Part shown: piece by piece, positions 1-64,000 of the stretch
Layout of the letters: each line of letters begins with the position of its first letter
Position numbering within the stretch: position 1 is the stretch's first letter
Assembly: GCF_004010195.1 (NCBI RefSeq)
Contig: NC_057718.1
Span: 58,371,704-58,435,703 of the forward strand
DNA length: 64,000 nucleotides
Source: Chiloscyllium plagiosum
Taxonomy: Eukaryota
Direction of reading: 5' to 3'
Notes under the pieces: generated by a model
Databases searched by the model: none
What the model was told of the DNA's origin: nothing
What the model saw: only the letters and a program-made list of their open reading frames with translations
Translations under genes and position numbers: made by a program

Positions 1-460
1 TACTTATAGAATCCCCTACAACTACCACCTGTCTCTTTGCTCCCCCCCTCTTGAATAGCCTTCTATACCATGCTGCCATAGTCAGCTGGCCCATCCTCCC
101 TGCAGCTCCCGTCCTCATCCACACAGGGAGCAAATACATCATACCTGTTAAACATGGTCAAAAGCTGAAGGTCCTCTACCTAGATTCTTCTTCCTGCCTC
201 ATTTGCAGTCACACGCTGCTGACCTGGCCACCGACTGGTTTTGTGATTCTTAATCTACCACGTACGACTGCTTCCTGAAACAAAGCATCCAGGTACTTCT
301 CCCCCTGCCGAATGTGCCACAGTGTTTGAAGCTCAGATTTCAGCTTGTCAATTCTGAGCCAGAGTTACTCCAGCAACCAATACCAGCTGTAGATGTGATC
401 AACGCACTTAGCAAAGGGATTAGCCAGCTCCCACATCATACAGCTACAGTACTTCATCTG
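1..460 (-). mobile_element. CR1 LINE ORF1 relic (zinc-finger/leucine zipper and start of SGNH esterase domain)
   Basis: Reverse complement near 5-29 reads VVVVGDSI (GDS esterase motif). 310-450 gives decayed C..CMMWE...LRIDKLKSELQTL, typical of CR1 ORF1. Confidence 0.75.
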
Positions 461-462
461 CC

Positions 463-603
463 TAGTCATAGACTCATAGAGAAGTACAGCATAGAAACAG
501 ACCCTTCGGTCCAACCCGTCCATGCCGACCAGATATCCCAACCCAATCTAGTCCCATCTGCCAGCACCCGACCCATATCCCTCCAAACCGTTCCTATTCA
601 TAT
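463..603 (-). mobile_element. HER1/CR1 LINE 3' end fragment
   Basis: Reverse complement of the 3' UTR and tail seen at 57250-57370 (...ttggaccgaagggtctgtttc...ctatgactcta). Confidence 0.85.
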
Positions 604-1134
604 GCCCACCCCATTTCTACTTCACTAACTAGCTAAACTAATTAACTAATCCTCCATTAATTAATCTCCCTGCCCACCACCCCAGAGTTAATGGTTTAAG
701 GTCAACTACCCTGTGACATGTCCCTTGGCCCAAACTATCATCTCATCAAGTTTAGTTGAGTAGGTCCAAGGACATCAAAGGAGTTTGCCAACAAACATTC
801 CATGCAGGTAAATCAGCATTAATAATAGAACAGTTTCCAGATCCTCTGAATATCACATTTCTACTCCTGTCCGGTCAATTCAGATTAATTGTGTAGAATT
901 ATCAACAAGAATTCTGAATAGAAGTTCTCATTTTAAATACCCAACTATATATTAATCTCAAGTCTGTGGCCTAATCTTGTGGTTCGGTTGACATTGCAAG
1001 TTATTTGATTAGATTCCTGATATGATTTTTGTTTCATTCAGATTATACGTTTTTACTGTAAAAACAGTATTGATTTGGCAGGCAAGGATCTGACATCATA
1101 AGAATTTGTAATTATTTTCTCTTTTACTTTGTTC

Positions 1135-2985
1135 ATGTTTACAGTGTAGAAGAATATAGAAGCTAGATAATTTGGAAAAGTAAACAGTGGTATCTTGAAA
1201 AATGACCATATTACAGAGGAGAGGTGCTGGACGTTTTAAAATACACAAAGGTGGATAAATCCTCAGGTCCTGATCAAATATATCCCAGACATTTGTGGGA
1301 ATCTAGGGAAGAGACCCCTGGGCCCCTTGCTGAGACATTTGTATCATCTATAGCTACAGGCGAGGTTCCAGAAGACTGGAGAGTGGCTAATGTGGTTATT
1401 TAAGAAAGGTGGTAATGAAACGTCAGGAAACTATTGACTGGTGAGCCTGACATCAATAATGGGTAAGTTGTTGGAGGGGATTCTGAGGGACAGGATACAC
1501 ATGTATTTAGAAAGGTAAGGACTGATTCGGAATAGTCAACATGGCATTGTGTGTGGGAAATTGTGTCTCACAAACTTGATTGCATTTTTTTTAAGAAGTG
1601 ACAAAGACAGTTGATGAAGGCAAGGCAGTAGCCATTGTCTATATTGACTTCGCAAGGTGTTTGACAAGGTTCTGCATGATAAACTGGTTAGCAAGATCAC
1701 ACGGAATCCAGGGAGAGCTAGCCAATTGGATACAGAATTGGCTTGAAGATAGGAGACAGAGGGTAGTGATGGAGGGTTGTTTTTTGAACTGGAGGCCTGT
1801 GAGCAGCTGTGTGCCACAAGGATCAGTGCTGAGTCCACTGCTTTTTGTCACTTATATAAATGATTTGTATGTGAATACAAGAGGAATGGTTAGTAAGTTT
1901 GCAGATGACACCAAAATGGGTGACATAGTGGACCGTGAAGGTGGTTATCTCATAGTATGACAGGGCCTTGATCAGATTGGCCAATAGGCCGAGGAGTAGC
2001 AGATGGAGTTTAATTTACATACATGTGAGGTGTTGCATTTTGGTAAGGCAAATCAGGGCAGGACTTATACACTTAACAGTAGGGCTCTGGGGAGTGTTGC
2101 CAAAAAAAAAAGACCATAGGGTGCAGGTTCATGGTTCCTTGAAGGTAGATAGGATAGTGAGGAAGGAGTTTGGTACACGGGCCTTGTTTAGTCAGTGCAT
2201 GGAGTATAAGAATTGGGATGTCATGTTGCGGCTGTTGGTTTGGCTATTTTTGGAATACTGGTCCAATTCTGGTCTCCCTGCTATTGGAAAGATGTTGAAA
2301 CTTTATCATAGAATCCCTACTGTATGGAAACAGGCCGTACACCCAAACAATTCCTTTACATTTACCCCTGGCTAATGTACTTAACCTACACATCCCTGAA
2401 CACTATGGGCAATTTAGCATGGCCAATTCACCTAACCTGGACATCTTTGGATTGTGGGAAGAAACCAGAGCACCCAGAGGAAATCCATGCAGACACAGAG
2501 AATGTGCAAACTCCACACAGATAGTGGTGCAGAAAAGATTTACAAGGAAGTTGCCAGGTTGGAGGGTTTGACCTAAAGGGAGAGGTTGAATAGCCTGGCA
2601 CTATTTTCCCTGGAGCAAGGGACCTTACAGAGGTTTATAAAATCATAAGGAGTGTGGATTTCAGCCAAGGTTTTTTTTCCTTAGATAAGGAGTCCAAAAC
2701 TAGAAGGCATAGGTTTAAAGTGAGAGGGGAAAGATATAAAAGGGAACTAAGGAGCTATATTGTTCTGCAGAGGGTGGTATATGCATGGAATGAGCTGTCA
2801 CCAGAAGTGTTGGAACTGTTAAAATTACATTTAAAAGGCATCTGGATGGAGACATGAATAGGAAGGATTTAGAGGGACAGGACTAAATGCTAACAAATGG
2901 GACTAGATTAATTTAGGATATGTGGTTGGCATGGATGAATTGGACTGAAGTGTCTGTTTCTGTACTGTACAAGTCTATGACTCTA
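1135..2985 (+). mobile_element. 5'-truncated HER1/CR1 LINE, decayed ORF2 (RT) and 3' UTR
   Basis: ORF 1598-1960 has VPQGSVL, YINDL and KFADDTK. Stops and frameshifts are present. Ends in tctatgactcta tail. Confidence 0.95.
2305..2524 (-). mobile_element. HE1-type SINE nested in CR1
   Basis: Core gggcaatttagcatggccaattcacctaacctg...ctccacacag matches the copies at 45127 and 61222; interrupts the CR1 frame. Confidence 0.9.
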
Positions 2986-3983
2986 AATCTACTCTTTAAA
3001 ATACTGAAGAGAAGTAGATATCCTTTGTTTCAGCCTAAGCCAGTAACTGTAGGATGGGTATTGCTGCTAGGAAAATCTTTGCTAAATAAGCAAATGTGAA
3101 TGTTTATTTTGGTTTCCAACATGACACAATAAAACCATGCTGCTTGCTGACTTTATTGAATGTCGGCAGAGATATATTGGGTAGCCCTGATCTCACGTTA
3201 TTGCTTTTTTTGTTCAAGTCTTCAGGTTCATCCAACAGACTTCAAAAGGGTAAGAATGAGTGTGTGCTAGCCATAGAGTGAATCACCATATCCTGCTGTA
3301 ATGGTCCCTGTCGGTAGAAAATTACTGTGGACTTGAAGTAATTGGTATGAGGGTGAAAACTGTGAAGTCATTTAAGAGAATGTGAAAGACTTGATTTCAT
3401 GGCATGTTAAGCACCATTAACTACTTTGAAATAAAAGATTAATCAACTATACAAATGTAAAAAATGTCACGCTCACATACCTAGAATATTTGAAAATATA
3501 AAAGAGTGGGTACGAGCAAGGGAGGTACATTTCAAATATTGATGGGGCTTTAAAAAAGGCAACTCAGCAATTATGTTTCAAATTAGGCAATATTAATAAT
3601 TATAACTGCTATTCATATACGATATGAATAAGAAATACGATTTACTGGGAGAATGAGGTGGAATGCAATGAGGTTGAATAAAACCACAATAATACTACTT
3701 CATAAAATCATTCACTGTGCTCCAAATATTTCAAATAAAATCTGTTGGCTGTATTCTTGTGATTGCTCCAATTTGATTATCCTTTCAAATTTATGGGGCT
3801 GTACTTTCATCTAGCTCGATCTTCAAGCGATGACAGAGGACAACATGAGCAGCCCACATTCAAGCCAAGAGGCACAATGACAGGAATTTGTCCTTGGGCT
3901 TCAGCAATATAACTCATGGCAAGCTGACCGCACTTTCACAAAAGCCAGTTTTGGTCAGCGGTCCGTAGATATGGAGATTACAA

Positions 3984-4660
3984 TATTGTGATCCCATTTG
4001 ATGTTATTCTTGGACATGTCAGATCACAGCCTGAAATCTGACTTGATAGATCATATTTGGGTTTGCTGTTTTAATTAGGTGGTCTTTCACTGAAACACAA
4101 ACACGCAATGCAACAGGATATCTCTTAACAATAGAACAGAAGTTTATTTTGCAAAAGAATTAAGAAAAATTAAAATAAACCAATCTATTTATATATAACC
4201 TAATTTTAAAGATTTAGAAACACCCAATAAAATACAATCTCATTAATCCAAAAATCATTCCTTTACAGTGCTCATACTAAAGATATTTTCATTCTCTATC
4301 ACATCCATGGGGCTTAATTTCAATTCTCGATCTTCAGATTCTGACAAACTCTTACCTGAGTCTTCCTAAAACTAACCATAGATTTTCTCAGCTTCAAGAA
4401 ACCCTTCAAATGTTTAACCAAACACTCATGGTTTGGAACTTTAAAACTAAATTGTTCACACTGAAATAACCAATTTCCTAACATTTTGTAAACCCTCTCC
4501 TTTCATTATGAGCAACTGTTTATATAGTCATCTTCAGCTAGACCTTTTGCAAAGCGGACAAACTTAAAGTAGAATGCAATTTTTTTCAAGCTATGGGTGT
4601 TTCTCCTAATCAAAAGCAAAAAAAAACAAATTTCTGACCTTCCATTCCATTTGCCTTCCC
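3984..4660 (-). mobile_element. Decayed solo LTR (Gypsy-type); right boundary approximate
   Basis: Left end is the reverse complement of the ...gtgtttcag...gatcacaaca terminus at 31480-31600. Confidence 0.55.
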
Positions 4661-6361
4661 TATTACCCACTGAACTTGGATGACAGTTTTTTGTGATCCA
4701 TGGAGGACTCCCACATCCCCCCCATTCAATACCTGTCTATAGTATTTCTCTATTTAAATAATATTCAGCTTCTCTATTTGTCCTGCCAAAATGCATAACT
4801 TCACACTTGCCACATTATATTCCATCTGCCAAGTTTTTGTTCAATCACTTAACCTCTGATCTTATGATGTAGGAAGCGTCATTGATGCAACAGATGAAGA
4901 TAGTTGAGCTTTGTACACTACCCTGATCAACAGCTGCAGTGATATCCTGGGATTGCATCCGCACTCCTTCTGCTTTCTTGTGCAATCTCAATCTTAACCA
5001 CTCGCAGCCATGCCTTCTGCTACCTAAGGCCTAAGGATTTACCTTGCTAAACATTGTCACCTCAGTACTTCCGACATCCTTTTGATGTGCTCTGTAAACG
5101 TAACCCTTTGTCCAAATTTTTAGTCATCTTTCCAAATAACTCATTACATAGGCAGGATTGTTTCACCTTAAGAACTCACCATTCCTGACCCTGCCATGTT
5201 TCATCAGGAGGAGAGAGGCATGCTCGGGAAACAATTTTAGAGGGAGGGTAATTAAAGTCATTAGTGATCTCATTACAATCTTTCTGTGGACCAGTTTAGG
5301 ATTTTGGTAATGGTGCATGATTTGCATACTATCAACATCAGATATCCCCATAAATGGGAATTTGGCCAAGGAGGACACTCAGTCAGTAGTATACAGATGC
5401 CACCAGGTCTGCACAGGTTGCAGGGAGAGTGTCCTGTACACACTCAGCAATGCAGAAGGTTGTCCCCATCTTAACTTTGCAGTGGCTTAAGAGAAGCCAT
5501 CAAAGCGAATCAAGCTAAACACAAGAAAGACAACTTCATTAAAGGATAGTGCTCAGATTTAGAGACCAGTGATGATGAGGAGCAATTTCTTTTACAGGAC
5601 AGGCCGAGCCCTGGACATAAGAAACAAAGATGAGAGACGACATTTTTTCAGCTACTTGGAGACGTTGGAGAGTCATTGCATCAGTAGGTTAACTCTACCC
5701 AACAGATGGTCACAGAGATTCATGCCCTTGTGATGATAAGTCTCAGCCTGCAGCATCATGCCATTCCAATAGCTAGTACATTCTCTGAGGTCTTGAAATG
5801 CATTGCTTGTGGGGCCTAGCAAGAACCTTGATGTCACCTCCTAGGCAGGGGCGCACAGTTGTAGCTCACAGGTCACTGATTTTGAAAGCTGGCAGGATGT
5901 TTAACTTCAGCAAGTTGCAGCCTCACAGTAACAGAGGCCAGTAACTTTAGCTTCCTCTGTTGGATTCTCTCAGTGCAGAGTATTATTGATTGCATCTAAT
6001 GGTCATCAAGGCACCAAATGTCCATTCAGTTGGATTCATCAATGCTCAGCTAGTCTGTGAGCACAAGAGCTTCCAGCATACCTGTGCTCATATTCTCTGC
6101 ATCTACCTTGACCTTTAGCTTGCACCAGTCCAGACTGCTGCAATTTCTCATTTCACCCACCATCTATGACTATGACCCCAAATTCTGTGGATGGATTGTG
6201 GGGAAGAAGAGGTATCCTTTAAAGAGATGATGACTCAACCTTTTCTAAGATCCAGAGACCGAGGCATAGAACTGTTAGAACTGAAGCTATCTAATCAGAA
6301 AAACAACTATTTAAGCAGGCCACTGAGTATCTGAAGAGGCAATTGTCTATTGTGCCGTGTC

Positions 6362-7643
6362 CTGGATCAGTGGTGCTGGAAGAGCACAGCAATTCAGGCA
6401 GCATCCGAGGACAGGCAAAATCGACGTTTCGGGCAAAAGCCCTTCATCAGGAATAAAGGCAGAGAGCCTGAAGCGTGGAGAAATAAGCTAGAGGAGGGTG
6501 GGGGTGAGGAGAGAGTAGCATAGAGTACAATAGGTCAGTGGGAAAGGAGATGAACGTGATAGGTCAGGGAGGAGAGGGTGGAGTGGATAGGTGGAAAAGG
6601 AGCTGGGCAGGTCGGACAAGTCCGGACAGGTCAGGGGACCGAGTTTCTGGAGGTTAGAAGCTAGGATGAGGTGGGGGAACGGGAAATGAGGAAACTGTTN
6701 NNNNNNNNNNNNNNNNNNNNNNNNNNNNNNNNNNNNNNNNNNNNNNNNNNNNNNNNNNNNNNNNNNNNNNNNNNNNNNNNNNNNNNNNNNNNNNNNNNNN
6801 NNNNNNNNNNNNNNNNNNNNNNNNNNNNNNNNNNNNNNNNNNNNNNNNNNNNNNNNNNNNNNNNNNNNNNNNNNNNNNNNNNNNNNNNNNNNNNNNNNNN
6901 NNNNNNNNNNNNNNNNNNNNNNNNNNNNNNNNNNNNNNNNNNNNNNNNNNNNNNNNNNNNNNNNNNNNNNNNNNNNNNNNNNNNNNNNNNNNNNNNNNNN
7001 NNNNNNNNNNNNNNNNNNNNNNNNNNNNNNNNNNNNNNNNNNNNNNNNNNNNNNNNNNNNNNNNNNNNNNNNNNNNNNNNNNNNNNNNNNNNNNNNNNNN
7101 NNNNNNNNNNNNNNNNNNNNNNNNNNNNNNNNNNNNNNNNNNNNNNNNNNNNNNNNNNNNNNNNNNNNNNNNNNNNNNNNNNNNNNNNNNNNNNNNNNNN
7201 NNNNNNNNNNNNNNNNNNNNNNNNNNNNNNNNNNNNNNNNNNNNNNNNNNNNNNNNNNNNNNNNNNNNNNNNNNNNNNNNNNNNNNNNNNNNNNNNNNNN
7301 NNNNNNNNNNNNNNNNNNNNNNNNNNNNNNNNNNNNNNNNTCCGGACTTGTCCGACCTGCCCAGCTCCTTTTCCACCTATCCACTCCACCCTCTCCTCCC
7401 TGACCTATCACCTTCATCTCCTCCCCCACTCACCTGTTGTACTCTATGCTACTCTATCCCCACCCCCACCCTCCTCTAGCTTATCTCTCCACGCTTCAGG
7501 CTCTCTGCCTTCCTTCTTCAGGAAGGGCTCATGCCCGAAACGTCGATTTTGCCTGTCCTCGGATGCTGCCTGAACTGCTGTGCTCTTCCAGCACCACTGA
7601 TCCAGAATGTGGTTTCCAGCATCTGCAGTCATTGTTTTTACCT
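6362..7643. mobile_element. Penelope-like element with inverted arms flanking an assembly gap
   Basis: 6362-6698 and 7341-7643 are largely reverse complements. 16-bp direct repeat tattgtgccgtgtcct at 6348-6363 and 7644-7659. Arms are homologous to the GIY-YIG-bearing copy at 40624-41932. Confidence 0.9.
6423..6450 (-). ncRNA. Minimal hammerhead ribozyme motif (PLE-type), intact core
   Basis: CUGAUGA-A-GGGC(UUUU)GCCC-GAAAC-GUC; loopless palindromic helix III (ACGU). Confidence 0.75.
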
Positions 7644-7796
7644 TATTGTGCCGTGTCCTCTATCTAAGTTCAGAGGTCACTAAAAACAGATCTGTAATAT
7701 TTTAGTGATCTACCGTACTCTCCATAACATGACCCTCCAGTAAAGTGTGGAGCTTACATGCTTGTTTCTGAAAAGATTGACATGCACGTTCTGACA

Positions 7797-9090
7797 AACA
7801 TATGAACAAAGGAAAAAGAGTAAGCCACTCAGCCCCTCAAGCTTGCTCCACCATTCAATAAGATCATAGCTAATCTAATTTTAAACTCAACTTTACAGTC
7901 CCACATCTTCCTGATAATTTTTGATCCCTCAGCAAACTAGATTCTGACTACTTCTGCCTTTTGAGGAAGGAATTCAAAAGACTCTTAAACTGCTGAGAGA
8001 GAAAAAAAACTTCCTTTTTGTCTTAAAATCGATAACTCTTTAATTTAAAACTATGATCCCTAGTTCTAGCATCTCCCACTGGAGGAAGATCTGGGAACAT
8101 CTTTCCCACATGCACCCAATTGAATCCCCTCAGTACCTTATATGTTTCAAACTTACCTCTAACTGTCCAGACACCAGAGGATACTGGCCTGTCTACCCTT
8201 TGCTCAGAAGGCAATCTGCTCATTTCAGGTCATGGTCTAGTAAACCATGTCTGAACTACTTCTAACTCATTAACATCTTTTCTAAACTACAGTGAACAGT
8301 ACTGCTTACAATATTCCCAATGTGATCTCATGAATGCACTGTATAACTGTAACACAACCTCCCTTCTCTTGCATTCAATCCCCCTCTCAATAAACCCATC
8401 AGTTTCAGAAGGAAATTTCTGATGAGAAGAGGTTGAGTGTGTATATGTTGGAATTTAGAAGATTGAGAAGGGACCTTTTTGAAAAAAAACATAGAAAAAG
8501 ATTAATGTGGAAGTTGTTTCCCTTTGTGGAGAATCAGGCCAGAGCACATCATCTCAGAGCAGGGGAGCCTCATTTAAGACAGAGATGAGGAGGATGGCTG
8601 ATCTGATAACTCGCAATTCTACTTTCCTGCCTTTTCTCCATACCCCTTGATTCCCTGATTAAAAATTTGTCTGTCTCAACTTTGAATATATTTAAATGAC
8701 TGAGCCTCAAAACCTTTTACTGGTAAATAATTCCACTGATAATCTACACTATGAGAGAAGGAAGTTCTCATCTCTGTCTTAAATGTGTCCCATCATACCC
8801 AGGATCAATGTTCTCTGGATAACCTCCAATGCCATTATATCTTCCTTTATATCAGGGGATCAGCTGTTCACAGTATTCTAGCTGTTGTCTGACTAGTGTC
8901 TTGTATAATTTTAGCAAGACTTCCCTAATTTTATATTCCATTTCCTTCACAATAAAAGCTAATATTCCACTGGCCCTTTCAATTACCTGCTGAACTTGTA
9001 TTCTGGCTTTTAGTGATTTCTGCACAAGGATCCACAAATGTCTCTGTGCTGCAGCTTTCTGCAGTATTTCTCCATTTAAATAAAATTCCA
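7797..9090 (-). mobile_element. Cluster of old CR1 3' fragments (7797-8395 minus, 8400-8595 plus, 8596-9090 minus)
   Basis: ORF 8852-9133 LYKTLVRQQLEYCEQ and ORF 8023-8223 ETYKVLRG are CR1 ORF2 C-terminal motifs; CR1-type 3' UTR near 7800-7870. Confidence 0.8.
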
Positions 9091-9930
9091 ATCCTCCCCA
9101 CAAGGTACCAAGTGTTAAGTGCCTGAGTGGCACAAATGATCCAATGGGCTTTCCTGAAAAAGAACTGACATGGGAACATGCAGCTCTCCAACCAAGGTCC
9201 TCATTGGCATCACAATGTTTCTCAAAGTTTCACACTAAAATGTACAAAAATAGCTGTTGGAAGACAAAAAAAATCATTCCAAGGCTAATCATCAGAAGGG
9301 TAAAGCAATAATTTGCTGATGCTTGTATTATTTTGGGAATTACTTTTAGAAGACCATTTTGGGTATCAATTATTCTTTTCCCTATTTGAGGCCAATATTC
9401 ACAATTCATTTCTGTTCTTCATCTAAATGGGCTGGAATTGTTTATCGGAGACAATATTATTGAATATCATGAAACTGATCTACAACTGATGAAGTTCAAT
9501 GATTAACAGAAGGGACTCGAGTTAGGCATTATCTACAAAAAAATTATTACTGCCTGAACACACGAAGAATTAAGTGATGTGAATAAAATGAAATTGGCTT
9601 TGCAGTTCAGCTGCTTAAATGATTGTTGTTGTTAGAAAGCATAAACTTTACAGCTTGACAGTGGTACCGTACCTTCAATAAGATATAAATTGGAGTTCAG
9701 TCAAAGGTTGATACTGGGCAACCAACTATATGGAATTAAATCCTAATCTTAAGAAAATAAAAGATGGTGCAGGAGAAGAGCAGAACCAAACTTCTAATAC
9801 ATTAATGATCTTACATGCACTTCCCATGTTTTATTCCAGAAAGCTAGTTTATGAAGGATAGAACTGGTTACATCTTTATACACTATGACATAACAAGTTT
9901 TCACCTTGTAAGCCCTCCAATGTTTTTTTT

Positions 9931-10040
9931 TAATCAACCTATTCAGAGATATCATTATACATCTCTGGTGCGGGTAGGACTCAAACCCAGGTCTTGTAGT
10001 CCAGAGGTAGGGACACTGCCACTGCACCAGAAAAAGCCCT
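9931..10040 (-). mobile_element. Short tRNA-derived SINE
   Basis: A-box-like tggtgcagtgg and B-box-like ggtttgagtcc on minus strand; homologous copy at 29405-29515 (+). Confidence 0.7.
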
Positions 10041-10479
10041 AAAAAAGCTGTATCTATAATAGGGGGTTGCAATGGATGGTCAACACTTGCATGTAATTAA
10101 CAGATTTCCTTCACTCTCTAAAAGTAAAAAATGGAGTTTATAAATGCAACCAAAATTTCAAAACCATTTAATCAAGCTACCCAAAATTCTGTACAAAACA
10201 TTACATTTTGAGGACCTCTCAGGCCGGTGTCCAAATTTCCATACCTGATTTTAATTATGTAAAATAACTAAACAAATGATGATTTGCATCATTTGTTTAG
10301 TTTTAGAGATGTCCTTTCTCTCCAGTATTATATCAAATCATCAAACTAAGTCCATAACTTGTCACATTCGCACTTTTGGTAGACTGTGTACTATCCTACA
10401 CCATGTGATTATCTATGTAGCATTCAATGGATATAAAATTTTCAGTACAACTGTTCTACAGGAACTCACTTAAAATACC

Positions 10480-10712
10480 TGACAGACAAAGTCACGTATC
10501 CACTGTATCCACAAGAACCAGTGTTTCTTAGTTTTCTATTTTTCTTAAATGTCATATACCCCTTAATATTCAGGACCTGATCCATGTCATCCTTCAGTAA
10601 AGTCTCTGTAGCGGGAATCAGATTATCTGTGTTCACTTCAATGCGCACTATCAATTCATTTACTTTGTTATGCATGTTAATGGAATTCAGATACAAAGGC
10701 ATTAGTTTTGTT
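10480..10712 (-). mobile_element. CR1 ORF2 N-terminal endonuclease fragment
   Basis: LYLNSINMHNKVNEL...ATETLL...LNIKGY matches the start of a CR1 APE domain. Confidence 0.75.
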
Positions 10713-10713
10713 T

Positions 10714-10792
10714 GAAATACTGGAGATCACAGCGGGTCAGAGACCATCCATGGAGATGGAGCAAGCTAACGTTTCCAGTCTAGATGACTTCA
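10714..10792 (-). mobile_element. Short PLE terminal fragment with degenerate hammerhead
   Basis: Minus strand tgaagtcatctagactggaaacgttagc...ctccagtatttc has the same architecture as the other PLE ends. Confidence 0.55.
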
Positions 10793-11029
10793 TTTTTTTG
10801 TTTCCTTTGTAACATTTAATCCTGATTACTGATACATCAGATTTTCTTTCCTTCCTTGCGATTCTGTTAACTTCATTTTTCACATTAATATTTTCCTCTC
10901 CTGCCTTAGCATTATCCATTGATTTGTTACATTACCCTCTTATTTAATGTAATACTGAACGGGCACCACCTCACCAGTGGTGCTGCAGAGTACAGGAGAA
11001 CTGTTGGTCTTTGATTAGCTTTTCTGAAA

Positions 11030-13240
11030 TAAAGGCTACTATTGGAAACTAACTGGATTGAATACACATTTGAAAGATTAGCATTTGCAGAATCATTAAA
11101 CATGCCTAGCTTTGTATTCTTGAGGTCATCTTTGAATGGCAACTAAATTATGCATTTCTCCAGATGTTCAAAAAAAGTGTTCTATTTACCCTTAAGGTAA
11201 TTTTTGCTTTACCATGTTTTATTGGAGGATTTAACCACCCATCAAAATTAACATCTGGTCTGGCCTGAATGCCCAACCAATCATGTTTCACTATTACTCT
11301 GTCTTGATTGTGGCTTAAATATCTCATTTCTGTGATGACCTAGCATAATTAACCAGGATAGAAATGAAACTTTCTAAATAGGATAGTTAATTTAATCCTT
11401 TGTTTTTGGCCTTATCTGCTTGCTACCTTAATCAACACATTTAAAAGCTCTATGAATCTAATGTTCAATTTTGTTATCTCCTGATCTTATTGATAATACA
11501 TTTGTCAAATTCTACACTACTTTCTAAACAGAAATCATCAACATGTGTCAAGAAGATAAATGCTTGAATGATTTCCTTTATGAAATCAACAAACACCACA
11601 AGGTCAGCTTTTACTTGAACAATATTTTTAGCAAAACAGATCTCACTAAAAAAGATCAGACTTTGGAAGCATCAATCAAGGCAGACATTTTTGTTTAGTT
11701 TCCGTAGTTTTCATTCTGCAGCTGCCTCTTTGGAGGCTTCACAAACACTTCTCTCTGAATAGAATTATCCAGCAGGAGTGTAATTACTTATGTTGGTCGA
11801 ATTGCACTCCCATGGAAATGTGAATAAATGAGCCAAAGAAGAATTTTAAGATTATTTATCCAGTTGTGGGAGAGTCAGCTCCGACATTGGAATCACCAAT
11901 TAACTCTCAAAAATGCCCAGCTGCTAGCCTTATAAATCCCATCTGCAAAAATGTTTCAGTACATTTTCATCTGTGTGATAAGATGGTTGATCTTTATCAG
12001 TTATAGAGCCTTGCAGTCTAACAACATAGAAACAGATCCTTCGGTTTTAGACTAAACTCCAAACTTCCTCAAACTATTGAATATTCTTTTGTTTTGCCTC
12101 TATTTTTCATTTATCCTCAAAACTTTGAAAATTCCCTATCATGACGACTTCTGCTTCTTGTTTGAAGATCATTCTGTGACCTCCATCCTATTGGGTATTC
12201 TATTCTACTTGGCCTCTCATTTTTACATCTGCCAGGCTTTTGACTGAGAGATTGCATTTTTGTCTAATTCGGTGTTCTTTCTCCAATACATGACCTGGAT
12301 ATCTATCAGTACTTGTATTGTGCTGCTTTCCTCTTCTCCTTATCACAACATTCTGGCAGTCAATGGAACTCTCTTCTTGAACATAATCCTGAACATTGAA
12401 CAATATTTAAACTTTGCCATAGGTGTACATCCCATAATTTTCCCATTCCTTTGTAGAACATATGTTACCCAAGTTTCCACTTCATGATAGCTCTCTCCTG
12501 TGTTGTGATCACTCACATTGGCATTCTGCCAGTTTTGATCTATTGTTTTCTGTTCCTTAGGACTATTTGGGATGTAAGATGTTTCGCATTTAGCTGTTCA
12601 AAAATGTATTTTTGTAATTAATTCCAGTTTATCATAGTGTATAACTTGACAGATTGCAATATTTGATAAGTACTGCCTTTTCGGAGCTTTTCGTCCTCTG
12701 TGACACTCTCCTTTACAATACACCAAATCTCTAAAATTGAATTCTGTTTCAAATAGTCTTGCACAATTTCTCACCGCTCTCTGAAATTTTTTCTGATACC
12801 TTAGCGTTGCTGAAAGCCCATTTTTCTGCATGTAAAGCATTCAAATACAAAGAAAGAGTGGAGCAAATTGGAGTACCTTGTGGAGTAGGAAGAAAGCAAT
12901 TTTGCATTTTTGAAGGGGCCTATACCGTCAACTGATTTGGAGTTAATTCATTGAGTGAAGTATCCATTCCACGCAAGTACAGTTATCATCTAAGAGACTG
13001 ATTGACGAGATAAATTTATATACAGCATTGCTTCAATCATCGTATGATTCTTTTTACAGAGTCCAATACTTAACAAACTTTCAGCTACAGTATTTACGAC
13101 CATGATTGTCATGACCACAGATCATAGCCCTGGATTACTGTTCAAACTTCAATTCCAACATGTGATTTTTAAAAAGACTGATAAAGCTGTGGATATAAAT
13201 TCAGTAGTCATCTGGAGAGAGATTCAGAAATGTCAAACTG
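11030..13240 (-). mobile_element. Decayed Ty1/copia LTR retrotransposon pol (INT-RT-RNH order)
   Basis: INT: NTVAESLLSIGLCKKNHTMIEAMLYK (13020-13097). Linker: DLVYCKGE. RT: YKA.., ADSPT, QREVFVKPPK, LTHVDDF (HVDD at 11534-11545), WLGIQARPDVNFD. RNH: FNDSANANL (~11070-11100). Confidence 0.85.
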
Positions 13241-14119
13241 TCACATTAGGGAAAGTCAAATGGAAAGCCTAAAAAGGAAAAAAAGACAGGTTGACGAGCC
13301 AACCTCTCCTGAGCAGGGAGCCATGTCACACAGACATGTTTGTGTTTTTTTTTCTAGACATGTACAGAAAGTGTTAAAGTGAGTTCTGCGTGTGTTAGTG
13401 GTCTGAAGTCCTCGTCTTTTTAACACATGTTCATTTGGATCTGGAAAAATGATATCCACAAGGGAAGGCATCTCTTTGAAATTAACCTGATGGCAACCAT
13501 AGAAAGGGATGGGTGAGCAGCCAAAAGGAACCAGTTTACTGGGAGCTTAACAGTTTGAAGTATTTACTTCGTAACCAGAAGAAATTGGAGAATCTCACCA
13601 AGGGACTAGTCTAGTCCACAAATATCCTGCACAGAACTAGTCTAAAGGAAAGTGGGTATCTTTTTGCTGCTGTTCTAACAGATCACAAACACTTGCTGAC
13701 TGACATCAATCCTTTTATTGGTTCCTGGATCAATGTTACTCGTGATATATCTGGCATACAGACTAATGGCAGGTATCAGGTCTGGAAAGCCCAAAGAGAC
13801 AAATACATGTCTCCTACCCATCAGAACATGGCAGCTGCACACAGTGACACAGTGTGCTTCTGTGAAGGTGGCCAATCATCTAGCCTTAGGTGGGGAACTG
13901 CTGTAGATTCCAGCGATACAAATACATTCCCCATTCAGTTATATTGACGGAAGTGTATCATTGATGTCAGGAGTAGGGGTGAACATTCTTGATCTTCTAT
14001 CCTATCACACCTGTAGTAAATGAAACTGGAAATTAACCATCATTTGTGTAAAACCTTGATTCTGGATACTTTGATCCTGTCACCAGTAGTCATTTAAGGT
14101 TGGCACCTTTTACAGATTC

Positions 14120-14430
14120 ATAGATCCAGGTAAACCTTATGGGATTGATATAGTTGAATTATCTTTTCAAATTAGACATACAGAATGGAAAATAGGTGGG
14201 TAATCCTGATAGTAAAGGATGACATGAGGACGTTAGTAACAAAGAAGTTTGGCTTCAAAGATTACTAAGTAGGATCAATATGGATGGTGATTAGGAACAG
14301 CAAGGGTCAGAAAACAAAATTTAAATCCCTAACAGTGAAACAATTGGATAGAAGATTTAACAATAAATTGTTGAAATTTGTAACAAAGGCAAAATATTAA
14401 GTGTGAGTGGTTTTAACCTTCACTGAGAAA
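14120..14430 (+). mobile_element. Old CR1 endonuclease fragment
   Basis: Decayed GG.ILIVKD...SIWMVIRNSKGQKT...GFNLH motifs. Confidence 0.55.
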
Positions 14431-15971
14431 AAAACACTAGAAGTATTGTCATATTAACCCAAAAAACCTCAAAGGAAAATGTAAAGGAACTAAATCAAAA
14501 TATATTGGGAGGGGATAAAATATAGCCCAGCCCCCACAGTGGCCCTATACGCTTCATGGGTGCTGGTCAACCACCATGTGCTCCTTCTTCAAGCACTCCC
14601 AGGTGCAGATGTAACCATGGGAGAGAGGCAGTAGTTGAGAGTTATACCCCTTCCACAGGCCACAGACTGGAACGACTAATGACTAATCTAACCAAGCCCA
14701 GGAGCAGTCCTTTGACAGCCCATTTCTTTTTGCACAGTATGTCCTAAGATCAGGAACATCGGGCTGAGATACAATCAAATTTTTTTTTCTAAAGGGGTGC
14801 AACCTCTCACAACGCATATGCGGTTCACAGATTTCACAGCACTGCAAAATACAGAGTTGGTTGGGGTCCCACAAACCTCCTTAATCAGTGTTGCATGGGA
14901 CTGCTGCATACAACATCCTCTACCCCAGGTCCTCAATGGAAAGCAGGAGGATTTTCATGCAGAGGGCCCTCTGTATGACCGCTACTGCCCAGCAGTGGAT
15001 GAAGGTGATAAAGTAGAGGGTGAGCAGCAACAGCCTCCATAGGAAAGTCTTCAGTGCCATATGGAAAAGCACACAATATTTTATTCCGTAAATAATTCAG
15101 CTCTATTTTAATAAAGAACTCAGCTATTTTTTGTTTATAAATTATAAACATTGCCCACCAGACCAAAATCAAACCACAAAGGGGAAAAAAGATAGCACAC
15201 TCAATCAAATGGTCCGATTGGAAAAGATATTGCCCACCTATCCTATTGTCTTCAGGATAACCAATGGACATGGCATGATACTTTTCCAATAATATTCAGG
15301 CACAATCCTAACCATGCAAGAGAGGTAGGCAGGTGCAGGAACAGGCCAGAAATCAAATTTTTAAAATTTATTTTATGAACCCAAAGCAATTTGTCTAATA
15401 ACCCATTTAGCAATGAGCAACAAACAGCCACTGCCCACTAGGGACCTGTTGATGGCCACTTTAGCCAAGCCCGTTTTGTATTAAAAACATTTTGGTAAAA
15501 TGCACCACCAATTTATCTAATCACCCAATCAACAATGATCAAACCTTGCCCAGCAGCAGTGCTGTAACAATTATAGAACACAAAAACATGGAGGAAGCAA
15601 GGGAGGCAACTGAATCAAAATGGAGTTGGTGGGGAAAATAATGCACCTCAGTCCCTACGGTGCCAAACTCCCATGAAAAGCTTTGAGACTGCTCCCGGAC
15701 ACCGCATGCTCCCTCTCCAAAGACATCCACTCATGAATATAACTGTGGGAGAGAGGCAGGTTATTGGGATTTTCAGCCCACTGCCTGAATCTGTTCACAG
15801 GCATTTTAGTCAGGCCCAGGAGCAGGTCAGAACACAGCTCTTTTACTTATTAATCCACCACCAAACCACCCAATTGAGACCCCATCTCCTTCCTCTTTTT
15901 TTTTTCATTCAGAGATGTCATTACACACCTCTGGAATCCAGCTTCTAAAGTCCAAAGAGCTTAACTTACTA

Positions 15972-16340
15972 TCATAGAATCCTTATAGCGCACAACAAGG
16001 CCATTCAGCCCATCAAATCTGCACCAACCCTCTCAATAACATCCCACCCTATCCCTGTATTTTTAACCATAGTTAATCCACCTAGCCTTCACATTATGGG
16101 GCAATTTAGCATTGACAGTCCAGCACGGCCGAAGGGCCTGTTTCCACACTGTAAGTAATCTAATCTAATCTAATCTAATCTAATCTAATCATTGTCAGTG
16201 CACATCTTTGGACTGTGGGAGGAAGCCCACGCAGACACGGGGAGAATGTACCGACACAGACGGTCACCTGAGGGTAGAATCGAACCCAGGTCCTGGGTGC
16301 TGTGAGGCAGCCGTGCTAACCACTGAGTTATCATACCATC
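15972..16340 (-). mobile_element. HE1-type SINE with a nested opposite-strand HE1 3' tail (16127-16190)
   Basis: tRNA head (gggttcgattc; cagtggttagcac) at right end. Nested ggccgaagggcctgtttccacactgtaag(taatc)7 lies between imperfect cattg(a/t)cagt repeats. Confidence 0.85.
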
Positions 16341-17468
16341 CTTCATGCAACTCTGGAACTGTTTTGGTTTATCATTAAAACTTCCTGCATTTTCTAACAC
16401 TGACAGTACCACGTCATGATTATCTGCAAAGCTGGATCTGTTACAGTCAGCCCCATGCTGTACAGATTATCTCCACCATTGGAGTCAAAAGCTGCCAATC
16501 TGTTTGTTCACCACTGGCTTTTGCTTGTTTCCATTGCATTCCATTTAGTTCTGAATTTTTGTGTTTCAATTGAAATAGACCACTCTTGTCATAATTCTGG
16601 ACCAGAATATCGAGTACTTCAGTAACTTGACTGTTGATGCCTGCATCCTTTCATGAAAGCAAATATTATTACTACTTTTCTACTCAGAATAAGAACGTAA
16701 CTCTGTTCTATCTTACAGTATTGATGTGCTGACATTCTGAATTGTCCATGTTTGCTGCTTGAGCATTGGTTGCGATTTAGAACAAAGAAGCAGCAAAATC
16801 AACATGAGGAAGAATGACACTACAAATCGATCAGCACTTCCAGCAACAGCCACCTTTCATTGAACCTCAATATTGATATCACTTTACCCTGCTGATAATT
16901 TTGTAGATCTGTCAAAAACTGTCTCGGGTAAATGCCAAAGTGCAACTATCACAGCCCTATGCTTTTTGATTTATTCTGAAAATGGGAGGCATTTGTTTGG
17001 CTTCAGGATAATTTCTTGAAACTTCACACACATCTACGGATATTTGTGAAAAGCAGCAAATAACAAGAGTCAGGTCATAGAATCATAGGTCATCATATCA
17101 GTAAGAAATTTCAGGAAAGGTCCTGATACAATCTGGTTCCATGCTCTTCAGTACAGGATTACCATGATGCATTTCCAAGGCTTATCACACTCAGACTTTG
17201 GGAAGACGCCAATTTAAGAAACAGCCCTGGGATCTCAAAAGCACAGAAGGGGTTGTTGCAGTAAATGGGAACTGAATAAAGGGCACTGTGTATATCCAGT
17301 GGATGATCCAATATTGTCGGTTTTGCACAATTCTCCAAATCAAATTTCTACTTTCTATTATAGATTTACTGAAGGATTATGTTCATGTTGTCAAAGCTTC
17401 ATATCATTTAGAACAACAATTTAGTATAACAGACCAGGTTTAAGTAAAATGGTAAACACAATACTTAC

Positions 17469-17603
17469 TATCTTGCTTCCCATAACATGCTATCAGTAAA
17501 AGCTTGGATTCATATCAGGTGGGTCATCTTTGAAATCAGCCAAGTCCACACTTCATATACATTTATGAACCCCGTTTACATTTTCACGTGGTCGAAGGTT
17601 ACT
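17469..17603 (-). other. Candidate non-coding/5'UTR exon (135 nt)
   Basis: Acceptor cctaatttgcttctctttcag and donor gtaagta are both near consensus; stops in all three frames. Confidence 0.35.
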
Positions 17604-17849
17604 CTGAAAGAGAAGCAAATTAGGACTCCATGCCTCAGCAAAATAGGTGAATGTGAGTAAACATAAAAAAACTTCTATTTAATAACTTGTTTATGAACAA
17701 CAGATGGAGGAAATACTATCAAATTATTGACATCTTTATAAACTCAAAATTGTGGGAACCCTAACTTGTTAAAATACAATTTCATTCTTTCTCTTTTTAT
17801 TTACTATCACATTGCCTTTTCAAGTTTCAAGTTCTGTCCCTGTTGCATC

Positions 17850-20800
17850 GAAGGGAAGGAGTGAAAGGAATAGAGTGTTAATCTTTGGGGACTCAATAGC
17901 TAGAGGGCCAGATAGAAGGTTTGTTGGGAACAAACGAGACACATGGTTGGTGTATTGCCTCCAGGTGCCAGGGTCCATGATGTCTCGGATCATGTCTTTG
18001 GGGTCCTAAAGGTAGAGGGTGTCCAGCTCCAAATCGTGGTCCACGTAGATACCAATGACATAGGTAGAAAGAGGGATAGGGATGTAAGGCAGGATTTCAG
18101 GGAGCTAGGGTGGAAGCTGAGAGTGAGAACAAACAGAGTTGTTATCTCTGGTTTGTTACCTGTGATTGTGAGGCAAGGAATAGGGAGAGATATCAGCTGA
18201 ACACGTGCTGCAGGGATGGTGCAGGAGGGAGGGTTTCAGGTACTTGGATAATTGGGGCTCATTCTGGGGAAGGTGGGACCTCTACAAACAGAATGGTCTT
18301 CATCTGAACTAGAGGAGTACTGACATCCTGGGTGGGAAATATGCTGGTGCTATTTGAGTGGGTTTAAACTAGCTCAGCAGGGGAGTGGGAACCTGAGGTG
18401 TAGTTCCAGTGCACAGGAGGATGAGACTAGGGAGGGCATGGACAGGATTTCATGGTCACAGGAATGCGCTGGCAGACAGCAAGCTGGTTTGAAGTGTGTC
18501 AATTTCAACACCAGAAGTATCCAGAATAAGGTGGGTGAGCTTGCAGCATGGATAGGTACCTGAGACTTCGATGTTATGGCCATTTTGGAGACATGGATAC
18601 AGCAGAGTCAGGAATGGAGGTTGCAGATTCCAGGGTTTAGATCATTCATTAAGAACAGGCAAGGCAGTAAAAGAGGGGAGGTGTGGCCTTGTTAGTCAAG
18701 GATAGTATAAAGGCAGCTGAAAGAACTTTTGACGAGGACTTGTCGACTGAGGTAGTATGGACTGAGGTTAGAAACAGGGGAGGAGAGGTCATAATGCCGG
18801 GAGTTTTTTATAGGCTTCCGCAGAGTTCCAGGGAGATGAGGAGAGGATTGGGAAAATGATTCTGGATAGGAGTGAAAGGAAAAGGGTGATCATTGTGGTG
18901 GATTTTAACTTCCCCAACATTGACTGGAAATGCTGTAACTTTAGTACGTCGGATGGATGAGTTTTTATCCAATGTATGCAGAAGGGTTTCCTGACACAGT
19001 ATGTCGAAGGACCGACAAGAGGGGAGGCCATACTGCTTTTGGTGCTTGGCAAAGAACCAGGCCAGGTGTTTGATTTAGTATAGATGAGCACTTTGGAGAG
19101 AATGATCATTATTCGATTATGTCTAGTTTAGCGACGGAAAGGGATAGGTATATGCCGCAGGGCAAGAGTTATCGATGGGGCAAGGGGAATTATAATTCGA
19201 TTAGGCAAGACTAAGGATGCATAGAATGGGGTGGCAAAATGCAGGGGATGGGGACAATCGAAATGTGGAGCTGTTTTAAGGAACAGATATTACGTGTCCT
19301 TGATAGGTATGTCCCTGTCAGGCAGGGAGGAAGTGATAAGTTAAGGGAACCGTGGTTTACACAAAATTGCATTTCTTGTTAAATGGAAGAGGGAGGCATA
19401 TGTGACGGTGAGACAAAATAGTTCAGATGAGGCGATGGAGAGTTAGAGTAGCTCGGAAGGATTTAAAGAGAGAGTTAAGAAGAGCAAAGATAGGCCATGA
19501 GCAGCCTTTAGCAGTAGAATAAAGGAGAAGCCTGCAGTTTTCTATAGGTATGTGAGGAATAAAAGGATGACTAGGGTAGGAATAGGGCCAGTCAAAGGCA
19601 GAAGTGGGAAGTTGTGTGTGGACCCTGTGGAGATTAGAGAGGTGCTAAACGAATATTTCTCATCGGTTTTCACTCAGGAAAAGGATAATATTGTAGAGGA
19701 GAAGACGAAGATGTGAGATATTGGACTAGAAAGGATCGAGGTTAGTAAGGAAGAGATGTTATCAATTCGAGAAGGGGTGAAAGTAGACAAGTCTCCTGGG
19801 CTGGATGAGATTTATCCAAGGATTCTTTGGGAGGTTAGGGAGGCGATGGCGGAGCCTTTGGCTTTGATATTCGAGTCATCATTGTCTACAGGTTTATTAC
19901 CAGAGGACTGGAGGATTGCAAATATTGTGCACTTGTTCAAGAAGGGCAGTAGAGATGACCCAGATAATTATAGACCAGTGAGTCTTATGTCTGTTGTAGG
20001 AAATGTTTTGGAAAGGATTATAAGAGATAGATTATAATCATCTAGCAAGCAACAATTTGATTGCAGATAGTCAACATGGTTTTGTCAAGGGCAGGTCATG
20101 TCTCACAAATCTCATTGAGTTTTTCGAGAAGGTGACCAAGCATAAAGATGAGGGTAGGGCAGGTGATGTAGTGTACATGGACTTCAGTAAAGCCTTTGAT
20201 AAGGTTCCACATGGTAGGCTATTGGAGAAAATGCAAAGGCATGTGAATGAGGGTGATTTAGCAGTTTGGATTAGAAACTAGCTTTCTGAAAGAAGGCAGT
20301 GAGTGGTGAATGATGAAAAATATTCAGCCTGGAGTCCAGTTACTAGTGATGTGCTACAAGGATCTGTTTTGGGACCACTGCTATTTGTCATTTTTATCAA
20401 TGACTTAAACACAGGTATAGGTGGATGGATTAGTAAATTTGCAGATGACACCAAAGTCAGTTGAGTCGTGGACAATTTGGAAGAATGTTGCAGGGGGACT
20501 TGGATAAGTTGCAGAATTGGGCTGAAAGATAGCAAATAGAGTTCAATGCAGCTGAATGTGAGGTGATTCACTTTGGGAAGAATAACAGGATGGCAGAGTA
20601 CTGGGACAATGGAAAGATTCTTTGTAGTGTGGATGTGCAGAGGGATCTTGGATCCATGGATCCCTGAAAGTTACCACCCAGGTTGATAGTGCTGTTAAGA
20701 AGGCATACAGTTTGTTATGTTTTATTGGTCGAGGGATTGAGTTCCGGAGCCATAATGTCAAGCTGCAACTATACAAAACACCAGTGCGGCCACACTTGGA

Positions 20801-21302
20801 ATATTGTGTACAGTTCTGGTCGCCCCATTACATGTGGAAGCATTGGAAAAGGTGCAGAAGAGATTTACCAAGATGTTGCCTGGTCTGGAGGGAAGGTCTC
20901 TTGAGGAAAGGCTGAGAGACTTGGGTCTGTTCTCATTGGAGAGAAGAAGGCTAAGAGGCGATTTAATAGAGACATATAAGATGATCAGAGGATTAGATAG
21001 GATAGACAGCGAAAGTCTTTTTCCTAGGATGATGACGTCAGTTTGTACGAGGGGGTATAAATACAAACTGAGGGGTGATAGATTTAAGACAGATTTCAAA
21101 GGCAGGTTCTTTACTCAGAGATTGGTAAGGGCGTGGATTGCCCTGCCTTCCACATTAGGGAGATTTAAACAATCCTGGGATAAGCACATGGATGCTGATG
21201 GGATAGTGTAGGGGGATGAGCTTAGATTAGTTCACAGGTCAGTGCAACTTTGAGGGCCAAAGGGCCTGTACTGCGCTGTATTGTTCTGTATTCTATGTTC
21301 TA
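17850..21302 (+). mobile_element. Near full-length CR1 LINE (ORF1 esterase part, ORF2 EN-RT, 3' UTR), inactivated
   Basis: ORF1: IFGDSI, LPPGARV, HVDTND. ORF2: NTRSIQNK, KSPGLDEI, NYRPVSL, QHGF, YMDFSKAFDKVPH, FADDTK, RPHLEYC. Many stops; ttctatgttcta tail. Confidence 0.97.
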
Positions 21303-22085
21303 AGTTGTTACATAGATTAGTATTGCTCATTTAAAGCCTGAATTTTAATTATGTGGAACTCTGTTTTCTTTCCATGTGGTAGATGTTACACTTTCCTGTT
21401 GCCAGCTGCAAAAGAAAGGCTCCTAAACAAATTCCCCAACTCGATGTCAGAGTTGGAGACATACTTCTGATTCAATACGGTTAGCTGGAATAATTGAGAA
21501 ATTATGAAGATTAAAACTTATTCTGTCTCCTGGATAATATTGAATCTCCCTTCCCCAACTCCAACCCCAGTGGCTCACACTTTCCAGTACAACTGATAGC
21601 AGACCACTTCCATGGATACCCAACTTTTCTCAAACTCCTCCCTGGAAGTGATCTGACTTCCCCCTAATCTTGTCTGACTACTGATATCCAGCCAAGCTTG
21701 GACCAGACCTTGCCAGTCTGCACTGGACCCAAATCCAACTTCACCAACAAGGTCCAGATTATATTTGCTACCTTTCCCTCCTGCTCTGATCCCAACCTGT
21801 TCCTGACCCAAATCTCCATCCTCTGGGGCCTGACCCTAATTACACACCCCACCCCCACACACTCTGGGTGTGGCTGGACTCTCACCAGCTCCACTTCCTT
21901 ATGTGACTCCTCTCTGACCACATAAGCCAACCGTCCATCCAACCTGACTGGACCTCAACCTTCATATCTGCTCATCCATCCTGACCACAGTACCCAACTT
22001 GCTTACCCTGTCACATATGCCAACCTGCCGCCCCTTCAACCTACTCACCAACTCCAGACATCCTACCTTGGCACCATATACCTTG

Positions 22086-22425
22086 GAGGAGAAAGTGAGG
22101 ACTGCAGATGCTGGAGATCAGAGCTGAAAATGTGTTGCTGGAAAAGCGCAGCAGGTCAGGCAGCATCCAAGGAGCAGGTGAATCGACGTTTCGGGCATGA
22201 GCCCTTCTTCAGAGCTGGTGAGAGTCCAGCCACACCCAGAGTGTGTGGGGGTGGGGTGTGTAATTAGAGCCAGGCCCCAGAGGATGGAGATTTGGGTCAG
22301 GAACAGGTTGGGCTCATGCCTGAAACGTCGATTCTCCTGCTCCTTCGATGCTGCCTGACCTGCTGCGTTTTTCCAGCAACACATTTTCAGCTCTGATCTC
22401 CAGCATCTACAGTCCTCACTTTCTC
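22086..22425. mobile_element. PLE-derived palindromic mini-element with captured flank DNA
   Basis: Arms 22086-22212 and 22310-22425 are inverted. TSD caccatataccttg at 22072-22085 and 22426-22439. Confidence 0.9.
22185..22212 (-). ncRNA. Minimal hammerhead motif
   Basis: CUGAAGA-A-GGGC(UCAU)GCCC-GAAAC-GUC. Confidence 0.65.
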
Positions 22426-22599
22426 CACCATATACCTTGCCACCCTTACTTGACCCTTACTTGACTCTCAGTAATTTAGGAATACGCTGAAAAGCTGTTT
22501 CAGTGTAGCAAAGCTGCTCAGTGTGATAATGAATGAACACACCAACATACACCACTTAATGCTCTAAACAAAACAAGCTTTCCCCAACTGTCAGACACA

Positions 22600-22850
22600 A
22601 GGGACAGATATTCCGATAGCCTGATAGTCGTCGGAGTAGCGTAGACTGGAGTTTTGTGTTGGGACCACACGGATGCAAATTGCCTGGGAAATCCAAGATT
22701 CCGATGGACAATTCTGCTCCTCCGAAAGGAACCTTAAACTTGAAGGATTCTGACTCACTTAAGATAGGGCACTCGATGTTGTGTTGGACGAGGCCCACTG
22801 CCGCCGCCATTTTGAGTCTTGGTGCTCCCGTCGCGTGAGCAGCATCAGCT
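22600..22850 (-). promoter_or_regulatory. CpG-rich promoter-like segment with YY1 motif and candidate first exon
   Basis: Many CpGs relative to flanks. GCCGCCATTTTG at about 22803-22814 (AAAATGGCGGC on minus). Octamer ATGCAAAT at 22673-22680. Donor AA|GTGAGT at 22759/22758. Confidence 0.4.
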
Positions 22851-23514
22851 GCATGGTCAGTCAGGTTTTAATTTTTAAATGTTTCAACCATAAGTCCAAA
22901 CACATCATCACCAATGTGCCTGTTATCACTTTAAATAATGTTTATTTAACTTGACAGTCCAATATTCCTTCTGAAGTTTGAATCAGCCAAAATATTTCTT
23001 TGCGTTTTCATAGAATCCCCGATTAATTACTTAAAGTAGCCACCAAACTCGAGCAGCGATGGGTTAAAGGGGCAAATTCGAACCACTACTGAAAATACAG
23101 GTTAGTCCAATTATCAATTTTAAAGATGGGAGAAGGATAACACTGCAATATATTTTCAGGAGAGGTTTTCACAAGAATGTGGTGCCCATTGATGATGGAG
23201 CAGACCAAGTGAGGAAAAAAACAGTAATATATGATTAGCGGCAGATAGTACGACAGGGATAAATAGTGGGAAACCTACTACATCGGATGGTGTAGCATCA
23301 CAACAGGGATTAATATCAAAAAGATGGACTGGATTTTCGTGGAGGAGGCTGGAAGACCACGTTGGGAAACTTGACTATTCAGTAGTCCCAGCTTCTTTCG
23401 AAAGGCTCCAAACCACGATATTTCCATTCTCGGAAGACAGGTTTGGCCCAAGGTGGCAATGGAAGTGGACAGATTGCAAATCCAACAGGCTAGAGTTGTG
23501 TCGGCAAATAAGGT

Positions 23515-24346
23515 TACCTCAGAGAACAACTGGATTTTAATTAGATGGGCTAATTGACTGATGAGTGGCAGATGCAACTTAATTTAGATAAATGTGAAGT
23601 GATGAAATTTGGAAAAGAAAATCAGGGCAGGACTTATACACTTCATGATAAGTTCTGGATAGTGTTGCTGAACAAAGAGACAGGTTCATAGTTCATTGAA
23701 AGTGGAGTTGCACGTAGACATGGAAGTGAATAAGACATTTGGCATGCTTGCCTTTATTGGTCAGTGCATTGCATACTGTATAGGAGTTGGGAGATCAGGT
23801 TGCTGCTGGACATGTCATTGGTTAGGCTGAAATACTTCAGTCTGGTCTCCTTAATATCGGAAGGATGTTGTGAAACTTGAAAGGGTTCAGAAAAGATCTG
23901 CAAGGATGTTGCCAAGGTTGGAGAGTTTGAGCTCTGGTAGAGGCTGAATAGGCTGGTGCTATTTTCCCTGGTGCATCTGGGGCTGAGAGGTGATCCTATA
24001 GAGGTTTATAAAATCATGATGGTCACGGATAGGGTAAATAGACAAGGTCTTTTCCCTGAGGTGGGGAGTCCAAAACGAGAGGGCATAGGTTTAAAGTGAG
24101 AGGGGAAAAATTTGAAAGGGATCAAAGTGGCAACTTTTTCACACAGATAGTGGTGAGTGTATGGAATGAGCTACCAGTGGAAGTGGTAGAGGCTGGTCCA
24201 GTTACAACATTTAAAAAGGCATCTGGATGAGTAGGGTTTAGAGGGAGATGAGCCAAATGCTGGCAAATGGAACACGATTTATGAAGGATATCTGGTTGGT
24301 ATGGATGAGTTGGACTGAAGGGTCTCTCTCCGTGTTGTACTCTATA
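23515..24346 (+). mobile_element. HER1/CR1 3' portion
   Basis: Homologous to 1960-2985 (gatgttgtgaaacttgaaagggttcag...ttggactgaagggtct). Confidence 0.9.
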
Positions 24347-25084
24347 ACAGTCACTAAGGAAAAGTTAACTACCTTTCTAATTCATAGGTAAACACTAAAC
24401 TTGCCCCGACAAATCACCACAACTGTCGCCTTTCCCCACCTACAGCTTCTCCAACCCCTGACACCACTTGACCTGATCCCCTTAACCTGCTGGACCTGAT
24501 ACCAGCTACACCTACATCCCTGTAGATCTGACCTGTCCCAATGTTACTACAACCAACACCATTACTCTCCGGGCATGACCTGACCTCAACCCTCTGTAAA
24601 ACAAAACAACCTCTCCTTGACACCTGACCGAACCATGCTGGAAACAACAACCCGTTTCCCCCCCCCATTCACTCCCCAGCCCAATCTCCCATGCCCAAAC
24701 CAAAATCCTTGTTCTATCCTAAGCGCATCCACTTGCCTGGTATCCTAAACCCCGTACGTACCTTACATTTTATACCCCTAACCTACCTGATGCACTCATG
24801 CCTTACTAGCACATTTATTTTTCTTGAGTCACTGTCAATGTTACTTTAGGACCTTTAACTCTTTAGCACCAAAAGTCACAGCAAAAATAAAAAGGGGATC
24901 TGCAATGCTGCCCCTGCCCGACATGAATTTCTTCCCAGTTTCTGTCATTGGATGCATTCAGGACAAAGTTAAGTATAGGTGTGAGATCAATAACCCGACA
25001 ATGTGATTGGTACTCTTGAAGGAAATGATATTTGCACATTTACCTTGCCTGCGCTGAGGAAGGAGAACATTTGCCTTCCACCAG

Positions 25085-25405
25085 TATTCCAAGGTCTCAG
25101 TTAATGTTCTGGAGAAGTGGGTTAGATTCTCACCAGAGCTGATGATGAAATTTGCATTTGATCAAAATCTGGAATTGAAAGCTAGCCAAACGGCGACAAT
25201 GTAACCACAGTCAATTGTTGTAAAAACCCATCCAGTTCACTAATGTCTGCTATGGAAGGAAACCTGCCATCCTGGTCTAGCCTACATGTGACACCAGACC
25301 CACAGCAATGTGGTTGACTGTTAACTCCTCTGTAATGGCTCCAGCAACCCCCAAGGGACAAGTATGGATGAACAATAAATGTTGGCCCAGCCAGGAATGC
25401 TTACT
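25085..25405 (+). mobile_element. Shark SINE with L2-like 3' tail
   Basis: Body ggaaggaaacctgccatcc...cctacatgtgacaccagacccacagcaatgtggttgact; tail aataaatgttggcccagccag resembles the LINE end at 44880-44945. Confidence 0.7.
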
Positions 25406-25433
25406 TGAGTTGAAGTCAAGATATGCTGAGTTA

Positions 25434-25514
25434 TGATTGTAGTGAATGGTGGCGAGGGGGTGATCGTAGTGAATGGTGGAGAGGGGGTGATCGTAGTGAA
25501 TGGTGGAGAGGGGG
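25434..25514 (+). repeat. 3 x 27-bp tandem repeat within a CR1 3' UTR remnant
   Basis: Unit tgatcgtagtgaatggtggagaggggg at 25434, 25461 and 25488. Confidence 0.9.
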
Positions 25515-27269
25515 TGAATTGCTAACTCCTGCTTCTGGTTCTTACATTATAAACGAATAGAAAAAAACTAGAAATAGCATGTCAAGAGCGTGGGTTTTTC
25601 CATCAGTCTTGGGTCACATTGTTATGTGTTCTCCATACTCTTGGCTAGACTCACTGGATAATATTTTTTAGAGAAACAAATATCTGATACACCATGCTGT
25701 ACCTCTTGAATCTTCTTGCTTATTACTTAAATCTAGAGTGTTTTAATGGCCACAAATGGGCAAGCTATCTGCTTCCAGCTGCTTTAGGGAAATAATTACT
25801 ACTATGACATTGATGTCCCAAGCACAGTGAAGACTCAGAGGAACAAAGCATGACTGGCAAATCAAAAGGTATTTCTTTATTTATATGAAAAAGCAGCAAG
25901 TTCTGGATAGTGATTTGGTCAACAAGTAAAATGTGAATTAAAGCTATAGGAAATGAAAGATCAAATCTAAAACATTAAACTATTTTTCTCTTTTAAATAT
26001 TGATTGATCTTAATTTTGCAGATTTTAGTGCTTTTTTCCATACATTGTACTGCAGTTGCTGAAGAAATATGGGAAACCTCCTATTTTCCTCACACTTGAC
26101 TCTTGATGTTTTCTGCGTCTTTTGCCAAACCTTGTACCCACTGACATATATGATTCCCATGTTGACAGCATGCCTTGCTTTTAACTAAACAATGTAGTAA
26201 AGAAAAAGATTGATCAGAAATATTAAGTAAAGAAAATACGTGGGAGCCTGTCTGAAGCATCAGCAATAGCTGGAAAAGTCTGTTGTTTTAGCGTACTAGT
26301 TGAAAAGTGTTCATTTGACTTGAAAGTATTTAGAAATTATATTAAATATACAGTTGCAATCTGTGCATTGGTTCATGTCGCATCAAGTGTCAGTAAATTG
26401 AAGCACTTGGCAAATGTTCAGCTCGTAGCTTCTTCACTGTTCTTGAATTATTTCTCTAACAGATTTGCATCTGGCATCTTTGTTGCTCTTGATTTATTGA
26501 TGATGAAACTAGCAGTCACAGATTTTACTTCTTATGGGCAGTGCAAATGTAATGACTGAAAACAGTGTTTATGCTAGTAACAAAGACTACATCAATTATA
26601 GAGAATTCTGAAAATCAGTTGGTGTGTGTGTGAAAGGGTGATGGTTTGATATTAAAGCACTTAAGCTGCAGCTTGATTTGGAGCACGCTTAGGCTTTGCA
26701 CAGTTGGAACAGTGGATTAGAAGGGAAAGGAGGTCAAAGTGCGATATAGAATGGCTCGACAAAAAAACTCAACAATTACCATTGAATAATGTCATTAAAC
26801 AGCTTATTTTTATTTGATGTAATGAAAGGTAACAGCTTCTTAATTTTAAATACTGTTTAAATTTTTATGAGACTGGGTTGCTGATACCTGATTCAAAAAC
26901 CACTGCAAAGAGTGAAAATGTTATATCGGCGAGAAATTGAAAACAGGTTGTGAATGAGTGCAAAAAAGACATATTTGTTTGTAAATCTGGTTTAAGCACT
27001 CAAGTTTGGTCCTAACTAAAGATTAGCAGAATTTAAACTTGCTTGGCAAGTTAAAATAGGGACATCTGTAGGTTTAGCACTTAACCGCTGTGTAGGTGCA
27101 ATTTTCTTGGAGCATTAAATGTGGGTTCCATTCACCCACTTCCAGTGGACGTTCAAAGTGGATTGGCAGACAAACAGTGGCAAGTTTCCATGTGACTTGG
27201 GGATTGAGGTAATCCACACATTTTCAGACACAACGCAAATCTTCATCCCAGTCTTAACTAGTGTCTACA

Positions 27270-28330
27270 TACATAAAAAAAAAGTCCTCATGTCACCTTG
27301 GTTGTTTTGGTAATCATCTTAAATCTGTCTTCTCTGGTTCTTGACCTTTTTGACAATGGGAGCAATTTTTCTCCATTTCTTATGTCTAGATTTCTTTGAA
27401 CTTTGAATACCTCTGTCAAGTGTCTTTCCCCTTTCTATTCTTTAAGGTGAACATCCCCAGCTTTGCCAACCTATCTGTGCAACTGAAATCCCTCATCTCT
27501 GGGACCATTCTTGCAAATTGTGTTTGTATTCTGTCTAAAGCCTTCAGAGCCTTTCCATTGTGTGGTGCCTAGAATTGAATACAAGATCCCAGTTGAGCCT
27601 GAACCACTGTTTTATAAAGCTTCATCATAACATTATTGTTTACATACTTCATACATCTATTTATAAAGCTAAGGAGTCTGTATGACTTTGTAACAACTTT
27701 TTCAACCTGCCCTATAATTTTCAGCAATTTGTGCACATACAACTGCAGACCTCTCTGTTCCTCTGCCTGCTTTCGAATTATACTCTTTAATTCTTTCTCC
27801 TAATTTTTCCTGCCAAAATATATCACTTCATGGTTCCCTATATTAAACTCCATCTACAGTATGTCTGCTCATTCAGTCTGGAAGTCACATTTTTCTGAAA
27901 TCTGTTGCTATCCACTGCACAATTCACAGTACTTCCACATGTTGAGTCAACAGTTCTACTGCTGACTTCTGGCAAACTAGATCTAATAACTGCCTCCAGT
28001 CTGAAAACAAAATTGATTCACGGCAACAAACCATTTCTTGTCATTCAACCAATTTGGTATCTATGCTGCTACTGACTCTTTTGTTCCATGGCTTCCTACA
28101 TTACTAGCAAGCAATATATCATGTGACACTTTTTCAGATTCTTTAGGAAGCCCATATACACCGTAACATTGCCCTCAATGTTCCTCTCTGTTACCTCGTT
28201 AAAAGCTGATCCAAGTTAGTCAAACACTTAAAAAATCTGTGGGTGCTTTACTGAATTAATCCAAACTTGAATAAGTAACCATCAGTTTTGATCCAGATTA
28301 TTGTTTCTCAAAACTTTTGAACCTTCGAGT
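27270..28330 (-). mobile_element. Old CR1 ORF2 fragment
   Basis: Decayed LYKTVVQAQL...QF.APH, EVIYFGR and RT segments on minus strand. Confidence 0.7.
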
Positions 28331-28375
28331 TTAAGTGGTAGTTGCTGGGTTTATTCTTATACTCTTTGTTTGAAT

Positions 28376-29000
28376 TGCTACAGCACAGGATAAATTTTCC
28401 TGCTTAATTTAAACCAGCAATACAGAAAAGATTTATCCCATGCAGTAATCTGTGGAAATTTGAGAGGCCAAGGACTATTTAAAGTAAAAATTAATAACTT
28501 TATTTCTTAAAATATAACAGAGAATAATTAACTAATGATTATTTACAACTCCTTCCTCTAACCTATCTTTTACTTTCTCTTCTAAATTCTGGTTTGATAA
28601 AAATCCCATTTAAGATTTACAAAACAAAACTTCTTATCTCAAACCAGGCAATTTTCGGTTCTTCTCTGCATTCTTTTCTTCTTCTTGGGGATTCTGCTTC
28701 ACAGGTTACTGATCGATAAAGGTACCTTTAAGAGAGCTATTTTTCAGGCAGTCTTTACATGCTGGTGAATTGGCAGTTCTCCTCCCAACTGTTCAATTTT
28801 ACCCAGTCTTCTACTCCCAAAACATTGGATTGTGTCATTGGCTTTTAAGATTGTCAGTATTCTAAAATCAAACTGGATTGGAGTTTGGTGTTTTTTTGGG
28901 TATAATTTAAATTGTTTGGCCTAATTCAAATCTGTTTTTGGCTCCAGGCAACCAGCTACCCTAGCTACCCCAGTAGCTGAACTTTCTTTACCTCAAACAT
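28376..29000 (-). mobile_element. Partial solo LTR related to the 43702 and 61788 family
   Basis: Similar terminus (tgctacagcacagg...gtaatctgt) and internal ggtacctttaagagag and cattggattgtgtcattggc blocks. Confidence 0.6.
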
Positions 29001-29404
29001 GCCTTTGGCTCTTTATCCTAAATTTCTCTTTGCTGTTTTCTCTTATGCTCAATATGCTGCATCTTATCCTTGTAATGTTGAAGATTCTGTGTGTGAAGAT
29101 TACAATTGATGTGCAAGTTAAATTTTAAGTAAACATTATCAGATCGAGTACGTCATCTATAGGTTTGGGTAACATTGTACTTTCATGCCACAGTCAAATA
29201 GTTAAATGCTGAACATATTAAATATTTGAACTTTCTAACAAAATTTTAGTAGGAGTTCATATTTTTATTGCAAACATGAAATGTTGCATGTCTGCAGAAT
29301 AATTTTAGCTGAGATTTTACACTTTGCATAAGAAAGCTATGGATTTTGTTAGCAATTACCAAGTGTGTTAAATGGTTATGAGTGTGAAATAAAGTAAGGT
29401 TACA

Positions 29405-29515
29405 GGAGCTCTTGTGGTGCAATTATTAATGTCCCTACCTCTGAGCCTATAGGCCCGGGTCAAGAGCTTCAGAGCTGTGCCTTTGCATATCTGTGCCGGG
29501 TTGATTTAAAAATAT
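29405..29515 (+). mobile_element. Short tRNA-derived SINE
   Basis: ggagctcttgtggtgca...gtccctacctctgag...ggttgatt; paralog of 9931-10040. Confidence 0.6.
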
Positions 29516-30161
29516 TTATAGAATAATGTTCTATCCCTGGTGTTTTAGACTTGTGTGGTGTATTGCTACAAATAGTAATGTTATGAAAGTCAACTTTAGG
29601 TTTCTGTCTGAATGGTGCATTGCTGACTGTTACCTATGCAACTCTCATGGCATTGCTACCTTAGGTTGACACATATAGATGGATTTCATGTGGGTACCCC
29701 AAGACCACATCATGTCGCCACTCAGCCAGGATACTAAATATGGTCAATGTATGAAATAGAATCAAAAAGCTAAAGACACTCAACAGGCAATGCATGTCCA
29801 GGCAGCATTTTTGTTCTTCAGACCCCTCAATCAAGAAGCCTTATAAAACAAGGTCAGACCTGTTATGCGGCTATTTGAAGAGTCACTCAACAAGTTGATT
29901 TATTTTTGCTGAAGCCACATTTGTGGCAGCGAAGTGGTGAGCTATTGGAGCTATTTGAAGGCCATTGCTGTATACTGGAAGGGAACATAGAGCAGTACCT
30001 TACACAGCTATGGAACCGCAGTTGTGCTAGCACTTGGTCTACACCATGGCTGTGACATAGAGAGGAGGAGGCACCATCCCATCTCCAAGCCTAGGAGGAT
30101 AATGGGAATTTGTCTGCATTGTGAAACTTCTATGCATGGACAGAGTAAACATTGAGGAGTA

Positions 30162-30682
30162 CAGAGGAACCTCGATTATCTGAATGAGATGGACGAGTCG
30201 TAATCCATTCGGATAATTGATTATTCGGTTAATTGATTCAATGCCTCTCCTCTGGGGCTCGGAATTTTCTGAAGTTTCCTTTTCCCTCATTCTGCCTGCC
30301 TTGTTCTGCCAACACTGCCCCCATCCGACCTCACCCCCTGCCCCTGTCAGCCCCCCAATGTTGGACAGTACAGGACAATGTTGGAGAGATTATCTTGGGG
30401 AAGGGGGGGTTTCGGGTACACCCTTGTGTAGAACTCGAAGGAAAGTGTGTGGAGAGATAGAGAGGGCGGCGGTCAGTCATTTGGAGACAGTGGGCTCTCA
30501 TCGATGTTCAGGACTGTTTTGGCCACAGTTCAGAAAGCCCAGTTCATTTTTAATCATTGTAAACAAAAGACGCGATCAGTGTTGGAAACACCTGTTTGAT
30601 ATAATGTTTCTATTGGGACCTTGAGATCTTCAGATAATTCGAAATTCAGATAATTAATATTCGGATAATTGAGGTTCCTCTG
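30162..30682. mobile_element. MITE, Tc1/mariner (pogo/Tigger-like)
   Basis: TIRs cagaggaacctcgattatctgaat / attcggataattgaggttcctctg; TA on both sides; no transposase ORF. Confidence 0.9.
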
Positions 30683-30809
30683 TATTCTCTTTCTTTCAGT
30701 TTAGCAGGATTAGTGAACGTGTGTTTTTTTTGCTGGGAAAGCTTTTGTTTTCTGTTCACAGAGGTCCTGGTGGAAGTTAGATGTATGAAACAATTACTTC
30801 TTAGAAAGC

Positions 30810-31150
30810 ACATCAGTCAGAACTAGAGTCAGAAACAGATCCTTCACTCCAACTAATCCATACTGAACATAAACCCAAACTAAACTAGTCCCACTCACTG
30901 CTCCTGGCCCATATCCCTTCAAACCTTTCCTATTCAAGTACCCATCTAAGTGTCATTTAAACCACCATTTCCTCCAAAAGACCATTCCTCACACAAACCA
31001 CCCTCTATGTAAAATAGTTGCCTTTCATGTCTTTTTCAAATCTCTCTCTTCTCACCTTAAAACTGTGCTCTGATTTTGAAATCCCCCATTCTAGGAAAAA
31101 GACAACTACTATTAATTCTCTCTATACCCCATTGATTTTATAAATCTAAA
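30810..31150 (-). mobile_element. CR1 3' fragment
   Basis: agaaacagatccttc...tagtcccac...; paralog of 58345-58790. Confidence 0.8.
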
Positions 31151-31600
31151 GGTTTTAGTATGAAAATTCCAGACAGTAAATGTTTGGCTAGAATTCAGAA
31201 GAGGTCACTCTAAACTGAGAAAGCTTAAACTCAACCAAGGAAAAAGCTACCAAACTCTCAGGACCTGAAATTGAAAGGAACAGTTAAGTCAAACCTATGT
31301 GATGGAGAGAATTTGCTTCTCCAATGTTGGATAGGGTTGGGATAGTTGGTATTTTTACTGTATGTTTCAAAAGTCTTTCGAATTGTGTTTTAGGTAAATA
31401 GCTTGGTGTGTTCTAACTTATCTGTGATTTGCATAATAACTTCTGATTAATCACTTAAGACAAATCTGCAGCACTCGTGCTTGTGTTTCAGAGAAAGAAA
31501 ACCTCTTTAAGTTAAGAAAAAGATTAAATCTGATTTATCAAGCCAGACTTTAGTCTGGAATTTGACTTGTTGAGTAAAAACATCAGCTTGGATCACAACA
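31150..31600 (+). mobile_element. LTR 3' part
   Basis: Ends ...catcagcttggatcacaaca (CA terminus); homologous to 3984-4160. Confidence 0.55.
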
Positions 31601-32246
31601 CATTTTCATATGTTTTAGATGATCTTCTCTTGTCTGACCAAGAGAAAAACCGTGATCCAATGATTTAAACTTTATTGCATGTAGCAATCAAAGAAAGGCT
31701 CCTCGAAACTCAACTTAGCTATTAACCAATTAATGGTGGAATTTAGCTATGATACCAACCAATAGCTTCAATCTCTGGAAATGTCCAGGATTCAGTCCTT
31801 ATGCGGTGTTGTTCTTTGAAGTTCCAGAGAGTTCTAGAGTTGCTTTGTTGTACAGTTTTTTTTATCCTTCAGGCATTGATGTGATATTATTGTTGAGTTT
31901 TTTTAGATTCCTTTCATCCAAAACACTGATTACTGTTTTGAATTCCTTCTGTCTGCATCTTGCTTCCTTATCAGAAGCAACTCCTCTGTTCCTTGTTATA
32001 TTTGGTGTTAGCTGTCTGTTTGAAGACACAGTTTTCCTACAGTTAACTCCTTGAATTCTTCAGCAGGGCAGTCATATATTCTTGTAGCATGAGGCATCCA
32101 GTTATCAAACAGGTGCTGAAAAAGTTTTGTTCATGCGGCTTCGACTCCTTCCTCTCCCAGACATAGCCAATTGCCTTCAATTTCTGTATAAGTTTGTCTG
32201 TGTCTTATAATAGTGTATTCCAGGTAGAGTTATTGCTGATTGCTTT

Positions 32247-33118
32247 GTCATAGAGTCATGGGGATGTACAGCACAGAAACAGATTCTTTGGTCCAACTCA
32301 TCCACACTGACCAGATACCCCAACCCAATCTAGTCCCACTTGTCAGCACCTAACCCATGACCCTCTAAACCCCTCCTATTCATATACCCATCTTGGTGCC
32401 TTTTTAAGGTTGCAATTGTACCAGCCTCCACCACTTCCTCTGGCAACTCATTCCATACACGCACCACCCTCTATGTGAAAAGGTTGCCCTTTAAGTCTAT
32501 TTTAAATCTTCACCCTCTCACCCTAAACCTATGCCCTCTAGATCTAGACTCCCCCACCCTAGGGAAAAAGACTTTGTCTGTTGATCCTATCCATGCCCTT
32601 CATGATTTTATGAACCACTATAAGGTCACCTCTCAGCCTCCGACGCTCCAGGGAAAACAGCTCCAGCCTATTCAGCCTCTCCCTATAATTCAAATCCTCC
32701 AACCATGGTAAATCTTTGCAGATCCTCTCTGAACCCTTTCAAGTTTCACAACATCCTTCCAATAGGAATGAGACCAGAATTGCATGCAATATTCCAAAAG
32801 TGGCCTAACTAATGTCTTGTACAGCCACAACATGACCTCCCAACTCCTATACTCAATACTCTGACCAATAAAGGAAAGCATGCCAAACGCCTTCTTCACT
32901 ATCCTATCTACCTGCGACTACACTTTCAAGGAGCTATGAACCTACACTCCAAGGTCTCTTTGTTCAGCAACACTCCCTCGGACTTTACCATTAAGTGTAT
33001 AAGTCCTGCTAAGATTTGCTTTCCCAAAATGCAGCACCTCGCATTTATCTAAATTAAACTTCATCTGCCATTCCTCAGCCAATTGGCCCACCTGATCAAG
33101 ATCCTGTTGAACTCTGAG
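32247..33118 (-). mobile_element. HER1/CR1 3' portion
   Basis: ORF 32690-32899 LYKTLVRPLLEYCMQFWS; tail at 32247. Confidence 0.93.
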
Positions 33119-33546
33119 TATTGGAGTTATTAATATATTGCCTGTGACAAGTTGTGTCCCAGGTCAGGCTGACCGTTAAACTAGGTTGTTGGCCAAGGAG
33201 GCTTTGTGAACAGAAATCTAAAATAGAGGTACAGTCGAGTCCACAATGGTGTGTGAAAGTCCCTTTTCAGACCATCTTATTGTGTCCCGTTGCAACTGGT
33301 GAATGTGGCCTCCTTCAAATCTTCCTGCTCCCTCACAAACCTTACCACTTCCTTCCAAGGTGACCTGCAGATTCCAGGAAATAGAGGAATACATACCACA
33401 CCACCAGAAACATGGACACCATCTTGGTGTGGGCTGTAAGGAATCACAGAGACAAAGCAAAACTATTGTCTGGGATCTGATTTAATACACTTCAGACTTA
33501 AATAACTTTTCATAGATTGAAAGAATCAACAAAGATAAACATTAAA

Positions 33547-33941
33547 CATGGCTTTGTGCACAGGAAACCATGTCTCATGAACTTGATTGAGTTTTTTGAA
33601 GAAGTTGCAAAGAGGATTGATGAGGGCAGAATGGTGGATGTGATCTATATGGACTTCAGTAAGGCGTTCGACAAGATTCCCCAAGGGAGACTAGTAGGCA
33701 AGGTTATATCTCATGGAATACAGAGAGAACTAGCCATTTGGATACAGAACTGACTGAAAGGTAGAAGACAGAAGGCGGTGGTGGAGGGTAGCTTTTCAGA
33801 TTGGACGCCTGTGACCAGTGGTGTGCCGCAAGGGTCGGTGCTGGGTTCACTACTTTTCATCATCTGAAAAAATGATTTGGATGTGAACAAAGGATGTGTA
33901 GTTAATAAGTTTCCAGATGACACCAAAATTGGAGGTGCAGT
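33547..33941 (+). mobile_element. CR1 RT fragment
   Basis: [32 protein letters not shown]. Confidence 0.92.
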
Positions 33942-34287
33942 ATTGTAGAAATATCCACAATACTGTTAGTGAGGGAACTCTCAGATTTGTGCTCAGTGAC
34001 AGTAAAGGAATGGTGAGATATTTCTAAGTCAATATCATGAGTAGCTTGTAGGGGAATTTGAGGTGATTTGATTCAATTCTGGTTGGGAATGCCATCTGTC
34101 ACCTTTCCCACCACTGGCAAGATGACATGGCAGCACACAAGTTGATGGGCATGCCAATTTTCACTCCTGCCTTCCCTTGTCATTTTACAGGTCCTGCCAT
34201 CTTCAGTTCTGTCCCTGTAGGGTTAATAAAATCCAGTGAATTATGTATCTACTGATCTCCAATTGTCTGGCCATTGCCTCTTGGCAG

Positions 34288-34460
34288 ATTTCCTTCCACA
34301 GTCCAAAGATGTGCAGGTTGGGTGAATTGGCCATGCTAAATTGCCCATAGTGTTATGTGCATTAGTCAGAGGGAACTGGTTCTGGGTGGGTTACTCTTCA
34401 GAGGGTCCATGTGGACTTGTTGGGCCCAAGGCCCTGTTTCCACACTAGGGGGAATCTACT
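34288..34460 (+). mobile_element. HE1 SINE 3' part
   Basis: cacagtccaaagatgtgcagg...gaattggccatgctaaattgccc...cctgtttccacact. Confidence 0.85.
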
Positions 34461-34585
34461 CAATCTACTCATATCAATGAAGAGGGGAGCTCCTTCCCTG
34501 GCAGATCTGATATCTCTCTTGACCCTGAGTGATCTTTTAATCCAATAGTGCAACCTCCCTTTTATAGGCACAGCAGTGACAGTGG

Positions 34586-34587
<2 letters not shown>

Positions 34588-34620
<33 letters not shown>
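34588..34620. repeat. (TG)n(AG)n microsatellite
   Basis: Direct reading. Confidence 0.95.
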
Positions 34621-34621
<1 letters not shown>

Positions 34622-36689
34622 ATACCAGGAATATATAATCCTTTATACAGCAATGGGTTCCTGAACCACAATTTTTTTTTATGTCTTGCAGCTGGTAAGC
34701 TATATACCTTTTAAGAGATATACTGATGATGTCACTACTCTATCATGGCATGTGACCTGATTTTGTAAATGTCTCAGTCTCCATCTTACTGGGGAGACTT
34801 GTAACATGACACTGAGCAAAGCATGCTATAGTTTGCAACCAAACTGCTCAGTATTAGCCAGTTAAGCAATGTCAATGATTGCAACATATATGTAAATACC
34901 AGGAACTGTATCAATGTCTATTGGAGCTAAAGAAAGTCTCACCTCATCAGAAACGAATACCTTACTGATGATAAAGAGCCCATCGCTGCACCTGTGGCAG
35001 AATAGATCTGGGTTAATTGCTGTGTCCATTTCTAAACAAACAACCTCATCATACTATATCATATGAAACAGGGTTAAACCCTTGCAGAGCACAGAAACCA
35101 TTTGTTGTGCTACAGGAAACATTATAATGTGGGATCAGCTCAGAGCCACAAACATTCCAGACACTGAGGTGGGCAAACAAATTTTAGATGCTACATATCT
35201 CATTCAGACACAGAGCAGCAGCAAGTTGTGAATCATGTCAGGAATTCCCAAAAAATTGGGCATTCCAATTTCCAGCACCTTAAGCTTTCCAGGTCATTTC
35301 TAATTTATTCTCTAGCCTACTTTTCAGTGTGCAAAAGACATATTTTGAAGACCTGAATCGGTCTAATGCTAGAGAAACATGTGTGCCATTGCATGCTACT
35401 TTTATACATCTTGAATAATCATGTCAACTCCTGCTGTACTTTGTACTTTCTGTAACATTGCCAGGGGGAATGAAAGCCCTTGCAATGATGCTGGCACCTT
35501 GGTTTCAAGTGACTTTTATGTTGGGTCTCAGCAGCACCAAGATACGAAAGTCACAAATGTAACTGAAAGCTGGAGATTAGCGAAGTGAACATCAACTGTC
35601 ATGTAACTCATATTGAAATTAAATATGATCCACACTATATATGGAAAACTAAGGGCATATATTTACTCCGGGCTGATTAAAACATGTTCCACGTCATTTC
35701 AAAATATTTGCAACTCCCTTCCAGAATTATTTTAATATGTAATTGAAGTCATTTCTTGTATGTCTTTTGTTCTGTACACTTTCTTTAACCAGCGGACTAG
35801 ATCAGTTCAATTCAATCATTTGATATGTCAGGGTCAGTACACGTTTTCCAGCATTTAAGATATGAATTTCAGCTCAAAAGGCACTGATGTGAGCTGATGT
35901 ATGAAATTGTACATCATTAAATCACCATCTTATAGTCCATAAAAGAAGAAAATATAAATACATTGATGCTTTAGGTTATAGATGACAAAAAAATTGTTTC
36001 AAGCAGAAGTTGTAATGATTTACATCCCCTGAATCTGATTATTCTGAAATAGTAGAGGTCTTTTAAATTAAAGTTTAATACAATGTCTCATGAATAAATT
36101 CAAGCAAGACTTGAGAGAAGCATTTCAATTTTTACGGTATTTTCTGCTTTTACTCGTATGTTCTTGCACATATGAAAGGAAATTGCACATTTATACTGAT
36201 TTTAATGCATTTTGAACAGGATTAAAGTTTAGCATGGTTTAAAAGTGATAGGAAATGGAATGCTCCTAGTTTAGTAAAAGCGCATACCACTGCACAATTG
36301 CACTCAGATGAAAGGTTCATCTGGTTTTTTTTACCTCTTCTTCCACTGAAGGAAATGTTATTGCTGAGGTTGTTGTTCTGTGGCTTTCAGGGGACTTTTG
36401 TGTCTTGTCTAAGTGAACATTTGTGAGGCCAGACATAAAGGCTTAGGTTTTTCTGCTTTGTCTCACCCATTTTTTTATTTCAGAATGTAATATGTCATCC
36501 CTGCCAACTAAAAGTTATTTCTGTGAGAATTTCTTCCAGAAATGGATGGTTTGATATAAAATTACTGCCCAGAGCCAGACAAATGAAGATTAAGAATTCC
36601 AAGGAGTGAACATTTCCAGAAATCAGTAAGTGTTTTTGTTGCATTTCCGGGAGGGTTTCTCTCAGGGTAGCCCAGTAAGGGGGTCTCAA

Positions 36690-37860
36690 AACTTCCTTTC
36701 TTACTTTCCACAATGTTCTGAGATACATAGATCAGGTCATGGAGATTTATCCACCTTTATATTCTTTAAGCTCTCCCAAACTTACTTTTCTGTAACGTGA
36801 ATGGTTTTTAAAACATCAAAGTTTATTTCTCTGCTTTCTCTAGACTCCATTTCTCTCTCCACAGTAAAAACTGACGTGAGATGTTCATATAGTATCGCTG
36901 CCATTTCCTGGAGTTCAACACAAAGATGATCTTCTTGATCTTTAAGAGGCCCTACCTCTCACTAGTTACCCTCTTGTTCTTAATGTATTTGTAGAATTTC
37001 TTTGGATTATCTTTATCCTTATCTGCCAATGCTATCTCATATTCTCTCTTTGCCTTCCTGATTTCTTTCTTTAAAATGCCCTTACACTCTTTATATTGAT
37101 TAAGAGATTCAATTGAACCAAGTTCTCTATATCTAAAATTACATTCTCTTTTATTCTGGACTAGAATCTCAATATCTTTATTCATCCAATCTTACTTTTC
37201 ATTCTAACAGGAATATACTGCCTCTGAATTCCCATTATCATATTCTTAAATGCCTCCCATTTGTCAGACATTCTTTTACCTGTGAACAGTCTACTCCAAT
37301 TAATTTTGAAAGTTTTTGTCTAATCCCATTAACAGTTGCCTTACTCCAGTTAATAACTATAACTTTTATGGAAGGCTGATCCTTTTCCTTAAATCATTTT
37401 ATAACTAATAGAATTATCATCGGTAGACCCAAAGTGTTTTCCCACTTTTATGTCAGTCACCTGCCCTGCTTTATTGCCCAAAAGAAAATCTAGTTTTGCT
37501 CTTCCCCTAACAGGAGCGTCAACATATCGATAAAAAAAATTCTTGAACAAATTTGACAAGTTTTTCACCATCCAAACCTTTAACACTCTGATAGTCCCAG
37601 TCAATGTTTGGAAAATTAAAATCCCCCATTATTACAACTTTATTATGCTTACATATATCTGAGATCTATCTACATACTTGTTTCTCAAATTCCCTCTTAC
37701 TATTGGCTTTGGGGGGAGGGGTTATAGCATCAAGTTGATCTTTCCTTTCTTGTTTGAAATTTATACCGATATTTTCACTGGATAATTTTTCAGAAATATC
37801 TTGCCTAGTTACAAAAATGCCACCACCCCTCCTTTCTTGCCTTCTTTTCTGCCCTTCCCA
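36690..37860 (-). mobile_element. Old CR1 ORF2 fragment (EN, linker, RT start)
   Basis: RGRAKLDFLLGNKAGQV, HFGSTDDNSI, KKEIRKAKREYE, NPKKFYKYIKNKR. Confidence 0.85.
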
Positions 37861-38027
37861 TAGCTTATCCAGTGCTAGACCAGTTCTCCCACTTGCCATA
37901 GCCAGAAGTACTCACGACTGCCAGGATAACTCAGGATCATTGGCAGCATCTTTAAAAGACATTCAACATCTGATTAAGCATTGTTGGTCTGGCTTGCCTT
38001 GTGCTGTTCATGACACTTGCCCCAGGC

Positions 38028-38265
38028 ATGGCAGATAAAGGGAATTTGGCAGCTTGTGTTGCGGAGAGAGACTGGAGGTCCTGGCGTATGGAGTGGTGCA
38101 AAGGGGGAATGTCATTTTCCCTCAAAACTGGATTAGGAAGCCATGACACCAGATCCTTCCAGCCTGGTCTGGGGTTGCCCCCAGTCAGTGTGGATAATAA
38201 CCATTGGGGCAGACACTCAGCAGTGCAGGAAGAGGGTCAATGACATTCTCTGCTCTGCCAGGCTA
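38028..38265 (+). mobile_element. Harbinger Myb/SANT-like DNA-binding ORF relic
   Basis: Frameshifted MADKGNLAA..ERD.EVL..GV...FP...PAW..VA...QQCRKRVNDILCSAR. Confidence 0.7.
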
Positions 38266-38742
38266 AATGCCACCATCTCCTGTCTGCACATCACACTCAC
38301 TCTGTCTCTGACACTGCACCCAGGAGCCATGGAGTCCTGTGCTCCACCACCCACAATGTTGCATGCAACATCTTCCCTCACTTACTCTCAACCTCACCAG
38401 CGCTTCCCACATCCTCACACCACTAAGCCAACAGGCCCTCTGCATTGCCTACCAACTCATTCAGGTAACCACTATCACTTCCCCATTGATAGTGAAGTGC
38501 CTGACATTAGGTTCCTTATCCAGTTTGAGCAGAGGATCCTTACCCTGACCACCCTTATCACAGATCCATGTGCGCACCTTGACTAATGACAAGCTACCTG
38601 CCTTTGTGTCCAGACTAAACAACGAGGCACGAAAGAGGTACTGTGAGCCCGTTGGTACTGGCAATCATTGGTCCCTTGCAGATGAGGGTGACTCTATTCC
38701 ATTCTCAGGTTGGGTCCGTAGGTGGCTGTACAGACCAATATG

Positions 38743-38956
38743 CTGAGGAATGTGTTGCTGGAAAAGCGCAGCAGGTCAGGCAGCATCCAGGGAACAGGAG
38801 AATCGACGTTTCGGGCATAAGCCCTTCTTCAGGAATCTTCAGGCTTATGCCCGAAATGTTGATTCTCCTGTTCCCTGGATGCTGCCTGACCTGCTGCGCT
38901 TTTCCAGCAACACATTCTCAGCTCTGATCTCCAGCATCTGCAGACCTCACTTTCTC
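38743..38956. mobile_element. PLE-derived palindromic mini-element
   Basis: Inverted arms meet at ~38835. 17-bp TSD ctgtacagaccaatatg at 38726-38742 and 38957-38973. Hammerhead CUGAAGA-A-GGGC(UUAU)GCCC-GAAAC-GUC on minus at 38805-38832. Confidence 0.9.
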
Positions 38957-39502
38957 CTGTACAGACCAATATGGCTACTGCAGACTCTGTTACACTTGGG
39001 GCAGAAGGTGGTTGAGGAAAGGGATGGATGGAACATTTGGTGTGGCAGCGCACCCCTTCTGCTGTTTTCACCTGGCTTCCATTTTTATCCTGATGGCAAG
39101 TCTTGAGGTACTCGCCGTGATCCCAGATACTCCTCCTCCACATTGGTTGGTGTTGGGCCAATGATTCCCAAGTGTCTGTGGGAACGCTGCACATCACCAG
39201 TGAGGCATTGAGGGTATCATTGAAATGTTTCCTGTGTCCCCCTGTGGCTCGCCTGTCATTTCAAAGCTGGGAGTAAAACACCTGCTTCGAGAGTCTCATG
39301 TTGGTCGTGCAGATGACATGCCCAGCCCATCATAGCTGATGAAGGGTAGCCAGTACCTTCAATGCTAGGGATGTTGGCCTGGTTAAGAATGCTGGTATTG
39401 GTGCATCTTTCTTTCCAGCGGGTTCACAGTATCCTGCACCAGCAATTTTGTTGGTATTGTTCCAGCGCCTTGAGTTGTCTGTTGTAGACAGTGTGTCACT
39501 GC

Positions 39503-40059
39503 TGTCACTTTGATAAAGTTATTTTGTCTTTGATTTTTTTGAAGACAAGTAATAAAGGCAGAAGTGTCAAAGGGTTTAGTTTAACAGTGGAAGGGGAGTG
39601 GCCAGTTCTCTCAGTTCAGGTTTTCTCTAATTTGTTTTAGCTAAGTAGTCACAAGATGTGAGAGTCCAGGGGAGTTGCAAGCTTCAGTCAGCTTCCTGTG
39701 ACCTTCTTCTGAAATCTCATTTAGACGTTGTTCCTTCTTGCCTGTAAGAATCTCGAATAGAATTTACCTTTTTGCCCAAGGGTGTGTTTGTGGAATGGAT
39801 TGGAACAGTTCATTAGTAATTGTTACTGTATTGGGTCGGTTCAGTTTTCCAATAGTTAAATTATTCTAAATTCTGCTTTCTTTGCTCGTGTTTCACCTGT
39901 AGTGTTTAAATAAATTTTGTTTTGCTTAAAGTCGAATGGTTTGACCAGTTGCATTATACCTAGAACACCCACTTCACATCTGCCTTTAAAATCAGAAAAA
40001 GTTAGGTTCTAGGCTACCTTCTTAAAATATCCTGAGGGGGTCTGGCTTGGAGCTTTACA
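39503..40059 (+). mobile_element. Solo LTR inserted in RTE
   Basis: TG...CA termini, aataaa at ~39909, imperfect ctgc/ctgg flanks; RTE resumes on both sides. Confidence 0.65.
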
Positions 40060-40623
40060 CTGGCCCGTTTCAGAGTCACAGAGGAGGGCGGAAACCACTG
40101 CAGCTCTGTAAACCATGATCTTGGTGTTGGACCTATTGTTGTTCTCAAACACCCTTTTTGCAATGTGCCGAATGTTGCACTAGCACACTGGACATGATGC
40201 TGGATCTCTTCATCAATAGCTGTTTTGGTCAACAGGACATTCCTGAGGTATTGGAAGTGGTCAATGTTCTCTAAGGCCTCCCCGTGGATCTTGATGATCC
40301 AGGGTTTGCTCCACAATGCCAGGCCAGATTTGTGGAGGACCTTTTGTCTTGCAGATGTTCTGCACTTAAGGCAAGGCAAAGCACAGATTTTCTGACCATT
40401 GAAATAGGCTCAAAGTGAGTGAGTACTAAAAGAGCAAGAGAACAGCACTGGGAGGCAGTCTAGTCTAGTGTGCAAGCTGAGAGCCTGTTCAAACACAGAC
40501 AGTATTCTTGCAGCAGCATTGCAATAATAGATGGTGGTATTCTCCAATTGCAGCATTTATGTGAAGAAACATACTGTGGGTAGAGCTGAGATGTGTCATC
40601 AGGATGTCATGAGGTTGGTATGT

Positions 40624-41932
40624 CGAAAAATGTGGCACTGAAAAGCACAGCAAGATCTGAGGAGCAGGAGAGCTGACGTTTTGAGCATAAGCCTTTCATC
40701 AGGAATGTGGATGGGGAAGGGGATGAGAGATAAATAAGGGGAGTGGGGATGGAGCTGTGGGTAAGATGGGTGGGAAGGCTTTAGATGGATGCAGATGGAT
40801 TGCAGGAGCAATTGTGATAGGTCAGAGGGGAGGGTGGAGCGGATAGGTGGGAAGGAAGATGGACAGGTCAGGCAGGTCAAGGGGTGCCAAATTGGAGAGT
40901 TGGATCTGCGATGAGGTGGGGAGGGGAGATTTGAAAACTAGTGAAGTTGATTGTTGATGCCATGTGATGCCGCTAATCTCGATACAGTGCATTATCCTCC
41001 ACCATTTCAGCTATCTACAGTCAAACCCCACCATCAAAGATATTTCCCTCCTCACCCCTATCTGCATTCTGCAGAGACTATTCCTGCCGTGACAAACTTG
41101 TTAGGTCCAACCTGCCCCCCCTTCCCCCTCTCCACCCCACCAACCCACCCTCCACACACAGCACCTTCTCTTGCTGCCACACAAAGTGTAAAACCTGCAC
41201 CCACACTTCCCCACCACCTCCGTCCAAGGCACCAAAGGATCTTTCCACATCCAGCAGAGACTTTCCTGCCCATCCACCCACCTCATCCACTGCATCCATT
41301 GCTCTCAATGTGGTCTCCTGTACATTGGGGAGATGTGACATCAACTCACGGAGGCATTTCAGGGAACATCTCTGGGATACACACACTAATCAACCTCACC
41401 GCCCTGTGGCTGACCACTTCAACTCCCCCTCCCCCCTCACTCCCCCAAGGGCATGCAAATCCTGGGCCTCCTCCACCATCAAATCAAAGCCACCTGCTAA
41501 CCGAGGAAGAACACCTCATCCTCTACTTCAGGACCCTACAACCATATGGCATTAACATCGACTTCACTAATTTCCAAATCTCCTCTCCCCCAATCTCATC
41601 CCAGATTCAACCCTCCAACTCGGCACTGTTCTGTTGACCTGTCCTACCTGTCCATTTTCCTTTCCATTTATGTGCTCTACATTCCTCACTGACCTATCAC
41701 AATTACCCCCTACCTGTATCCACCTATTACCTTCCCATCCACCTTCCCCCCCCCTCTCACCCCCAGTCCCATATTTATCACTCATCCCCTTTCCCCCTCC
41801 ACATTCCTAATGAATGGCTTAAGTCTGAAATGTTAACTCTCCTCCTCTTTGGATATTGCCTGACCTGCTGTGCTTTTCCAGTGCCACCCTTTTGACTCTG
41901 ACTCTCCAACATCTGCAGTCCTCGCTTTCTCC
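40624..41932 (+). mobile_element. Penelope-like element with GIY-YIG endonuclease relic and inverted 5' pseudo-LTR
   Basis: CIHCSQCGLLYIGE...HFREHLWD...PVADHFNS...EEEHLILYFRTLQPYGIN. 40624-40965 is an inverted copy of the 3' end. TSD tgaggttgg(t/c)atgt at 40610-40623 and 41933-41946. Confidence 0.92.
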
Positions 41933-41954
41933 TGAGGTTGGCATGTGTTAGATC

Positions 41955-42235
41955 CGATTTGATTTATTACCATCATGTATACCAAGGTATAGTGAAAAGT
42001 GTGGTCATACATGCTTACAGACAGATAAAACTATGCATCAGGGTAACAGAATAGAGTGTAGGATGCAATGTTACAGCTGCTGAGAGGGTGCAGAGAGAGA
42101 CATCAATATTAACATTAAAGACCCATTTCAGAGGTCGTATAACAGTGGGGAAGAAGCTGTTCTTGAATGTATTCGTATGTGTATACAAACTTTTATATCT
42201 TCAGTTGATGGAAGAGGGTGGAAGAGGGTATGAGA
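41955..42235 (-). mobile_element. Rex-Babar-like LINE 3' fragment
   Basis: tttgatttatt...gtgaaaag...gggaagaagctgttcttgaat pattern typical of Rex1/Babar 3' ends; assigned from recall of the family. Confidence 0.55.
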
Positions 42236-42329
42236 TGGTCACTGTCTATGAAGTGTACCCAGAGATGCTGGTGTTATGTGTCCAAGCCACAAATTCAACA
42301 AGTTCAATGGAGAGTACAGGAAGGTATGC

Positions 42330-44950
42330 CAGGAGCAGTGCCAGACATATCTCAATGTGAAATTCAAGCTGGTGAAACTACAAACAGGACTGCTTGTGTG
42401 CCAAACAGCATATACAGCAAGTGATAGTCAATGCTAAGCATTCCATAACTAACCGATCAGACCTAAACTCTTCAATCCCTCCATACTTAGTTATGAATGG
42501 TAGTGGACAATGAAAAAACTCACTGGAAAAGGGGAAGCTTCCACAAATGTCCCCATCCTTATTTACAGTAGAGCCCAGCTCATCAGCACAAAAGATAAGG
42601 CTGAAACATTCATAACAATTTTCAACTAGAAGTCTCAAGTGGAAAATCCATCTCAACCTCCTTCAGAGTTCCTCAGAAGCACAAATGCCAGTTTTCAGCC
42701 AATTTGATTCACTCCACGTGATATCAAGAAACGGTCGGAGACACTGGATCCCGCAAAGCTTCTGGGTTCTGACAACATTCCAGCAATATTACTGAAGACT
42801 TGTGCTCCTAAACTTGCTGCACTCCTAACCAGGCTGTTCCAGTACAGTTATAACACTGGTGTCTACCCGACAAATAGAAATTGTCCAGGTATGTCCCATA
42901 CATAAAAAACAGATAAAATCCAATCCGGCCAAAGACTGCCCAATCAGTCTACTCTCTATCATCACTAAAGTGATGGAAGGTGTCAACAGTACTATCAAGT
43001 AGCACATGCTCGGTGATGCCCAGTTTATGTTCCACCAGGGCCATTCAGCTCTTAACCTCATTACAGCCTTGGATCAAAAGAGCTGAATTCCAGAGTGAGG
43101 GAAGACTGAAGACCCTTGACATCAATGCTGCATTTGACTAAGCATGGCATCAAGGGGCTCTAGCAAAACTGGAGTCAGTAGGAATCTGGGGGAAACTCTC
43201 CACAACAGTCATACCCTCCCCAAAAGAAGATGGTGTAGCTGTTTGAGGTCAGTCATCTCAGCTCCAGATCATCTCTGCAAGAGTTCCTCAGGGGAGTGCC
43301 TAGGCCAAACTATTTTCAGCTGTTTTATCAATGACCTTTCTCTATCATAATGTCAGAATTGGGGATGTTCACTAATGATTGTACAATGTTCAGCACCATT
43401 TGTGGCTACTCAGATACTGAAGCCCTCCATGTCCAAATGTGTCATAATCTGGACCAATATCCAGGTTTGGGCTGACAAGTGGCAAGTAACATTCATGCCA
43501 CACAATTGCTTGGCAATAACCATCCCCAGAAAGAGAGAATCTAACCATCAGCTCTTGACATTTGATGGTGTTACCATCACTGAATTCCCCCACTATCGAC
43601 ATCCTGGGGGGTTACTATTGACCAGGAAATGAACTGAACTCATCTTATAAATACAGTGTCCACAAAAGAGGTCATAGGCTTGAAATCTGGCAGTGAGTAA
43701 CTGTTAGACATGGCTGTGACCCCTTCTGTTAATTAAGCCGAACACCCAGAAAAGCTCACCTCACCTCGTAATCTGTTAAAATATGAGTGACAGAGGACTC
43801 CCAAATTCCACTACTTCGAGTTAAAATATAGATTGATATTATTTTATGTAACAGTGAACATTAAACAACAATTATTCACCACGCTAAGCCCCCTTTTCTT
43901 TTAACTACTTATTACTTGCCTCAAATTCTATAACAATATGCTGTTCCAATAAGACACTTATTGAAATTACATCAACTTAATTTCAAAATCACACAACAGC
44001 TGTCATCTTCAGTGTCTTTCTTCGTCCGACTGAAGATCTCCCTGGGTCGTCTTCTTTCTTTTTACTGCAAGTATGTTTCATACGAACAGGTACCTTTGAT
44101 AGAGTGTTTCTTAATCTTTCATGTCTCTCTCGATGGCAGTTGTTCTGTCTCCAGTTTTCAAAAGCTGCATTTTTATATCTCCAACATCGGATCATCTCAG
44201 TGGTTTGATATTGATGAAACAATAAATTCAGACTCGACCGGGGTTTAGTATCCTGAGGCATAATTTAAACTGATGTCAAAACAGCAACAACTCAGGTATT
44301 CGTTTCACAGCTAAATGTTACATATTTTCAATTTTCCAGTATACTCTGAGTCTGCCAATTAGTCATATCACAGCTGCTTGTGATCTCTCAGTTCAGAACA
44401 TCATTCACACTCTCTTAAAGGTACAGTACACGCCTTCAACTTCATAACAGTAAGTCACTGTCAGGGCAAGTCAGGAATGTGATGGAATACTCCTGACTTA
44501 CTTGGCTCTAACAACATTTAAGAAGCTTGCCACCATCCAGCACAACGCAGTTTATATATTGGCATCACATCACTCCCTCTATCACTGCTCAGTAACAGCA
44601 GTGTGTATAACCCAAAAGATGTATTTCAAATTATCATCAAGCGTCCTTGGACTGCATTTTTCAAACCACGATTGTTGCTGTCGAGATGGACAAGGGCAGC
44701 AGATACACATCACTTCAAAGTTCCCCTCCAAACCACTCACCATCTGGACTTGGATGTATATTACCTTTAGTGTTGCTGGGTCAAAATCCTGAAATTCCCT
44801 CCCTAAGGGCATTCTGTGTCTACCTACAGCACATGGGCTGCAGTGGTTCAAGAAGGTAGCTTACTACCTTCTTCTCAAAGGTAACTAAGTATGTACAGTA
44901 AATGCTGACCCAGCCAGTGACATCTATATTCCGTGAGTGAATATAAATAA
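42330..44950 (+). mobile_element. L2-like LINE ORF2 relic, interrupted by a solo LTR
   Basis: LDPAK..GSDNIPAILLKTCAP, PISLLSI, QF.FHQGHS, FSCFINDL, MFTNDC, WADKWQVTF; 3' end ...aaatgctgacccagccagtgac. Confidence 0.85.
43702..44449 (-). mobile_element. Solo LTR of the Gypsy family at 61788
   Basis: tgtta...taaca termini and gtaac/gtaag TSD. Reverse-complement start tgttatgaag..gtgtactgtacctttaa matches 61788. Confidence 0.88.
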
Positions 44951-45126
44951 GCAGTGAGCTGGAGTCCCCATCTATTTGCTTCACCATTCACGTTCGGAAT
45001 TATCAGCACCTAGTTCTTATCTTGTGCATGGGATGATGGAAACGTGCATTTTAATGACTTGTGATTAAGTAATAATCATGATGATAATGAGTGGTAATCC
45101 CCATTAATTGGCCTCTCACCACTCTT

Positions 45127-45400
45127 TAGATTAGATTAGATTAGATTAGATTAGATTAGATTAGATTACTTACAGTGTGGAAACAGGCCCGTGGGCCCAA
45201 CAAGTCCACACCGCCCTGCCGAAGCGCAACCCACCCATACCCCTACATTTACCCCTTACCTAACACTACGGGCAATTTAGCATGGCCAATTCACCTGACC
45301 TGCACATCTTTGGACTGTGGGAGGAAACCGGAGCACCCGGAAGAAACCCACGCAGACACGGGGAGAACGTGCAAACTCCACACAGTCAGTCGCCTGAGGT
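45127..45400 (-). mobile_element. HE1 SINE with (TTAGA)n tail, 5'-truncated
   Basis: Highly similar to the reverse complement of 61255-61503. Confidence 0.92.
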
Positions 45401-45779
45401 GGGAAGAATCTTGTCTTGTATTGAGGACTGATTTGGAAAATGTGAATTTTCAATCTTGATTTCAAGAAGGGCCTTACTTAACATGTCACACAATTTACCC
45501 AAATGTCTCACCACACCCGTGTCATTCAGGGCCCAGGAAGTGTCTGCCCTTTGTGTTGTGATGTCAGCATCTAAGGGTTAATTTTCAATGTAGGCCAAGA
45601 TGGACAACTGTTGGCAATGGATGGCTTACCCATCATACATCATACCCACGTTTCCTTCCCACCAATTTCAACTGAAAATAATATTTACCAGAGTATACAT
45701 CAGATGCCTGTATGATCAGAGCTGTCAGTTTTTGTCTCCTACCGACTATACAAATTCGAGACAGCACCCCCTCCAACAT

Positions 45780-46160
45780 TTGGCAGCACTGTCCTATGAG
45801 GAGAGATTAGTTTGATTGGGTCAATATTCACTCGAGTTTAGAAGGATAAGAGAGGATTTGATTGAAACATGTGAAATTCTAAATAGGGCTGGACAGACTA
45901 GATGCTTCCCTGGATGGGGAATATAGAGCAAGGGGACACAGACCCAGGATAAAGCGGACATCATTTAGGATAGAGATAAGGAGACATTTCTTCACTTGGA
46001 AGGTGGTCACCCTGTGGAATTCACTTTCACAGAAAGCTGTGGATATTGGGTCACTGATTATATTCAAGAAAGATTGATCATTTAAAAAAAAATAAGTATA
46101 AAGTAGAAAACAGGAATATGCCATTGATATAGAGGATCAGTCGTGATCATGTTGAATGAC
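45780..46160 (+). mobile_element. CR1 3' fragment
   Basis: LSYEERL...RRIREDLIET...RHFFT.KVVTLWNSL motifs. Confidence 0.8.
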
Positions 46161-46415
46161 TTTGCATTTTCCAGGATAGCATTGAATGTTGTATCTGCCA
46201 AAGTATGGACATCTGTTTAAAAGACTGAAAGTGGTGCTGGTTGAAGCTATAAAATGTTTATTTTGCTCCATGCCTCTGTTTTGCTCTCTGTCCGCTGACA
46301 CTTGTATCTATAGTTTAATGATTAATTCTGTGAAGCTGTCATTCTCTTGCCATTTTAACACAAAATGGTTCCTCAAAATACAAAGAGTCATAGAATTCAA
46401 CCACATGATCATATA

Positions 46416-48726
46416 CAGAGGACCTCGATTATCCGAATATCAATTATCCGAATATCAGTTATCCGAAGGAGATAAGACCATAAGACATAGGAGCGGAAGT
46501 AAGGCCATTCGGCTCATCTAGTCCACTCCGCCATTCAATCATGGCTGATGGGCATTTCAACTCCACTTACCCGCATTCTCCCCGTAGTCCTTAATTCCTT
46601 GTGACATCAAGAATTTATCAATTTCTGCCTTGAAGACATTTAGCGTCCCAGCCTCCACTGCACTCTGTGGCAATGAATTCCACAGGCCCACCACTCTCTG
46701 GCTGAAGAAATGTCTCCGCATTTCCGTTCTGAATTTANNNNNNNNNNNNNNNNNNNNNNNNNNNNNNNNNNNNNNNNNNNNNNNNNNNNNNNNNNNNNNN
46801 NNNNNNNNNNNNNNNNNNNNNNNNNNNNNNNNNNNNNNNNNNNNNNNNNNNNNNNNNNNNNNNNNNNNNNNNNNNNNNNNNNNNNNNNNNNNNNNNNNNN
46901 NNNNNNNNNNNNNNNNNNNNNNNNNNNNNNNNNNNNNNNNNNNNNNNNNNNNNNNNNNNNNNNNNNNNNNNNNNNNNNNNNNNNNNNNNNNNNNNNNNNN
47001 NNNNNNNNNNNNNNNNNNNNNNNNNNNNNNNNNNNNNNNNNNNNNNNNNNNNNNNNNNNNNNNNNNNNNTTTTTCCAAAGTGCAAGACCTTGCATTTGCT
47101 CACATTGAATTCCATCAGCCATTTCCTGGACCATTCTTCCAAACTGTCTAGATCCTTCTGTAGCCTCCCCACTTCCTCAGTACTACCTGCCTGTCCACCT
47201 AACTTTGTATCATCGGCAAACTTCGCTAGAATGCCCCCAGTCCCTTCATCCAGATCATTAATATATAATGTGAACAGCTGCGGCCCCAACACTGAACCCT
47301 GCGGGACACCGCTTGTCACCGGCTGCCATTTCGAAAAAGAACTCTCCCAACTCTCTGCCTTCTGTCAGATAGCCAACCCTCAATCCATCCCAGTAGCTCA
47401 CCTCGAACACCATGGACCCTCACCTTGCTCAGCAGCCTCCCGTGTGGCACCTTATCAAAGGCCTTTTGGAAGTTAGGTAGACCACATCCACTGGGTTTCC
47501 CCGGTCTAACCTACTTGTCACCTCTTCAAAGAACTCCAACAGGTTTGTCAGGCACAACCTCCCCTTACTAAATCCATGTTGACTTGTTCTAATCCGACCC
47601 TGCTCTTCCAAGAATTTAGAAACCTCATCCTTAATGATGGATTCTAGAATTTTACCAACAACCGAGGTTAGGCTAATTGGCCTATAATTTTCCATCTTTT
47701 GCCTTGATCCTTTCTTGAACAAGGGGGTTACAACAGCGATCTTCCAATCATCCGGGACTTTCCCTGACTCCAGTGACTTTTGAAAGATCTCAACCAACGC
47801 CTCCGCTACTTCCTCAGCTACCTCCCTCAGAACTCTAGGGTGTATCCCATCAGGGCCAGGAGATTTATCTATTTTAAGACCTTTTAGCTTTTCTAGCACT
47901 TTTTCTTTTGTAATGGCAACCATACTCAACTCAGCCCCCTGACTCCCTTTAATTGTTGGGAAATCTCGAGGTCCCAATAGAAACATTACATCAAAGATGT
48001 GTTTCCAACACTTATCGTGTATTTTGATTACAGTGATTAAAAGTGAACTTGGCTTACGGAAATGCTGCCGAGAACAGGCCTGAACATCGATGGGTGCCCA
48101 TGCACTGTCTCCAAATGACCTCCTGCCCGCGCGCTCTCCCCACACTTTCCCTGGCATTCTACACAGTTGTATACCCTACACTCCCCTTCCCCAGATAATC
48201 TCTCTAACATTGTCGTGTACAAGACAAAGGTGGAACCTGTCAAAACATTGCAGTAAAAGGTTGTGTGTGTGCGCGCGCACGCACGCGCATGTTTGTTGGT
48301 GTCCAGTCCGACTGTCACGGAGAAGGGATGGGGGCGGTGTTGGATGGGCTTGGGGGTCCGGGGGTAGGGTGGAAGGGGGCAATGTTGGATGGGTTTGGGG
48401 GGCAGATGGAGGGGTGGTGTTGAATGGGATTGAGGGCAAGCAGGGCTAGGGGTGGACAGGGGAGTGGTGTTGGACAGGGATGGGGAGCGGTGTTAGACGG
48501 GGTTGGGGTGCGAGAGTGGGGGCAGTGTTGGACAAAGGACGCATGGGGGTACGGGGCTGGGGCAGGGACAGGGTCTCGCGCACGGTGTGCTGCTGTCTAG
48601 TCTTTTGAAGGGGGAGCAGACTTCATAGAAAACCCAGAACCTCAGAGGAAATCAATTAACCAAATAATCAATTATCTGAATGAAATAGTGCCCACCCATC
48701 TCGTTTGGATTATCGAGGATCCTCTG
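46416..48726. mobile_element. Second copy of the TA-flanked MITE (opposite orientation), interrupted by CR1 at 46473-47962
   Basis: TIRs cagaggacctcgattatccgaa / tttggattatcgaggatcctctg with TA flanks; 47965-48250 is homologous to the reverse complement of ~30350-30630. Confidence 0.88.
46473..47962 (-). mobile_element. Relatively young 5'-truncated CR1 (RT to 3' UTR), contains assembly gap
   Basis: [43 protein letters not shown]; frameshift at YLTSK; cttatggtctt tail. Confidence 0.95.
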
Positions 48727-49094
48727 TACGCTGCCTTCAATTTCATCCAGCTCTACAATAGGAACAAAGTCCACCCAATCGAATATCCAACTTATCTGGA
48801 CTGCAGTGGTCGGCTTAATGTTAAGCCAACAATTGCTCCACTTTTTTTTGGAGAAAAGGTGACTGTGTCAGTCTATCCTAGGAATTCAAGGCAATGCACT
48901 GATGACACCTTGTGCCCTTGTTTTATCAGCAGAGTAATGATGACATCAGAGTTATCAGCAAGCCCCTAATTGCAATGCCAAGACACACTTCAACATGTGA
49001 AATGGAAATAGAAAAGAGTGCCAATGCTACTGTATTGAATGAATACATGCCTAAGAGTTATCTACTAGCTCCACCAAGAAGCTGAGTAACTTAC

Positions 49095-49131
49095 CTGAGA
49101 TTGGAAAGCCCATTGGAACAGGAGTGCTCCT
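49095..49131 (-). other. Candidate 37-nt exon
   Basis: cccttttgtttggatttcag|AGGAGCACTCCTGTTCCAATGGGCTTTCCAATCTCAG|gtaagtt; open in all three frames. Confidence 0.35.
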
Positions 49132-52100
49132 CTGAAATCCAAACAAAAGGGACTAATTGGGTTTTCTCCCTCTCCTCCTTCTTTCCAACATATTGCTAAC
49201 ATCTCAGAAGTAGAAACCAATAAAACTTATGAATTATGCTTACTGGCTAGACTTGTTTTGTGTATCGCAGAATAGTGCTGAAGCACATTCATTTCTCAGT
49301 ATTACTGCTTTTTTAAAATTGGGTCCCTTTAGGATTGCCAGTCCCACCTTTTGATTTCTTCCCCGCTGTGATTCCTGACTACATGATTTGTAACTTGGAT
49401 CCACTTAACCCTGTGTTATGCTAATCTTCACTTGCAATCTCTATTAAAATGAACCTTGTCAGTCAATACCTGGAGGGCCTTGGTACTCATTGTTCAGCTG
49501 CAGACAGCCGAGACCTGGCTTCGCTCTCCCCATGACAAAACGGGTGAGCCTGGGTTTCTCAACCAAAGCCATTGCTTGAAGTCAGGAAATCCTTCTAATT
49601 TTGAATTTCAATTTGTACTGGCACTTAAGTTCTTTCCTCACAATACTGAATTAAGTAACATAATATCTGTGCAATGAAAATTAGTTACTTGAGTTATGTC
49701 CACCTTCATTTTTTTTCTCTCTGCAATGGTAAAGTTCCTAGCCTATTTACCCAGAGATTGGAAGGCTGTGGGATGTGCAATCAGAGTTAGTGTTTGAAAT
49801 GAATACCCAGGTATGCAATTCTCTGGAAAGTCTTTGTGTAACTGTGGTATAAGAATAGTGCCAGAGGGTTTTTTAAAAACACAGATAATTCAATAGAACA
49901 GATTTACACCATTCATGGCTGTGATATGCAAATTTCCTCTTTGCTCTGCTGATATACATTTGCCGAATCCTTTGTCACTCATTTATGTTATACTATATAT
50001 TGAAAATCTCATAATTTCCATCTCCATTGTACTTAGCAAAATCAGATAATTGAACTGTAGATTATTTCCAGGATCAGATGAGTTTTGAAGAATTGTTACA
50101 TCTGAGGCTGCTGAGAGTTAGAACAACATTTGCTTATTGCTCAGGCTTGACAGTACTCACCAAGTGAAGTTCCAGAAGTGAATTTTAAATGACAAAGTGA
50201 CGACCGCCTGGTCATCCAAAATCTATGATCCCTTCCATTGTAAATGAGGCAATCTGTGGCTTCATGATCAGTGGAATTTAAGTCAGATTTCAAGTACTGC
50301 ATGTCGCAAAAATATCAGTGAATTTACAAGTGCATATTCTGAGTGAAAAATATGTATTGACATATTATTGCCTTAATTATTATCTTCAGGTCCAATCATT
50401 TAACCATTCTACATTTTTCAAGGACTCATTACAACAGAATGAACAATCAATTGATTATTCTAATAGTTCAATAAATCTGAGTCTGTTGGAATAATTTCTG
50501 TCATTGCATTCTTATCAAATATTTGTGCTACTAGGGCATATCAGGTGGAATCTTTAATTTCAATATTAAGACTGCAGCTGGTTTGATCGTTAAAGCACAA
50601 TGTTGTGACTTTTTGGCTATTTAAAAGGAAAGCAGATTTAGAAGAGCAATGATTCAGAAACAAAACAGTGCTTGTTCTCCACTGGATTAAGTTCCCTTGC
50701 ATGTTGTGACAGTATGTGATTATACTGGAGTGAAATGAATTAACATCCTTAAGAAACTAGTGGTTGTTTGTTTTTCAATTAAGAAATAATGAAATTTAAA
50801 TCTGGTCTCTTTCAATTATGTCATGCTCATGTCAGAGATTAATAGGTTTATCTGATGAGATGTTTCATGAACTGTAGCATATGGAGGGGCTATTTATAAA
50901 TGATCATTTCAGAGTTGCATAGTTTTAAGTAATCCATAACTTTGTTTTGTAATAGTATTCATGAATCAAGTATCCCTGTAAATTAATCTTAGAACAGTGA
51001 CAATCATTCAATCGTATTAAATTGGCTGTAAAGCACTTTGGGATGTCCAGTGATCATGCAAGTCACAACATAAATGCAAGTCTTTTATATTGTTAAATTT
51101 ATGTCAAATCAGCTTTTAAAATTTTGTTTGATTACATAGTTATATCGTTTTGAAATGCCTGAGTAGTTTCACACTCAATATTGGAGTGTCAAGGTGCAGT
51201 TCAGATCAAATCACTGTGAATAAACTAAGCCTTTTGAACCCTCAGCAGAGTATTTCAGTAACTTTCATGAACCCTGAATTACGGGCACATTGATTCATTT
51301 CCAGCTGCTGCTGCTTGATGTGCAGCAACGCAGGACCAACCATCTCTTCTTATTTAATTGATTTATGTTTGGATATTTTCTGCTCCTTACACTTTGAACT
51401 CTGGTTGAAAACACAAATAGACAACCAGGGAGACCTGTACAACCTCTGCTAATATCAGCCATTAAGGATGTTAAAAAGTGACATGGGGTCAGATGTTTGC
51501 ATTTTATTTTTAGGTGCCAGAATGAAAATGCCTAATGTTTGGAGGGTAAAATATTTCTACAAAGCAGCTCTTAAGTGCTTCTGACTCTAAAATTGATTAT
51601 ATTTCAAGCTAGAAATTAAGTGCAAGCAAATGCTGTTATTTACAAACATATCTGTGTAATTTTACGTGACTGAGCTTTTCCATTCCATTTTTAAAAATTT
51701 AGTGGAGTATTAGGGAAGATTGACCACATATTAGTTACATTTATACAGCCATGTTTGCACTGATGCAACATGATTCACACCAATGCAAAAGTGGCAGAAT
51801 AACTCCAAAGGCTGTCAGGCAAACTATATCCCGCTTGGGCAAATCTTCAGGAATGTGGCTTCCTACCAGTTTTAGATTCCAAAAGGACTGTGTTACTCTC
51901 TCTGAACTGCCCTTTCCTGTTTAATCAAGTTTTTTGCTGCTAAAAAAAGATCAGCGAAAAATACAAAGAGAGAGAGACTGAAAACAGAAAAGGCAAGTTC
52001 TAAGCCACTTCTGCCAGTGCAACTCATGAGCTAATTATTATGTCATTTACAAGACAAGAACCTACAACACAAACTTGCCACTATTGAATACACAAAACAA

Positions 52101-52334
52101 AAATCAAAACTTAAATCACATGTGTTCCTAGCTTGGTTCATGCCTGGAACCTATGACTGTGAAAGGAGACTGGGTTGGGCTGAGGGCTCACTGACTCTAA
52201 GTGACTCCCTGCTCGCTGTGGCAGAAAATTGCAGCCCTGATAAGATGTCATCAAGGGATAGCTGGCATCAACAAAAACAGGTTATGCCATTTTAATGGAT
52301 CACTTTCTGGACACCTATTTAAATCCCATGTTCT

Positions 52335-52590
52335 GTTGAGACTGTAGTCATAACCACACTACACTGGGGAGGCTTCAAATCCAGTTTTCTCCCATGGTCC
52401 AAAGTTGTGCAGATCGGCTAGATCAGCCATGCTAAAACTTGCCCTGTGGTGTGCAGGCTAGGGTGGAGTAGTCATGGTAAATGTGGGGGAGAGGAATAGG
52501 GTTCAGCCTCGATGAATGCTGTTCAGAAGACAAATTTGATGGGCTGGAAGGTCCTTTTTCTGCACAGTAGGGATTCTATGATTCTAGTTA
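52335..52590 (+). mobile_element. Decayed HE1-type SINE
   Basis: tccaaagttgtgcag...cagccatgctaaa...cacagtagggattctatgattcta. Confidence 0.65.
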
Positions 52591-52775
52591 GCTGAGTGAC
52601 TGAAAGGTATATAATCTGCTCAGAATTCCTCACACCCCACTGTCAGAAGCAAGTATATCCCTTGTTCTCTAAACAATGTGCTAAAATCATGTTAGAGGCA
52701 TTAAATTCTGCTCATGAACTCAAATCTAACAGAATGTTCCTGAAGGCATAGGAAAGTCATGCGACTGGTATATAA

Positions 52776-52993
52776 AGTGCAGAGAATGCTGGAGAAATTC
52801 AGCAGCTCTGACAGTATCTCTAGAGAGAGAAATTGAGTTAATGTTTTCAGTCTAGTATTCTTCTTCAGTTCAGTTCTGGAGAAGAGTCATATCAGACATG
52901 AAATGTTAATTCTAGATGCTGCTAGAGTTTCTTTCACGTTTCCTACTTACATATAAGATTTCTAACATCTGCAGTATTTTGCTTTTATTCAAA
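52776..52993. mobile_element. Older PLE-derived palindrome (different subfamily)
   Basis: Imperfect inverted arms centred at ~52870. Degenerate hammerhead ctggagaagagtc..gacatgaaatgtt. TSD tgg(t/c)atataa at 52766-52775 and 52994-53003. Confidence 0.65.
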
Positions 52994-54255
52994 TGGCATA
53001 TAATCCTGCAGCCACTATTAAATTCCAGTGAGCTCAGGCATTAATTGTGATAATTGGCTCAATAATGTGATCATAAGACAATAAACTAAGAGCAGAAATA
53101 GGCCATTCGGTCCATCGAGTCTTCTTTAGTGAGATCGTAATTGATCTGATAATCTTTAACTCTGCTTTCCTGCCTTTTCCCCATTACTCTTGACTTGATT
53201 CCCTGACTGATTAAGAATCTGTCTACCTCAGCCTTGGATTGACAACCTGGTGTGAGTGAACGAGTTCTCCCTTTTTCCGCCTCCAACTTGATCACGAAAA
53301 GATTCCTTGTCACCAGGAGAATGACATGTAGCCTCTCCTGCAATTCAGTGGATTTAGTCACCATGTTCCTCCTCATGACAGGCTGCACTGTATGTAAACC
53401 TACTTGTTTAAGAGGTGGCATATTGCTTGATCTCATGATATTCTGACTCAGCAGAAAGAATACTGTTAGTATATTCACTGGTGAGTTCATTTTGCTTTAG
53501 GGACAGCTTTTTGCCCAGAAATGTAATGTAATGGCATCATTGTGTTTTAATTGATACTTTCAGCAATCCAAGACCTTCATTCGATTGGTAGCAGAGGGTA
53601 CCAGAGGTACCAGAGAGAATAAGAAATTGGAAATATGGAGTGGAATAATATACTCATTAAAGTGAGTGATGACAATGGAACAGCTCCTACATTTTGCAGC
53701 CATAGCTAGTTTTGTGCTGTGAACCAACCCTAACCAGGAATTAATTTAAAACTGCTAAAACTGAGACGGCTGGCAGAACGATGCTTGGGCTTGATCCAGT
53801 CTCATATTCCAGAGGCAAAAGGTCAGTGTGCTAAGTCAATATGCCACTAAGACATCATTTCCCTCTAAGGGACAAAGTAGGAAGCAGAAATAGCATGTAA
53901 ACATGTCTTCACAGCCTTAGTTAGATACTACTGTCATTACAATATCGCCAAGTGTGGTTTTTTTTGAAAGCTTGCTTATTATGAAATTTTAACTCAGCTT
54001 GATGCAGCTTTTAAGCCATTTTTAAGCCATATATGGTTTTTAAGCTAATTTTTAATAAAATTATTGCCTTTTAAATCAATGGAATATGAACTTAGTTAGC
54101 TGTAATCAGTCCCTTTTGCTAACATCTGAGATTCCAACACTAAAAACCCGCAAAGGATGTATACTAAAATAAATGCAGGAATTCTAAATTAACCATAGCA
54201 GACAGGGAGACCAGAATTGAATGCAGTATTCCAAAAGTGGCCTAACCAATGTCCT

Positions 54256-54598
54256 AAGGTAAAAACAATGACTGCAGATGCTGGAAACCAGATTCTGGAT
54301 CAGTGGTGCTGGAAGAGGACAGCAGTTCAGGCAGCATCCAACGAGCAGCGAAATCGACGCTTCGGGCAAAAGCCCTTCATCAGGAATAAAGGCAGTGAGC
54401 TTGAAGCGTGGAGAGATAAGCTAGGGGAGGGTGGGGGTGGGGAGAGAGTAGCACAGAGTACAGTGGGTGAGTGGAGGAGGAGATGAAGGTGATAGGTCAG
54501 GGAGGAGAGGGTGGAGTGGATAGGTGGAAAAGGAGCTAGGCAGGTCGGACAAGTCATGGGGACAGTGCTGAGCTGGAAGTTTGAAACTAGGATGAGGT
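54256..54598 (-). mobile_element. PLE 3' fragment (same subfamily as 6362-7643)
   Basis: Homologous to 6362-6672. Hammerhead at 54356-54383 has GAAA changed to GAAG. Confidence 0.9.
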
Positions 54599-55361
54599 GC
54601 AGCTGTAACATGAGCTCCCAACTCCTATACTCAATTCACTGACCAATAAAGGCACGCATACCAAACACTTTCTTCACTATCCTATCCATCTGCGACTCCA
54701 GTTTCAAGGAACTTTGAACCTGCATTCCAAGGTCTCTTTGTTCAGCAACACTCCCAAGGACCTTATCATGAAGTGGATAAGGCCTGCCCTGATTTGCCTT
54801 TCCAAAATGCAACCCCTCACATTTATGTAAATTAAATTCCACCTGCCACTCCTCAGCTCATCAGCCCATCTGATCAAGGTCCTGTCTTTAGTTACTCACT
54901 TAAAAGCTTCAATTGGCCATCCTCGGCTTTTCCTGCAGTGACAAAGTACTGCTGCTCCGGAAAGTTCCAAATCGTGTTAGATAGAACACGATAGTTTTTG
55001 TTTTATACTCCAGTATCATCTGATCAAGGTACCACTGTACTCTGAATTAATGTTCACTGACCACCACACCACCAATTTTCGTGTCATCTGCAAACTTACT
55101 AACTATACCTCCTATGTTCATATCCAAACCATTTATATAAACAATGAAAAGCAGTGGACCCAGCACCGATCCTTGTGGCACACTGCTGGTCACAGGCCTC
55201 CAGTCTGAAAAGCAACCCTCCGCTACCACTCTCTGTCTCCTATTTTCAAGCCAGTTCTGTATTCAGATGGCTAGTTCTGTATACAGATTCCATGTGATCT
55301 AACTTTTCTAACCAGTCTAGCATTCGGAGCCTTGTCGAACATCTCACTAAAGTCCATTTAG

Positions 55362-55512
55362 CTCACTAAGCGAAAGTGAGGACTGCAGATGCTGGAGATC
55401 AGAGTCTAGATTAGAGTGGTGCTGGAAAAGCACAGCAGGTCAGGCAGCATCCAAGGAGCAGGAAAACCAATGTTTCGGACAAAAACCCTTCATCCTGATG
55501 AACCCTTCATAC
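55362..55512 (-). mobile_element. Short PLE terminal fragment
   Basis: gaaagtgaggactgcagatgctggag...cttcatc; TSD tccatttag at 55353-55361 and 55513-55521. Confidence 0.85.
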
Positions 55513-55703
55513 TCCATTTAGATTACATCCACTGCTCTGCCTTCATCAATCCTCTTTGTTACTTCAAAAATCTCAATAACGTTAGTGAGACATGATTTCC
55601 CACGCACTAAGCTAGGCTGACTGTCCATAATCAGTCCTTGCCTTTTCAAATGCATGTAAATCCTGTTCCCTACGATCCCCTCCAACAACTTGCCCACCAC
55701 TAA

Positions 55704-56145
55704 TACAAGGATGTTGCCACAACTGGAGGGTTTGAGCTATCAGGAGAAGCTGAATAGGCTGTGGACTTCTTCTCTGGAGCATCGAAGGCTGAGGGGTGAC
55801 CTTACAGAGAATTTGTATAATAACAAAGGGCATGGATAGGGTGAATATCCAAGATTGTTTTCCTAGGGTGGAGGAGTCTAAAACTAGAGGGCACAGTTTT
55901 AAGGTGAGAGGGGAAAGAGACTGAGGGGTAACTTTTTCAAATAGCACATGGTGTGTATTGGGAACAGGCTTCTTGAGCAAGTGGTAGAGGCGGGTACAGT
56001 TACAACATTTAAAAGATACCTGGATGGGCACATGAATAAGAAGGATTTAGAGGAATATGGGCCAAATGTTGGCAAATGGGATTAGGTCAGATTGAGATGT
56101 CTGGTTGGTGTGGATGAGTTGGACCGAGGGTCTGTTTCCATGCTG
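55704..56145 (+). mobile_element. CR1 3' end joined to the inverted fragment at 54203-55700
   Basis: tacaaggatgttgcc...ttggaccgagggtctgtttcc. Confidence 0.9.
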
Positions 56146-56169
56146 AATAGATAAACAGTCCATCTGTTT

Positions 56170-56435
56170 TGTAGAATAATGGGGAATAGTTTGTGATAGA
56201 CATAGGACAGATGTCAGAGGTGGTTTCTTTACTCAGAGAGTTGTAGGGGCGTGGATTGCACTGCCTGCAACAGTAGTAGACTCGCCAACTTTAAGGCTGT
56301 TTAAATAGTCGTTGGATTGACATATGGACAAAAACGGAATAGTGTAGGTTAGATGAGCTTCAGATTGGTTTCACAGGTCAGAACAACATCGAGGGCTGAA
56401 GGACCTGTCCTGCCCTGTAATGTTCAATGTTCTAT
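56170..56435 (+). mobile_element. CR1 3' end of the 17850-21302 family
   Basis: Homologous to 21060-21302 (ttctttactcagagag...cacaggtcag...tgttcta). Confidence 0.85.
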
Positions 56436-56834
56436 TTGCAGCTTTCTCCAGTTTTTAACTATTTAAGTAATGTTTTCTTTTGTTCTTTCTTCCAAAATGA
56501 ACAACTACACATTTTCCATTTGCCGAGTTTTGTCCACTTACTTATCCTATCAATATAACTGTCCCTCTTGTATTGTTAAGGTGGAATAGGCCACTGTACA
56601 ACTGAGCCCCCCTCATGCAGGCATTGAGTGAAGCATGAAGGAAGACACATAATTGCCAGTAGTTTGATTTGTTGCAATATTTGTGACTTTTTTCAGCATT
56701 TGAACTAAAATACAATGGGTTGATTATTTCAGATTAAATAGTTTCAGGCATGTCTTGGAAGTCCTGTGAAAGTCAATGTGATGTCCACACACACATGTTC
56801 ATTGGACCAGCAATAAATATCTTTTGGGAGCCAT

Positions 56835-57375
56835 GAGGGTTACCTCAGATTACAACAGGATCTGATGTTGTGAAACTTGAAAGGGTTCAGAAAAGATTTA
56901 CAAGGATGTTACCACGGTTGGAGAGTCTGAGCTACAGGGAGAGGCTGAACAGACTGGGGCTGTATTCTCTGGAGTGTCGGAGGCTGAGGGGTGACCTTAT
57001 AGAGGTTTACAAAATTATGAGGGGCATGGATAGGATAAATAGGCAAAGTCTTTTCCCTGGGGTAGGGGATTCCAGAGCTAGAGGGCATAGGTTTAGGGTG
57101 AGAGGGGAAAGATATAAAAAAGACCTAAGGGGCAACGTTTTCACGCATAGGGTGGTATGTGTATGGAATGAGCTGCCAGAGGAAATGGTGGAGGCTGGTA
57201 AACTAGCAACATTTAAGAGGCATGTGGATAGGTATATGAATAGGAAGGGTTTGGAGGGATATGGGCTGGGTGCTGGCAGGTGGGACTAGATTGGGTTGAG
57301 ATATCTGGTCAGCATGGATGGGTTGGACTGAAGGGTCTGTTTTCATGCTGTACATCTCTATGACTCTATGAATCT
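56835..57375 (+). mobile_element. HER1/CR1 3' end with internal deletion
   Basis: Open C-terminal frame 56870-57289 (LERVQKRFTRMLP...RLRGDLIEVYK); tail ctctatgactctatga. Confidence 0.93.
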
Positions 57376-58344
57376 AATGATCTTAGAAGCCGTTCCTGGT
57401 TCCTTGTTGTTACTGAACTGTCACTCTTTCGAGCATGTTCTGCAGGCCATGAGAAACTACTTGGGGCAGAATGAAGGGGCATGCGTAGTTTACTTCTTTG
57501 TTTTCTTGATATTACTCAAATGTATTAAAAGCTGCTCCATGACCGTTACATAGAAACATAAAGCAGAATCTTCCTAGCCGGAGAAAGATGGGAACATTGA
57601 GTGAGAGTGAGAGTGATGTCTTTCGCAATGTTGGGGGACAATGTCGCATTCGCCAAGCAAGGTCTGGATGCTGAGTTGCAATTCTCACCAGTGAGTGGTG
57701 AGAGAGTTATTAGTATGGATTAATGCTCGGTATCATCCTTATTATTATTTAATCTCACCACATCAACATTTAACCCCTCCCCCCCCATTCTCCCACTTGC
57801 TGGGTAGAAACTAAATGCTGAAAACTCCAATATGAAAGTCATAGCAGTTACCTGGTGACTCCAGCTCACTGCTGGCTTTTCTAGACCTCCATTTTTGACA
57901 CCCAGCAAGGGTACACTCCATGGGTAGCAGCTGCATGCAACCCATGTCCCTTGATGGTATCTAACATATATAAGATTCACTGCATCATAATGGTGCATGT
58001 CATCCACTTATAGTTCACTTCTGCAATTCAGTGCTGCACTTTGGGGTGCACTGACACCTTTCATTGCAGGGCTGTTGCAAGAAAACATGCATAGGGACAG
58101 GTGTCCAGTTTAAGAATTGGACCAGGCTGTATCTGAGGGCTGCTTGCTCCTATTTTAAGAAGACACTTACTTTGTGCTGACCTGGATGCCCACAATATCC
58201 ATGCCTTACCTTGCCTTGCATTGTCTTGCCTTTTGGTGATTTGCCCCACAGTCAAATATTAAAAATTCAAAGCACATCTATCTTGCCTTGATGTTTAGCA
58301 TTGACATAAATCCAAGCAGGTTTCATTATTGCCCACAGTGATCA

Positions 58345-58790
58345 GTCAAGAGCATGGACATAGAGACGTACAGCATGGAAACAGACCCTTCGGTCCATCC
58401 AGTCCATGCCGAACATAATTCCAAATTAAACCTGTCCTACCTGCCTGTTCCTGGCCCACATCCCTCTATACCTTTGCTATTCATGTATCTTTTGAAATGT
58501 CTTTTGAACATTGTAATTGTGTCTGCATCCACCACTTCCTCAGGAGGTTCATTCCACATGCAAACCGAACTCTATAAAAAATTTGCCTCTTATGTCCTTT
58601 TAAAATCTCTCTCCTCTCCCGTTAAGAATGTGCCCCATAGTCTTGAAATTCCCCACCTTAGGGAAAAGACAACTACCATCAACTCTACCTATACCTCCCA
58701 TTATTTTATAAACTTCTACAGGTCGCTCTCAACCTTCTACACTCTAGTGAAAACAACCCCAGTCTAATCAGCATTTCTTTATAACTTAAA
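58345..58790 (-). mobile_element. CR1 3' fragment
   Basis: catagagacgtacagcatggaaacagacccttcggtcc... Confidence 0.85.
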
Positions 58791-61221
58791 CTTTGCTGGG
58801 TATGGAAGGTTTGAGTTATGAAGAAAGACTGGTTAGCCTGGGAATATTTTCACTGGGGATATGGGGAACGTTACTATGTTAATCTCACACCTGCATTATG
58901 TAACAGTCGTTTACACATCAAACACACTGCATAACCATGCACCAAATGGTTGCATCTTAAAGTTAAAGGCTAATACTCTTCAGCCAAGTAAAGTTGGGCT
59001 GCTTTTAGTCAAGGAGTCACAGCATAGGTAGTCAAGGGCATTGTGTACTTATAGTCCAGGGATTTGGACACAATTAGTTATCCACTTGAGATGATCAGGA
59101 TCAGGGACTCCAGCTCACTTCAGCTCGAGAAGTGAATCACAGCGTGAGCAGCAGTTCAGTGCAAGCAGTCACAAGATTTATGGACCATCACTTGGGGATC
59201 TGTACAGAGAGTGGTGAGAGATCAAGTCAATCATCAGTTGCGGCTTTCTGTCACAAATCATTAGAACACCAAATATAACGTTTGAAGAAAACTCACATAT
59301 TCCAATTGAACAAGCGTTTCTTTTTTTAAAGTGATCGAATAGCTGATTACTTGTGTCTCCTAATTTTATTTGTGAAGTAGACTCTTTCTGAAATGTCTTT
59401 TATACTTAGAAGAATGATCTTCAGTATTTTTGTGGAATGAACATTATATTACAGTGGCTAGTTGTCAATCTAGGTGTATTTCCAATTGGCCCTTATATAA
59501 GAGCTCCTTGAAAATACTATGTAAATACAGAGCAATATTTGTTGCTTCTACCCTTGCAAGTGTCTCTGCAGCTAAGGTACTTTAATTTTTTTTCATGATT
59601 CCCAAACTAATGGACAATATTTACAATTTCTTTCCAATAAAATTGTCCTAATATACTTGAATAACCCTTGGAAAGATTATGAAACATTCCATTACATTTG
59701 ACTAATTTCTTTCCTTCGGTAGGTCCAGGCTAGAATTCTGATTTGACACTGTTCTACACTTTGTAAAATAATATGTCTAATTTGTTATCGGCACATCTCC
59801 AAATGTAGTATATTTTAACTTGGTGCTTAATTAGTACACAACATAGCATGCATCCAGCTTTGTTGTGTGGATAACTAGGTTAATTGCCTGGCTAAACTTG
59901 TCTACTAGTCTGCCTCTTCCTTAGTTTTAGAGTCTTCCTTTTCTGAGTATATGGCCTAATTTATTGGAAACCTATTGACATTGTGTAGTTAAGGCTATTC
60001 ATTTAGAGTCTAGTCTAATAGACTATCTAGTCTAATATATAAGCCTATAAAATGAAAAGCTCCTGAAGCCTGACTTCCAATTTTGAATTCTGCTTTACGA
60101 TAATGTTTTCAAATTCCCTCTTACCACCTTACAAAAAAAAAATCATTGATGAATGGTGCCAATAAAACATGGGTCTGCTTTAAACTGTAGAGAACCCCAT
60201 TTTGTGGGATGGACTTTACTGAGAAGAGGTAAACTTTGGAGGCATCATTTGAGCCATTGCCACATTCATTTAACTTCCAGGGTGTACCCAGTATGTTTAC
60301 TGCTTTTGGAAGGCAAAGAATATTTCCCTTTTGAGGTGATCTCTCTGGAAAAGTGCTGTTTTATATCAATTGATTTACATGTATTTGTTTCTAATAAAGA
60401 CAAGAAAATCTTCAGAATTATTCTTCTTGCTATCGGAAAATCTGCTTTTATATGTTAGTCTTTCTTGAAAACCTGTGCCATTATCCTGGCTTTGGCCTTA
60501 TGCATTTAGTAAGGAATCCCCATTTTAGTTCATGTATTACTATGTCACATGACTGTCAATCCGTATCTGGCATCTTTGTGCGCATCACACAAATTTGTAA
60601 TTCTTGCTGTTAGCAGCTTTTAATAAGTTAACACTTCCTGATCACATGTCTTGTGCTCTGATGGTATTCCTAATACATAATATATTTCTTGACCTTGTTA
60701 AACTGCACCTTCTATGGTGCTTTCTAACTTTTTTGTGGACTGCTACTGTTTGAGCTCCCATTCTTTTAAAAGACATCCGTTTAAAAAGTTCATGATCTCT
60801 TTCATGGGGCACGTTCATTCCTCTACCCAGTCTCTCAGCTTACACTGTATTTTCTCGACTTCAGGTTTTGTTGTTGATGTTCCCAATCCATGAGCCTAAC
60901 CGACTCCTTTAATACTGTACATTCAACCAGCTTTCAGACAGTTCTATTTCAATCAAGTACACACAATAGAATTCACCTACCTTCTAGCTGATTGTTCTTT
61001 CTGTATGTTTGAATAGGATTAATTAATTCTCAATATCTTCTTGCATTGTTACCTTTAACTCATAGGAATCCTATTAACAGAAGTAAATACTGACAAGGTG
61101 GATTTTTTTAAGGCTGGCTTGAATTCTCTAGGACTTCATAATACCTGTACTAAAAGCAAGTTGACCCTTCAGCCCTTACCTCTCATATCTTCTTAGCACC
61201 CTCACCAACTTTCCATATTTA

Positions 61222-61503
61222 TGGGCGGCAGAGACCCGGGTTCAATTCCCGCCTTAGGCGACTGACTGTGTGGAGTTTGCACATTCTCCCCGTGTCTGCG
61301 TGGGTTTCCTCCGGGTGCTCCGGTTTCCTCCCACAGTCCAAAGATGTGCAGGTCAGGTGAATTGGCCATGCTAAATTGCCCATAGTGTTAGGTAAGGGGT
61401 AGATGTAGGAGTATGGGTGGGTTGCGCTTCAGCGGGGCGGTGTGGATTTGTTGGGCCGAAGGGCCTGTTTCCACACTGTAAGTAATCTAATCTAATCTAA
61501 TCT
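61222..61503 (+). mobile_element. HE1 SINE lacking its A-box segment
   Basis: gggcggca|gagacccgggttcaattccc (B-box), full body and (taatc)n tail. Confidence 0.92.
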
Positions 61504-61787
61504 CCTCCATTGCCTCCATGCAAACTCATACCCCTCACCCAACCACTCATTGTATCCTACACCCTTCATGTTAAATCAATGCCAACCCAGCAAGTATCCA
61601 CTGTGGGCAGACTTCAGGAGTCATGTGCAGATGAATAACCCACCTGTCTAAAAATTTTAGGGATCTCTCACGCTGCATTTTTATTCATGAAAATAAACCT
61701 CAAATTCATAAACTTATTGAAAACTTCTAAATCTCAATTCACTGTTCCTTTTTTTAAAAAAAATCCATTCATAAGGGACTTAACCAT

Positions 61788-62516
61788 AGTTATGAAGGTG
61801 AATGTGTGTACTGTACCTTTTAAAAGAGAATGAAAGCTGTTTTGCACTGAGTTTGCAGGCACGTGTCATGTGACTGACTAGCAGTCTCAGAGTGTACTGG
61901 AAGATTGAAAATATGTAACATTTGGCTGTGAAATAAATACCTGAATTTTGGTTGCTATTTTTACAACAATTCAAATTGAACCATTCAGTTTAAATTATGC
62001 CCTAAAATACAAAAAAATCAATTTTGAATTCATTCTTTTACCAACATCGAATCAATGAGATGATCCGATGCTGGGGGTATAATGAAGCAGACATTTTGAC
62101 AGCTAGACAGAGAGACCAACTACCATCACCAGAGTAACTACTAGCAACACACTCACTATCAAAAGCACCTTTTCATATGAAACATCTTTGCAGCAAAGAC
62201 CGAAGATGAGCCAGAGAGATCCACAGCCAGAGGAAGACAGACACCAATGTGGTTTTGAAATTAAGTTGACACAATTTGAATATGGGTTTTTATCAGAGCA
62301 GTATATTGCTATAGAGTTGAAGGTTGACAATAAGTGGTTAAGAGAAAGGGGGCTTAGAGTTGTAAGTAGTTGTTGTTTAATGTTCACTTTTAGAGTTAAA
62401 GAATAAATTGAATTTTAAGTAGTGGAACTTGGGAATTCTCTGCCACTCATACTTTAACAGATTACGAGGCGAGGTAACCTTTAATTAGCAGAAAGGTTCA
62501 CCGCTGTGTCGTAACA
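61788..62516 (+). mobile_element. 5' LTR of Gypsy element
   Basis: Matches solo LTR 43702-44449; ends gtaaca, followed by PBS-like gtttgg. Confidence 0.85.
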
Positions 62517-62714
62517 GTTTGGTGTTTCAGGTCTGTGATTTGGACAGATTTAGACAGACCCAGTCTGAGATTGGGACAGATTTGAACAGATTTGAAAAGA
62601 TCCCAGCAGATATAAACCCTTGCCGATTCGTGCCCTAGATCTTTAAATAAAATTAAGTGAGACAATTTGTTTAACTTCGGTTACTTGTGGTTGGTTAAAT
62701 TAAAAGTGAGAGAT

Positions 62715-64000
62715 ATGGCCTTTAAAATTGCTAAAGAGGTTCTGGTGTTTGAAGAGGAGTCCCAAATTCGCCAAGAAAATTTAAAAAGATAGAAGAAGGA
62801 TATGCTTTTAGAATTAGCAAATAGGTTAGAATTGGGTCTAATCAGGGACAAAAGGAAAGCTGAAATTGTAAGGGAGTTAGTCAAGCACTTAGTGTGTCAG
62901 AGAACCAGACAAGTGCAGTAGAGATAGAGAAACTTAAATTCAATTGAGGAAAATAGAGTTAGAAGATAAAGAAAGGGAGAGAAGGTATTTAGCTGAGCAG
63001 AGAGAGAGAGAGAAAAGAAAGAGAGAAGAAAGACGAAGGGAAAGACAATTTGAACTTCAGAAGTTGCGACAAAGTCAGAAAAGTCAACCTAACAGGATGG
63101 AGATGAAGAGAAGGCAGTGATACATACAAATATGTTAAAACAATGCCACACTTTGATGAGAAAGATATCGAAGCCTTCTTTATTTCATTTGAAAAATTGG
63201 CGAGGCACATGGAGTGGTCAGAGAACGTGTGGGTAATGCTAGTTCAGATTAAACTGGTAGACGGAGCTGTTGAGGTATTTGCAGCGCTGTCAGACGAGGG
63301 GTCAAGAGATTATGAAGATATCAAATAGGTTATTTTTAGTGCTTATGAATTGGTACCAGAAGAGTATAGACAACGGTTCAGAAACATAAAGAAGGAACCA
63401 CGTCAGACTTTTGTTGAGTTTGAAAGAATTAAATAAAGTAATTTTGATAAATGGTTGTGGGCTGTAAAAATAGATAAGACCTATGAGGCTCTAAGAGGGA
63501 TTATTCTGCTGGAAGAGTTTAGAAACTCACTTCCAGGGATGATAAGAACTCACATAGATGAATAAAAAGTTCAAGAAGTGAGAAGAGCAGCAGAGATGGC
63601 AGATGAATACGCATTGGTGCATAAGGCAAAGTTTAGCTTCTGGCAAGAATTTCATCCTGTGAAACAAAGAGTAGAGCACACTGGTAATTGTTTACCACAG
63701 GTTAAAAAAAGAAACCCAAGAATGTGAAAGGGAGGTGAAAGGCCTCAGGTGTTTCCACTGCGGTAAAATGGGACACGTAAAGTCACAGTGCTGATCGCTA
63801 AAGAAAGGCACTGTGGGAAAAGATGTGGTAAAAGAAGCTAAGCCAGTGGCATTAGTGAAAGTAGGAAAGGAAACCCCAAGAAAAGTCAAGGAGCTTCAGG
63901 AGAGTGCATAGCCTAGGTAGGAGCTGGGTATGGAGTTAGTACCTGACCTCTATAAAGAATTCGCCTCAGCGGGTAAAGTTTACTCAGAAAGAATGGGGGA
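62715..64000 (+). pseudogene. Gmr1-like Gypsy gag relic with SCAN-like capsid region and CCHC knuckle; runs off the window
   Basis: PHFDEKDIEAFFISFEK..W...WVMLVQ, AYELVPEEYRQRFR, TYEALRGIILLEEFRNSLP, RCFHCGKMGHVKSQC; several stops. Confidence 0.88.

Follow-up and report, generated by a model that had tools for sequence, protein, structure and literature searches.

Endonuclease-positive Penelope-like element (PLE) units, in the passages cited here (Arkhipova et al. 2013, PMC3846280; Craig et al. 2021, PMC8557442), carry head-to-head terminal repeats within a single TSD that surrounds the whole unit, an optional tail of 30–40 bp (PMC8557442) and, in some cases, host DNA between their pLTRs. In rotifers, PLEs have inverted pLTRs with a TSD and with host DNA between the pLTRs, and template jumps have been proposed for them (PMC3846280). 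The captured DNA in these passages is either a gene that was moved from elsewhere or DNA of unstated origin, and they describe no case in which flank of the insertion itself was copied in inverted orientation at the inversion point. Metazoan PLEs also contain minimal hammerheads, and the cited part of the work by Cervera and De la Pena (2014, PMC4209133) places pairs of them on opposite strands, 100–700 bp apart. For a PLE of the anole, in vitro experiments showed that the protein cuts and extends both target strands, that the tail lies between two RT start sites and that insertion is independent of hammerhead cleavage (PMC11167929).

Copies of nearby DNA at new junctions have been described for other systems. 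For L1, the cited part of a preprint (bioRxiv 10.1101/2024.08.27.596794) reports 22 templated insertions (3,598 insertions are given in the figure legend), mostly under 250 bp long and with a template that is typically within 15 bp of the site; three further flank copies appear in the cited part of PMC11702581. In these cases, near-site genomic DNA is copied into the new insertion, and an SDSA-like switch has been proposed. In the R2 snap-back described in the cited section of PMC11371274, the 3′ end of the cDNA primes on cDNA or on nearby target DNA before the junction is formed. The inverse-repeat class of polymerase theta products (PMC7165422) and MMBIR-type products (PMC8421209) contain, in the passages cited, inverted flank copies with a short first and a longer second microhomology, and the polymerase theta inserts are mostly 3–30 bp that originate from within 30 bp.

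The unit at positions 22072–22439 of the window (the whole 64,000-nucleotide stretch of DNA that was analyzed) shares features with all of these systems. It has the inverted terminal copy, the TSD around the unit and the optional 30–40-bp tail that define PLE units. As in locally templated insertions, it copies unique nearby DNA that predates the insert, with microhomology at the junctions. Where this PLE palindrome inverts, there is a genuine inverted duplication that is recent and was templated locally. However, the template lies 181–281 bp from the insertion, in contrast to the distance given in the L1 source, and unlike in L1 twin priming as described there, the copy connects two arms, each of which starts at the element's 3′ end. 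The R2 source concerns engineered insertions in human rDNA with one cDNA, whereas the present case is a germline PLE insertion with two arms. In contrast to the polymerase theta products of the cited passages, the tract is 101 bp long and was taken from ∼320 nt back along the strand. A search of the full-text literature, with thin coverage of subscription titles that include older PLE work, found no description of a locally templated center in a PLE palindrome, and the available parts of bioRxiv 10.64898/2026.07.22.740005 and PMC13580325 contained no relevant passage.

Architecture of the unit and of its family

The unit is composed of two head-to-head arms that are separated by a spacer, all enclosed by a TSD (Table 1). 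The arms differ at 5 of 116 positions. In a search within the window, the spacer matched the reverse complement of the donor at 99 of 101 positions (E 1.7e-46), and the runner-up match was only 19 nt long (E 0.056). The two mismatches, at 22268 and 22270, are two bases apart and may represent one mutational event or a synthesis error. The left arm and the spacer have base 22212 in common, and the right arm and the spacer share GGG. The microhomology at the left junction is thus one G, which is no better than chance, and at the right junction it is GGG, extending to 6/7. Among 1,964 positions (up to 500 bp away, on either side and either strand), the right junction is the only one with at least three terminal matches plus 6/7 matches to the end of the right arm, by a criterion that was set post hoc. 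These results are in agreement with the sequence-only reading, which had described a 101-bp reverse complement with two mismatches, a perfect 14-bp TSD, a donor about 180–280 bp upstream of the insertion (measured from the left TSD copy, it is 181–281 bp) and microhomology of g on the left and ggg on the right. The focal unit itself contains no ORF. At position 22346, the letter of the right arm differs from that of the left arm, and the common letter accounts for ∼57% of the family depth at this position in run X15; the two arms may derive from different RNAs.

Table 1. Positions in the window of the parts of the focal unit, its donor and an older relative
Feature	Positions	Strand	Description
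Donor	21791–21891	+	Single-copy flank; the 6/7 pairing at the right junction reaches to 21787
Left TSD copy	22072–22085	+	14/14 identical to the right copy; organisms B and C have one copy, at their empty site
Left arm	22086–22212	-	Antisense PLE terminal segment, reaching from the family's distal end to the initial C of the CUGAAGA box
Spacer	22212–22312	-	Inverted 101-bp copy of the donor
Right arm	22310–22425	+	Sense PLE terminal segment, from the first stem II base to the distal end
Right TSD copy	22426–22439	+	14/14 identical to the left copy
Older sister insertion	40610–41946	+	Palindromic; 13/14 TSD; 78.7% identical to the focal arm over 122 nt

The family contains a predicted minimal hammerhead of PLEs, with core boxes, stem II and a palindromic stem III that are visible in the alignment of the arms. 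Stem II forms in all four folds (4/4), with folding z-scores near zero, and Rfam returned 0 matches at the gathering score. The predicted structure resembles those in the cited part of PMC4209133 in its core boxes, the extra base before stem II, the G-C closing pair (in the left arm here) and the palindromic minimal stem III, but both focal copies are cut: the left arm ends at C3, the initial base of CUGAAGA, with the 5′ strand of stem I missing, and the right arm begins at stem II and lacks the CUGAAGA box. The junctions had earlier been placed at the CUGAAGA box and stem II of a hammerhead; these positions hold, to the first C and the first stem II base, but neither arm has a complete hammerhead. 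Junctions at the cut site of the ribozyme were ruled out, as the two junctions are 27 and 20 nt upstream of where the cut is predicted, which implies that both arms were copied past it. This agrees with the cleavage-independent insertion of the anole PLE.

Within the window, ten matches to the arm were found at E ≤ 4e-5, spread over six insertions. The family was classified through the sister copy at 40610–41946, the body of which contains a frameshifted remnant of an endonuclease region that is kin to proteins that combine an RT with a GIY-YIG domain at the C-terminus. A full HMMER search with this remnant gave 24 relatives at E ≤ 0.001. Ten of them were scanned: eight match GIY-YIG at E ≤ 0.01, three of these matches reaching the Pfam cut-off, and in two, one of which is an 816-aa protein, RVT_1 is found upstream of GIY-YIG, below the cut-off. 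On the strength of these relatives, the arm family is classed, by sequence kinship, as an endonuclease-positive PLE. The remnant and its frames had no match in Pfam, a word-indexed protein search found nothing, a search of the Atlas gave only scores under 0.8, and no RT of the arm family was recovered from the window. Copies of the family with their flanks were found at 0 loci in the metagenome, viral and genome contigs that were scanned.

Seven of the ten arms in the window start at most 5 nt from the distal end and three start 35–38 nt inside it, with arm edges set by eye from the duplications. By analogy, these two classes of arm start fit the optional PLE tail and the two RT start sites of the anole element. 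The right arm measures 116 nt from stem II to its end, and the RT start in the anole lies 111–118 nt past the start of stem II (PMC11167929), which is a likeness across families and not a test. Among the joints listed, some in other copies of the family coincide with these breakpoints or adjoin them and contain 0–14 other letters, at coordinates that are partly forced by the reference used. Four of the insertions in the window are palindromic. The center of one is in an N gap, and a long flank copy is present in one of the three that can be scored; the other two contain 7–8-nt direct repeats at the center. Such short fillers in sister copies were scored with no shuffled control and are weak singly.

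The individual copies vary in structure. The insertion at 38726–38973 is a young palindrome of the same subfamily with a 17/17 TSD, one arm without a tail and, at its center, an 8-nt direct repeat of its own arm, and the copy at 40610–41946 has a 7-nt repeat at the inversion point. A one-armed, non-palindromic PLE copy at 55353–55521 has a 9-bp duplication; its tail junction contains an 8-nt copy of flank that lies 19 bp upstream, and its head junction a 10-nt repeat together with a fold-back. Another one-armed copy, at 54257–54599, lies within another repeat, and no duplication was found for it (the best candidate is 4 bp). The PLE palindrome at 6348–7659 has a 16-bp duplication and 265-nt arms that flank a gap of 641 N; beside the hammerhead of its right arm are a short fold-back (7508–7526) and a loop II unlike that of the left arm, which may reflect a template switch or a mis-assembly. 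An ORF at 47432–48175 on the minus strand matches RVT_1 below the cut-off (E 3.2e-06) and is probably a LINE remnant. Pfam searches of 35 of the 134 ORFs in the window, in which short exons would escape detection, found this remnant, two weak matches and no host gene.

The empty site and the age of the copy

Contigs from four of the 24 listed runs were compared with the window: X1 and X15 (organism A, two studies), X5 (organism B) and X8 (organism C). The orthologous empty site was found in B (X5, record 17) and C (X8, record 24). In each, a single contig runs from 21450 to 22085 and continues, 12 letters on, at 22460 or 22456; between these points, the window has 374 or 370 letters and B and C have 12. 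Both organisms thus have an empty site with one copy of the 14-mer and a donor that is single and unbroken. Their flank sequence diverges from that of the window at 59 of 1,747 letters (3.4%). The presence of the unbroken donor next to an empty site indicates that the flank is the source of the copy. This supports the earlier view of the spacer as local DNA and not as family sequence, as does the absence of another copy in the window. The depth of the donor bins (21786–21869) is 4.9–21.6, similar to the flanks, compared with millions on the arms, in all four runs (4/4). The short tandem repeat that adjoins the right TSD copy (22440–22459) varies in length: it is 4 letters shorter in organism A, and B and C have 12 letters where the window has 20 or 16.

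Organism A differs from the window by at least five substitutions and an indel that are common to X1 and X15, and it is therefore not the source of the window's own sequence. It carries the insertion, as record 2 of X1 enters the left arm by 22 letters and records 8 and 16 of X1 enter the right arm by 26 letters; both lengths are below the 31 letters of the rule applied to bridges. The contigs of X1 and X15 end at 21891 and restart at 21862, with an overlap of 30 letters. This break marks a fork in the assembly graph at the exact base that is predicted for the left junction of the spacer, and the contigs of B and C have no break at 21891/21862. A variant at 21892 that is common to X1 and X15 could also have caused the break at 21891. 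A second fork would be expected near 21791–21820; none was seen in the listed pieces of X1 or X15, and it may have been lost through graph cleaning. Two further observations were set aside. The depth of the spacer-only bin (0, 3.57, 0 and 1.75) was dropped as evidence, as the value of 1.75 comes from organism C, which has the empty site. Loose ends that piled up at 22212 and 22310 were dropped as a hot spot, as the reference ends there.

The spacer and the donor have diverged by 2.0% (2/101; 95% interval 0.2–7.0), and the two arms by 4.3% (5/116; 95% interval 1.4–9.8). Both values are consistent with a date later than the split from B and C. The two do not differ significantly (Fisher p = 0.45), with little power for dating; they are compatible with one date, and one event and two events are inseparable by them. 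The comparison with the empty site places the copy and the insertion on the same branch.

How the two arms may have been joined

The account that we favor, and consider fairly probable, is a single integration event in which both nicks primed cDNA, one 3′ end snapped back onto the exposed flank and copied 101 nt, and the new end annealed to the other cDNA by microhomology. As suggested by the duplication, the PLE endonuclease would cut the two target strands 14 nt apart. Each 3′ end would then serve as primer for a separate cDNA, begun at the family's distal start site, and the outcome would be two single-stranded tails that halt at the front edge of the hammerhead. Tails of the same sequence would be unable to pair with each other, so something would have to join them. 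The tail of the top strand would fold back ∼320 nt onto its own upstream strand, exposed by resection or displacement, and, primed on one base, copy the stretch of flank that is now found inverted in the spacer. The new end would pair with the tail of the bottom strand through GGG (6/7), and fill-in and ligation would seal the unit. In an alternative order, which is possible, the right arm primes on the bottom strand of the donor or on a transcript.

The candidate polymerases are the PLE reverse transcriptase and a host repair polymerase. A tract of 101 bp from 181–281 bp away falls outside the size and distance of polymerase theta products (mostly 3–30 bp, within about 30 bp), and its template is more distant than is typical of L1; both points count against the favored account, as does the lack, among the listed contig pieces of X1 and X15, of a second fork. 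Because the tract is far longer, and its template more distant, than in typical theta products, synthesis by the PLE reverse transcriptase or by a processive host polymerase is no less likely than synthesis by polymerase theta.

Although it rests on one event (n = 1), this mechanism is supported by several observations: the TSD is intact around the whole unit, B and C have an empty site with a single donor, the contigs of organism A fork at 21891/21862, and repeats of 7–10 nt occur at the junctions of sister copies, including a one-armed copy. The start of the arms at two discrete places fits separate priming of each arm. In the cited passages of PMC7165422, templated insertions include inverted copies beside direct ones, and the first microhomology tends to be the shorter of the two (16% of first microhomologies exceed 1 bp, versus 57% of second ones). 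By analogy, this shorter-then-longer pattern fits priming at the left junction, with its one base, and sealing at the right.

The sequence-only reading had proposed that, during integration, nascent DNA switched from the PLE template to local DNA and back. Local templating stands, given that the donor is single-copy and ancestral, and the copy was likely made during integration, with the proviso that a later break at the center of the palindrome leaves the same scar. The return to the PLE template is probably wrong: since the arms start at two discrete places of the family, the second junction is more likely an annealing to a second cDNA.

Such a later break is the basis of a two-step alternative, which we regard as unlikely. 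A spacer-less palindrome would insert, its center would later break as a hairpin or cruciform, and host repair would mend the break with a copy of the flank in inverted orientation. Once resection had taken place, this route would pass through formally the same intermediate as the single event. Near-perfect palindromes are fragile. In addition, other family copies show direct joins at nearly the same breakpoints (among the joints listed), and the divergence between spacer and donor is nominally below that between the arms. However, this difference is insignificant, and the two-step alternative needs two events within one short branch, which follows the split from B and C and, if the fork represents the spacer, precedes the split from A. 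Short repeated fillers are also present at the junctions of a one-armed sister copy, and in the cited passages L1 and R2 make their flank copies during integration.

It is more doubtful still, and in our view improbable, that one strand made the whole unit by serial jumps, the alternative nearest to the sequence-only reading, with a single cDNA that departed from the PLE RNA at the hammerhead, took local DNA or a local transcript as its next template, jumped at stem II to its own cDNA or to the PLE template, made the second arm and joined the far target end. Self-priming and template jumps have been proposed for inverted PLE junctions (in the cited part of PMC3846280), the ends of R2 cDNA snap back on cDNA and, less frequently, on nearby target DNA (in the cited part of PMC11371274), and a processive RT would account for a tract of 101 nt. 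An arm made by copy-back, however, has no reason to end at the discrete starts of the family, yet the arms do so. The arms also differ at five sites, and at 22346, where ∼43% of the family depth in X15 is without the common letter, the letter of the right arm may be a family variant from a second RNA. The ORFs scanned revealed no host gene that could supply a transcript, within the limits of that search for short exons.

An assembly artefact, in which the assembler filled the center of the palindrome with nearby sequence, is very improbable. The window contains two N gaps (641 and 332 bases), one of them within another PLE palindrome, no contig piece among those listed for the four runs crosses either spacer junction, and the spacer-only bin is uninformative. 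Against this, the spacer has two private differences from the donor, its junctions show microhomology, and both runs of organism A, from separate studies, fork at the exact predicted base whereas B and C are unforked. Finally, although host DNA between PLE terminal repeats is known (in the cited part of PMC3846280), the probability is negligible that a PLE subfamily carries the spacer as cargo, with the donor as a further copy of a repeat, and this reading was rejected on the depth at the donor versus the arms, with no further copy in the window and a donor that is continuous with unique flank in B and C.

Implications for PLE integration

The formation and sealing of inverted PLE ends are described as unresolved in the cited parts of PMC8557442 and PMC11167929. 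The presence of copied flank where the unit inverts shows that there was a free 3′ end at this point, with access to chromosomal sequence ∼300 nt away. The initial description of the unit as a direct footprint of how PLE inverted termini are joined was overstated, as it is one event, and one of the three scorable palindromes in the window has a long flank copy. Taken alone, the locus is one scar of a type that is known from L1 and R2, and it provides a lead, not a mechanism. Its use is that the sealing of inverted PLE ends becomes a matter that can be tested by counting in genomes, which one event does not settle: two-primer and copy-back models can be told apart by the orientation of the copy, its side and its microhomologies, features that are countable across a genome. 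If such copies are common, they would constitute a route to small inverted duplications.

A broader generalization is tentative, and we place it on the doubtful side. PLE palindromes might arise because both nicks prime cDNA, and with same-sense tails that are unable to pair, integration would routinely pass through a long-lived break that is bridged by templated synthesis, possibly by the telomerase-related PLE RT; a measurable share of palindromes would then contain local copies on the 100-bp scale. If this is true, the centers of PLE palindromes would provide an extensive natural data set on how PLE integration is completed, a step that is still unsolved, and the elements would be a steady source of small inverted duplications.
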